Source: an uncultured Methanosarcinales archaeon (lineage in GTDB: Archaea; Nanobdellota; Nanobdellia; Woesearchaeales; DATDXC01). From it: DNA of 44,003 bases. A program made the translations under genes and the position numbers. Of this stretch, positions 1 to 44,003 are shown piece by piece; within the stretch, counting starts at the first letter, position 1; each line of letters starts with the position of its first letter. Location: NCBI GenBank assembly GCA_964510025.1, contig CAZDZV010000003.1:124001-168003 (forward strand). The letters are read 5' to 3'. The notes under the pieces were generated by a model. That model searched no databases. It was not told the DNA's origin and saw nothing but the letters and a program-made list of their open reading frames with translations.

Positions 1-1
1 T

Positions 2-769
2 TTAATGCCTTTGTACTGAAACTATGGGTCTTGCTGCATTTACTTGGGAAGCTTGCAGTACTTCCTGCCTTGATCTATGTCTCCAGTCATGGTATACTGG
101 ATTATCTGGCCCGTGTGCACTTGGTTTTTCTAATCCAGGCGGTGTCCACTTGGGCACATATTTGGGGTCAACAAGTATGCTCAGGTGTGCCTCTGCCCGG
201 CGTACCGGGGGTATGTAGCTGCTCAAATTAGCTGCAAAGTGATGCTCGTTTACTCTATGGGGGTCTCCAGTCTCAACCTTTGCATTTGGATAGAATATCA
301 GATAAAATCCTTCCTGTTCTTTACCGGGATAGTATGCATTCACCAGCACAGCTTCCTGGTAACCGTTTTTTACCGGACCCAAGGCACGGTGCCTAAGCAG
401 CACAGGATTAACCAATCTTCTTGCCTCTCCAGGCCTTATATGGAAAGCCATATACTCAAAAGCAGATGGCAGCTCAGCCTCTAAGCCGGCTAAGGAAATA
501 CGCCTTTTTTCAGTATCAATTTCAAGAATGTCATCTATGCCTTCTGACCTATTGTCACGCCATTGAACCAGGATCGGGTCCAACTCCTTTTCGAACTGAA
601 TACGATACTCGTGTATATCGCTTAGCGAGGTGTTTATCTTGTGTGGGGTCCCCATAGCCTTTTCTTTGGCCATGTGGTTCTCTATCCTAGGCCATAAATA
701 CAGATATCCTACTCCAATTAAGCCCACTGCTGCAGCGGCAACAGCAGCCCAATAGGGTTTTTCTGTCAT
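2..769 (-). CDS. Hypothetical protein with N-terminal membrane anchor
   Basis: 255-aa ORF; hydrophobic N-terminus (WAAVAAAAVGLIGVGYLYLW); TATA-like TTTAAATA ~22 nt upstream; no family recognised. Confidence 0.7.
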   Translation of the reverse strand: MTEKPYWAAVAAAAVGLIGVGYLYLWPRIENHMAKEKAMGTPHKINTSLSDIHEYRIQFEKELDPILVQWRDNRSEGIDDILEIDTEKRRISLAGLEAELPSAFEYMAFHIRPGEARRLVNPVLLRHRALGPVKNGYQEAVLVNAYYPGKEQEGFYLIFYPNAKVETGDPHRVNEHHFAANLSSYIPPVRRAEAHLSILVDPKYVPKWTPPGLEKPSAHGPDNPVYHDWRHRSRQEVLQASQVNAARPIVSVQRH

Positions 770-801
770 GACCTTAGAAATTAAGCTGCGTATTTAAATG
801 T

Positions 802-1698
802 TTAGGAAACATCCAACATCCTTTGCAAAGCTTTTCTTGCCTTGTCCATTACGTCCTTATCTATCTCTATCCGGTACTGCTCTTTGGCCAGGCTGTCGTA
901 TACTTTCTGCATTGTTATCTTTTTCATCTGGACGCAAGTCTTGGGCAAGGGATAGAAGTTCTTATCCAGCACCTCAAGCTTAAGCCTGTGGGCCATGCCG
1001 CATTCTGTGGCTACAATAAATTCTCTGGCATTGCTCTGTTTTGCATGCTTAATCATCTGGGAAGTGGAACAGACAGCATCTGACAGGGCCAGTACCTCCA
1101 TAGTGCATTCGGGGTGGGCCATGACCTCTGCTTTTGGATGGGCTTTTTTTGCCTCAGTTATCTCTTCAGGAAGGATCTTATCGTGGACATAGCAGTAGCC
1201 TTCCAAAGGGATTATCTTCTTGTCAGTCTGCGTCTGGGTGTAGGCAGCAAGATTTTTGTCAGGCGTAAATATTACCTGGTCCTGTTCCAGGGAATTGACA
1301 ACCTTAACTGAATTGGCGGATGTGCAGCATATGTCTGAAACAGCCTTTACATCAGATGTCGTGTTTATGTAGCTGACAACAGCTGCTTTTGGAAATTTTT
1401 TTTTGTATTCAAGAACCTGTTCTGCAGTTACCATGTTGGCCATAGGACACATAGCCATCTTATCTGGATGCAATACCAATTTATCCGGATTAAGGATTTT
1501 CGCAGCCTCTGACATGAAGTCAACTCCGCAGAAAACAATGATGTCTGCATCAGTATTGGCTGCTTTCTTGGCGAGCTCTAATGAGTCCCCCAAAAAATCT
1601 GCAACTTCATAGATCTCCGGACGCTGGTAGTTATGGACAAGAATGACTGCATTCTTTTCTTTTTTCAGAATGTTTATATTTTCAATCAAGCGCTCCAT
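802..1698 (-). CDS. nadA: Quinolinate synthase A
   Basis: Motifs HNYQRPE, GDSLEL, FCGVDFMSE, CPMA, YINT, CCTSAN, CYVH, AHPEC, CVQMKK. Start moved from 1722 to ATG 1698 because TTTTTATA sits at leaderless spacing. Confidence 0.95.
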   Translation of the reverse strand: MERLIENINILKKEKNAVILVHNYQRPEIYEVADFLGDSLELAKKAANTDADIIVFCGVDFMSEAAKILNPDKLVLHPDKMAMCPMANMVTAEQVLEYKKKFPKAAVVSYINTTSDVKAVSDICCTSANSVKVVNSLEQDQVIFTPDKNLAAYTQTQTDKKIIPLEGYCYVHDKILPEEITEAKKAHPKAEVMAHPECTMEVLALSDAVCSTSQMIKHAKQSNAREFIVATECGMAHRLKLEVLDKNFYPLPKTCVQMKKITMQKVYDSLAKEQYRIEIDKDVMDKARKALQRMLDVS

Positions 1699-1781
1699 GT
1701 AAGTTGTAGATTTCAGAGTCATATAAAAAACTTTAGTTTCAAAGCAATAAAGTTAAAAATATTGTTGAATTAGTACTGGCT

Positions 1782-2819
1782 ATGGACAAAATTGACAGAA
1801 TAATAAATGTTCTGAAAATGAATATCGGTCAGCACGGCAGCTTTGCGAAGATTGATGGGGCCAGACCAGTTAAGATATCCAGGCAAAATTTTCATAGTAT
1901 ATCGGATAATGCAAGCGAGAGAAAAATTGCTTTTGTCGATGGAGGGAATGCAGAGATACTAGGGGCTGCAAATTTTTCCCTGCAGCTAATCAGAACATAC
2001 TATACTGTGTACAAAAAAAATCGAAGAATTATATCCAAGCGGTTTGAATTCTATCTGCTGGCATTATCATATGCAGAAAAAGGCGATATACGCTTCAAGT
2101 CTCAGATTTTTCCTATAAATTATGATTTTGATGCGATTGATATCAGCAGCCTGGACAAAACGCTTATGGATGGTGAAAATAAGGTGAAGATTTCAAAGGT
2201 CGGAGAGGTTGTCAGGAAGCTTGCTGAAATAAGCGTGGCTGAACAAGCGGTGAATGACCTAGCTAGCGGGGATTTGGTAATTTTGGACGGCGATCTGAAG
2301 GCTTCTGTAACCTACCAGAAAGAGTATCTTCACAGGCTTTACAAAAAAGCAGGCAAAAAGCATGCCACTGTCGCAGCCTTGTCAAAAACCTCGGACTTAT
2401 TTACAGATACAGGTGACTCTCTTCTTGTTGCTATCAATAATATTGCTCCCGAATCTGAGTGGTTTTATTTTCCTTTGGCTGAAACAACCAATGAAAACCA
2501 CCAGTCTGACATCTATATAGTGAAACTCAATAAAAAATCACAGCATGTTTTCAAGCTAGAAGTCTACAAAAGGAACAAATATGACCTCCAGGATATCCTC
2601 GCAAACCTGAAAAAGAATTCCACTGACCCTGTTTTTCTAGGGTATCCTTACGGGCTGATAGAGGCGGACAGAAATGCAAGAGTGTCCAATGAAGAAAAAA
2701 AAAGGGTAACCATGCGCTTCTTATATAAGTCTGGAGAAAAGGGGGCTGAACTAAGGCAGTATCTCAATACCGGCAACGCACACAGCATACTTGATGGGAT
2801 CAGCGGAATATTTAAATAA
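1782..2819 (+). CDS. nurA: NurA-family nuclease
   Basis: IAFVDGG, VILDGDL, ALSKTS and GYPYGLIEADRNARV motifs of the NurA RNase H-like fold. Confidence 0.8.
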   Translation: MDKIDRIINVLKMNIGQHGSFAKIDGARPVKISRQNFHSISDNASERKIAFVDGGNAEILGAANFSLQLIRTYYTVYKKNRRIISKRFEFYLLALSYAEKGDIRFKSQIFPINYDFDAIDISSLDKTLMDGENKVKISKVGEVVRKLAEISVAEQAVNDLASGDLVILDGDLKASVTYQKEYLHRLYKKAGKKHATVAALSKTSDLFTDTGDSLLVAINNIAPESEWFYFPLAETTNENHQSDIYIVKLNKKSQHVFKLEVYKRNKYDLQDILANLKKNSTDPVFLGYPYGLIEADRNARVSNEEKKRVTMRFLYKSGEKGAELRQYLNTGNAHSILDGISGIFK

Positions 2820-2840
2820 TAGCTTTGCTTGAGGATTCCT

Positions 2841-3836
2841 ATGTATGATGTTATCGCGGTTGGATCATCGACGGTTGATGTTTTTGCAAGAACAGACTAT
2901 TCTGAGCTGATCAAGATTTTTGACTCAAAAGGGGAGACAGACCTTCTTGCTTATCCAACCGGCTCAAAGATACTTATTGAGGAGCTAAATTTCACTACAG
3001 GAGGAGGAGCTACAAATGTAGCTGTCTGTCTTGCGAGGCTCGGCCTTAAGGTCGCATGCGTTTCCAAGACAGGAAACGGCGCTAACTCACAGAAGGTCCT
3101 TAGCCACCTTAAGAGGGATAATGTGGACACATCCCTGATGGTGCGCAGCAGGAATGGCAGAACAGGATATTCCATAATACTTGATAGCATCAGCCATGAC
3201 CGGACAATACTTGCCTTCAAGGGCTCGAACAACGACCTTAAATACAAGGAGATTAAACTGAAGAAACTCAAGACAAAATGGTTTTATTTTTCGACGCAAC
3301 TTGGGGAAAGCTACAGGACCCAGGAGAAACTTGCAAAATTTGCAGAAAAAAATGGGATCAAGATAATATTCAACACTTCTGAATATCTGGTGAAAAAGGG
3401 CGCAAAATATGTTAGCAATATACTTCGAAGAACAGAGGTCTTTGTCCTCAATAAGGATGAAGCAAAATTACTGGTCAACAAAGATAGCATCGAAGAGTTG
3501 CTTAAGAGCATCCACAATTTGGGCCCTAAGACAGTAGTCATAACTGACGGAAAGAATGAGTTCTTTGTCTATGACGGCAAAAATGTGTATTCTGCCATGC
3601 CAAACAAAGCTACAAATGTGGTGGAAACTACGGGCGCAGGAGATGCCTTTGCAGCTTCTTTCCTGGCAGGCCTTATAAAGAAAGCGAATACTGAATTTGC
3701 CATAAGACTTGCATCTGTTAATTCAGAATCAGTGCTGCAGCACCACGGGGCAAAAAATAAGCTGCTTACCTATAAGGAAGCGTTAAAAATAATCAAGAAG
3801 ACCAATATTAAAATAAGAAAAAGAGCCCTTCAATAG
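2841..3836 (+). CDS. PfkB/ribokinase-family carbohydrate kinase
   Basis: GGGATNVAVCLARLG and ETTGAGDAF signatures; ATG 2841 lies 22 nt after TTTAAATA (2811-2818). Confidence 0.9.
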   Translation: MYDVIAVGSSTVDVFARTDYSELIKIFDSKGETDLLAYPTGSKILIEELNFTTGGGATNVAVCLARLGLKVACVSKTGNGANSQKVLSHLKRDNVDTSLMVRSRNGRTGYSIILDSISHDRTILAFKGSNNDLKYKEIKLKKLKTKWFYFSTQLGESYRTQEKLAKFAEKNGIKIIFNTSEYLVKKGAKYVSNILRRTEVFVLNKDEAKLLVNKDSIEELLKSIHNLGPKTVVITDGKNEFFVYDGKNVYSAMPNKATNVVETTGAGDAFAASFLAGLIKKANTEFAIRLASVNSESVLQHHGAKNKLLTYKEALKIIKKTNIKIRKRALQ

Positions 3837-4462
3837 CCAAATTTTCCTTTCAGCGGGACAAAAACAAATTCACCAAGGTTCTTCTCCTTAAGTTCACTTC
3901 CTAATTTAGTTATTTTTTTCATTTCTTGGCCCAAATGGATCGGACCAACAGGAGCAACTACTATTCCCCTGTCCTTAAGCTGGTCTATCAGTGATTTTGG
4001 GATATACGGTGCGGCTGCAGTAATCATTATCCTGTCATAAGGCGCCTGTTCATCATAGCCCTTACTGCCATCGTGACATATTACCTCCACGTTCCTTATA
4101 CCAGCTCCCCTAAGATTCTTTTTTGCAAACTGCGCCAATTTTGGTACAATCTCAGTGGTTACTACCTTGCCTGCCCTGCCGACTATATGCGCAATCAACG
4201 CAGCCTGATACCCTGAACCTGTTCCGACCTCAAGCACCTTCTGGCCAGCGGCCAGTTCAAGTGCCTGCGTCATTATCATCACGGTTGTAGGCTGCGAAAT
4301 GGTCTGACCCTCCCCAATCGGCAGGGGATGATCACCATAGGCATCTTCCCCAGAACCTATGAAAAGCTCTCTTGGTATTGACCTAAAAGCATCTATCACT
4401 TTTTTATCTTCTATTATACCGGAAAGGTCCCAGTATCTAAGCAGCTCAGATTTTGAACCCAT
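3830..4462 (-). CDS. pcm: Protein-L-isoaspartate O-methyltransferase
   Basis: PLPIGEGQTISQP, VLEVGTGSGYQAA, APYDRI, FVFVPL motifs. Confidence 0.95.
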   Translation of the reverse strand: MGSKSELLRYWDLSGIIEDKKVIDAFRSIPRELFIGSGEDAYGDHPLPIGEGQTISQPTTVMIMTQALELAAGQKVLEVGTGSGYQAALIAHIVGRAGKVVTTEIVPKLAQFAKKNLRGAGIRNVEVICHDGSKGYDEQAPYDRIMITAAAPYIPKSLIDQLKDRGIVVAPVGPIHLGQEMKKITKLGSELKEKNLGEFVFVPLKGKFGY

Positions 4463-4563
4463 ATCAACAAGTTAATGGGCATATAATTATAACTTTTTCT
4501 CTTGAAAAACACAAACTTTATATATAGATAGACTAGAAAAATAAATGAAAAAGAGGTGTTTGT

Positions 4564-6957
4564 ATGAATAAGGCTAGTGAGTTTATTCTCTGGTTCAATC
4601 AGGTCGGTATAGATGATGTTGCTTTCGTTGGCGGAAAAAACGCCTCACTTGGAGAGATGTACAGGAACCTTACAAAAAAAGGCATAAAGGTTCCCAACGG
4701 ATTCGCAATAACCGCAAAAGCCTATGACTATTTTCTTGATAAAGGCATGATTAAACCGAAGATCAAGGAGATCTTAGGCAAACTGAAACTCAATGATGTT
4801 GCGGATCTGCAGGAAAAGGGACACAAGATCAGGGAACTAATACTGGACAGCTATTTTCCTACAGAACTGAAAAAAGAAATTGTGGATGCCTATCAGAAAT
4901 TATGCAGACAGTCTTCAAGAAATACAGATGTAGCTGTACGAAGCTCAGCTACTGCGGAAGATCTTCCAGATGCAAGCTTTGCGGGCCAACAGGAAACATA
5001 TCTTAATATCAGGGGAGAGAGAGCGCTGCTCGATGCCTGCAAGAAATGCTTTGCGTCATTATTCACGAACAGAGCCATCCATTACAGGGAAGATAAAGGG
5101 TTCGACCATTTTAAGGTGGCTCTAAGCATAGGAGTGCAGCGGATGGTAAGAAGCGACCTGTCTGTGAGCGGTGTCATGTTCTCCATCGACACAGAGTCTG
5201 GCTTCAGGGATGTTGTGCTGATAAACGGGATATATGGTCTTGGCGAAAATATTGTGCAGGGGAAGGTTACGCCTGATGAATTTTATGTCTTCAAACCAAA
5301 ATTAAAAAAAGGCCATGTTCCAATAATCAGCAAGAAACTGGGCAGCAAAAACCTGAGGATGGTCTATTCCCATGAGGGCGCCAAAAATTCGACAAAGGAT
5401 GTAAGCGTCCCTCCCGAAGAAAGGGATAAATTCGTACTTACAGATGATGAAGTTTTGAAACTAGCAAAATGGGCGTGCATCATAGAAAATCATTACGGCA
5501 AACCAATGGATATGGAATGGGCCAAAGATGGCAAGACAAAGGAGCTTCACATTGTCCAGGCAAGACCTGAAACAGTGCAAAGCAGGAGGGATTACAATTC
5601 ACTTGAGGAGTATGCCATCAAAAAAAGAGGCAAGGTTCTGATAACAGGCAGAAGCGTAGGCTCAAGAATAGGGCAGGGAAGGGTCCATGTGATAAAGAGC
5701 GTGCACGAAATAAATAAGTTCAAGGAAGGTGATGTTTTAGTTACAGACATGACTGATCCTGACTGGGAACCAATTATGAAGATTGCCTCAGCTATCGTCA
5801 CCAACAAAGGCGGGAGAACCTGCCATGCAGCAATAATATCCAGAGAACTAGGGATACCCTGCATTGTGGGGACAAATGACGGGACTAATAGGCTCAAAAA
5901 CAACCAAAAAGTCACGGTAAGCTGCGCTGAAGGGGAAGAAGGTTTTGTATATGAAGGCTATGTGCCTTACAAGATAATAAAGCATAACCTGAAGGATTTC
6001 AAAAGACCAAAAACAAGAATAATGATGAATGTCGGCAATCCAGAGCAGGCATTTGAGCTTAGCTTTATACCGAACGATGGAGTTGGGCTTGCTAGGGAGG
6101 AATTTATCATAAATGAATACATCAAGATACATCCCAAGGCACTCATTAACTACCGGAAGATTAAAGATCATAAGATAAAAGCAAAGATAGATGGCCTAAC
6201 AGTCGGCTATAAAGACAAGAAACATTTCTTTATAGACAAGCTTGCTCAGGGAGTGGCCACAATAGCCGCCGCCTTCTATCCAAAAGATGTTATTGTCAGA
6301 ATGTCAGATTTCAAAAGCAATGAGTATGCAAACCTTATAGGCGGGCATCTTTTTGAGCCGCTGGAGCATAATCCTATGATCGGCTGGAGGGGGGCCTCCA
6401 GATATTACTCCGCCGACTACAAAGAGGCTTTTGGTTTGGAGTGCAAAGCTATGAAGAAGGTCAGGGAAGAAATGGGGCTGACCAACGTCAAGCTCATGAT
6501 ACCATTTTGCCGAACCGTGGAAGAGGGGAAAGCGGTGCTGAAGGAGATGGAAAAGCATGGTCTGAAAAGAGGCAAAAAGAAACTGCAGGTGTATGTCATG
6601 TGTGAAATACCCAGCAATGTCATCTTGGCAGATGATTTTTCCAAGATATTCGATGGATTCAGCATAGGGACTAACGATCTGACCCAGCTGACCTTGGGGC
6701 TGGACAGAGATTCTGAGCTGGTCAGCCATGTTTATGATGAAAGAAACCTTGCTGTAAAGACTTTGGTGGCAACGGTGATCAATAAAGCTAAAGCCAACAA
6801 AAGAAAGATAGGAATCTGCGGCCAAGCACCTTCTGATTATCCGGAGTTTGCGAAGTTTTTGGTGGATTGCCGTATAGACAGCATTTCCCTCAATCCAGAT
6901 ACTGTAATAAAGACCACCCTGAAGATCTTAGAGGAAGAAAGGAAGCTTAAGAAGTGA
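4564..6957 (+). CDS. ppsA: Phosphoenolpyruvate synthase
   Basis: VGGKNASLGEM, VAVRSSATAEDLPDASFAGQQETY, GGRTCHAAII (phospho-His), FSIGTNDLTQ, GICGQAPSD; SD GAGGTG upstream. Confidence 0.97.
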   Translation: MNKASEFILWFNQVGIDDVAFVGGKNASLGEMYRNLTKKGIKVPNGFAITAKAYDYFLDKGMIKPKIKEILGKLKLNDVADLQEKGHKIRELILDSYFPTELKKEIVDAYQKLCRQSSRNTDVAVRSSATAEDLPDASFAGQQETYLNIRGERALLDACKKCFASLFTNRAIHYREDKGFDHFKVALSIGVQRMVRSDLSVSGVMFSIDTESGFRDVVLINGIYGLGENIVQGKVTPDEFYVFKPKLKKGHVPIISKKLGSKNLRMVYSHEGAKNSTKDVSVPPEERDKFVLTDDEVLKLAKWACIIENHYGKPMDMEWAKDGKTKELHIVQARPETVQSRRDYNSLEEYAIKKRGKVLITGRSVGSRIGQGRVHVIKSVHEINKFKEGDVLVTDMTDPDWEPIMKIASAIVTNKGGRTCHAAIISRELGIPCIVGTNDGTNRLKNNQKVTVSCAEGEEGFVYEGYVPYKIIKHNLKDFKRPKTRIMMNVGNPEQAFELSFIPNDGVGLAREEFIINEYIKIHPKALINYRKIKDHKIKAKIDGLTVGYKDKKHFFIDKLAQGVATIAAAFYPKDVIVRMSDFKSNEYANLIGGHLFEPLEHNPMIGWRGASRYYSADYKEAFGLECKAMKKVREEMGLTNVKLMIPFCRTVEEGKAVLKEMEKHGLKRGKKKLQVYVMCEIPSNVILADDFSKIFDGFSIGTNDLTQLTLGLDRDSELVSHVYDERNLAVKTLVATVINKAKANKRKIGICGQAPSDYPEFAKFLVDCRIDSISLNPDTVIKTTLKILEEERKLKK

Positions 6958-7500
6958 CTACTCCTTGAATTTCTTATAGCCTATCCAAATAAGCAAGAAC
7001 AAGGCTATCCCCAATATTATAAGCCTTGCATAATCCTGTATTGAGCCCCAGTAGCGGATAGCTGCGTAGAGCAATGTCAGTACGCCGCCACCCATCACAC
7101 CTGACCTTACGACTTCTACCTTGGATTTCAGTCCTCCAAATAAGATCAAAATAAGTCCGACCACAACAAGGATAATAAATGAGGTTCTTGAATGAGTTTC
7201 TCTTGCATCTTCATACTCTGAATTGCAGTCATTGTAAGCTGGATTGGGCGCCTCACATCTCTTATTTCCACTTTGGTCCACTTCAAAGCATGAACATCTC
7301 TGGGGAAACCTGTCATCTGTCTGATTTATAGAATAGTTTTCGCAGCTGTTGACCTGGATAAACGGCCGGATATCTTTACAGTAGTCAGTAAGTTCCGGCT
7401 CATCATAGAAAAGATAGACAGCATACGCCACGAAGAAAACCGACAAGAAAGCAATTGCAACACCCAACAGCGCCTTGCTTATTTTGGAAACCTTAGCCAT
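6958..7500 (-). CDS. Membrane protein, about 4 TM helices with a Cys-rich extracellular loop
   Basis: One N-terminal and three C-terminal hydrophobic segments; six Cys in the loop. Confidence 0.75.
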   Translation of the reverse strand: MAKVSKISKALLGVAIAFLSVFFVAYAVYLFYDEPELTDYCKDIRPFIQVNSCENYSINQTDDRFPQRCSCFEVDQSGNKRCEAPNPAYNDCNSEYEDARETHSRTSFIILVVVGLILILFGGLKSKVEVVRSGVMGGGVLTLLYAAIRYWGSIQDYARLIILGIALFLLIWIGYKKFKE

Positions 7501-7592
7501 ATCTATGGAAAAGGGTAATTAGTATATAAGCTTTTTTATCATTTATTGATATTGACAAAAAATTTTTAAAGAAGAATTAGTTACCCATAAGC

Positions 7593-7904
7593 ATGGCGAG
7601 GGGGAGACCAATTAAGTCGCAGATCCGGCAGAACATCGTGGAAATTCTATATCATATGGGCAAAGGATATGGCTATGACATATTCAAGACCTACAAATCA
7701 ATTTTTCCAGCAGTCACAATGAGAGTGATATATTATCATCTCAAGAAAGGAACAGCATTGGGCGAATTTAAGGTCAATGAGATCAAGAAAGAAGAAGGGA
7801 ATTATTCATGGGGAAACACTGTTGAAAAAATCTACTATTCTCTCGGGGAAAAGGCAAAGCCGGCCATGGATGAAAGAGTCAAGGAGCATTTTGAGAAACA
7901 GTAA
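7593..7904 (+). CDS. Winged-helix (PadR-like) DNA-binding hypothetical protein
   Basis: GYGYDIFKTY...TMRVIYYHLKKG...KIYYSL pattern; TATA TTTTTAAA 22 nt upstream. Confidence 0.65.
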   Translation: MARGRPIKSQIRQNIVEILYHMGKGYGYDIFKTYKSIFPAVTMRVIYYHLKKGTALGEFKVNEIKKEEGNYSWGNTVEKIYYSLGEKAKPAMDERVKEHFEKQ

Positions 7905-7906
7905 GA

Positions 7907-8599
7907 TTATTCAAACTTTCTGAGGAAACCTATCAGGGCAAACGCCTCTCTCTTTGTCAGGAAAGATTTTCCAATCAGCCTTCTCCAGACCTTTTTTTGC
8001 GTCTCTTTTTTCTCTTCAGTGGAAAAGTGTATTCTATCTAGCAAACTGCTGATTATCTTTAATATTACCTCTTTTTCTTTTTTTGACGCTATTACAATAT
8101 GATCATTGCTCTTTTTTTTATCTGATTTCTTAAAGAGCTCATAGAGGATGACTGCAACAGCGTGGCTTATGTTTAATGTTTTGTAGTGTGGTGAAGCCGG
8201 GATTGTTACAACGAAATCGGACCCCAGTATCTCCTGGTTTGTAAGGCCTGAGCTTTCCCGTCCTATCAACAGGCCTATCTTCTTCTTTCCATCCAGCTGC
8301 TCAAGCTTTTCAGCAAGCTGCCCGGGCGTAACCGGACTGCGGGGGATATTGTAGTCCGTTCCTAGTATTGCAGTTGTGGCAACGAGATAGTCAAAGTTCT
8401 TCAGATATGACTTTTCACGCAGTCTGGCATTTTTCAGAACATCATTAGCATGCTTGGCCCGGTTTCTTGCGGTCTGGCTCAGATGGTCGCATTTGCAGTC
8501 TATTATTATCAGGTCGGAAAAGGAGAAATTTTTCATCACCCTGGCTATGGCGCCAACATTTCCGGAATTCTTCGGCTCTATCAAAACTACCGACAACAT
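7907..8599 (-). CDS. trmJ: SPOUT tRNA methyltransferase, TrmJ/TrmH family
   Basis: VVLIEPKNSGNVGAIARVMKNF, GRESSGLTNQE, LNISHAVAVILYE. Confidence 0.9.
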   Translation of the reverse strand: MLSVVLIEPKNSGNVGAIARVMKNFSFSDLIIIDCKCDHLSQTARNRAKHANDVLKNARLREKSYLKNFDYLVATTAILGTDYNIPRSPVTPGQLAEKLEQLDGKKKIGLLIGRESSGLTNQEILGSDFVVTIPASPHYKTLNISHAVAVILYELFKKSDKKKSNDHIVIASKKEKEVILKIISSLLDRIHFSTEEKKETQKKVWRRLIGKSFLTKREAFALIGFLRKFE

Positions 8600-8620
8600 A
8601 TAAAACAATACTGCTGTTCA

Positions 8621-8640
8621 ATATAAAAAGCTTTTTATAT
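8621..8640. promoter_or_regulatory. Perfect 20-bp palindrome forming back-to-back TATA boxes for trmJ and gcvT
   Basis: ATATAAAAAGCTTTTTATAT; TTTTTATA on each strand is 20-22 nt from the respective start codon. Confidence 0.65.
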
Positions 8641-8659
8641 AATCCAATTCTGTCTTTTT

Positions 8660-9742
8660 TTGGGGATCGAAATAAATACGACAGCCTTGTACAGAGAGCA
8701 CCTAAGCGCGGGGGCTAAGATAATAGAGTTTGGCGGTTGGAGGATGCCTGTCTATTACACAAATGTTATTGAAGAGCATAATAACACAAGAAACAAAGCA
8801 TCCTTGTTCGATACCTGCCACATGGGCGAGATATCTGTAGAGGGCCAAAATGCTGCTGAATTTCTCCAAAAAATATTGACCAACAATATAGACAGGCTAT
8901 CACCAGGGAAAGCCTTCTATTCACATATGTGCCTGCCTAATGGGGGCATCATAGATGACCTCTTTGTCTATATGTTCTCTGACCGCAGCTATATGCTGGT
9001 GGTTAATGCGGCGAACACAGATAAGGATTTCAGGTGGCTTGTTAGGCAAAAAGAAGGCAGCGTCCGGATATTTGACAGATCAAGGGAAACAGCCAAGATC
9101 GATCTGCAGGGGCCAAGTGCAGCTCAGATATTAAAGGAATTTTCTGATATAAAGAGATTTTGTTTTGCGAAGTCCAAGATTAAAGGTATCCCCTGTCTTG
9201 TATCCAGAACCGGATATACAGGTGAGGACGGCTTTGAAATCTATTTTAATGGAAACGCTGCTGAGATGTGGAACGGGCTTCTTATAGCAGGAGAAAAATA
9301 CGGATTGAAGCCTGCCGGTCTAGGAGCAAGGGACACCTTAAGGATAGAGGCGGGCTACAGCCTATACGGCCATGAGCTAAGCGAGAGCATTAATCCTTTG
9401 GAGGCTGGAGTGGGGTTTGCAGTCAAGTTTGATAAAGATTTTATCGGCAGATCAGCCCTGGAAGAAATAAAAAAACAAGGCGTCAAAAGAAAGATTGTCG
9501 CTTTTAGAATGAATGATAGGGGGATCCCCAGAGCCGGCTATAAGATATTCATGACTGGTGCAGAGGTGGGCTATGTTACATCCGGAACAATGAGCCCAAC
9601 ATTCAGGATAGGCCTGGGCATGGCCTTTGTTGAAAAAGACAAAGCAGATATCGGAAACGAAATACATATAAAGATCAGAGAAAAGCTGTATAGCGCAACA
9701 ATTGAAAATAGACCTATCTATCAATACAAAGGAGGTGGCTAA
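8660..9742 (+). CDS. gcvT: Glycine cleavage system aminomethyltransferase T
   Basis: EFGGWRMPVYY, FDTCHMGE, SRTGYTGEDGFE, GLGARDTLRIEAG; TTG start is uncertain. Confidence 0.95.
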   Translation: MGIEINTTALYREHLSAGAKIIEFGGWRMPVYYTNVIEEHNNTRNKASLFDTCHMGEISVEGQNAAEFLQKILTNNIDRLSPGKAFYSHMCLPNGGIIDDLFVYMFSDRSYMLVVNAANTDKDFRWLVRQKEGSVRIFDRSRETAKIDLQGPSAAQILKEFSDIKRFCFAKSKIKGIPCLVSRTGYTGEDGFEIYFNGNAAEMWNGLLIAGEKYGLKPAGLGARDTLRIEAGYSLYGHELSESINPLEAGVGFAVKFDKDFIGRSALEEIKKQGVKRKIVAFRMNDRGIPRAGYKIFMTGAEVGYVTSGTMSPTFRIGLGMAFVEKDKADIGNEIHIKIREKLYSATIENRPIYQYKGGG

Positions 9743-10117
9743 ATGACAAAGGATCTAAAATATTCCAAAGAACATGAGTGGGTAAAACTTGAAGAGGGAA
9801 CAGCTACTGTAGGCATAACTGATTTTGCTCAGAAACAGCTTACAGACATAGTGTTTGTGGAGCTTCCAGAAAAAGGAAAGCAGATTAAGAAAGGAGAACA
9901 GATGGCTGTTGTCGAGTCTGTGAAATCAGTATCTGATGTTTATGCACCTGTTTCAGGTGAGATTGTTGAAGTGAACAATAATCTGGCAGATAATCCAGAG
10001 CTTATCAATAAAGATCCTTATGGAGATGGCTGGTTTGTAAAGATAAAGGCTAAAGATGCTTCTGAGGCTGATAATCTCATGTCCGCCGAAGAGTATGAAA
10101 AGACCACCAAAAAATAA
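9743..10117 (+). CDS. gcvH: Glycine cleavage system H protein
   Basis: YSKEHEW, VGITDFAQ, VESVKSVSD (lipoyl Lys), NKDPYGDGW. Confidence 0.96.
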   Translation: MTKDLKYSKEHEWVKLEEGTATVGITDFAQKQLTDIVFVELPEKGKQIKKGEQMAVVESVKSVSDVYAPVSGEIVEVNNNLADNPELINKDPYGDGWFVKIKAKDASEADNLMSAEEYEKTTKK

Positions 10118-10130
10118 GAAAGTTTAAAAA
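10117..10130 (+). promoter_or_regulatory. BRE/TATA promoter of the cysteine module
   Basis: AGAAAG-TTTAAAAA, 24 nt before ATG 10155; same TATA octamer and spacing as before the Nop5 ATG (36527-36534, ATG 36559). Confidence 0.6.
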
Positions 10131-10154
10131 GCACTCTCGATTAATAAGCTTAAA

Positions 10155-10181
10155 ATGATGGTCAATTGCATATGTTGCTAG
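10155..10181 (+). CDS. Putative leaderless Cys-rich leader peptide MMVNCICC
   Basis: ATG ATG GTC AAT TGC ATA TGT TGC TAG; 3 of the last 4 sense codons are Cys; directly upstream of tRNA-Cys and the cysteine synthase-CysRS gene. Confidence 0.55.
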   Translation: MMVNCICC

Positions 10182-10204
10182 AGTTCTTTCATTGTGATAG
10201 TTAG

Positions 10205-10277
10205 GGGAGCGTGGCCAAGTGGCTAAGGCGATCGGCTGCAACCCGGTTATTCGTGGGTTCAAGTCCCACCGCTCCCT
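10205..10277 (+). tRNA. tRNA-Cys(GCA)
   Basis: Acceptor GGGAGCG/CGCTCCC, discriminator U, anticodon arm ATCGG-CT GCA AC-CCGGT, T arm GTGGG-TTCAAGT-CCCAC; CCA not encoded. Confidence 0.96.
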
Positions 10278-10286
10278 CTTTTAAAA

Positions 10287-12569
10287 ATGAAAAATATACT
10301 GAAACATATCGGAAACACGCCAATCGTGAAGATCAACCATCTGAACAGTAATAAGAATGTCAATATTTATGCCAAGCTGGAAGGGGTGAATCCAGGCGGC
10401 TCTATCAAAGACAGGATCGCCCTGAAGATGATAGAAGAGGCTGAAGCGCTCGGAAAATTAACTAAGGAAAAGACCATAATAGAGCCAACATCAGGGAACA
10501 CAGGGATTGGGCTATGTCTTGTGGCGGCAGTGAAGGGCTATAATATTGAGATTGTGATGAGCGAAGCTGTGAGCATCGAAAGAAGGAAGATGATGGAAGC
10601 ATTCGGGGCACATATACTGCTAAGTTCAGCTGAGGAAGGAACTGACGGTGCCATAAGGATGGCTCATGAGATGGTAAGGAGAAGCCCGGATAAATATTTC
10701 ATGCCTAACCAATTTGAAAATGAGAATAACTGGAAAGCACATTATGACGGTACAGCCAAGGAAATCGTTGAACAGCTGCCTGATATAGACTATTTTGTGG
10801 CTGGGCTTGGGACATCAGGCACACTGATGGGATGCAGCAGAAGGCTCAAGGAACATAATAGGAAGATAAAGATAATCGCAGCTGAACCAGTGGCAGGCCA
10901 TAAGATACAGGGCCTTAAAAGCCTGAAGGAAGCTGTGGTGCCGGCAATATATGATGATAAATGGATAGATGAGAAGATTATCGTGGAAACATCAGATGCA
11001 TATAATCTTTCCAGAGAACTTATGTCTAAGGAAGGCTTGTTTGTAGGTATGTCCTGCGGAGCTGCCCTTTACGCAGCCTTGAAAGTGGCTTCAAGAATCA
11101 AGAAGGGAAATATACTAGTTATCTTTCCAGATAGGGGAGAAAAGTATTTAAGCACAGCCCTTTTTATGAAAAACAGGATGGGATTAAAATTATTCAATAC
11201 CCTAAGCAGGCAAAAAGAGGATTTTGTCCCGATTGTGAAAGGACATGTTTCCATGTATAGCTGCGGTCCAACCGTATATGACTATGCACATATAGGGAAT
11301 TTCAGAAGCTTTATATTTTCAGACCTGCTTAAGAGATATCTTAGGTACAAGGGCTATAAGGTAACGCAGGTTATGAACATTACAGATGTTGATGACAAGA
11401 CCATACAGGGCAGCCAGAAAGAAGGTAAAAGCCTTAAGGCCTTTACTGACTTTTATACCAAGGAATTTTTTGAGGATTTTTCAACCCTAAACATCGAAAA
11501 ACCAGATATTGTGCCAAGAGCAACAAACACAATAGCTGATATGGTCACCCTTGTAAAGAGACTGATGGAGAAAGGGCTGGCATATAAGAGCAAGGACGGG
11601 AGCATTTATTTTGACATATCAAAATTCAAGGGATATGGAAAGCTCGCTCATGTCAAGATAAAAGAGCTTAAGCCAGGAGCAAGGGTGAAGCAGGATGAAT
11701 ACGATAAGGCATCTGCATCTGATTTTGCGCTGTGGAAAGCATATGATAAGAAAGACGGAGATGTATACTGGGAAACAGAGCTAGGAAAAGGAAGACCAGG
11801 ATGGCACATTGAATGCAGCGTCATGTCAACAAAAAATCTCGGAGAAAATTTTGATATACATACAGGGGGTGTTGACCTGATCTTTCCCCACCATGAGAAT
11901 GAGATTGCTCAAAGCGAAGGAGCTACAGGGAAGCCTTTCGTGAATTACTGGCTTCATTGTGAGCACTTGGTGGTTGAAGGAAAGAAGATGAGCAAGAGCC
12001 TTGGCAATTTCTATACCCTTAGAGACATACTGAAGAAAGGATATGGTGCAAGGGCAATAAGATACGAGCTGATATCCACCCATTACAAGCAACAGCTTAA
12101 TTTTACCTTTAAGGGCCTGGAATCATCTGAGAATGCTGTTGAAAGGCTGCAAGAATTTGCAGATAAACTCAGGTTCATCGATAATGAAAAGGAAAACAAA
12201 GGAGTTTCCCTGCTTATAGGGGAAGCAAAAGAGGCATTCGAGCAGAGCATGGATGATAACCTAAACATTTCTGAGGCGCTGGCAGCCATCTTCGAATTTG
12301 TAAAAAAAGTGAATAAGCTAAATGACAGGATAGGAAGGAAGAATGCAGAAGATATTGTTGGATTCCTAAAGAAAATAAATTCTGTGATCGGTGTTATTGA
12401 ATTTGAAAAGCAAGAACTATCTGAGGATATCCAGAAGAAGATTGATGAGCGGGAGGAAGCCAGGAAGAGGAAGGATTTTGGGAAGGCTGATGAGATAAGA
12501 GATGAGCTGAAAAAGAAAGGTATTGAGCTAAGAGATACGCCTGAGGGAGCCAGATGGAAGAGGGTTTAG
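10287..12569 (+). CDS. cysS: Fused PLP-dependent cysteine synthase (CysM/CysK-like, aa ~1-293) and cysteinyl-tRNA synthetase (aa ~298-760)
   Basis: N-terminal NPGGSIKDRIA, EPTSGNTGIG, GLGTSGT, FPDRGEKYLS; C-terminal CGPTVYDYAHIGN, GRPGWHIECS, FPHHENE, KMSKS; one uninterrupted frame. Confidence 0.93.
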   Translation: MKNILKHIGNTPIVKINHLNSNKNVNIYAKLEGVNPGGSIKDRIALKMIEEAEALGKLTKEKTIIEPTSGNTGIGLCLVAAVKGYNIEIVMSEAVSIERRKMMEAFGAHILLSSAEEGTDGAIRMAHEMVRRSPDKYFMPNQFENENNWKAHYDGTAKEIVEQLPDIDYFVAGLGTSGTLMGCSRRLKEHNRKIKIIAAEPVAGHKIQGLKSLKEAVVPAIYDDKWIDEKIIVETSDAYNLSRELMSKEGLFVGMSCGAALYAALKVASRIKKGNILVIFPDRGEKYLSTALFMKNRMGLKLFNTLSRQKEDFVPIVKGHVSMYSCGPTVYDYAHIGNFRSFIFSDLLKRYLRYKGYKVTQVMNITDVDDKTIQGSQKEGKSLKAFTDFYTKEFFEDFSTLNIEKPDIVPRATNTIADMVTLVKRLMEKGLAYKSKDGSIYFDISKFKGYGKLAHVKIKELKPGARVKQDEYDKASASDFALWKAYDKKDGDVYWETELGKGRPGWHIECSVMSTKNLGENFDIHTGGVDLIFPHHENEIAQSEGATGKPFVNYWLHCEHLVVEGKKMSKSLGNFYTLRDILKKGYGARAIRYELISTHYKQQLNFTFKGLESSENAVERLQEFADKLRFIDNEKENKGVSLLIGEAKEAFEQSMDDNLNISEALAAIFEFVKKVNKLNDRIGRKNAEDIVGFLKKINSVIGVIEFEKQELSEDIQKKIDEREEARKRKDFGKADEIRDELKKKGIELRDTPEGARWKRV

Positions 12570-13252
12570 TCTAGGGACATTCTCAAGTTTTGCAGCCCTT
12601 GCTCAAGCAGTCTATCTACATCATCAGCTGCTATCAGGTCTGCCTCTTTATCTTTGATTAAGCATTTGAGATAGGCTATATCTGGCTCTAGGAGTGATGT
12701 AACAAGCTGCCGGGCTTCTTCAAGATGTGCGTCTCTTAAAAGTGAATAAGCCTGGCGGTCAAGGAATTGTGACCTTAGATAAAATCTAGCAAATAAGAGA
12801 TCCTCTCTTTGTCCTGCAACAAGATCTCCTAAATCCGCTCCCAAAACTGCTACTAAAGCCTGATTTCCATCAATCCCCTGTAAAGCGGTTGCTACATCTG
12901 CTCGGAACACCTCAAACGCATCTCTAACGTCATCCGGAATATGAGACTGGTATGCCTGCATCAGCAGCTCGCTTAATCCATCATCAGATTCAACCTCTGG
13001 TCTCACTGATGGCACATACTTGACTTGATGTTCATTTCCTTGACAAGAGAATAGCTGAAACCCATAAGGAAGATTCTCAGCCCATGCTACCTGATTAGAA
13101 GGCTGTCTCCAAAAATCTGTGTCTCTATCAGAACTGAGAGTTGCGGTTGCTAACGGCGAGCCCAGCCCTATACCATAGAGACTAAGGCCAATGCTGCCCT
13201 CAAATGGATTGTCAGGTATATCTGTGGTGTAGTATACGACGCGCTGACCCAT
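12566..13252 (-). CDS. Hypothetical protein
   Basis: Long ORF; start moved to ATG 13252 (MGQRVVYY) to avoid overlapping the upstream gene; no family recognised. Confidence 0.65.
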   Translation of the reverse strand: MGQRVVYYTTDIPDNPFEGSIGLSLYGIGLGSPLATATLSSDRDTDFWRQPSNQVAWAENLPYGFQLFSCQGNEHQVKYVPSVRPEVESDDGLSELLMQAYQSHIPDDVRDAFEVFRADVATALQGIDGNQALVAVLGADLGDLVAGQREDLLFARFYLRSQFLDRQAYSLLRDAHLEEARQLVTSLLEPDIAYLKCLIKDKEADLIAADDVDRLLEQGLQNLRMSLD

Positions 13253-13310
13253 CCCAGTAATATGCTGGAAAGCTTTTTGTATCTTTTCTCGCGGAAACAA
13301 AATAAAACAC

Positions 13311-14795
13311 CTACCTTTGCAGCTGCAGGTGGAGCTGCCTGACCTGTTCTGTAAACGGTGCTGTGATGTCAAAATATCCTATTGTCTTGCCAACAACTTC
13401 AGGTCTCGTGGGGGGTTCTATTATCCTGGCTGCGTACAGTTCATAAAGCACATCATGCTGTTGAAGAGCGAATACATGGTCTATACCACCACCGCTGAAT
13501 ACAGGAGCATCCACAACAACAAAACAGTTTCCAGTGCCAAGCCGCTTATAGTCATCACCTATAATGCCGGCGCTTTTTAAGAGCTCAATCATCGTGCCTC
13601 CTGTGTCCCATATATCATCTCTTAAGACGACGATTTTTGAGCCTAATCTGGCGCTGATGTCAATTCCATGGCCTTCCATAGGCGTTATTGCTTCAATATG
13701 CTGCGCTTTTCCAGCCCTGTTTTTCTGGTATACAATCCAGGGGACCTCATAATCAGTTGGTATGCTTCCTCCCAATGAAGGATGATCCTTGAGTGCTTCG
13801 GTAAGATCCTGTGCAAAGAACCTTGTCTCTTCTTTTGAACCTTCATCAGGGCCAACAACAACCAGTTTTTCGACCAGCTCTGATGCGCCTCCAAACTGAT
13901 TTGCAAGCTTCTCGACCAACCTGTCAATATATTTCTGCCGCATATCCTGCTGTTCATATACCTCAACAATGCTGATTCCATTTTGCTCATAGAAGCTTAC
14001 CTGTCTATCGGAATGCTTTCTCCATGTGATTACCTGCGTAATACCAGCTAAGGACATCTGTTCAGCCCACCATCTTGATAGATTGCCTTCGCCGTAGGTT
14101 TTGTCCCTATCTGATCTGCCTTCTAAATATGGGATAGCCACACTAATGGAACGGGCTCTGTACTGATGCAGTGTTCTAGCAGTGATCATCAGCTCCTGCA
14201 TCTGGTCATTGAATGATCTTGGTTTTACAATCCTTTCAAGATGGCTCTGCACTGAGTGATGCGCTTCCCTATCACTGTCGAATTCATTCAGGCTCATTTC
14301 TGGGTGGGATGCAACAAAGCATTCCAGAGCCTCCCAAACATCGCGAAAGTAGGACCTATTTATCTGGCCCCGTTCATTGCCATTACCATAGACAGCACCT
14401 TTTCGAAAATACCCCTGCAGTCTTTTTCCCATACTCTTCCTGGCTGATTCTTCCTCTGTTATCTCTCCACTAAGCCTCGCCCTTATCAATTCTAAGGCAG
14501 CATAGTGAGCTGGTCTTTGCGAGAACGGATCTACAAGCCTTTGCGCCAGGACTACATGCGTATCATTGAGATGGCCTTCTGCACTTTCTTCTGTTATCAA
14601 AGGAAGATCATCATTGAAGCCCATTCTTTGCGCTTCTGATTCGGTAAATAGTTTGAAATTAATGGGCTCATCAGAATAGGTGAATGGAACACCTGCAATC
14701 CTAGCTAGCTGAATTCCGCTAGCCGCTGCCAAATTTGCCCTTATATGGTCTGCCAGATCTGTAGCAGACCTGCAGCCTTCTATTGCTAAATACAT
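13311..14795 (-). CDS. Divergent ribose-phosphate pyrophosphokinase (Prs)-like protein with large insertion
   Basis: NDQMQELMITARTL..RARSISVAIPYLEGRSDR, AGITQVITWRKHS, VVVGPDEG, KNR, DDIWDTGGTM, PVFSG correspond in order to Prs motifs. Confidence 0.75.
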   Translation of the reverse strand: MYLAIEGCRSATDLADHIRANLAAASGIQLARIAGVPFTYSDEPINFKLFTESEAQRMGFNDDLPLITEESAEGHLNDTHVVLAQRLVDPFSQRPAHYAALELIRARLSGEITEEESARKSMGKRLQGYFRKGAVYGNGNERGQINRSYFRDVWEALECFVASHPEMSLNEFDSDREAHHSVQSHLERIVKPRSFNDQMQELMITARTLHQYRARSISVAIPYLEGRSDRDKTYGEGNLSRWWAEQMSLAGITQVITWRKHSDRQVSFYEQNGISIVEVYEQQDMRQKYIDRLVEKLANQFGGASELVEKLVVVGPDEGSKEETRFFAQDLTEALKDHPSLGGSIPTDYEVPWIVYQKNRAGKAQHIEAITPMEGHGIDISARLGSKIVVLRDDIWDTGGTMIELLKSAGIIGDDYKRLGTGNCFVVVDAPVFSGGGIDHVFALQQHDVLYELYAARIIEPPTRPEVVGKTIGYFDITAPFTEQVRQLHLQLQR

Positions 14796-14890
14796 GATAC
14801 CCCCTTATTTACGATATAAATGCATAGTCATTTATAAATTTTACCATTGTAGAATGGTGAAAATTAGAAGCATAGTGTAAATTTCTATTG

Positions 14891-17323
14891 CTAAATCCTA
14901 ATATCCACTTCGAAGTCGATATCTGACTTTTTGTCTAGTCTTTCATAGGCTATATTTTCAGCTTTTGTAGCAGCGATTATATCCTCCTTGGCAAGCCCAA
15001 AATCCTGCTCAGATATTCTTCCCCTGACGACCAGCTCCTTTATAGGGCTCTTCAAGCTCATGTTTTTTTCTGATTTTGCCTGTCTTGATTTCTGGACTGC
15101 ATATATTGCTAGACTGCCTGTCTCATCTGCTTTTTTATCGCCCAGCACTGGACCAGGCCATTTTGAGATATGGATACTTTTTGATTTTTCCAGTGCTTTG
15201 AAGTAAAGCTGATATATCTCTTCAGTAATATGGGGCATGATAGGGGCCATCATCTTAAGTATAGCTAACAGGGCTGTATAAAGGCTGTATTGGCCACTTA
15301 GCCTGGCTTCCCTGCCTCTTTTGTCTGGATTATACAGCCTGTCTTTGGCTATTTCAAGATAATTATCGCAAAAATCATGCCAGAAAAAATTTTCAACATC
15401 TGCTTTTGTCTTGTTATATTCATATTTGGCAAAAGATTCTGTAGATGTCCTGATTATCTTGCTCAATTTAGATAATATCCATCTGTCGACTACCTCAAGC
15501 TTCCCTGGCTTCTGCAATTTGTAGTCTTCCAGATGCATAATAGCGAATTTAGATGCATTCCACAGCTTTGTGATAAATTTTTGGGCTGTTACAAGATCTT
15601 TTTCCTGGAACGGAAGGTCTTCTCCGAGTTTTGAACCGGCGGCCCAAAACCTTAAGGAATCTGCACAGTATTTCTCAATCATTTCTTGAGGCTCTACAAC
15701 ATTTCCCTTTGATTTCGACATCTTTCTGCCGTGCGGATCCTGGGCATGACCTGAAATTGCGACATCCTTCCATGGATTGATGTTGTTATGCAGCCTTGAC
15801 TTGACAACTGTATTAAAAAGCCAGAAGGTTATTATGTCATGCGCCTGAGGCCTTAGTGACATCGGGTATACCTTATTCTGAAGGCTTTTATCCACCAAGC
15901 CGGCAGCTATCTGGGGTGTCAATGATGATGTAGCCCATGTGTCTAGCACGTCCTTTTCAGGCAGAAAATCTTTCGCACCGCATTTTGGGCATTTGTCCAC
16001 AGGCGGCTTATCTTTTAAAGGATCCACAGGCAACTCCTTTTCACTGGCTAAGATGACTTCATCACAGTTTTTGCAATACCAAACCGGAAACGGAATTCCA
16101 AAATACCGTTGACGGGAAATCATCCAATCCCACTGCAGACCATCAACCCAGTGTTCGTACCTTGATTCCATAAATTTTGGATACCAGTTAAGCTCCTTTC
16201 CCCATCTTATCATATCATCCTTAAGGTCAAGGTATTTAATGAACCACTGTTTTGCCTTCAGATACTCTATCTCTGTTCCGCATCTTTCATGGACATTAAC
16301 AGCATGCTTGATTGGTTCCTGAGAGATGAGGAGCCTCGCGTCTTTGAGATCCTCGATGATCATCTTTCTTGCAGTCTGTATAGACATACCCTCATATTTT
16401 TTTGCCAGGCTTGTCATCTTTCCGTCTTGAGTTATGGCCAGCTTAATCGGCAGGTCATGAGCTTTCTGCCATTCCATGTCTGTCTGGTCACCAAATGTGC
16501 AGCACATAACTATTCCGGTACCTTTCTCAGGATCAGCCCGGGTATCGGGCATTATAGGGACCTTAAAATCAAACAGGGGCACAATAGCCATTTTTCCCTT
16601 GTATTTGCGGTATCTCTTATCATCGGGGTGGAAGAATATGGCTACACAGGCCGGAAGCAGCTCAGGCCTTGTTGTAGCGATGATCAGGTCCTGCAGATCG
16701 CCGTTTTCATCCTCTACCTTGAATACTATATCATTAAAGAAAGACTCAAGCTCCCTATCCTGGCATTCAACCTGGGAGATGCCTGTTTCGCATGCAGGAC
16801 ACCACATTGTCGGAGCATCTTTGCGATATTCCCTACCTTTCTTATACAACTCAATGAAAGAACGCTGGGAGATTTTTTGGGAATGCTTGTCTATCGTGTC
16901 ATAAAATATCTCGAAATCGCAGCTAAGTCCCAGCCTTTTCATGTCTGCAACATATTGCGGCTTAAGCTCCTTGTTGACGGTATCCAGACAGATCCTGGCA
17001 AATTTCTCTCTGCCCACCTCTTTTGCCTTTATGCCTTTCATCCTTTCAATAAGGCGTTCGGTAGGGACACCATTGTTGTCTGTGCCAAAAGGATAAAATA
17101 TGTTCTTGCCCAGCATCCTTTGAAACCTCACAAGGAAATCCTGCTGTGAATAGCTGAAGGAATGCCCCAGGTGCATCTTTCCTGAGATTGTCGGGGGCGG
17201 AGTGTCTACCGAATATACCTCTGACTTAGAGCTTGGGTCGAAGCTGAAAATTTTTTCCTTTTCCCAAAACTTCTGCCATTTGGGCTCTGATTCCTTCGGA
17301 TTGTAGCGTTTGGGCAATTTCAT
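14891..17323 (-). CDS. valS: Valyl-tRNA synthetase (archaeal type)
   Basis: DTPPPTISGKMHLGH, ATTRPELLPAC, GTGIVMCCTFGD, DWMISRQRYFG, KMSKSKGN; start reset to MKLPKRY at 17323, ~22 nt after TTTAAATA. Confidence 0.96.
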   Translation of the reverse strand: MKLPKRYNPKESEPKWQKFWEKEKIFSFDPSSKSEVYSVDTPPPTISGKMHLGHSFSYSQQDFLVRFQRMLGKNIFYPFGTDNNGVPTERLIERMKGIKAKEVGREKFARICLDTVNKELKPQYVADMKRLGLSCDFEIFYDTIDKHSQKISQRSFIELYKKGREYRKDAPTMWCPACETGISQVECQDRELESFFNDIVFKVEDENGDLQDLIIATTRPELLPACVAIFFHPDDKRYRKYKGKMAIVPLFDFKVPIMPDTRADPEKGTGIVMCCTFGDQTDMEWQKAHDLPIKLAITQDGKMTSLAKKYEGMSIQTARKMIIEDLKDARLLISQEPIKHAVNVHERCGTEIEYLKAKQWFIKYLDLKDDMIRWGKELNWYPKFMESRYEHWVDGLQWDWMISRQRYFGIPFPVWYCKNCDEVILASEKELPVDPLKDKPPVDKCPKCGAKDFLPEKDVLDTWATSSLTPQIAAGLVDKSLQNKVYPMSLRPQAHDIITFWLFNTVVKSRLHNNINPWKDVAISGHAQDPHGRKMSKSKGNVVEPQEMIEKYCADSLRFWAAGSKLGEDLPFQEKDLVTAQKFITKLWNASKFAIMHLEDYKLQKPGKLEVVDRWILSKLSKIIRTSTESFAKYEYNKTKADVENFFWHDFCDNYLEIAKDRLYNPDKRGREARLSGQYSLYTALLAILKMMAPIMPHITEEIYQLYFKALEKSKSIHISKWPGPVLGDKKADETGSLAIYAVQKSRQAKSEKNMSLKSPIKELVVRGRISEQDFGLAKEDIIAATKAENIAYERLDKKSDIDFEVDIRI

Positions 17324-17418
17324 ATGTATGTGGGGTACTGAAACATTATTTAAATTTTTGGGAAAAGCCGCAGATAGAAAGCTTTTTAAAGAAAATACTG
17401 TTTCCAAAGTCTTATGAT

Positions 17419-17540
17419 GGGGCTATGGGGTAGCTTGGAATCATCCTTTCCGCTTTGGGTTTTCTAACAAAAAAGCGGACGACCCCGGTTCAAAACAGCC
17501 CATAATGATCGTTGGGGCTATGAAAGTCCGGGTAGCCCCA
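17419..17540 (+). tRNA. tRNA-Pro(TGG) with two introns (17460-17473 at 37/38; 17495-17526 at 59/60)
   Basis: Acceptor GGGGCTA/TAGCCCC+A, anticodon stem TCCGC/GCGGA, T stem CCCGG/CCGGG; both inserts form bulge-helix-bulge motifs (TTTG/CAAA and TTCA/TGAA); mature length 76 nt. Confidence 0.9.
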
Positions 17541-17553
17541 TATCTAATACAAA

Positions 17554-17829
17554 ATGGCCAAACAAATCAATATCGGTTCTACTCGAAGATTCGGAGCTAG
17601 ATACGGCAGAAAGGTAAGAAAAAGGTTCGGCATTATCGAATCTGAACAGCGAAAGCTGCATAAATGCCCCTACTGCAGTGCTGTCAAGGCGAAAAGAAAA
17701 GCGGTAGGCATCTGGGAATGCAGGAAATGCGGCAGCAAATTTTCCGGCAAAGCCTATTCAATCAGGAAAAAAATTGCCTTCAAAGCTGAAGAAGAGCAGG
17801 AAGAGGCTCCTCAAGAGGAGGAACAATAA
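17554..17829 (+). CDS. rpl37ae: 50S ribosomal protein L37Ae (eL43)
   Basis: RFGARYGRKVR, CPYC...GIWECRKC; acidic C-terminal tail. Confidence 0.95.
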   Translation: MAKQINIGSTRRFGARYGRKVRKRFGIIESEQRKLHKCPYCSAVKAKRKAVGIWECRKCGSKFSGKAYSIRKKIAFKAEEEQEEAPQEEEQ

Positions 17830-17830
17830 A

Positions 17831-17968
17831 ATGGTAGAATACAAATGTTTTGAATGCAATAAGAAGGTCTCTGCAGATTATCTGCGTAAAAGGGTAAGGT
17901 GCCCTTACTGCGGAAGCAAGATTCTTTTCAAGTCGAGATCAATAGTTACTAAAGTAAGAGCAAGGTGA
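17831..17968 (+). CDS. rpoP: DNA-directed RNA polymerase subunit P (Rpo12)
   Basis: MVEYKCFECNK...VRCPYCGSKILFKSR; conserved position after rpl37ae. Confidence 0.92.
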   Translation: MVEYKCFECNKKVSADYLRKRVRCPYCGSKILFKSRSIVTKVRAR

Positions 17969-18306
17969 TCAGTTTGGCAGAGGTTTCAAAGGAAACAGAG
18001 CAGAAAATAAATCAGCTGCAAATGTATGAGCAAAGCATGCAAAGCCTGCTCATGCAGAAGCAGCAGTTCCAGTCAAAACTTGTGGAGATAGATTCTGCTT
18101 TGGCAGAGCTTGACAAAGCGAAAGATGCCTATAAAATAGTTGCCAACATCATGGTTTCCAGCGACAAAGATGAACTGAAAAAAGAACTAAGCTCCAAGAA
18201 GGAGTCCTCTGAGCTCAGAATAAAGACCATAGAAAAGCAAGAACAGAGGATAAAAGAGAAAGCAGAGAAGCTTCAGTCTGAAGTGATGAAAAGCATGGAA
18301 AAATGA
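17965..18306 (+). CDS. pfdB: Prefoldin subunit beta
   Basis: Coiled coil, AYKIVANIMV hairpin, coiled coil; conserved neighbourhood. Confidence 0.88.
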   Translation: MISLAEVSKETEQKINQLQMYEQSMQSLLMQKQQFQSKLVEIDSALAELDKAKDAYKIVANIMVSSDKDELKKELSSKKESSELRIKTIEKQEQRIKEKAEKLQSEVMKSMEK

Positions 18307-18548
18307 ATGTACAACTGACTGATGTAATTTCAGTTCTTAAGGATTTGGATGAGGATGCTACTGTACCCAAGAACATAAAAACCAAGATCAAGGAGATAAT
18401 GAATCTGCTGGCTTCTGAAGATGCAGAGATTTCTATCAAGGTCAATAAAGCCCTGAACCTGCTGGATGATATCGCTGACGATATCAACATCAAGTCATAC
18501 ACCAGGACGCAGATTTGGAATGCTGTAAGCCTGCTTGAGAAGGTCTAG
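18303..18548 (+). CDS. UPF0147 family protein
   Basis: EDATVPKNIK...LDDIADDINIKSYTRTQIWNAVSLLE. Confidence 0.85.
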   Translation: MNVQLTDVISVLKDLDEDATVPKNIKTKIKEIMNLLASEDAEISIKVNKALNLLDDIADDINIKSYTRTQIWNAVSLLEKV

Positions 18549-18811
18549 ACGATTCCGTCTTCCAGAAGCTCTCTTTCCTTTCTAAGGTAATCATCCAGGG
18601 TGATTTTATCTGTTATATAGTTGATCTGAAGCTGCTTCAGTGGCGTATCAACATACTCCAGGTTTATGGTGATCATCCCAAGATTTTCCGGCTTATCCTC
18701 CAGTTTTTCCACATAGCTTTTGCCCCAGTTCATGGTTATTGTTCCGATTACCAGAGCAAAAACCACAAGGATTATTGTGGAGGTAAGGGGAGATATAGCT
18801 TTTTTGTTCAT
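18545..18811 (-). CDS. Small archaeal pilin-like protein (class III signal peptide) with SHOCT-like C-terminus
   Basis: MNKKA/ISPL followed by a hydrophobic helix; C-terminal PLKQLQINYITDKITLDDYLRK. Confidence 0.65.
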   Translation of the reverse strand: MNKKAISPLTSTIILVVFALVIGTITMNWGKSYVEKLEDKPENLGMITINLEYVDTPLKQLQINYITDKITLDDYLRKERELLEDGIV

Positions 18812-19107
18812 TTTTTTGAAATTTCTTTCTGGATAAGCAACATGTAGATAAATATGGTTATTATTACAAACTCAAACACTGAAGTGAAAATCCTTGGAGT
18901 ATTTGTGACGCCCAGGCTGTTCAGTATCGTAAGTATCTCCTCAACTATATAGATACAGACAGCAGCGAACAGTATCCTCCATGGCTTAAGCATCAGCTTT
19001 TTATGTCTGGTGCTGAGCAACCTGATAAAGAAATGCATTATGATAATGACAAGGATAAGATTATAGTAAGGTGCAACCAGACCTAAGCAGATATCCAGAT
19101 ATGCCAT
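18808..19107 (-). CDS. Small 3-TM membrane protein (paralog 2)
   Basis: Three hydrophobic segments; shares LKPWRIL...EEIL..L with the adjacent ORF. Confidence 0.7.
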   Translation of the reverse strand: MAYLDICLGLVAPYYNLILVIIIMHFFIRLLSTRHKKLMLKPWRILFAAVCIYIVEEILTILNSLGVTNTPRIFTSVFEFVIITIFIYMLLIQKEISKK

Positions 19108-19109
19108 TT

Positions 19110-19406
19110 TTACCTTTTTCTAACTATGTTTATTTGAAATATTATTGCTGTCAGCAGCAAAGCCAGCATAGCAGTGGGAATGATATGAGTCAAGTACGGG
19201 CTTTCAAAAATCCCAAATGCCCTCAGGGCTCCCAATATTTCCTGCACTGAAAACAAAACCAAAGCCAATATCAGATATTTCCATGGCCTAAGCTCCTTTT
19301 TCCTATGGCTTACCCGGAATAGGCTTATAGCTATATATCCTGCTATTATTGCCAGAACAACATTCGCTATCTTGATAATCCCTTCCAGCTGCTGCAAAAA
19401 TGTCAC
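19110..19406 (-). CDS. Small 3-TM membrane protein (paralog 1)
   Basis: Three hydrophobic segments; LRPWKYL...QEILGAL; GTG start. Confidence 0.7.
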   Translation of the reverse strand: MTFLQQLEGIIKIANVVLAIIAGYIAISLFRVSHRKKELRPWKYLILALVLFSVQEILGALRAFGIFESPYLTHIIPTAMLALLLTAIIFQINIVRKR

Positions 19407-19493
19407 CTTTAACAGTACTGAAATCTCTAATATAAAAATCTTTTTATTTTAGGAAAAATCTTTAATAATAAGCTATATTACATAAACAAAAAA

Positions 19494-20456
19494 ATGCCAA
19501 CTAATGTTACTGCTGAATATACAGCAGCTGAGCAGGAATACCAAAGGGCTTCCGGTACTGCAGAAAAAATCACTGCTCTCGAAAAGATGCACCGGGAAGT
19601 ACCTAAGCATAAGGGGACTGAAAAGCTTAGACAGGAGATCAAGACCAAGCTGGCTAAATACCGGCAGAAGCAGGAAAAAGAAAAAACCAAAGCGAAGGGC
19701 AGAGCGCTGACAATCCCAAAAGAAGGGGCAGCAACTGTATGCCTCGTCGGAATGCCCAATTCTGGGAAATCATCAATCCTTAAGAAACTTAGCGGCGCAA
19801 AGGCAAAGATTGCTGATTATGAATATACCACCAAAATGCCTATAGTCGGAATAATGGACTACCAGGGCCTAAAGCTGCAAATGATCGAGATACCCGCTAT
19901 TTTTGAAGGCTATAATGAAAGCGAGCGAGGCCCCCAATTTCTCTCTATTGTCAGGCAGGCTGATTTGGTGCTGATAATAGCCGACAGAGCAAACCTGGAC
20001 ACCCTGTTTAGCGAATTTAAGAAAGCAAAGATAGTCTTCAACGAGAGGCAACAATATACCGAGACCCTCAAATCCTTTATCGTCATCAACAAGAAGGACA
20101 TAATAGACATAGATAAGGTCCATCAGGGATTATGCAGGTATTATAATCTTGACTTATTCCGGATGTCTGTTCTCGACAACCAAGATATAAATGAACTAAA
20201 GAAGGAGATATGGGACCATCTGGATCTTATCAAGATACGGACCAAGCAGCCCGGGAAGAAAGTCAGCAAAGGTGAGCCTCTGTGCCTAAAAAAAGGGGCA
20301 ACTATCAAAGACATGGCAAAGCATCTTCACAAGGATTTCATCAAAAGGTACAGGTTTGCCAGAATATGGGGCAAATCTGCAAAATTTGATGGTCAGCAGG
20401 TTGGCTTAAACCACCAGCTGATGGATGAAGATATCGTAGAAATACATCTTAGATAG
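19494..20456 (+). CDS. OBG/DRG-family GTPase with C-terminal TGS domain
   Basis: PKHKGTEKL, GMPNSGKSS (G1), YEYTT (G2), NKKD (G4), ARIWGKSAKFDGQQVGLNHQLMDEDIVEI. Confidence 0.9.
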   Translation: MPTNVTAEYTAAEQEYQRASGTAEKITALEKMHREVPKHKGTEKLRQEIKTKLAKYRQKQEKEKTKAKGRALTIPKEGAATVCLVGMPNSGKSSILKKLSGAKAKIADYEYTTKMPIVGIMDYQGLKLQMIEIPAIFEGYNESERGPQFLSIVRQADLVLIIADRANLDTLFSEFKKAKIVFNERQQYTETLKSFIVINKKDIIDIDKVHQGLCRYYNLDLFRMSVLDNQDINELKKEIWDHLDLIKIRTKQPGKKVSKGEPLCLKKGATIKDMAKHLHKDFIKRYRFARIWGKSAKFDGQQVGLNHQLMDEDIVEIHLR

Positions 20457-20485
20457 CTGTCTCTAATTTTTTTCTAGAAGTTATG

Positions 20486-20546
20486 ATACTTACATAATAT
20501 TCATATTTATAGAAATATTTATATATCATTATACTTACATAGTATT
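20486..20546 (+). promoter_or_regulatory. Promoter flanked by two copies of a 16-bp operator-like repeat
   Basis: ATACTTACATA(A/G)TATT at 20486 and 20531 flanking GAAATATTTATATAT (20512-20526); the second copy contains the inverted repeat ATACT-N5-AGTAT. Confidence 0.55.
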
Positions 20547-20552
20547 TATTCC

Positions 20553-21050
20553 ATGGAAATAAGGGAAGAAATACTGGCAGATATTGAAAAAAGCATAGTT
20601 GAGCTAGAGAAAAAACACAACCTAAGCTTTGATGAGATTCTGAACATCCTTAAGAAAAGGAACACAGACCAGAGCTCAAGGACCTTGCCTGTCTCTATCT
20701 TCAATAACGATTGTCTTTCTGCCCTTGAGGCAATATCCAAATATCTTAAGGAGAATCTAGGTTTAAACTATAAGGAGATAGCCACGCTTCTGAACAGGAA
20801 TTATCACCCAATCGCTATAACTTACAGAAAGGCCAGAAAAAAAATGCCCAGGAGACTTGATGTCTCGTCTGCCAATAGAATCCCCATAAACATCTTTCGC
20901 AACAAGAAATTCAGCATTCTGGAAAATCTTACCGCATTTCTGAAAGAAAAGATGATGCTAAACTATCATGAGATAGCAATATTGCTGAACAGAGATGACA
21001 GAACAATATGGACTGTCTATCAAAGAAAAAAGAGAAAATGGAGAAGATGA
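20553..21050 (+). CDS. Tandem helix-turn-helix (sigma70 region 4-like) regulator
   Basis: Two internal repeats: LKENLGLNYKEIATLLNRNYHPIAITY and LKEKMMLNYHEIAILLNRDDRTIWTVY. Confidence 0.75.
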   Translation: MEIREEILADIEKSIVELEKKHNLSFDEILNILKKRNTDQSSRTLPVSIFNNDCLSALEAISKYLKENLGLNYKEIATLLNRNYHPIAITYRKARKKMPRRLDVSSANRIPINIFRNKKFSILENLTAFLKEKMMLNYHEIAILLNRDDRTIWTVYQRKKRKWRR

Positions 21051-21760
21051 GCACACCGGTAAAAAGGTTAGCGTTGATTTTGGCAGTAATAGCGCTGTCT
21101 GTGGTTGTAAGTAGCTATACTCCAAATGCTCCGGACAATATAACTGTAGTCAGAAATGATAGTGCTGCTATCACCACAGGATATGTGCTCAACACTTCAG
21201 GCGGCACCATAAGCGAAATCAATATAACAGCAACAACGCAAAACCAGAGATGGAAAGGTTATGTCGGAAATGTGAGCGGAGAACTCGCCTTGCTGGATTC
21301 TAGCTCAAACTCCCTGTTTACATGGTCACTAGAGACCATAACCGGGGAGCTTTATGCCACAAGAAATTCATCGACTCTTAACTGGGCAGATGTTGCATGT
21401 GCGGATGCAGGCATCATAACAGAGGAAGAAAGCGCCCTCAGCATTACAGCTGCAAATGAAGACAGCATTAGCAACACATTTGCCGGGTCTACTCATGAAT
21501 CTTTCTATGCAGGGTCCAAACAAATCAACCAGGACCAATGCCCAGCAATAGCCCTTAACGTAAACAACAGCGGCCAGAGCACATATTTCCAAGAGGTGCT
21601 GCTCACTGACAACAGCAATCTGATCTATGTTTCATTGCTGGAGAACGCCACCTATGGATTCAACAACCAAACGTATGATTTCCAGATGATAGTTGCGGAG
21701 AACGCGCAGCAAGGCGAGGTGCCTAATACGGCATATTACTTTTATATCGAGCTGATATGA
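21047..21760 (+). CDS. Secreted beta-rich surface protein, paralog A1
   Basis: Signal peptide; WKGYVGNVSG, GELYAT, DFQMIV, C-terminal YYFYIELI; ATGA overlap with the upstream stop. Confidence 0.85.
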   Translation: MSTPVKRLALILAVIALSVVVSSYTPNAPDNITVVRNDSAAITTGYVLNTSGGTISEINITATTQNQRWKGYVGNVSGELALLDSSSNSLFTWSLETITGELYATRNSSTLNWADVACADAGIITEEESALSITAANEDSISNTFAGSTHESFYAGSKQINQDQCPAIALNVNNSGQSTYFQEVLLTDNSNLIYVSLLENATYGFNNQTYDFQMIVAENAQQGEVPNTAYYFYIELI

Positions 21761-22536
21761 GATTAACAAACAAAAAAAGGGAAGCAGGAATTTTCCTATG
21801 TAGCCTGCTCCTGTTATTGGTAGTAACTGCTGCAGCAGCTGAGACGCTGCCAGAAGGGCCCACTAATATAACAGTCATAAATTCAACCAGAAGATCTGCA
21901 GCAGCAGCTGCTTCTGTATCGGCCTCTGCCGGCAATGTAACACAGATCAATCTAGATGGGACCACGGTGACTCAAACCTGGCAGGGCTATTATGGTAACA
22001 TAACAGGAACCATCACCCTTGATGACTCCACCAACAATACGCTGTATGACTGGAATCTGGCTAATCCAAAAGGGGAGATATATGCCTCAACCTCAAGCAG
22101 CATCGATTTTAGCCAGGATAATATCATATGCTACAACTTTTCATCAGACGTGCCTGCGGCTTACACCTCATTAAGCGAGTTTGAAACCAGTCTCGGTCTT
22201 GATTCAGCTGATGTTGACGGGGTGAACGAGACTTTCTTAGAATACCAAAACCATTCATCCTTTTACACAGGAACAAACTTCGTCAACGGATCAATGGGAG
22301 CAAACTGCCCGAATGTAAGGCTGTACAATTCAACCGAAGAATCTACTGAAGGACTCTTCGAGGAAATCCTGCTTTATGATTTAGCTAACCATGAGGTTTT
22401 GTATACATCAATAATCGAGGATGACGAGATAGGATTTACCAACTATTCTATGGACTTCCAGATGATAGTGGGAGAGGACGGCCATAGCGGGGACAATAAT
22501 CCAACCACCTACTATTTCTATATAGAGCTGGAATAA
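21757..22536 (+). CDS. Secreted beta-rich surface protein, paralog B1
   Basis: Signal peptide; WQGYYGNITG, GEIYAS, DFQMIV, C-terminal YYFYIELE. Confidence 0.85.
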   Translation: MRLTNKKREAGIFLCSLLLLLVVTAAAAETLPEGPTNITVINSTRRSAAAAASVSASAGNVTQINLDGTTVTQTWQGYYGNITGTITLDDSTNNTLYDWNLANPKGEIYASTSSSIDFSQDNIICYNFSSDVPAAYTSLSEFETSLGLDSADVDGVNETFLEYQNHSSFYTGTNFVNGSMGANCPNVRLYNSTEESTEGLFEEILLYDLANHEVLYTSIIEDDEIGFTNYSMDFQMIVGEDGHSGDNNPTTYYFYIELE

Positions 22537-22600
22537 GCAAACATTTATATATATGTAATACATATTTTACAAAAATTACTAGTATTATATGTAATACAAA

Positions 22601-22750
22601 ATGCGCATACAATCAGTAAGAAATCTGAATAAGGAAACCTGGAACAAGTTTGTGGCCTACTGCAAGCTGAAGGGAGTTAATGTGGGCGCTGAACTAGGTG
22701 AAATACTTGAAAGAGAAATGAAAAAGAAATTCAAAGAACTGCTAAGGTGA
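22601..22750 (+). CDS. Small ribbon-helix-helix-like protein (49 aa, not in ORF track)
   Basis: MRIQSVRNLNKETWNKFVAYCKLKGVNVGAELGEILEREMKKKFKELLR; own TATA (22544-22551); its TGA overlaps the GTG of the next gene. Confidence 0.7.
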   Translation: MRIQSVRNLNKETWNKFVAYCKLKGVNVGAELGEILEREMKKKFKELLR

Positions 22751-23682
22751 TACAAATGGATAATGAGCTGAAAGACGAAGCGAATTTTTTTAACGATCAG
22801 ATTGAAGACAGGCTCGGGCACGGCCATATTCCCGACATCAGAAACTGCGGCAGATGCGAATATTTCTATAATAATGTATGGAGGGATAAGGAGTTTGCCA
22901 AGCTCTATTTTGGAGAGGTTGTGGAAAGGGCAGTGAATTCTATCAGCACCCACCTAAAGAAAAATCCCAGGATCCTTGAGGTCGGATGCGGACCAGGACA
23001 TGTCTCCCTTGAGCTTGCCAGGCATAAATTCGAGGTAAAAGGGATTGACCTGTCAGACAGCTGCATCAAAGCAGCCAAAAGAACAGGGAAGGACCTGAAG
23101 AACCTTAGCTACGAGGTGAAGGACTTTTTCAAAGAAAGAGGGAAGTATGATGTGATAATCTTTGTTGCTTCCCTACATCACTTTGACGCAAAGAGAGCCG
23201 CTGTCCAGATAAAAAGGCTGCTCACTCCGGGCGGCCTTGTAGTAGCAGATGAACCTTGCAGGGACCTGGTGAGTGCCAGAAATATCTGCCTAATATTCCT
23301 TATTAAAGGATTGCTGTCTGCCTCGGATTCCTATTTCCAGGAGATTGAGCTGCCTCAGAAGAAAGAAGAGGCGATCAAGAGGATATCAGATATGCTGAAC
23401 GAAGAGAGATATATCAAGCAGGACGGCAGCAAAATGCAGTCAATAATGGATAATTCGTCAGGATTTTTTGATCTTTATCCAACACTATCCTCAGAGTTCG
23501 AGCAGCTTGAATACAAAAAGGATTATGCATTTTTTCATCAGATGATAGGTGGCTCCAGGCTCAAGACTCCAGAAAAAGAGCACAAACTAGCGAGGTTCCT
23601 TAAGATTATGGATTCGCTGCTGTGCAGCTTTGGGGCCATAGATGCCACAAACTTTTATTATGTCGGGAGGAAGAGGTGCTAA
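22747..23682 (+). CDS. Class I SAM-dependent methyltransferase
   Basis: RILEVGCGPG, GIDLS, YDVIIFVASLHHF, LTPGGLVVADEP; N-terminal CGRC. Confidence 0.85.
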   Translation: MIQMDNELKDEANFFNDQIEDRLGHGHIPDIRNCGRCEYFYNNVWRDKEFAKLYFGEVVERAVNSISTHLKKNPRILEVGCGPGHVSLELARHKFEVKGIDLSDSCIKAAKRTGKDLKNLSYEVKDFFKERGKYDVIIFVASLHHFDAKRAAVQIKRLLTPGGLVVADEPCRDLVSARNICLIFLIKGLLSASDSYFQEIELPQKKEEAIKRISDMLNEERYIKQDGSKMQSIMDNSSGFFDLYPTLSSEFEQLEYKKDYAFFHQMIGGSRLKTPEKEHKLARFLKIMDSLLCSFGAIDATNFYYVGRKRC

Positions 23683-24533
23683 CCAGCAAGTCATTCAGGA
23701 TTGTTCCCTTATTGGTAGCTTTATTTGTCTATCTGGGGATATCCTATGCTGTTGATCCATCTGCCCCCACAAACATAGAGGTTGTACAAAATATGACGTC
23801 ATCGCAGCTAAATGGAACCCAGCAAAACGGGACACGAGGATACATCTATGAAATGAACATAACTGAGTCACAGCCGACGATAAAATGGGTCGGCTATGTC
23901 GGCCATGTCTATGGTGAATTCGCGTTGCAGGATGCAAACGGGTATGCATTATATGATTGGGAGCTAGTAACAACAACAGGCGAGCTATATGCTACTAAGG
24001 AAACATATGACGCCGCAGGACCGAATGAACTGAACAATCCCTATGCAGGCGGCATCCCACGATGGGTGAACCTAAGCTGCGCAAACAGCACCATGATATC
24101 AGAAGAGAATACCAATTTCAACCATACTGCTTCCGATGAGGATTCTCTTTACAACACCTTTACCACAGACGGTTTTGAGAATCCCGGGTTTTTCGTCGGG
24201 GACAATCCTATCCAAGACAATGATTCCATATCATATCCTGCAGAGACCGAATGCTACGGAACATACCTTAACTATAACAACACAGAGTCAGACCCGCCGC
24301 ATGCAGACGGAAACTGGACCCAAGTAGTGCTGACAGACGGAACGTTCCAGGCAGCAGGAGAGGGCGGAGATGCCGGAGAGAAAGATTATGATATAATCTA
24401 TGCCAGCTTGATGAGAAATGAAAGTTGGGGATTTGATTATAACACCTATGATTTTCAGATGATCCTGCCCCAATCAGGGCTGGAAGGGAGCCAGTTGCCG
24501 GTGGCATTTTACTTTTATGTGGAGTTGGTATAA
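23676..24533 (+). CDS. Secreted beta-rich surface protein, paralog A2
   Basis: GTG start after SD GGGAGG; signal peptide; WVGYVGHVYG, GELYAT, DFQMIL, C-terminal FYFYVELV. Confidence 0.85.
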   Translation: MLTSKSFRIVPLLVALFVYLGISYAVDPSAPTNIEVVQNMTSSQLNGTQQNGTRGYIYEMNITESQPTIKWVGYVGHVYGEFALQDANGYALYDWELVTTTGELYATKETYDAAGPNELNNPYAGGIPRWVNLSCANSTMISEENTNFNHTASDEDSLYNTFTTDGFENPGFFVGDNPIQDNDSISYPAETECYGTYLNYNNTESDPPHADGNWTQVVLTDGTFQAAGEGGDAGEKDYDIIYASLMRNESWGFDYNTYDFQMILPQSGLEGSQLPVAFYFYVELV

Positions 24534-25403
24534 ATGAAAAAAAAGACCTTAATGTGGATATTCTGGATATTTGTTGCATCTGTTATGGCAGCTGCTGCAC
24601 CAGATGGCGGGGTAACCATAATACAAAATGCCAGTACCAGGGCTGCTGTCAGTCCACCATCTATCAGCGCAGCTTCGGGCAATATATCGTCACTTATACT
24701 CGATGGTGAGTCTGTCACCCAGTCATGGCAGGGCTATGTCGGAAACGTGACAGGCACTATTACCCTGGATGACCAGTGGAACTATACACTATATGACTGG
24801 ACGCTGGCAGACCCATCTGGTGAGGTTTATGCTACATATCTGTCCACAGTGGACTGGACAAAGGGCTATATCTCGTGCTGGAACTGGAGCAATACAACAG
24901 CCGGCTATCTGCAGCTATCTGAACTTGAAGAGTATCCCGGGGCGGGAGCGCCGAATGACTTTTCGGGAATGTATGCAGATTCAGATGATGTAGACGGCAT
25001 GAACGAGACATTCAACTATACTTATTTCAAAGGGCCAGGAATGAGAGAGCATACATCTTTTTATGTCGGTGAACAGCTTATCAATGGAACATTGGAGGCA
25101 GGAAGTTTCGCGCGAGGACCCGATGGGGGCGGAGGGCCATGTCCGAATGTCAGGATATACAACGGAACGCATCATGGCGGAGTGCAGTCTCCAGATGATG
25201 AGCTTCCATCTTTTGAAGAGGTTCTGCTGTACCAATGGAAGAATGAAGGAAACGGAGATGGTGTCATCTTTACGTCAATACTTCAGTCAGATGCAAACGG
25301 CTATAACAACCAATCATGGGATTTCCAGATGCTGGTGCCGGAGAACGGCCACAATGGAAATACAACCTCAACAACATATTATTTTTACGTAGAGCTGGAA
25401 TAA
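24534..25403 (+). CDS. Secreted beta-rich surface protein, paralog B2
   Basis: Signal peptide; WQGYVGNVTG, GEVYAT, DFQMLV, C-terminal YYFYVELE. Confidence 0.85.
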   Translation: MKKKTLMWIFWIFVASVMAAAAPDGGVTIIQNASTRAAVSPPSISAASGNISSLILDGESVTQSWQGYVGNVTGTITLDDQWNYTLYDWTLADPSGEVYATYLSTVDWTKGYISCWNWSNTTAGYLQLSELEEYPGAGAPNDFSGMYADSDDVDGMNETFNYTYFKGPGMREHTSFYVGEQLINGTLEAGSFARGPDGGGGPCPNVRIYNGTHHGGVQSPDDELPSFEEVLLYQWKNEGNGDGVIFTSILQSDANGYNNQSWDFQMLVPENGHNGNTTSTTYYFYVELE

Positions 25404-25404
25404 T

Positions 25405-25818
25405 TCATTTTTTCAGGTTGAGGCTTCTGGGAGGCTTCTTTAGCTCCTGTAGCCACATCAACCCGATTTTCTGCAGTTCCTTGTTGAATCTGTCAGAAAG
25501 CTGATATGTCTTCTTGTAAAGATCATAGTAGATTATGCCCATGCTCTTCATAGGGGTAAGTATCCTATCATAGAACTGTCTTTTGTTGTATGATAGCTTC
25601 ACCTTTTTCCCCTTGTATTCTGGCTCGTTTATCTCTGTGACCATCTTTCCATCATGTAGCTGTGTAGCGATGAAAGACATTTCTGTTTTGGTGAGCTCTC
25701 CATCCTTCTCTTTCATTAATCTAATAAGAAGTTCGCCAACAATCTTCTGCTGCTTTGTAGCAAATATAATCTCGAAAATATTATCTGGCAAATTAAATAT
25801 GTCAAACAAGATGACCAC
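25405..25818 (-). CDS. Hypothetical protein, probable winged helix
   Basis: GTG start with SD GGGGTG; FYDRILTPMKSMGIIYYDLYKKTYQLS resembles a recognition helix plus wing. Confidence 0.65.
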   Translation of the reverse strand: MVILFDIFNLPDNIFEIIFATKQQKIVGELLIRLMKEKDGELTKTEMSFIATQLHDGKMVTEINEPEYKGKKVKLSYNKRQFYDRILTPMKSMGIIYYDLYKKTYQLSDRFNKELQKIGLMWLQELKKPPRSLNLKK

Positions 25819-25952
25819 TTTTACACCCCCAGCTATAAGGGATAATTAAACTTGTATATAAATATTGCTTTTCATATATTGGTTTCATAACTACTAATCT
25901 GAGATATGCCTTTTCTCTTATGAATTTAGTGAGAATTAATAATATAAATATC

Positions 25953-26044
25953 ATACATATGTCATACATATGTAATACAAATTAGATTAAAAATAAATTT
26001 CAGTTACAATTATAATACATATGTCATACATATGTAATACAAAT
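25953..26044. repeat. Two perfect 30-bp direct repeats built from an 11-bp periodic palindromic unit
   Basis: ATACATATGTCATACATATGTAATACAAAT at 25953-25982 and 26015-26044. Confidence 0.9.
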
Positions 26045-26130
26045 CATAATGTTTTGCTTTTGTGGGCTAACGAAATATTTATATATGAGTTATTTATAAT
26101 ACGCTAGTAATACAAATAACATACATAAAA

Positions 26131-26283
26131 ATGTCAAAGAATATCCAAATTCTGAACGTAAGGTTGCCTAAGGAAATCGTCTCCTGGATCGATTCACTGG
26201 TCAAAGCCAACATATACAACAGCAGATCAGAGGTTGTCAGAGATATGATAAGAGGGTATGTGAGGTCAAGCAGAAATGGGTAA
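26131..26283 (+). CDS. Ribbon-helix-helix (CopG/Arc/MetJ) protein (50 aa, not in ORF track)
   Basis: MSKNIQILNVRLPKEIVSWIDSLVKANIYNSRSEVVRDMIRGYVRSSRNG; typical VRLP...ID.LV...Y.SRSE..R..IR pattern. Confidence 0.85.
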   Translation: MSKNIQILNVRLPKEIVSWIDSLVKANIYNSRSEVVRDMIRGYVRSSRNG

Positions 26284-26545
26284 AAATGTTATGATATCTG
26301 TCCGTATACCCACATCTTTAGTTGAAGAGCTTAAGGAATCTGTGAAAAAGGATCATTTTCTTGACCTAAGCGAAGCAGTCAGAAGCATAATCCGCGATAA
26401 GTATACTGAAGGAAAAGACCCTCAGGCTCATGAATTAAGAAGATTACGCAAAGAGATAGCCAGCAACATAGACAAAAAGAACCAGGCAGAGCTTATAGTG
26501 GAATTAAAAAAAATCCGGGACAGCATATTGAAAAATGGCCAATAG
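26276..26545 (+). CDS. Ribbon-helix-helix protein with C-terminal coiled coil
   Basis: MISVRIPTSLVEELKESVKKDHFLDLSEAVRSIIR. Confidence 0.8.
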   Translation: MGKNVMISVRIPTSLVEELKESVKKDHFLDLSEAVRSIIRDKYTEGKDPQAHELRRLRKEIASNIDKKNQAELIVELKKIRDSILKNGQ

Positions 26546-29500
26546 AAAAAAGCATTTGATAATATTTATTACAATATTAGCTATTTTAATCATATCTGGC
26601 TCCAGGCTTGGATTATGCGATGGGGGTACCGAACCTGATTCCAGTGCCGAAGACACAGCGGCTAGTCCAGATACCAGCGAGGGCACAAGTTCAGACGATA
26701 CCAATGATAATAGCGGCGAGGGTTCAGAGGACAATTCAGAAGCTGATGGGGGGGCAAGTGAAGAAGACACCCCACCAGAAGATGAAGAGCCTGAAGAAGA
26801 GGACAATGATGGAGACAGTGAAGTGCCATCAGATGAAGACACCCCACCAGAAGATGAAGAGCCTGAAGAAGAGGACAATGATGGAGACANNNNNNNNNNN
26901 NNNNNNNNNNNNNNNNNNNNNNNNNNNNNNNNNNNNNNNNNNNNNNNNNNNNNNNNNNNNNNNNNNNNNNNNNNNNNNNNNNNNNNNNNCAGATGAAGAC
27001 ACCCCACCAGAAGATGAAGAGCCTGAAGAAGAGGACAATGATGGCAACGATCAAAAATCAGACAGTAATTCCGGCAGAAGAAACAGCGGAGACTCCGGCT
27101 ACCATCCACAGCCTAACCCATGCGCCGGCGTGAACTGTTATGACAATGATCCTTGCACCAATGATTACTGTGAAAACGGACGATGCTATAACACAGCTAT
27201 CCCTGGATGCAACACTACCATACAACACCCAAAAAATCCAGCTCCAAGCTTTGAACAGCTATCTCCAGAAAGCATGAAATATGTGTTATTAAACGAATTC
27301 CCAGGCGAAAGCTTTGGCATAGAAACAAGCAAAAAGGAATACGGTAAGAATGAAGATGTATGGACAACCATCCACGCACCAAGCGATTCAGATGTGGAAT
27401 TGTCTTTTAACTATGACGGCTACAGGCAGTATATCAAAATACCAAAAGAAAAGGGATATCCTCTTGATTTTCTTCTACCCATCCCCAATAATATCAAACA
27501 GGGCATATATGTTATAAGGGCAGCAGTATATTATGCAGGGCTAATCATGAAGACCGATACCTATTTTGAGATTAATGAAGATACCATAAGGATATTAGGG
27601 CCAGAAAGGGAGGAACCGGTTTCAGCGGAGATCGGTAGCCAAGAAGAATACGAGCCAGCAATCTTGCCTCCGGAAAAAAACACCGAGGATATAACAGATA
27701 ACAGATCCATTAAGGTCGCTCTGGACTATGGAACAGCTAGCGAATATGATGAGGATAATGATGGTATCGAGTCAAAGGACGGCATCATCGACCTTACAGC
27801 TAAGAGCACCAAATTTAGCTGGGAAGCTAATGAGGATAAACTATGCAGCCAGTGGGCAGTTGAAAGCCTTGATACAACCTCTGTCTCGAAGGTATGCTAT
27901 GGGAGCCAACAATGCTGCGATTTTATCAGCCTGAAGCCCTCAAAACAGAGATGGAATGATGACTTATATCTAAACTACGGATCTTTGGGTGCAACTAAAA
28001 ATAATCTTGTCAGTGTAAGGGTTATCCATGTAGATTACGATGTTGGACTGGAAAATCCATACTCCAACATAGTCTACTCTGATGTAGCCAAAATATCTGC
28101 TAATTTTGAAGAAGTTGAGGATAAGAAGTCCAATCTTAAGAATCAGCCTATAGTGGTAGATGAAGAAGTCAAGTGGTCTAAAGAGGTGGAGGTTGAGAAC
28201 GCAGCTGAAAAGAAAATCGATATTGACCTTCTTGTTGACATTCCGGCAACTGCTAGAGGGATAAGGGTTATTGAGGGAGAGTCAGGAGAGATTGTTGCCA
28301 ACTATCTATCCGGAAACGACCTGGTAATAAGGGACAGTCTGGATAGCAATGAGAATAAGGAATATGTCATTGAGTTTGAAACAGCGCCACCAAGAAAGGA
28401 GGAAAAACAGCCTTTAGAGTCTGGGACAGAGTGGAAAAAGGAGGTTGTGATAACAAGCGATTCTGAATATGAAGGGGATTATGAGTATAAGAATGTTTTA
28501 AGCTATTCAGACATCAAAGAAAGTGAAAAAGAAAACATCCGGCTGTACTGGGATACAGATTCCGGCAAGGTCGATGTAACAGATGCTGCCGAATTTAATG
28601 TTTCCTATTATGATACAAACAATAACGGGCTGATGGATAGGATAAGCTGGATTACGCCGCACCTTTCTACACAGGAATTTGAGATAGTAATTACTCTGAC
28701 TGCAACAGCATCACCATTCGAGGAAGACATCTCAATAATACTCACTGAACCTAGAGGGGGCATCCATATGAACGAGAATCCACTGGGATTCAGGTTTTCA
28801 GTAACCTATAATGACAGCTATACAAATGTGGTGTGCAACCTTAGCGTGGATAGTGCTGTTATCAAGCGAAACATCCCAACAGTCACAAGCCAAAGCAGTG
28901 TCTGGACAAATCTTTCTGAAGGGCTTCATAGCTGGTACGTGGAATGCGGAGGAGATGATTCGGTATCGAGCACAACTGAAGAGTTCATTGTAGACATCAC
29001 CCCTCCGGCTATTGAGCTTCTTAATGATGATCCAGACCTTAGCCTAGTTGATTCAATAGACCTTAAGTTCAGGGCTGCAGATAACATAGCAGATGACCTA
29101 GACTGCAGTCTTCTTATAAACGGGGAACTAAACAAGACAGATATCGCAGTATCCAGCGGTATCGAGGCTACGGTTAATGTAAACGCCCTTGAAAACGGGA
29201 CCTATAACTGGGCAGTGCGATGCCAGGATGAAGCAGGCAACCTTAATACCAGTCTAACCGGAAATTTCTACATCGATACCAAGAAGAATTTTAGCATAAG
29301 GCTGGACAAGGAAGATTACTCACTAGGTGAAGGCGGGGTCTACATAATAACTGCCCCTCATCAGGCAGAAGTCACAATGGTAATCACGACCCCTAAGGAG
29401 ACAACAATCACCAGAAGCTATTCTGGAGATTTTCCTGTTATCGACCAAATAGATTTCTTGGAATACCCAGGCACGTATGAGCTTAAAGGATTCCTAAACT

Positions 29501-31416
29501 ACGGCGGCGCAATAAAGACAGATGCAGTATACCTAAATGCAAAGAACACACTAAGTGCGGAGATAAAGGTAGATAAGCACAAGGTAAAAAGCGGGACCCC
29601 CATCCAATTTAAGGGAACTGCGTCAGGAGGAATAGGTGATCTAAGCTATGAATGGGACCTTGGGGACGGATCAACATCTACAGAAAAAACGTTTTCTCAC
29701 AGCTATTCTGAAATCGATACATACAGAGCAGACCTATACGTAACTGACAGCAAAGGTAACAGCATACGTACCAGCAGAAATATCTATGTAGAGCAGGATT
29801 ATGAGGTAAAAGTATATGTAAGAGATGCAGAAACAGGTGAAGCAGTTGAAAACGCAAAGGTCTATCTTGAGGGCGAGGAACAAAAGACAGATAGCTCTGG
29901 TCTGGTCAGCTATACCGTGTTCAAGGATGAATACAGCCTACTGGTAAGACATGATGACTATCTTTCTTTTTTCAACACCACCCTGATTACCGGAGCTACT
30001 GAACTTATGGTAGAGCTATCAAAACTTACCGGAAATCTTACAGCAGAGGATTTGAATTTAACAATACCTGAAGAGCCTGAAGAAAAGGAATCGGAAATAA
30101 CGGAAATAGCAGAAGAACCTGTTGAAGAGCCTGAGAGAGAATTTGCATCCAGCCTAGATTTGAACATAGACCAACTCATTGCGCAAGCTGAGCAGGCAGT
30201 CTACGCATACAATGATCTAGATAGCCAGGGAAAGGAGTTCTTCACTATCTTAGATATGCAGAGAAAGCTGGAGAAGGCAGAAAAAAGTCTACGCAGGTAC
30301 AAGGCTGACCTATTCAACCTAGAATCCAAGGCAAGGGCAGATAAGGAAGAAGAGATAGCTGAGAGGAAGAAGGAAATCAATGAGAATGTCAACGATATTT
30401 ATGAGAACACCGTTGTAAGCGTCGATGTCAGAAGCCATGATGAATATATCAGCTATCCAAATGAAGAAATCATAAGACAGCTTTCAATAGACTATCTTGA
30501 TGCCAAGAACATCAGTATGTCCGAGAAGCAAATAGAACAGTTCATCAAGAACAATATGAAAATACAGAAACAGCTTAGCATGGAGACAGTTGTGAAAACA
30601 GGCGAGATACAGTTTCTGTCTGGAAAAAAGCAGGATGTTACGCTGGTTGCACATCTTACGGGCAATGACACTTCTGAACATCCTATAGTTGTTTCCATAC
30701 CCAAAAGTATAGCAGAGGATATTGGTCAGATGGAGATTATAAACGACCATGAGATAGTGAACTCTGATCCCATGATCGAGTTCAGACTGGAGGAAACAGA
30801 TAAAATTGTATATTATATCAATGCAGCAATGGATACAGAGAAGACAAAGGAAATACAAGCTGTACTGATGTCATCCCCTTCTGAAGTCAAGGTGAGAAAC
30901 GCCGGCCTCAGCATCATAGGATACGCTATATTCTCGAGGATTACTGGAATAGAGAATCCGCTGATAATTTTCGAAATACTGGCAATCGTTATATTGCTTG
31001 CTGTCTATCTGGAGTATCAGTTTGACCTGAAGGATAAGATAAAGGGGAAACTGCTCTGCGCAAACAAGGAGCTTAGGCAGGTTACAGACCTGATGAACGA
31101 TATCAAGGTATGCCTCGAGAACAACGAGATCGATAATGCGTCTGTGGTATATTCAGATCTGATGAAAGAATACAGGAAGCTTTCACCTAAGGCAAAGGCC
31201 TCTATACATAAAAAGATCATCGACATATATAGCCAGATTGCATTCTATAAGCTGAATGAAAAGATCAATATGGCCTTTGCTCTGGTAAAGGAAAAGGAGC
31301 TGGGCAAGGCAAAAGCCAACTACTCAGAGATAAAGGAGATATACAAAGGGCTTCCGGAAGATTACAAATTGCAGGTAACAGCGAGATGCAGACTTCTTTT
31401 TGAGAAACTGGCCTGA
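26535..31416 (+). CDS. Giant (~1600 aa) membrane-anchored surface protein; reading frame broken only by a 100-N scaffold gap
   Basis: Signal peptide at 26535; acidic 24-aa repeats on both sides of the gap; Cys-rich CYDNDPCTNDYC module; Ig-like domains; PKD domain (YEWDLGDG); coiled coil; TM (LIIFEILAIVILLAVYL); cytoplasmic helical repeats. Confidence 0.85.
26763..27044 (+). repeat. 72-bp coding tandem repeat (EDTPPEDEEPEEEDNDGDSEVPSD) spanning the assembly gap 26890-26989
   Basis: Units start at 26763, 26835 and 26995; copy number unresolved. Confidence 0.9.
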
Positions 31417-32175
31417 TCATTCCTCCTCCCCTTCTTCCTTTTTTTTGAACATCTTGGTGAAAACTTCCATCCATTTAAACAGAGGCTTTATCCGTTTATT
31501 GTTGAACTCAGATATCTTCTTAAATACCTTCGCGAGGAAAGTGAATACTATCTTAGAGTATTTCGTCAAGAACTCAAATGCGATCTTAGCATACTTCACG
31601 ACCAACTGAATAATCCTGCTTAGCTCCTTCATCGCTGTCTTCTTCGTTTCCTTGAACCACTTGCCAAGATATGCAGTTGCCTTATGGACAGGCTTCAGCA
31701 GAAACCTGATAAGCATCTTGACAGGCCGGATTACCTTCAATGTATGCTTCCTCATATGGAAAATATAGTATTCCCTATAATTGTAGAAGAGATTGCTGCA
31801 TGCTTTCCTGATATTGCTAAAAAAAGGACCCAGAAGGCTTATTAGCGAATTTTTTGCAGAGTTGAATATCATCATTAAATACTTAAATATGGTCTTCCAC
31901 CCAGTGAACAGGGGTTTGATAATTCTGTTCCTTTTTTCTTTGCCCTTTTTTGATTTCTCCTCTTTGTCCTTGAGCTGATCATAACGTTTCTGGTATTCTA
32001 GGTGCAGATTTTTCATCTGCGAAAGGAATTTTTTTTCAGCCTCCTTGCTGCTCAAATTCTCCTTTCTTGCATTTTTTTCCCCTAAGTCTTCATCACTGCC
32101 TAGGTTAGCCTGATATTCCTTAGAAATTCTTTCCTTTTCATCCTCATACCATTCTTCAAGCTCGTTTTCATCCAT
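31417..32175 (-). CDS. Hypothetical protein: acidic N-terminus, long basic amphipathic helices
   Basis: 252-aa ORF in a run of three minus-strand genes. Confidence 0.7.
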   Translation of the reverse strand: MDENELEEWYEDEKERISKEYQANLGSDEDLGEKNARKENLSSKEAEKKFLSQMKNLHLEYQKRYDQLKDKEEKSKKGKEKRNRIIKPLFTGWKTIFKYLMMIFNSAKNSLISLLGPFFSNIRKACSNLFYNYREYYIFHMRKHTLKVIRPVKMLIRFLLKPVHKATAYLGKWFKETKKTAMKELSRIIQLVVKYAKIAFEFLTKYSKIVFTFLAKVFKKISEFNNKRIKPLFKWMEVFTKMFKKKEEGEEE

Positions 32176-32185
32176 TTTACGAAAG

Positions 32186-32626
32186 CTATCTTTCCAGTTT
32201 GTTCTTCAGATCCAGACAAGCGACATAAATGCTTCTCTTTAAGTCTTTTGGCAGATCCCTGTAAGCTTCCGTAATCTTAGAATAAGACTTTTCAGCTTCT
32301 GAATATCTTTCATGCCTAAGCTGATCATAACAATCTTTTATTAGCTGCATGGTCTGGCTAAACCTCGAACCTTGTTCAGATTTTCTTATCTCTTCCTTTA
32401 TCCCTTCCAGGATATTTTTTACCTTAAACAGGTCTTCTTTATCATATGTGACTTTTGTCATCCTAACCTGAGGACTGAAATCGAGAGTCAAAAGCTCGAC
32501 CATGGTAGTGTCTTTGCCCTTTTTTCTCAACTCACTGATCTTTGCCTTTAGTTCCTGAAACTCATCATCCAAAGCCTGCAGCTCATTTTCAATTTTTTCG
32601 TCTACAGGCGGATTAATTACAACCAT
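32186..32626 (-). CDS. Hypothetical helical protein sharing a repeat module with the giant protein's cytoplasmic tail
   Basis: EAEKSYSKITEAYRDLPKDLKRSIY versus KAKANYSEIKEIYKGLPEDYKLQV. Confidence 0.7.
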   Translation of the reverse strand: MVVINPPVDEKIENELQALDDEFQELKAKISELRKKGKDTTMVELLTLDFSPQVRMTKVTYDKEDLFKVKNILEGIKEEIRKSEQGSRFSQTMQLIKDCYDQLRHERYSEAEKSYSKITEAYRDLPKDLKRSIYVACLDLKNKLER

Positions 32627-32694
32627 TTAATACACCAAAAGAAATATCAGTCCTTAAATATATAAAAATAGGGAAAAATAGTATCAAAGGCCGA

Positions 32695-32946
32695 CTATCT
32701 TTTTCCAAGTTTTCTGAGCATGGTTTTTCTTGTTCTTACTCTTTTGATCCTGGTTGCCAGTTTTCTATCTCCTATCACATCCCTGATCCAGTTGGCAAAA
32801 TCATTTTTTTCAGAGTTGCAATGGTAGCTAAACGTTTCATCGCTCATCTCGCCTTTCAGATGTGCCCTCAACTCTTGAAGGTTTTTCAGGATCCTGCCAT
32901 CACGGACATAGAAATGCCTGGCATCATCAGCAATTTGTTGTTCCAT
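32695..32946 (-). CDS. DUF5752-like protein
   Basis: FYVRDGRILKNLQEL...FSYHCNSEKNDFANWIRDVIGDRKLA; SD GGAGGTG. Confidence 0.75.
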   Translation of the reverse strand: MEQQIADDARHFYVRDGRILKNLQELRAHLKGEMSDETFSYHCNSEKNDFANWIRDVIGDRKLATRIKRVRTRKTMLRKLGKR

Positions 32947-33073
32947 AAATTACACACCTCCCTGAAATCTCTAGTTATCCAGTATTTAAACATTGGGCTA
33001 AAAACTATCAAATGGGGTTAAACTGAAGTGCAGAGAGAAAAATTTTAAATATAATATAATAAATACAAAAATT

Positions 33074-33460
33074 ATGAGGAAAATTGGGCTGGTAATAGTG
33101 TGTATCTTAATTTTATCAGCCTGCAATTCTCCAGAAGAGGATAAGATAACATCCAATGTGGTTGCTGATGAGGTGCCTGAAGGTGAAATCGATGAGTCAC
33201 CAGGAGATAATGCAGGCATAAGGGTCAGTGACTGGTATAGGAGTGAAAAATACGGCAGGGATGTTATAGACATAATAAATTTTGACGACAGGGACAGACA
33301 AATAAAAGTGACTACTGTATGCTATGATTCAGAAGACACTATCATCCCTTCTGCTGATTCAGAGGTTTTAACCTTGCCCGCTGAGCGCCAATGGACCTGG
33401 ATACCTATGTGCCCTGAAAATACTGCTTCTTACACCATCGATATAGATGAGCTAGATTAG
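33074..33460 (+). CDS. Putative lipoprotein
   Basis: MRK, hydrophobic stretch, lipobox LSAC. Confidence 0.7.
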   Translation: MRKIGLVIVCILILSACNSPEEDKITSNVVADEVPEGEIDESPGDNAGIRVSDWYRSEKYGRDVIDIINFDDRDRQIKVTTVCYDSEDTIIPSADSEVLTLPAERQWTWIPMCPENTASYTIDIDELD

Positions 33461-33561
33461 AGTATTAATTAGTGTCAAATAGGTAAACTTTAAATAGAGA
33501 TCTAGAATTAGCTATGTAAAAAGAGGTTTTTACCTCTAAGATCTTTCTTAGAGCCATTAAG

Positions 33562-34368
33562 ATGATATATTTAGTCGGAGTCAGCCACATAAAGGCAAAT
33601 GCCAGGGCTGCAATAGCAAAGCTGGAGCAGATACCTATAGACAGCAGTACCACTGTTTTTGTAGAGCCAAAGAAGAATGTGCTGACAGGAAAAGAAAGCT
33701 GCACAAATAAATCTGTAGAATTTTTTTTCCTTAATGTTTTGGAGTATCTGATGTCAAAAAAAACTAAGATAGTGCCCTTAAATCCCAGCAATATGCCTTC
33801 TCATGAAAGCAGGATACTTGTGCAAAAATATGCCAGACAGCTTGCTGAAGAGGACTATATGCTGGACATAATAAATGAGATAGGCGAAAAGGATAAAGTG
33901 GTGATAATCGGCAATATACATGCAAGAAGGCTGAATAGGCAGTTCAACCTGAAAGGAACTGAGACAAGATATTTCAATCTGGCCCCTGCTACTCCTGATG
34001 ATATAATATGCAACAGCTTGAGACGGGCTATAGATGGGGAAGCAGCCGAGTTCATCAATCTGGACTGGTTAAGGACAATAAACAAGGAGGTTGCTAGAAA
34101 GCTCTGCATAAGCGGAGCTACCAGGATTCAAGAAGCTTTCTGGTCTGATGAGATGCTCTACAGGAAATACCTTAGAACAGTCAATAGCCTGATGAAGGTA
34201 TATAATCCACAGAAATTTAGAAGGAAAATAAGCAACGAGACTGTCATGGCTGCTGATCAAACGAGGCAACTGAGCATTTCATTATTAAAAAGAAACAAAA
34301 ATTTTGATGATCATCCAGTGTTCGATTTCCCTTATTCTATAGATATCACGGCCCTCTCCAATTCCTAA
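33562..34368 (+). CDS. Hypothetical protein
   Basis: 268-aa ORF; YLVGVSH...VFVEP...VIIGNIHA weakly recalls TraB/TIKI-like folds. Confidence 0.6.
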   Translation: MIYLVGVSHIKANARAAIAKLEQIPIDSSTTVFVEPKKNVLTGKESCTNKSVEFFFLNVLEYLMSKKTKIVPLNPSNMPSHESRILVQKYARQLAEEDYMLDIINEIGEKDKVVIIGNIHARRLNRQFNLKGTETRYFNLAPATPDDIICNSLRRAIDGEAAEFINLDWLRTINKEVARKLCISGATRIQEAFWSDEMLYRKYLRTVNSLMKVYNPQKFRRKISNETVMAADQTRQLSISLLKRNKNFDDHPVFDFPYSIDITALSNS

Positions 34369-34411
34369 AAACACAATTTATTTATATCACTATTTCCATA
34401 ATCAGCTCAAT

Positions 34412-35731
34412 ATGGCTGAAATCGGTGATGACCTGACAGATGAGGAAATTCTTAAGGAAGACTACACACTCAGGCAGGATAAGCCAAAGAAAGGCATAGT
34501 TGTCTGGGGAATACTAATTGTGGTGTTGGTTTCAGCAGCTTTCTATTCTATGAGACTGTTTGGTCCAAGCTACACCGGATATGTAGTTACAGATGTGAAT
34601 AAGCTTACCCTGAACGAGATGGCGTTCAAGGAGTCTGATTTCTTCATATCATCGCGAGATGGAGAGAATATACCCATTAAGTCTGTCAAGGTATCTGGCA
34701 GCATACACGGGGAAGGTGATGTCAGTATTTATCTGGACGGTCCTGATGACAGGAAACTGATATTCTCCAATTCCGACGAGGGGTTCAAGATGCCGCTGAT
34801 AACAGGTTTTGCAGTAAGCGAGGTAGAGACCGACTATGTCGAACTTGAATCGTCCTTGAAGGTTGTGCTAGATGATGTGTCTTTGGAGGGCGAACATAAT
34901 AATGCCCTAGGCGGAATCAGGCTCAGGTGCGAAGGTAATGAGAATGGGATGTATTCTCAAAAGATGACCATATCATGGAGCCCGAATCATGGAGAAAGAT
35001 TTACCGGAATAGAGATAAATAACCAGCCCTTTTGGGGGGAAGAAGAGACAAAAGGATGGAGCCCAAGCGGAACACAGCCAAGCGGGGCTACTGTTACAGG
35101 ATGGGACCAGACTTTTCCAAACAATGTGTTCAGAGAAATAAACTCAATCAAATTCGACTCGGATATGACAGATAAGCAGGTTACTGTCGAGATATTTTTC
35201 CATGACTATTTTACAGGATTCAGCATCGGACAGGAAAGGAAGCTGAAGATTTTTCTGGACCTTTCAGGCCAAAAAGAGTCATATGTTGAAGAAAAGGGAA
35301 AGAGCGTCCAGCGTTTTGTGCTCGAGAAAAGAGTGAAACCAGGCGGCAAAAGCGGAAGCAGCGGCAAATCTTCAGAAGATGGAGAAGAAAAAGCCTCAGA
35401 ACAGGAGAAAAAAGCTGTCGAGGAGGAAAAAGAACCAGGATACGATTCTGTTATGGAGACAGAGGACGGAAAAAAACTGAAGACCAGGGCGCTTTCCTCA
35501 AAAGATATCCAGTTCGAAAGCATCCCAAACAGGGATATAGAGTTTCGCGTGCTCGAAAATACCGAATACAAAGAAATATATGAGACAAATCCTCAGCAAA
35601 TAGGAGCAGAGGTCTTCAGCGAATGCCAAGAAACCTGCTTTCTGGACGATATGAACAGACAAGAATATCAGCTTTCTTTTGAAATTGACCAGGGAACTGC
35701 ATTTAACCTGGAATCCATCGACTTTTCATAA
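34412..35731 (+). CDS. Membrane-anchored extracellular hypothetical protein
   Basis: Single TM near the N-terminus, beta-rich acidic ectodomain, repeated TG(Y/F)xV motif. Confidence 0.75.
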   Translation: MAEIGDDLTDEEILKEDYTLRQDKPKKGIVVWGILIVVLVSAAFYSMRLFGPSYTGYVVTDVNKLTLNEMAFKESDFFISSRDGENIPIKSVKVSGSIHGEGDVSIYLDGPDDRKLIFSNSDEGFKMPLITGFAVSEVETDYVELESSLKVVLDDVSLEGEHNNALGGIRLRCEGNENGMYSQKMTISWSPNHGERFTGIEINNQPFWGEEETKGWSPSGTQPSGATVTGWDQTFPNNVFREINSIKFDSDMTDKQVTVEIFFHDYFTGFSIGQERKLKIFLDLSGQKESYVEEKGKSVQRFVLEKRVKPGGKSGSSGKSSEDGEEKASEQEKKAVEEEKEPGYDSVMETEDGKKLKTRALSSKDIQFESIPNRDIEFRVLENTEYKEIYETNPQQIGAEVFSECQETCFLDDMNRQEYQLSFEIDQGTAFNLESIDFS

Positions 35732-36412
35732 GCATTTCTTTCCTTCTTCGGTTATCCTGACTATCTTATTTCTGCCATTTTTCCTGATTATGACTTTATT
35801 CATGTCCTGGAGCTTATTTATGCGCTTTCTGGTGGTAGTCTTTGTTATGCTGAATTCCTTGCTCACTTTCTTGAATGTGACCTTATCATTATTTGCCACA
35901 AAAACCAAAATCTCATGGAGATCATCCGGAAGGTCAGAATCGGCATGCAGCTTGAGCTTAGGGATTTCTTTGAGTTCCTGTTCAAGCAGACTTAATTCCT
36001 GTGAAGCTAGGGTGTTGGGATCTATATTGAGCATCAATATGGAGCTGCTCATAAGTATATCATCATTTATTGAATATATGAACTTAAGCACATTATTAAA
36101 TCCATGGACATTTATCAGGTAATCAAGGCGATCCAACAAAACAACTGATTTTTTGTTGGACCTTATGAAATCACGGATTCTGCCCTTTACGGTATTGAGA
36201 TTTACAGTCGTTGAGAAATCCTTGTTTTTCTGGTTTGTAAGCCATATCACCGGAGCGTTCAGGTCATACTTACCTTTGATCTCAGATGGATTTGTCCTGG
36301 TCACACAAAGGCAGTCGTAGCCCTTAGATAATTTCTCAGCCAAAAGCCCATAAGCCCGGTCCGGAAAAGCATCTTTAATGATATAAGAGTTCTTTTCGAT
36401 CATTTCGGCCAT
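35726..36412 (-). CDS. DUF835 domain fused to a C-terminal winged-helix domain
   Basis: LCVTRTNP, VIWLT, VVLLDRLDYLINVHGFNNVLKF..I.D; C-terminal TFKKVSKEFSITKTTTRKRINKL...VRITEEGK. Confidence 0.8.
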   Translation of the reverse strand: MAEMIEKNSYIIKDAFPDRAYGLLAEKLSKGYDCLCVTRTNPSEIKGKYDLNAPVIWLTNQKNKDFSTTVNLNTVKGRIRDFIRSNKKSVVLLDRLDYLINVHGFNNVLKFIYSINDDILMSSSILMLNIDPNTLASQELSLLEQELKEIPKLKLHADSDLPDDLHEILVFVANNDKVTFKKVSKEFSITKTTTRKRINKLQDMNKVIIRKNGRNKIVRITEEGKKCL

Positions 36413-36558
36413 GCTAAGTCACCCCGCAATAATCCTATATATGCTTATATATAAACCTTGTTTAGTATTAAATGGTAACAAACAGTAATATTATAACTAA
36501 TAGGAACAGGTAAAGAAAGGATTAGATTTAAAAACTTATCCTGATTTAAGGTTGTCCA

Positions 36559-37494
36559 ATGCACAAGAAATACATATTTTCCAACATAATCGGTATTTTT
36601 ATTTTTAATGAACATTATAGGTTATTAGAATCTAAAGTGTTCAAAAATTATGAAGATGATAAAAAGGTTAAATTAGATCCTTTTTATAAGAACTATAGGA
36701 ACCTTAGGGAGCCAACCGGTAAGGAGATAAGCAGAATACTGGAATTTTTTAAGAAAAATGAATATTTCAAGGAGTTCTTTGAAAAGAATGTTCTTATTAC
36801 TAAGAAGGCAATTAAATCATCTGTCAAGAAAGATCACTTGGTTGTACAGACCATAAATAACCTTGCCGATGCAGAAAAAGTGACCAATACTCTGGTCAAA
36901 AGGCTTAGAGACTGGTATGAGCTTTTTAATCCTGAAATCTCAAAAAGTGTTCGCGACCACGAAAAATTTGTGGACCTTATAATCAGCAAAAGCAAGAAGG
37001 CTTTGCTAGCAGAAATTAATGTTGATGAGTCAATGGGCACTGACCTTCCTAAAAGCGACGTAAAGCCCATCATCGATCTGGCGAAGACTGTCAAAAGCAT
37101 CTTTGAGCTGAGAAGGAAGCAGGAAGACTACCTTAAGAAAATGATGGAAGCTTTGTGTCCGAACATGCTTGCAATCACCGGAGCAACGATCGGCGCCAAA
37201 CTGATTGCACAGGCAGGATCCATGAAGAAGCTGACAAGATTCCCCAGCTCCACGATCCAGCTGCTGGGTGCTGAAAGGGCATTGTTCAGGCATCTGAAAA
37301 CAAAAAGCAGGAGCCCTAAATATGGCTATTTACATGAGCATCCCCTAATCACCAACAACAAGAAAAGCCTGCATGGAAAGATTGCTAGGGCCCTCGCTGA
37401 CAAGATATCAATTGCAGCAAAAGTGGATTATTTCAAAGGAAAATTCTGCGGAGACAAATTAAGACAAGAGCTCGACAAGAGGTTTGCAAAGTGA
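36559..37494 (+). CDS. nop5: C/D box sRNP protein Nop5 (Nop56/58)
   Basis: RLRDWYELFNPE, PNMLAITGATIGAKLI, PSSTIQLLGAERALFRHL, PKYG, GKIARALA. Confidence 0.93.
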   Translation: MHKKYIFSNIIGIFIFNEHYRLLESKVFKNYEDDKKVKLDPFYKNYRNLREPTGKEISRILEFFKKNEYFKEFFEKNVLITKKAIKSSVKKDHLVVQTINNLADAEKVTNTLVKRLRDWYELFNPEISKSVRDHEKFVDLIISKSKKALLAEINVDESMGTDLPKSDVKPIIDLAKTVKSIFELRRKQEDYLKKMMEALCPNMLAITGATIGAKLIAQAGSMKKLTRFPSSTIQLLGAERALFRHLKTKSRSPKYGYLHEHPLITNNKKSLHGKIARALADKISIAAKVDYFKGKFCGDKLRQELDKRFAK

Positions 37495-38156
37495 GGAAAT
37501 CTAAGGTATTTGAAGTTTATGAGGATAAGGGAAGGCTGTATACTTCAAATCTGGTCCCTGGAAAAAAAGTGTATGATGAAATATTAGCCAAGGAAAAGGG
37601 CAAGGAATATCGGTCATGGAATCCCAGGAAGTCCAAGCTTGCAGCAACCATCTTAAAAGGAAGTCCCAACATAGGCATCCGCAAGGACGACGTTGTCCTG
37701 TATCTCGGAGCAGCTTCCGGCACGACTGTTTCACATGTGTCAGATATGGTTGGAAGTGGGGGGTTTATATTTGCTGTAGACTTTGCTTTTGAAGTTGTCA
37801 GAGATCTGGTCTTTGTTGCTGAAGCCAGGAAGAACATTGCCCCCATACTGGCTGATGCAAATAATCCTAAGGATTACATCTCCAGAGTGTCTCAGGTGGA
37901 TGTCATCTACCAGGATATAGCACAGAGAAACCAGGCGGACATCTTCCTGAAAAATGTGGATATATTCCTCAAAAAGGGGGGGTACGCCCTCTTGGCAGTT
38001 AAGTCAAGAAGCATCGACATAGCTAGAAAACCAAAAGCCATCTTTGAGGAAATCAGGCAAAAATTGCTGGAAAAGGTCACCATTGTAGATTACAGGGTAC
38101 TTGATCCATATGAAAAGGATCACTGTATGTTCATATGCAAGACAAATTTTCAATAA
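37491..38156 (+). CDS. flpA: Fibrillarin-like rRNA/tRNA 2'-O-methyltransferase
   Basis: EYRSWNPRKSKLAA, VLYLGAASGTTVSHVSD, YQDIAQRNQ, KSRSID. Confidence 0.95.
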   Translation: MRKSKVFEVYEDKGRLYTSNLVPGKKVYDEILAKEKGKEYRSWNPRKSKLAATILKGSPNIGIRKDDVVLYLGAASGTTVSHVSDMVGSGGFIFAVDFAFEVVRDLVFVAEARKNIAPILADANNPKDYISRVSQVDVIYQDIAQRNQADIFLKNVDIFLKKGGYALLAVKSRSIDIARKPKAIFEEIRQKLLEKVTIVDYRVLDPYEKDHCMFICKTNFQ

Positions 38157-38202
38157 ACTTTATATAGGGGCTAATAATCCTAATTGATGGTTTATTCTTA
38201 AA

Positions 38203-39090
38203 ATGAGAGACAAATCACAGAAAGGAACATATGTACTGAAAAAAGGACTGGCAGAGATGCTAAAAGGCGGAGTGATCATGGATGTTGTCACAGCCGAGCA
38301 TGCAAAGATTGCTGAAAAAGCGGGCGCTGTTGCAGTAATGGCTTTGGAGAGAGTCCCTGCAGACATCAGGGCAGCTGGCGGAGTGGCGAGGATGTCTGAT
38401 CCACAGCTGATCAAGGAGATAATGAATGCTGTTTCCATACCTGTAATGGCTAAGTGCCGTATCGGGCATTTTGCTGAAGCACAGGTTTTGGAGGCTCTAG
38501 ATGTGGATTATATAGACGAGTCTGAAGTATTGACTCCAGCGGATGATAGAGCTCACGTCGATAAGCATAAGTTCAAGGTCCCTTTTGTGTGCGGAGCCAG
38601 AGACCTCGGTGAAGCCTTAAGGAGGATGAGCGAGGGGGCTGCTATGATCAGGACTAAGGGAGAAGCCGGCACGGGCAATATCATCGAGGCAGTAAGACAC
38701 ATGAAGACTATGAACGAGCAGATTGCACAATTAAAAAGAATGAATGAAAAAAAGCTTATGCTCAAGGCACGAGAGTATAGGGTGCCAAGAGAGCTCCTGA
38801 ACAGAACGGCAAGGATGCAGAGACTGCCTGTGGTTAATTTTGCAGCTGGCGGAATCGCTACCCCAGCGGATGCCTCATTGATGATGCAGCTTGGGTGTGA
38901 CGGCATCTTTGTGGGTTCAGGCATATTTAAGAGCAGCAATCCTTCTAAGAGAGCAAAAGCCATAGTCAAGGCCACTGCTCATTATAATGACGCCAAGGCG
39001 GTTGCCAAAGCATCTGAAGGCCTAGGTGATCCTATGAAAGGACTTGAGATATCCAAGATAGATACAAAGATGGCCGATCGTGGCCTGTAA
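38203..39090 (+). CDS. pdxS: Pyridoxal 5'-phosphate synthase lyase subunit
   Basis: [55 protein letters not shown]. Confidence 0.97.
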
Positions 39091-39133
39091 TTCTCACAAA
39101 AGCTTTACAGCATATGAAACAAAAAACTGAAAA

Positions 39134-39712
39134 ATGAAAGTCGGTGTATTGGCATTACAAGGTTCTGTTCAGGAACATTTGAGGATGCTTAGGGAATGCG
39201 GAGTTGAACCAGTAGAGGTACGGCTACCACAAGATATGGATAATATATATGGATTGATTATTCCCGGAGGGGAATCTACAACAATAGGAAAACTAATGAA
39301 GGAATATGGTCTGGACAAGGAAATCGTAAGGAGGTACTCCAAGGGCATGCCGATATACGGCACATGCGCCGGTGCCATAGTGCTTGCAAAAAATATTCTT
39401 GGCAAAAGCCAGGATAAGCTGGGGCTGGCTGATATCACGATAAAGAGGAACTATTACGGCAGGCAGAAGGAAAGCTTCGAGACCATGCTGGATCTACATG
39501 AATTTGACAAGCCTTTCAGAGGAATATTTATCAGGGCACCAATCATAGATGCTGTTCATAACGGTGCGAAGATCATGTCGAGCTTTAAGAACAAACCGGT
39601 ATTGGTAAGACAGGGCAACCTGCTTCTATGCACGTTTCATCCTGAGCTGACTGATGATAGAAGGCTTCATAAATATTTTGTAGACATGATCAAGAAAAGT
39701 GTGGTATATTGA
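39134..39712 (+). CDS. pdxT: Pyridoxal 5'-phosphate synthase glutaminase subunit
   Basis: GVLALQG, PGGESTT, GTCAG, FIRAP, FHPELT. Confidence 0.96.
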   Translation: MKVGVLALQGSVQEHLRMLRECGVEPVEVRLPQDMDNIYGLIIPGGESTTIGKLMKEYGLDKEIVRRYSKGMPIYGTCAGAIVLAKNILGKSQDKLGLADITIKRNYYGRQKESFETMLDLHEFDKPFRGIFIRAPIIDAVHNGAKIMSSFKNKPVLVRQGNLLLCTFHPELTDDRRLHKYFVDMIKKSVVY

Positions 39713-39736
39713 CTTTTGTCCCATAATATTCTAGTC

Positions 39737-39755
39737 TTTTGGACAATGTCCAAAA
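39737..39755. repeat. Perfect inverted repeat TTTTGGACA-A-TGTCCAAAA between convergent genes
   Basis: 9-bp arms with a 1-nt spacer; extra half-sites at 39715-39721 and 39771-39778. Confidence 0.7.
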
Positions 39756-39810
39756 ATTCAATCAAAATAGTGGACAAATCTAGTATTCAGACAATAGGGA
39801 ACAGTATAAT

Positions 39811-40683
39811 CTAATCTAGAATTTCCAAGATCTTACATGCATTGCAGATTTTACCTGCAGATGGCTCATTGCACCTGCTGCAGATGGCAGCTGCACCCTT
39901 ATATTTTTTTTCCAGTACAGGCAATATCTCTAAGAGACTCCTCACAATGGAGTATTTTGTTTGTGCATGTGATTTTTCAAATCTATCAAGCATTTCGGCG
40001 ATTTCTTTCCTGTATGCTTCGATCCTGTAAGGGCATTTGCTGTAGTTAACTGGAAACTGCATAACTTTCGAATAAAGCTCGGTTTCTTTTTCTGAACAGA
40101 AGTACAGCGGCTTAATTCTTGGAACAAATCCTTTTTGGCTTTTTGAGATCGGGCCCAGCCTCGCCATCAGAGGCATGCTGTTCTTAAAAAGGTTCATGAT
40201 GATAACCTGAGCCTCGTCATCCAGGTTATGGCCTGTTACAAGCTTGGTTGCTTTCAGCTCTCTTGCTTTCCTGTTCAACAGATGCCTCCTAAGGATACCA
40301 CAGACAGTGCATGGTTTCGGATATTTCAGGATTGCCAAGATCTGCGGCAAAGTATGGTTGAATTCCTGCCTAAAGGAGGATTCATGAAGGGCTATGCCCA
40401 TGTTCTTACAAAAATTTCTTATGTTCCTCCTATTTGTACTGCTATAGCTACCTACATTCGCATCGATGTGAATGGCTTCCATTGAAATGCTCTTATTTCT
40501 TATTATTTTGTGGAGCAAATAGAGAACAGTAGTTGAGTCCTTGCCCCCTGAGCATGCTACCATCAGCTTTTCTTTCTTGGCTAGAAGTCTGTTGGTCCTG
40601 ATAGTCTTCCGGACTTTTTTTTCAAAATAGGCCAGAAACTCAGTTTCTGTCATGCTTCTGCCGCTTGGAGCATCATATCTCAT
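39811..40683 (-). CDS. TtuA/Ncs6 (TIGR00269-like) tRNA 2-thiolation PP-loop ATPase
   Basis: SGGKDS, PCTVCG, TGHNLDDEAQ, RIKPL, CPY, C-terminal CSRC...CNAC. Confidence 0.88.
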   Translation of the reverse strand: MRYDAPSGRSMTETEFLAYFEKKVRKTIRTNRLLAKKEKLMVACSGGKDSTTVLYLLHKIIRNKSISMEAIHIDANVGSYSSTNRRNIRNFCKNMGIALHESSFRQEFNHTLPQILAILKYPKPCTVCGILRRHLLNRKARELKATKLVTGHNLDDEAQVIIMNLFKNSMPLMARLGPISKSQKGFVPRIKPLYFCSEKETELYSKVMQFPVNYSKCPYRIEAYRKEIAEMLDRFEKSHAQTKYSIVRSLLEILPVLEKKYKGAAAICSRCNEPSAGKICNACKILEILD

Positions 40684-41057
40684 TTTTTTCTGTAGTTCTT
40701 AATGGCATCGTGCAGTGCATCTGCAGCCAGATTGCTGCAATGGACCTTTATAGGGGGCAATCCATCTAACGCATCCTTGACATTATCCCTGTCGATTTTC
40801 ATAGCTTCATCCAGGGTTTTCCCTTTGGCCAGCTCAGTAATCATGGAAGATGTTGCTATGGCTGCTACACACCCAAAGGTTTTTACACCTATATCTTCTA
40901 TTATCTCTTCGCCTTTGGCATTCTTTCCAACCTTTATGTAGCACCACATCACGTCGCCACATGTGGGATTGCCTACTTTTCCTATGGCATCTGCATCCTG
41001 AATCTCTTTCAAATTATGAGGATTCCTGAAATGGTCCATAACTTTTTCTGTATACAT
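40680..41057 (-). CDS. iscU: Fe-S cluster scaffold IscU/NifU
   Basis: MDHFRNPHN, GNPTCGD, FGCVAAIATSS, LPPIKVHCSNLA. Confidence 0.95.
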   Translation of the reverse strand: MYTEKVMDHFRNPHNLKEIQDADAIGKVGNPTCGDVMWCYIKVGKNAKGEEIIEDIGVKTFGCVAAIATSSMITELAKGKTLDEAMKIDRDNVKDALDGLPPIKVHCSNLAADALHDAIKNYRKK

Positions 41058-42215
41058 TTAATCACCTTTCCATAGCGGACTTACTCTTCGTAAATTCTTG
41101 ACTATGCCTGGCAATTCTTTCCCGACATAGTCAATCTCCTCTTCAGTATTGGCTTTTCCAAGGGTCAGCCTTAAGCTGCCATGAGCATCGACAGGCGTAA
41201 GCCCTATAGCCAGCAGCACATGGCTAGGTTTAAGATCCTTGCTCGAGCATGCAGATCCAGTAGAGCCTGCAATCCCTTTGTCATCAAGATGTATCAACAA
41301 GGATTCCCCTTCTATGTATTTAAAGCCGAAGTTAGCATTTCCCGGCAGCCTTTTTTTTGGATGCCCATTGAGCCAGCTTTCTGGAATTTCTAATACATTT
41401 CTTATAAGCTTATCTCTCAGGGTTTCCTCTTTCTGAGCCCTATGCTGCATGTCTTTTTCAGCCATCTCAGCTGCTTTTGCAAATCCTACTATTCCAGGGA
41501 TATTTTCTGTGCCTGATCTTAGACAAAACTCATGGTTGCCTCCATGCATGAAAGGCTGTATCTTCGTGCCTTTTTTTATGTATATGAGGCCAACACCTTT
41601 CGGCCCGTACAGCTTGTGCGAGGAAGCTGAAAGCAGGTCTATATTCATATCCTTCACATCTATGGGGATTTTTCCGAAGGTCTGGACAGCATCTGTATGG
41701 AAATAGACTCCCTTATTCCTGCAAATTGACCCAATGGCCTTAATCGGCTCTATTGTTCCTATCTCATTGTTGGCATGCATGACTGATACAAGGGTTGTCT
41801 CGTTTGTTATAGCCTTTTCTACATCTACTGGATCGACCAAGCCGTGCTTATCAACTTCAAGCCATGTGACCTTGAAGCCTTGTTTTTCCAGGAATTTAAA
41901 GCTGTTTTCAACTGCATGGTGCTCTATCTTTGTCGTAATCAGATGTTTCCCTTTTTTTAAATTTGACCATGCTATCTCTTTGATAGCCATATTATCTGAT
42001 TCAGTGCCTCCGGAGGTGAAGATAATCTCTCTTGGATCCGCGTGCATAATGGAACTTACAGTATCCCGTGATTCTTCCAGTGCTTTTCTTGCCTCCTGAC
42101 CATAACTGTGCAATGATGATGCGTTGCCGTATTTCGATGAAAAGTAAGGCTGCATAGCCTTGACTACATCAACATCTACCGGTGTTGTCGCTGCATGATC
42201 CATATACACCCTCAT
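41058..42215 (-). CDS. iscS: Cysteine desulfurase IscS/NifS
   Basis: YMDHAATTP, FTSGGTESDN, HTDAVQ, SSHKLYGPKG, STGSACSS; ATG 42215 overlaps the upstream stop. Confidence 0.96.
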   Translation of the reverse strand: MRVYMDHAATTPVDVDVVKAMQPYFSSKYGNASSLHSYGQEARKALEESRDTVSSIMHADPREIIFTSGGTESDNMAIKEIAWSNLKKGKHLITTKIEHHAVENSFKFLEKQGFKVTWLEVDKHGLVDPVDVEKAITNETTLVSVMHANNEIGTIEPIKAIGSICRNKGVYFHTDAVQTFGKIPIDVKDMNIDLLSASSHKLYGPKGVGLIYIKKGTKIQPFMHGGNHEFCLRSGTENIPGIVGFAKAAEMAEKDMQHRAQKEETLRDKLIRNVLEIPESWLNGHPKKRLPGNANFGFKYIEGESLLIHLDDKGIAGSTGSACSSKDLKPSHVLLAIGLTPVDAHGSLRLTLGKANTEEEIDYVGKELPGIVKNLRRVSPLWKGD

Positions 42216-42508
42216 CTTTTGCACACCTCAGAGCAGTACTTCTTTACATGCTCGTCAACGAGCCTTATTAAAGGGACAATTGTATCCTTATTAAGCGAAT
42301 ATACCCTCTTTTTACCATGCCTGGAGAAGGTCAAGAAGTTACATTCCATCAGCCGCTTCAGGTTATGGGAAACCTTGCTTTGCTCTTCTTTAATGTCTTT
42401 AGAGATATCGTTGACTGACTTGGGAGATTCCATTAGGGAAAATACTATCTTTATCCTTGTCTCATTTGAAAAGTTTTCGAAAAAACTATAATATGAAAGA
42501 CATTTCAT
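42212..42508 (-). CDS. ArsR/SmtB-family transcriptional regulator
   Basis: NETRIKIVFSLMESPKSVNDI...QSKVSHNLKRL...GKKRVYSL; C-terminal CSEVC. Confidence 0.88.
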   Translation of the reverse strand: MKCLSYYSFFENFSNETRIKIVFSLMESPKSVNDISKDIKEEQSKVSHNLKRLMECNFLTFSRHGKKRVYSLNKDTIVPLIRLVDEHVKKYCSEVCKR

Positions 42509-42526
42509 ATGAATAAGAAATCATAT
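42491..42526. promoter_or_regulatory. Two overlapping ArsR/SmtB-type operators over the regulator's start codon
   Basis: ATATGAAA-GACA-TTTCATAT (42491-42510) and ATATGA-N8-TCATAT (42507-42526); TATA at 42530-42538 on the minus strand. Confidence 0.65.
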
Positions 42527-42560
42527 CTATTATATAAATGTTTTGTTATTCCAGCGCCTA

Positions 42561-42589
42561 TAAAAAAACCTCATCATAATTAATGATGA
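42561..42589 (-). terminator. Putative terminator downstream of trxB
   Basis: Hairpin TCATCAT-N5-ATGATGA followed on the minus strand by GG and a T7 run. Confidence 0.45.
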
Positions 42590-42659
42590 TTTCTTTTAAG
42601 GGACGGACACTCCATTTTTTAAAGCCATAATCATGGGCAAATTAGTTTAGTGTAAATAT

Positions 42660-43598
42660 CTATGTGTCTTCGCTACAACCACATACCGGCAGCTCGTCCT
42701 TAACATAGCGATAAACATTGTAAGCTGCTATCACCCCTTCAGCTGCTCCTGTGATGGCCTGTTTAAATCTGCTGTTAACAACATCACCACAGGCATATAC
42801 GCCAGGTATATTCGTGGCAGAGTTCTCGTCAGTTACAATCTCATTTTTTTGGTTCAACCTGACCCCGATGTCCTTGGCCAGCGCAGAAAGAGGAATATGC
42901 CCTATATTGATAAACAAACCATCCAGCTTTAGCTCATTAGAACCATTGAACTCGGTATCGAGGATTACCGAATTCACCAGCTTATCCCCTTTTATTTCCT
43001 TAACGTTGGCCTTGTTCACTACGGTAATTTTGTCGTTCTTCTCAACTTTAGACAGATTAACAGGTTCAGACCGTATCTTCTCCTTACGATAAATAATGAA
43101 GACTTTCTTGGCATACTGGGCCAACATTAAGGCTTCTTTTGCTGCTGAATCTGAACCGCCTACTATGCCTACTACCTTGTCTTTGTACAACGCTCCGTCA
43201 CACAGTGCACAATAATGGACCCCTTTGTTGGAGAATTCCTTCTCTCCAGGGACATTCAGCTTTCTCCATTCTGTTCCCGTGGCAAATATTACTGTATTTG
43301 CCTCGAAAATATTGTGGCCAGAATATACCTTGAAGCAATCTTGGCATTTTTCCAGTTTCTCAACCTTCTTTTCTTTCAGGTCTATCCCATAGTCTTTTGC
43401 ATGCTCCTTTATCTTATCAAACAGGTCCATTCCGCTGATTTTCCTGAAGCCGGGATAGTTAGAGATATCATCAGTCAGTATTATTGTCCCGCCTAGCTTG
43501 TCAGCCAGGACCAGAGTCTTCAGCTGAAACCTCCCTGCATATAAGGCTGCAGAAAGACCAGATATCCCTCCCCCAATAATTACTGTGTCGTACCTCAT
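42660..43598 (-). CDS. trxB: Thioredoxin-disulfide reductase
   Basis: IIGGGISG, IFATG, GVHYCALCDG, VGGSDSA, GVYACGD. Confidence 0.93.
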   Translation of the reverse strand: MRYDTVIIGGGISGLSAALYAGRFQLKTLVLADKLGGTIILTDDISNYPGFRKISGMDLFDKIKEHAKDYGIDLKEKKVEKLEKCQDCFKVYSGHNIFEANTVIFATGTEWRKLNVPGEKEFSNKGVHYCALCDGALYKDKVVGIVGGSDSAAKEALMLAQYAKKVFIIYRKEKIRSEPVNLSKVEKNDKITVVNKANVKEIKGDKLVNSVILDTEFNGSNELKLDGLFINIGHIPLSALAKDIGVRLNQKNEIVTDENSATNIPGVYACGDVVNSRFKQAITGAAEGVIAAYNVYRYVKDELPVCGCSEDT

Positions 43599-43831
43599 AT
43601 GCTAAGCGCTTTCTTGATAGCTCCCTGGTCAAAACCTACGATAGGATCATTTCCTTCTATATCTATAACAGGAACGCCCATCTGGCCAGTCTTCTCGAGC
43701 ATCTCGTTTCTGGCTGATTCATCTGAAGAAACATCCTTGTCTTCAAATTCTATGCTGTGTTCTTTTAAAAAATCCTTCACTTTATGGCACCAAGGACATG
43801 TTGGTGTTGAATACACTGTAACTTTTGGCAT
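43595..43831 (-). CDS. Glutaredoxin-like protein (NrdH/YruB family)
   Basis: VYSTPTCPWC, TGQMGVPVI, IVGFD; SD GGAGGTGA 5 nt before ATG 43831. Confidence 0.92.
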   Translation of the reverse strand: MPKVTVYSTPTCPWCHKVKDFLKEHSIEFEDKDVSSDESARNEMLEKTGQMGVPVIDIEGNDPIVGFDQGAIKKALSI

Positions 43832-44003
43832 CTGCTTCACCTCCGAGATAGCAAAATCTTATTTCTTTTATAAAGTTGTTGAAAAAAACCATAGGTTTTA
43901 TAAATCCACTAATGTTAATGAAATCGTTATTTCATAGATTAAAAGCACAACCTTACAAAATTAAAATATAAATAAAATACTGACGTTATAGTATTAAAGA
44001 TTA

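Follow-up and report, generated by a model that had tools for sequence, protein, structure and literature searches.

A cysteine synthase–cysteinyl-tRNA synthetase fusion in a Woesearchaeales-like archaeon

Can a single polypeptide make cysteine and also charge it onto tRNA-Cys, and does anything pass between its halves? The question is raised by a gene in a 44 003 nt stretch of archaeal contig CAZDZV010000003.1 (the window), in which a cysteine synthase runs in frame into a cysteinyl-tRNA synthetase (CysRS). The genome, that of a Woesearchaeales-like archaeon, is 97.7% complete. Our reading, which we hold to be probable, is that an intact synthase and an intact CysRS make cysteine from O-phosphoserine and sulfide and charge tRNA-Cys as tethered independent enzymes, the two genes having fused when a native operon lost the stop codon between them.

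The fused gene and its junction

Positions 10287–12569 of the forward strand form a single stop-free ORF of 760 aa (Table 1). The Pfam domains are PALP (residues 5–282), tRNA-synt_1e (313–614), DALR_2 (650–704) and CysS_C (709–757). The product passes the NCBIfam cut-offs for cysS (TIGR00435; 530.2 bits against 340) and cysKM (370.6 against 344.15), and falls short of the equivalog cut-offs for cysM (TIGR01138; 334.9 against 394.2) and cysK (TIGR01139; 324.7 against 350.95), leaving the joint cysKM subfamily as the one synthase model above cut-off.

The initial annotation described a complete CysM/CysK-type PLP domain, a linker of a few residues and a complete class I CysRS, and every motif that it named was located. 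The PLP lysine is K41, GTSGT stands at residue 175 and the NQF glutamine is present (Q142). K41, Q142 and K211 are kept in 18 of 18 archaeal-type fusions, and HIGH and KMSKS are intact in the same proportion. C326, C510, H535 and E539 of the CysRS half stand in the expected motifs; these are the predicted zinc ligands, an assignment we presume from E. coli CysRS. The best Foldseek match is the E. coli CysRS–tRNA structure 1u0b (E 5e-45, 42% identity), and the class I and cysteine-site motifs of canonical CysRS (E. coli CysS, 1u0b/1li5) are all kept, although the canonical enzyme lacks the 294-residue N-terminal synthase. By their residues both halves look complete and active. The fusion is the sole cysteine synthase and the sole CysRS found by whole-genome tblastn.

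Table 1. Features of the fusion gene and its upstream region (window coordinates)
Feature	Position	Strand	Remarks
TATA-box-like element, predicted promoter of the unit	10123..10130	+	24 nt before leader ATG; putative function
Leader mini-ORF MMVNCICC	10155..10181	+	8 codons; 3 Cys in last 4 codons
Pyrimidine-rich motif, TTCT..CAT type	10184..10194	+	right after leader stop
tRNA-Cys(GCA)	10205..10277	+	ARAGORN; Rfam RF00005, 62.3 bits; intronless, U73, A37
CysM-type PLP cysteine synthase domain	10287..11168	+	residues 1–294; K41, TSGNT 68–72, Q142, K211
Junction	11169..11180	+	residues 295–298, about four residues; ends at Met298 (ATG 11178)
Class I cysteinyl-tRNA synthetase	11178..12569	+	residues 298–760; HIGN 335, KMSKS 567, DALR and anticodon-binding domains

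The junction resembles two abutting genes, as it would if an assembly or sequencing error had erased a stop codon. We give such an error virtually no credence. Support across 11160–11185 had been proposed as a check, and contigs of three runs (X1, X2 and X3) bridge this interval, each with 0 differing letters and no stop codon; these are contigs rather than raw reads, they come from a single study, and X1 may be the source sample. The in-frame junction is also shared by 17 diverged homologues of archaeal type (58–76% identity). That one 760-residue gene joins the two enzymes is confirmed, and the fusion is real.

Met298 appears to be the retained ancestral cysS start. A junction Met is found in 19 of 19 archaeal-type fusions, against 0 of 99 bacterial ones, and D/N-K/R precedes it in all 19, while residues 291 and 294–295 vary. 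The same pattern would suit a Met298 that still acts as an internal start, yielding a standalone CysRS beside the full product, with the fusion as tolerated operon read-through. A strong Shine-Dalgarno-like motif is kept at the junction in G094, one of the two other fusion carriers in the order, and a Mycoplasma penetrans fusion likewise has an internal start (PMC13215547). Yet the motif is eroded here and in G045, the remaining carrier (−0.8 and −1.1 with a generic anti-Shine-Dalgarno sequence, which may not be the host's), and conservation of Met298 could be structural, so we consider two products unlikely. The junction DNA compared comes from three archaeal fusions; a back-translated junction pattern gave 0 matches in metagenome contigs, and an alignment scan of 1 of the collection's 64 parts returned almost exclusively ordinary cysS loci.

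The upstream unit and the substrate of the synthase

A tRNA-Cys gene ends 9 nt ahead of the fusion ATG and is itself preceded by a poly-Cys leader ORF, both overlooked in the initial annotation. A second tRNA-Cys called by ARAGORN, on contig C2, is better interpreted as a tRNA-Gly(GCC) with an intron.

Comparable Cys-rich ORFs occur at 21 of 30 close cysM loci (this one included), against 25 of 1084 long ORFs of the genome; a short ORF rich in cognate codons is thus conserved before the operon above chance, the mark of a leader attenuator. By the same measure G094 has no leader. Similar TATA-like elements lie 18–36 nt upstream of 19 of the 21 related leaders, and if this element is the promoter the leader would be nearly leaderless. 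The motif after the leader stop, defined by a pattern chosen post hoc, recurs in 15 of 21 leaders; among 1095 long-ORF stops it follows 32. Between leader and tRNA no terminator or antiterminator hairpin was found, the fold of 10150–10204 reaching just −6.4 kcal/mol. An aCPSF1 family gene is present in the genome.

The leader likely senses shortage of cysteine or Cys-tRNA. Leader, tRNA-Cys and fusion would be co-transcribed, and when charged tRNA-Cys is scarce a ribosome would stall on the leader's Cys codons and raise expression; it may do so by covering the U/C-rich motif, which the terminator nuclease aCPSF1/FttA could then not reach. Mycobacterial poly-Cys attenuators (bioRxiv 10.1101/834739) have the same short, likely leaderless, Cys-ending ORF before cysteine genes; the present case differs in its archaeal host, in having no evident sequestering or terminator hairpin, and in the tRNA gene between leader and gene.

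That O-phosphoserine rather than O-acetylserine might be the substrate had been suggested for want of cysE in the window. The suggestion gains from the whole genome (97.7% complete), where no cysE scores over cut-off and SerA- and SerC-like genes are present, and from K211. MetX and MetA were also not found in the genome. A cluster of DUF1015, class V aminotransferase and SerA-like genes adjoins what we take, from its motifs, to be a phosphoglycerate mutase-like gene; a serB-like HAD gene scores below cut-off. A phosphoserine pool is further implied by SepRS in the same genome. K211, a basic residue in the substrate-selecting loop, is invariant within the clade and aligns with the active-site-loop Arg of the M. 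tuberculosis O-phosphoserine sulfhydrylase CysM (3dwg), although this loop is poorly modelled (pLDDT <50 at 204–215). Such a residue is not diagnostic: R210 of E. coli CysM has been linked to thiosulfate binding (PMC9547175), and C. jejuni CysM accepts O-acetylserine only (PMC9855970). A basic loop residue is thus necessary-looking for O-phosphoserine use, and insufficient. Taken over the whole genome, O-phosphoserine is the likely substrate.

Relatives give a mixed picture. Full-length cysE occurs in 3 of 32 genomes with the close CysM clade, whereas genomes whose synthases are more distant have it in 18 of 36 cases, and a SerK-like gene is fused or adjacent to close-clade members in P0160, P0179 and G317. 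SerA is matched strongly in only 11 of these 32 genomes, and a clear SerK-like gene is present in 2; G045 and G094 yielded no DUF1015 gene and no strong match to SerA. Many close-clade genomes gave no match to cysE, no strong one to SerA and no SerK-like gene, which would suit a PLP domain whose main role is something other than synthesis from phosphoserine: it might draw O-acetylserine or serine from a host, or instead degrade cysteine and release sulfide. The best structure matches also include Fn1220, an H2S-producing enzyme of Fusobacterium. Breakdown fits poorly with a poly-Cys leader, which predicts induction at cysteine shortage and so favours synthesis; SerK-like genes linked to the clade and phosphoserine genes in this genome weigh against other substrates. 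We regard this alternative as a serious minority view, somewhat unlikely overall.

With known O-phosphoserine sulfhydrylases the fusion shares the basic loop residue (as in 3dwg) and a genome without serine acetyltransferase, and its clade shares linked SerK-like genes with the T. kodakarensis CysK–SerK pair (PMC5120207). It differs in being fused to CysRS, in its substrate being a prediction, and in its genome, where neither a CysO/ThiS carrier nor a SerK-like gene was found (a ParB-family match is not SerK-like).

Distribution and origin of the fusion

The fusion is rare. Of the 401 genomes in the order, 3 have it; counted against the 83 genomes with a cysteine-synthase match, the figure is also 3. 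In a scan of genome contigs that covered 8 of 64 parts, two loci that looked fused by coverage (L110 and L114) are unfused cysK-like and cysS pairs. Among the 30 closest cysM loci, cysS lies within 1.5 kb in 16, of which 13 are unfused. In G317 cysM and cysS are in frame, with one stop lying inside a Shine-Dalgarno-like motif; in the fused G094 translation runs through such a motif, which serves as linker (duplex energies −9.8 and −9.2, for a generic anti-Shine-Dalgarno sequence from which the host's own may differ). Where labelled, the standalone nearest relatives of both halves are mostly Woesearchaeota or Nanoarchaeota. Since the two genes still stand side by side, unfused, at 13 of the 30 closest loci, stop-codon loss in a native leader–tRNA-Cys–cysM–cysS operon is the likely origin. 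A common origin of the archaeal fusions is moderately supported: the group has support of 85 in one tree, is broken but not rejected in another (p 0.225), and encloses a standalone protein in a further tree.

The initial annotation had also suspected similar fusions in anaerobic bacteria and, with them, horizontal acquisition. The fusions exist: at least 99 bacterial-type proteins have identical architecture, at 46–50% identity to ours. However, their CysRS half is degenerate (HIGH-like in 1 of 99, KMSKS in 0 of 99), and a second, canonical cysS is present in both of the two bacterial fusion genomes tested. Phylogenies of the separate halves, as had been advised, do not place archaeal and bacterial fusions together; a single clade is rejected in both (AU p 0.003–0.015), and each tree joins the bacterial fusions to Woesearchaeales operons that are unfused (99–100 support). 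Acquisition from bacterial fusions is not supported because of these degenerate ATP motifs and the separate clade, and the bacterial proteins also lack the junction Met; ready-made transfer from Desulfobacterota-like anaerobes is thus very improbable, despite the shared architecture. The Desulfobacterota-type fusion has the same domain order and length, and K211 in 99 of 99, and differs in its lost ATP motifs, second canonical cysS, missing junction Met and separate clade. In the present genome the ATP motifs are intact and no second cysS was found.

Coupling of the two activities and its meaning

On our preferred reading of tethered independent enzymes, the CysM domain, through which the protein would dimerise (as we presume for the family), would convert O-phosphoserine and sulfide to free cysteine, which the CysRS domain would then charge onto tRNA-Cys. 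What the cell would gain is two enzymes always made together and kept close, rather than a tunnel between them. The initial annotation had instead proposed that cysteine is channelled directly into aminoacylation, passing from the CysM to the CysRS site without bulk mixing or with allosteric coupling, as a direct-route counterpart of the transsulfursome. Such channelling would suit the very short junction, whose length hardly varies across all 19 archaeal-type fusions, the at least two independent fusions of these enzymes, and the reactivity of cysteine in a genome with a desulfidase-family gene (PF03313). Against it stands the structure model (100-row alignment), in which mean pLDDT is 89 yet pTM is 0.63 and residues 296–298 of the junction fall below 50, so that the domain arrangement in the monomer model appears loose. 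Among relatives, separate genes are the rule (3 of 83 fused), and in the best-studied analogue, from M. penetrans, neither activity depends on the other and the two sites would be adjacent only after a rearrangement (PMC13215547). We think channelling quite unlikely.

That analogue, an NTD-AGAT-MetRS called unique by its authors, with both activities shown, is the closest precedent (PMC13215547). In common are a dimeric PLP enzyme for the cognate amino acid N-terminal to a class I synthetase, a small genome, an internal start codon and speculated coupling. The cysteine fusion differs in amino acid, enzyme fold and domain of life, in activities that are predictions, and in a unit that includes a tRNA gene and a predicted sensing leader.

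SepRS and SepCysS are also encoded in the genome. Contamination is unlikely for the SepRS contig, which comes from the same runs with similar contig depths and an ordinary tetranucleotide profile. Being the sole CysRS does not prove need for the fusion, because SepRS–SepCysS is a second route to Cys-tRNA. The CysRS domain might even hold SepRS-made Sep-tRNA(Cys) for conversion in cis by the CysM domain, given SepRS in the same genome and tRNA-Cys adjacent. We find this scarcely credible: SepRS was found in 0 of 70 other genomes, both other fusion carriers included, SepCysS is present for that job, and the TSGNT loop, presumed to bind a free carboxylate, is unchanged. The SepRS–SepCysS transsulfursome (PMC5424206, PMC8762117) likewise couples phosphoserine-based cysteine synthesis to Cys-tRNA formation; it adds sulfur on the tRNA, whereas the fusion would make free cysteine first, with non-homologous enzymes. 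A bolder proposal, which we find quite unlikely, is a self-regulating Woesearchaeales cassette: a hairpin-free poly-Cys leader acting through the archaeal terminator nuclease, tRNA-Cys, and an enzyme kinetically coupling phosphoserine and sulfide to Cys-tRNA, a twin of the transsulfursome, whose operon lineage moved into Desulfobacterota and gave the dead-CysRS fusion. If so, the fusion would be the working counterpart of the Desulfobacterota pseudo-synthetase.

No published description of a cysteine synthase–CysRS fusion was found in a search that covered few subscription papers. With the one studied precedent found, this would be the second case of a synthetase fused to the enzyme making its own amino acid, here for cysteine and in archaea. 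It offers an intact reference for the degenerate CysRS half of a bacterial fusion that is widespread and is nonetheless labelled cysteine–tRNA ligase. Because unfused, nearly fused and fused states occur in relatives, channelling and co-expression can be tested against each other in natural pairs. The presence of both routes to Cys-tRNA in one genome is relevant to the archaeal replacement of SepRS by CysRS, the manner of which is a question raised in PMC5424206, and the conserved poly-Cys leader points to possible ribosome-read amino-acid sensing in archaea.

The fused gene and its origin

The fusion reads through its junction without a stop and both halves match domain models (see the table), as the initial annotation had proposed for a cysteine synthase joined in frame to CysRS. 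The protein lies above the cut-offs of the NCBIfam cysKM and cysS models and below those of the narrower cysM and cysK models. Its AlphaFold model, built from a 100-row alignment (mean pLDDT 89.4, pTM 0.63), has low-confidence stretches only at residues 204-215 and at the junction (296-298), and its top fold matches are E. coli CysRS, then cysteine synthases. Sequence support across the junction, which the annotation had wanted checked, comes at the level of contigs: those of three runs, all belonging to a single microbial-mat study (X1 possibly being the source sample), span it with zero letter differences, which refutes an artefact. The fusion is real, conserved and rare.

Features of the fusion locus, of the host genome (G000) and of one other record; C, contig; L, DNA record
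Feature	Location	Strand	Remark
gcvT and gcvH	window 8660-10117	+	immediately upstream of the fusion
Leader mini-ORF MMVNCICC	window 10155-10181		8 codons; 24 nt past a TATA-like box, 23 nt ahead of the tRNA
Fusion gene	window 10287-12569	+	760 codons, stop-free
PALP	fusion residues 5-282		domain match
Three CysRS domains	fusion residues 313-757		domain matches
494-aa protein	window 13311-14795	-	weak sub-cut-off match to ribose-phosphate diphosphokinase
1602-aa protein	window 26608-31416	+	PKD and Ig-like domains; probable surface protein
Phosphoglycerate-mutase-like, ACT-domain protein, DUF1015, class V aminotransferase, short SerA-like	G000:C2:43500-49200 (L147)		cluster
SepRS, SepCysS, SufC/SufB-like, alpha/beta hydrolase, PF03313 gene	G000:C21 ~13100-19600 (L163:5132-11621)	-	one run; SepRS and SepCysS over cut-off
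952-aa open frame (Solibacteraceae)	L136:3645-6503		CysRS in C-terminal half; N-terminal part not cysteine synthase

Archaeal genes (NurA, prefoldin, Nop) adjoin the fusion, and of its 17 closest homologues five carry a Woesearchaeota, Nanoarchaeota or Nanobdellota label and 12 carry none. No gcvP was found among the scanned window ORFs. The host genome (1.70 Mb, 97.7% complete) yielded no second cysteine synthase or CysRS by tblastn.

The 120 full-length matches listed included at least 17 fusions at 58-76% identity, an intermediate (P0019), two standalone CysRS, and at least 99 fusions at 46-50%; labels, present on 10 of these 99, are nearly all Desulfobacterota or deltaproteobacterial, so the suspicion that similar fusions occur in some anaerobic bacteria was sound. 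Order-wide, 83 of 401 genomes have a cysteine-synthase match, and it is fused in three (the host, G045 and G094); genome, locus and leader figures here count the unpublished genomes G135, G210 and G212.

A cysS gene lies within 1.5 kb at 16 of the 30 closest cysM loci and is unfused at 13 of these; tRNA-Cys stands upstream at nine of the 30, including the locus of G004, from the same family. In G317, a relative with unfused genes, cysM and cysS share a frame, and the one stop between them falls within a Shine-Dalgarno-like motif (scored with a generic anti-SD rather than the organism's own); in G094 the motif is translated as linker, and in G045 and the host it is eroded. The former cysS start Met persists at position 298 in 19/19 archaeal-type fusions and 0/99 bacterial ones. 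On these sequences, the simplest reading is that loss of the stop codon in a native operon gave rise to the fusion.

Archaeal-type and bacterial fusions

The HIGH and KMSKS motifs are kept in all 18 archaeal-type fusions, whereas the bacterial fusions keep HIGH in 1/99 and KMSKS in 0/99; both bacterial fusion genomes checked (2/2) carry a second, standalone, higher-scoring cysS. We built a tree for each half (114 and 107 rows, random subsamples of 231 and 255 that include G135, G210 and G212) by quick IQ-TREE runs with SH-aLRT support only. In either tree the bacterial fusions (P0020-P0120; L082, L106) form one clade (support 100 and 99), with which nine unfused Woesearchaeales genes group (support 99 in both); eight of the nine belong to the same cysM-cysS operons in both trees, the gene order there being tRNA-Cys, cysM, cysS. 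Smaller trees and a mixture model recover this grouping, which persists without G135, G210 and G212. The degenerate CysRS does not group with the canonical cysS of its own genomes.

Horizontal acquisition had been suggested as possible; in separate phylogenies of both halves, a single clade of archaeal and bacterial fusions is rejected (CysRS, p 0.004 and 0.015; CysM, p 0.003). The trees are unrooted, with sampling built around the archaeal query. Archaeal fusions lie on one side of a branch with support 93-97 (CysM) and 85 (CysRS). In smaller CysRS trees they interleave with standalones (one clade not rejected, p 0.225), so that a single origin is no more than likely. P0019, whose CysM half falls within the archaeal fusion clade with the same junction and whose CysRS half falls in another clade, is probably a chimera.

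tRNA-Cys and the cysteine-rich leader

A tRNA-Cys(GCA) gene with U73 and A37 ends 9 nt ahead of the fusion ATG; according to PMC8762117, position 37 is G in most archaea and A in most bacteria. No other convincing tRNA-Cys was found in the host genome: the ARAGORN tRNA-Cys and tRNA-Ser calls at G000:C2:12697-12902 (L148) look like mis-called intron-bearing tRNAs, the former reading as tRNA-Gly(GCC).

Cys-rich mini-ORFs (at least three Cys in six codons, at most 450 nt upstream) precede 21 of these 30 cysM loci, the host's own included, vs 25 of 1084 long host ORFs, the loci coming from related, non-independent genomes. At least two Cys fall within the final three codons of 20/21 leaders, and a TATA-like box precedes 19/21. 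A TTCT..CAT-type motif, a pattern picked after viewing these regions, follows 15/21 leaders vs 32/1095 ordinary stops. The leader-to-tRNA interval has no strong hairpin. The host encodes a protein of the aCPSF1/FttA family, which has a reported role in U-tract termination. Ribosomes stalling at the Cys codons may shield the post-leader motif.

The leader is present in G045, was not found by the mini-ORF criterion in G094, and encodes in G212 a peptide identical to the host's. In seven Woesearchaeales loci (L013, L016, L017, L021, L022, L025, L030) a standalone cysS has tRNA-Cys upstream, three with a poly-Cys leader. Cys-rich leader ORFs also stand ahead of cysS or cysteine synthase in L063, L083, L170 and L210. 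Poly-Cys leaders are shown in mycobacteria (10.1101/834739).

Substrate, charging routes and proposed mechanism

In alignment, K211 of the fusion falls on R220, the arginine in the corresponding loop of M. tuberculosis CysM. It is invariant in 18/18 archaeal-type fusions, 99/99 bacterial fusions and 120/120 standalone relatives. In some enzymes a basic residue at this site is tied to selection of OPS (PMC3805590, PMC5120207), in E. coli to thiosulfate (PMC9547175); C. jejuni CysM accepts OAS only (PMC9855970).

No cysE, MetX, MetA or ThiS carrier was found in the host genome. We surveyed cysE, SerA and SerK-like genes in 68 of the 82 other matching genomes (the 14 weakest omitted) and two bacterial ones. 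Full-length cysE occurs in 3/32 close-clade genomes vs 18/36 with more distant synthases; close-clade genomes have a strong SerA match in 11/32, DUF1015 in 13/32 (in relatives often near a SerA match on the same contig) and a SerK-like gene in 2/32. In three cases (P0160, P0179, L052:1101-1508) close-clade CysM is fused to, or immediately preceded by, a ParB-fold protein of 135 aa that looks like a shortened SerK and has free serine kinases as its best solved-structure matches; the order in G317 is serK-like, cysM, cysS. G045 and G094 have no clear SerA, DUF1015 or SerK-like gene. The preference for OPS over OAS suggested initially thus stands in part: the lack of cysE and the SerA-like cluster in the host speak for it, and the patchy SerA/SerK supply among relatives and the ambiguity of K211 against. 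Genome context favours OPS, and we lean towards it as the substrate.

The literature yielded no description of a cysteine synthase-CysRS fusion, although supplements may list some, and the available portions of two SepRS surveys do not mention one. Desulfobacterales cysS* (PMC5389517) differs, being a truncated protein. M. penetrans MetRS, a PLP aminotransferase fused to a synthetase, comes nearest as a precedent; both of its activities function independently, and its authors call the arrangement unique (PMC13215547).

The contig bearing SepRS and SepCysS comes from the same runs as the fusion locus and matches it in depth range and composition. SepRS was found in 0/70 other genomes searched, and is therefore special to the host lineage and no explanation of the fusion; given this second route, the host need not depend on the CysRS half.

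Cysteine channelling between the halves is unsupported and rather unlikely. Most likely, the protein would dimerise through its CysM domain, as is usual in this family, the CysM half would make free cysteine, and the loosely tethered CysRS domain would then charge tRNA-Cys, with Cys-tRNA shortage inducing the whole unit.
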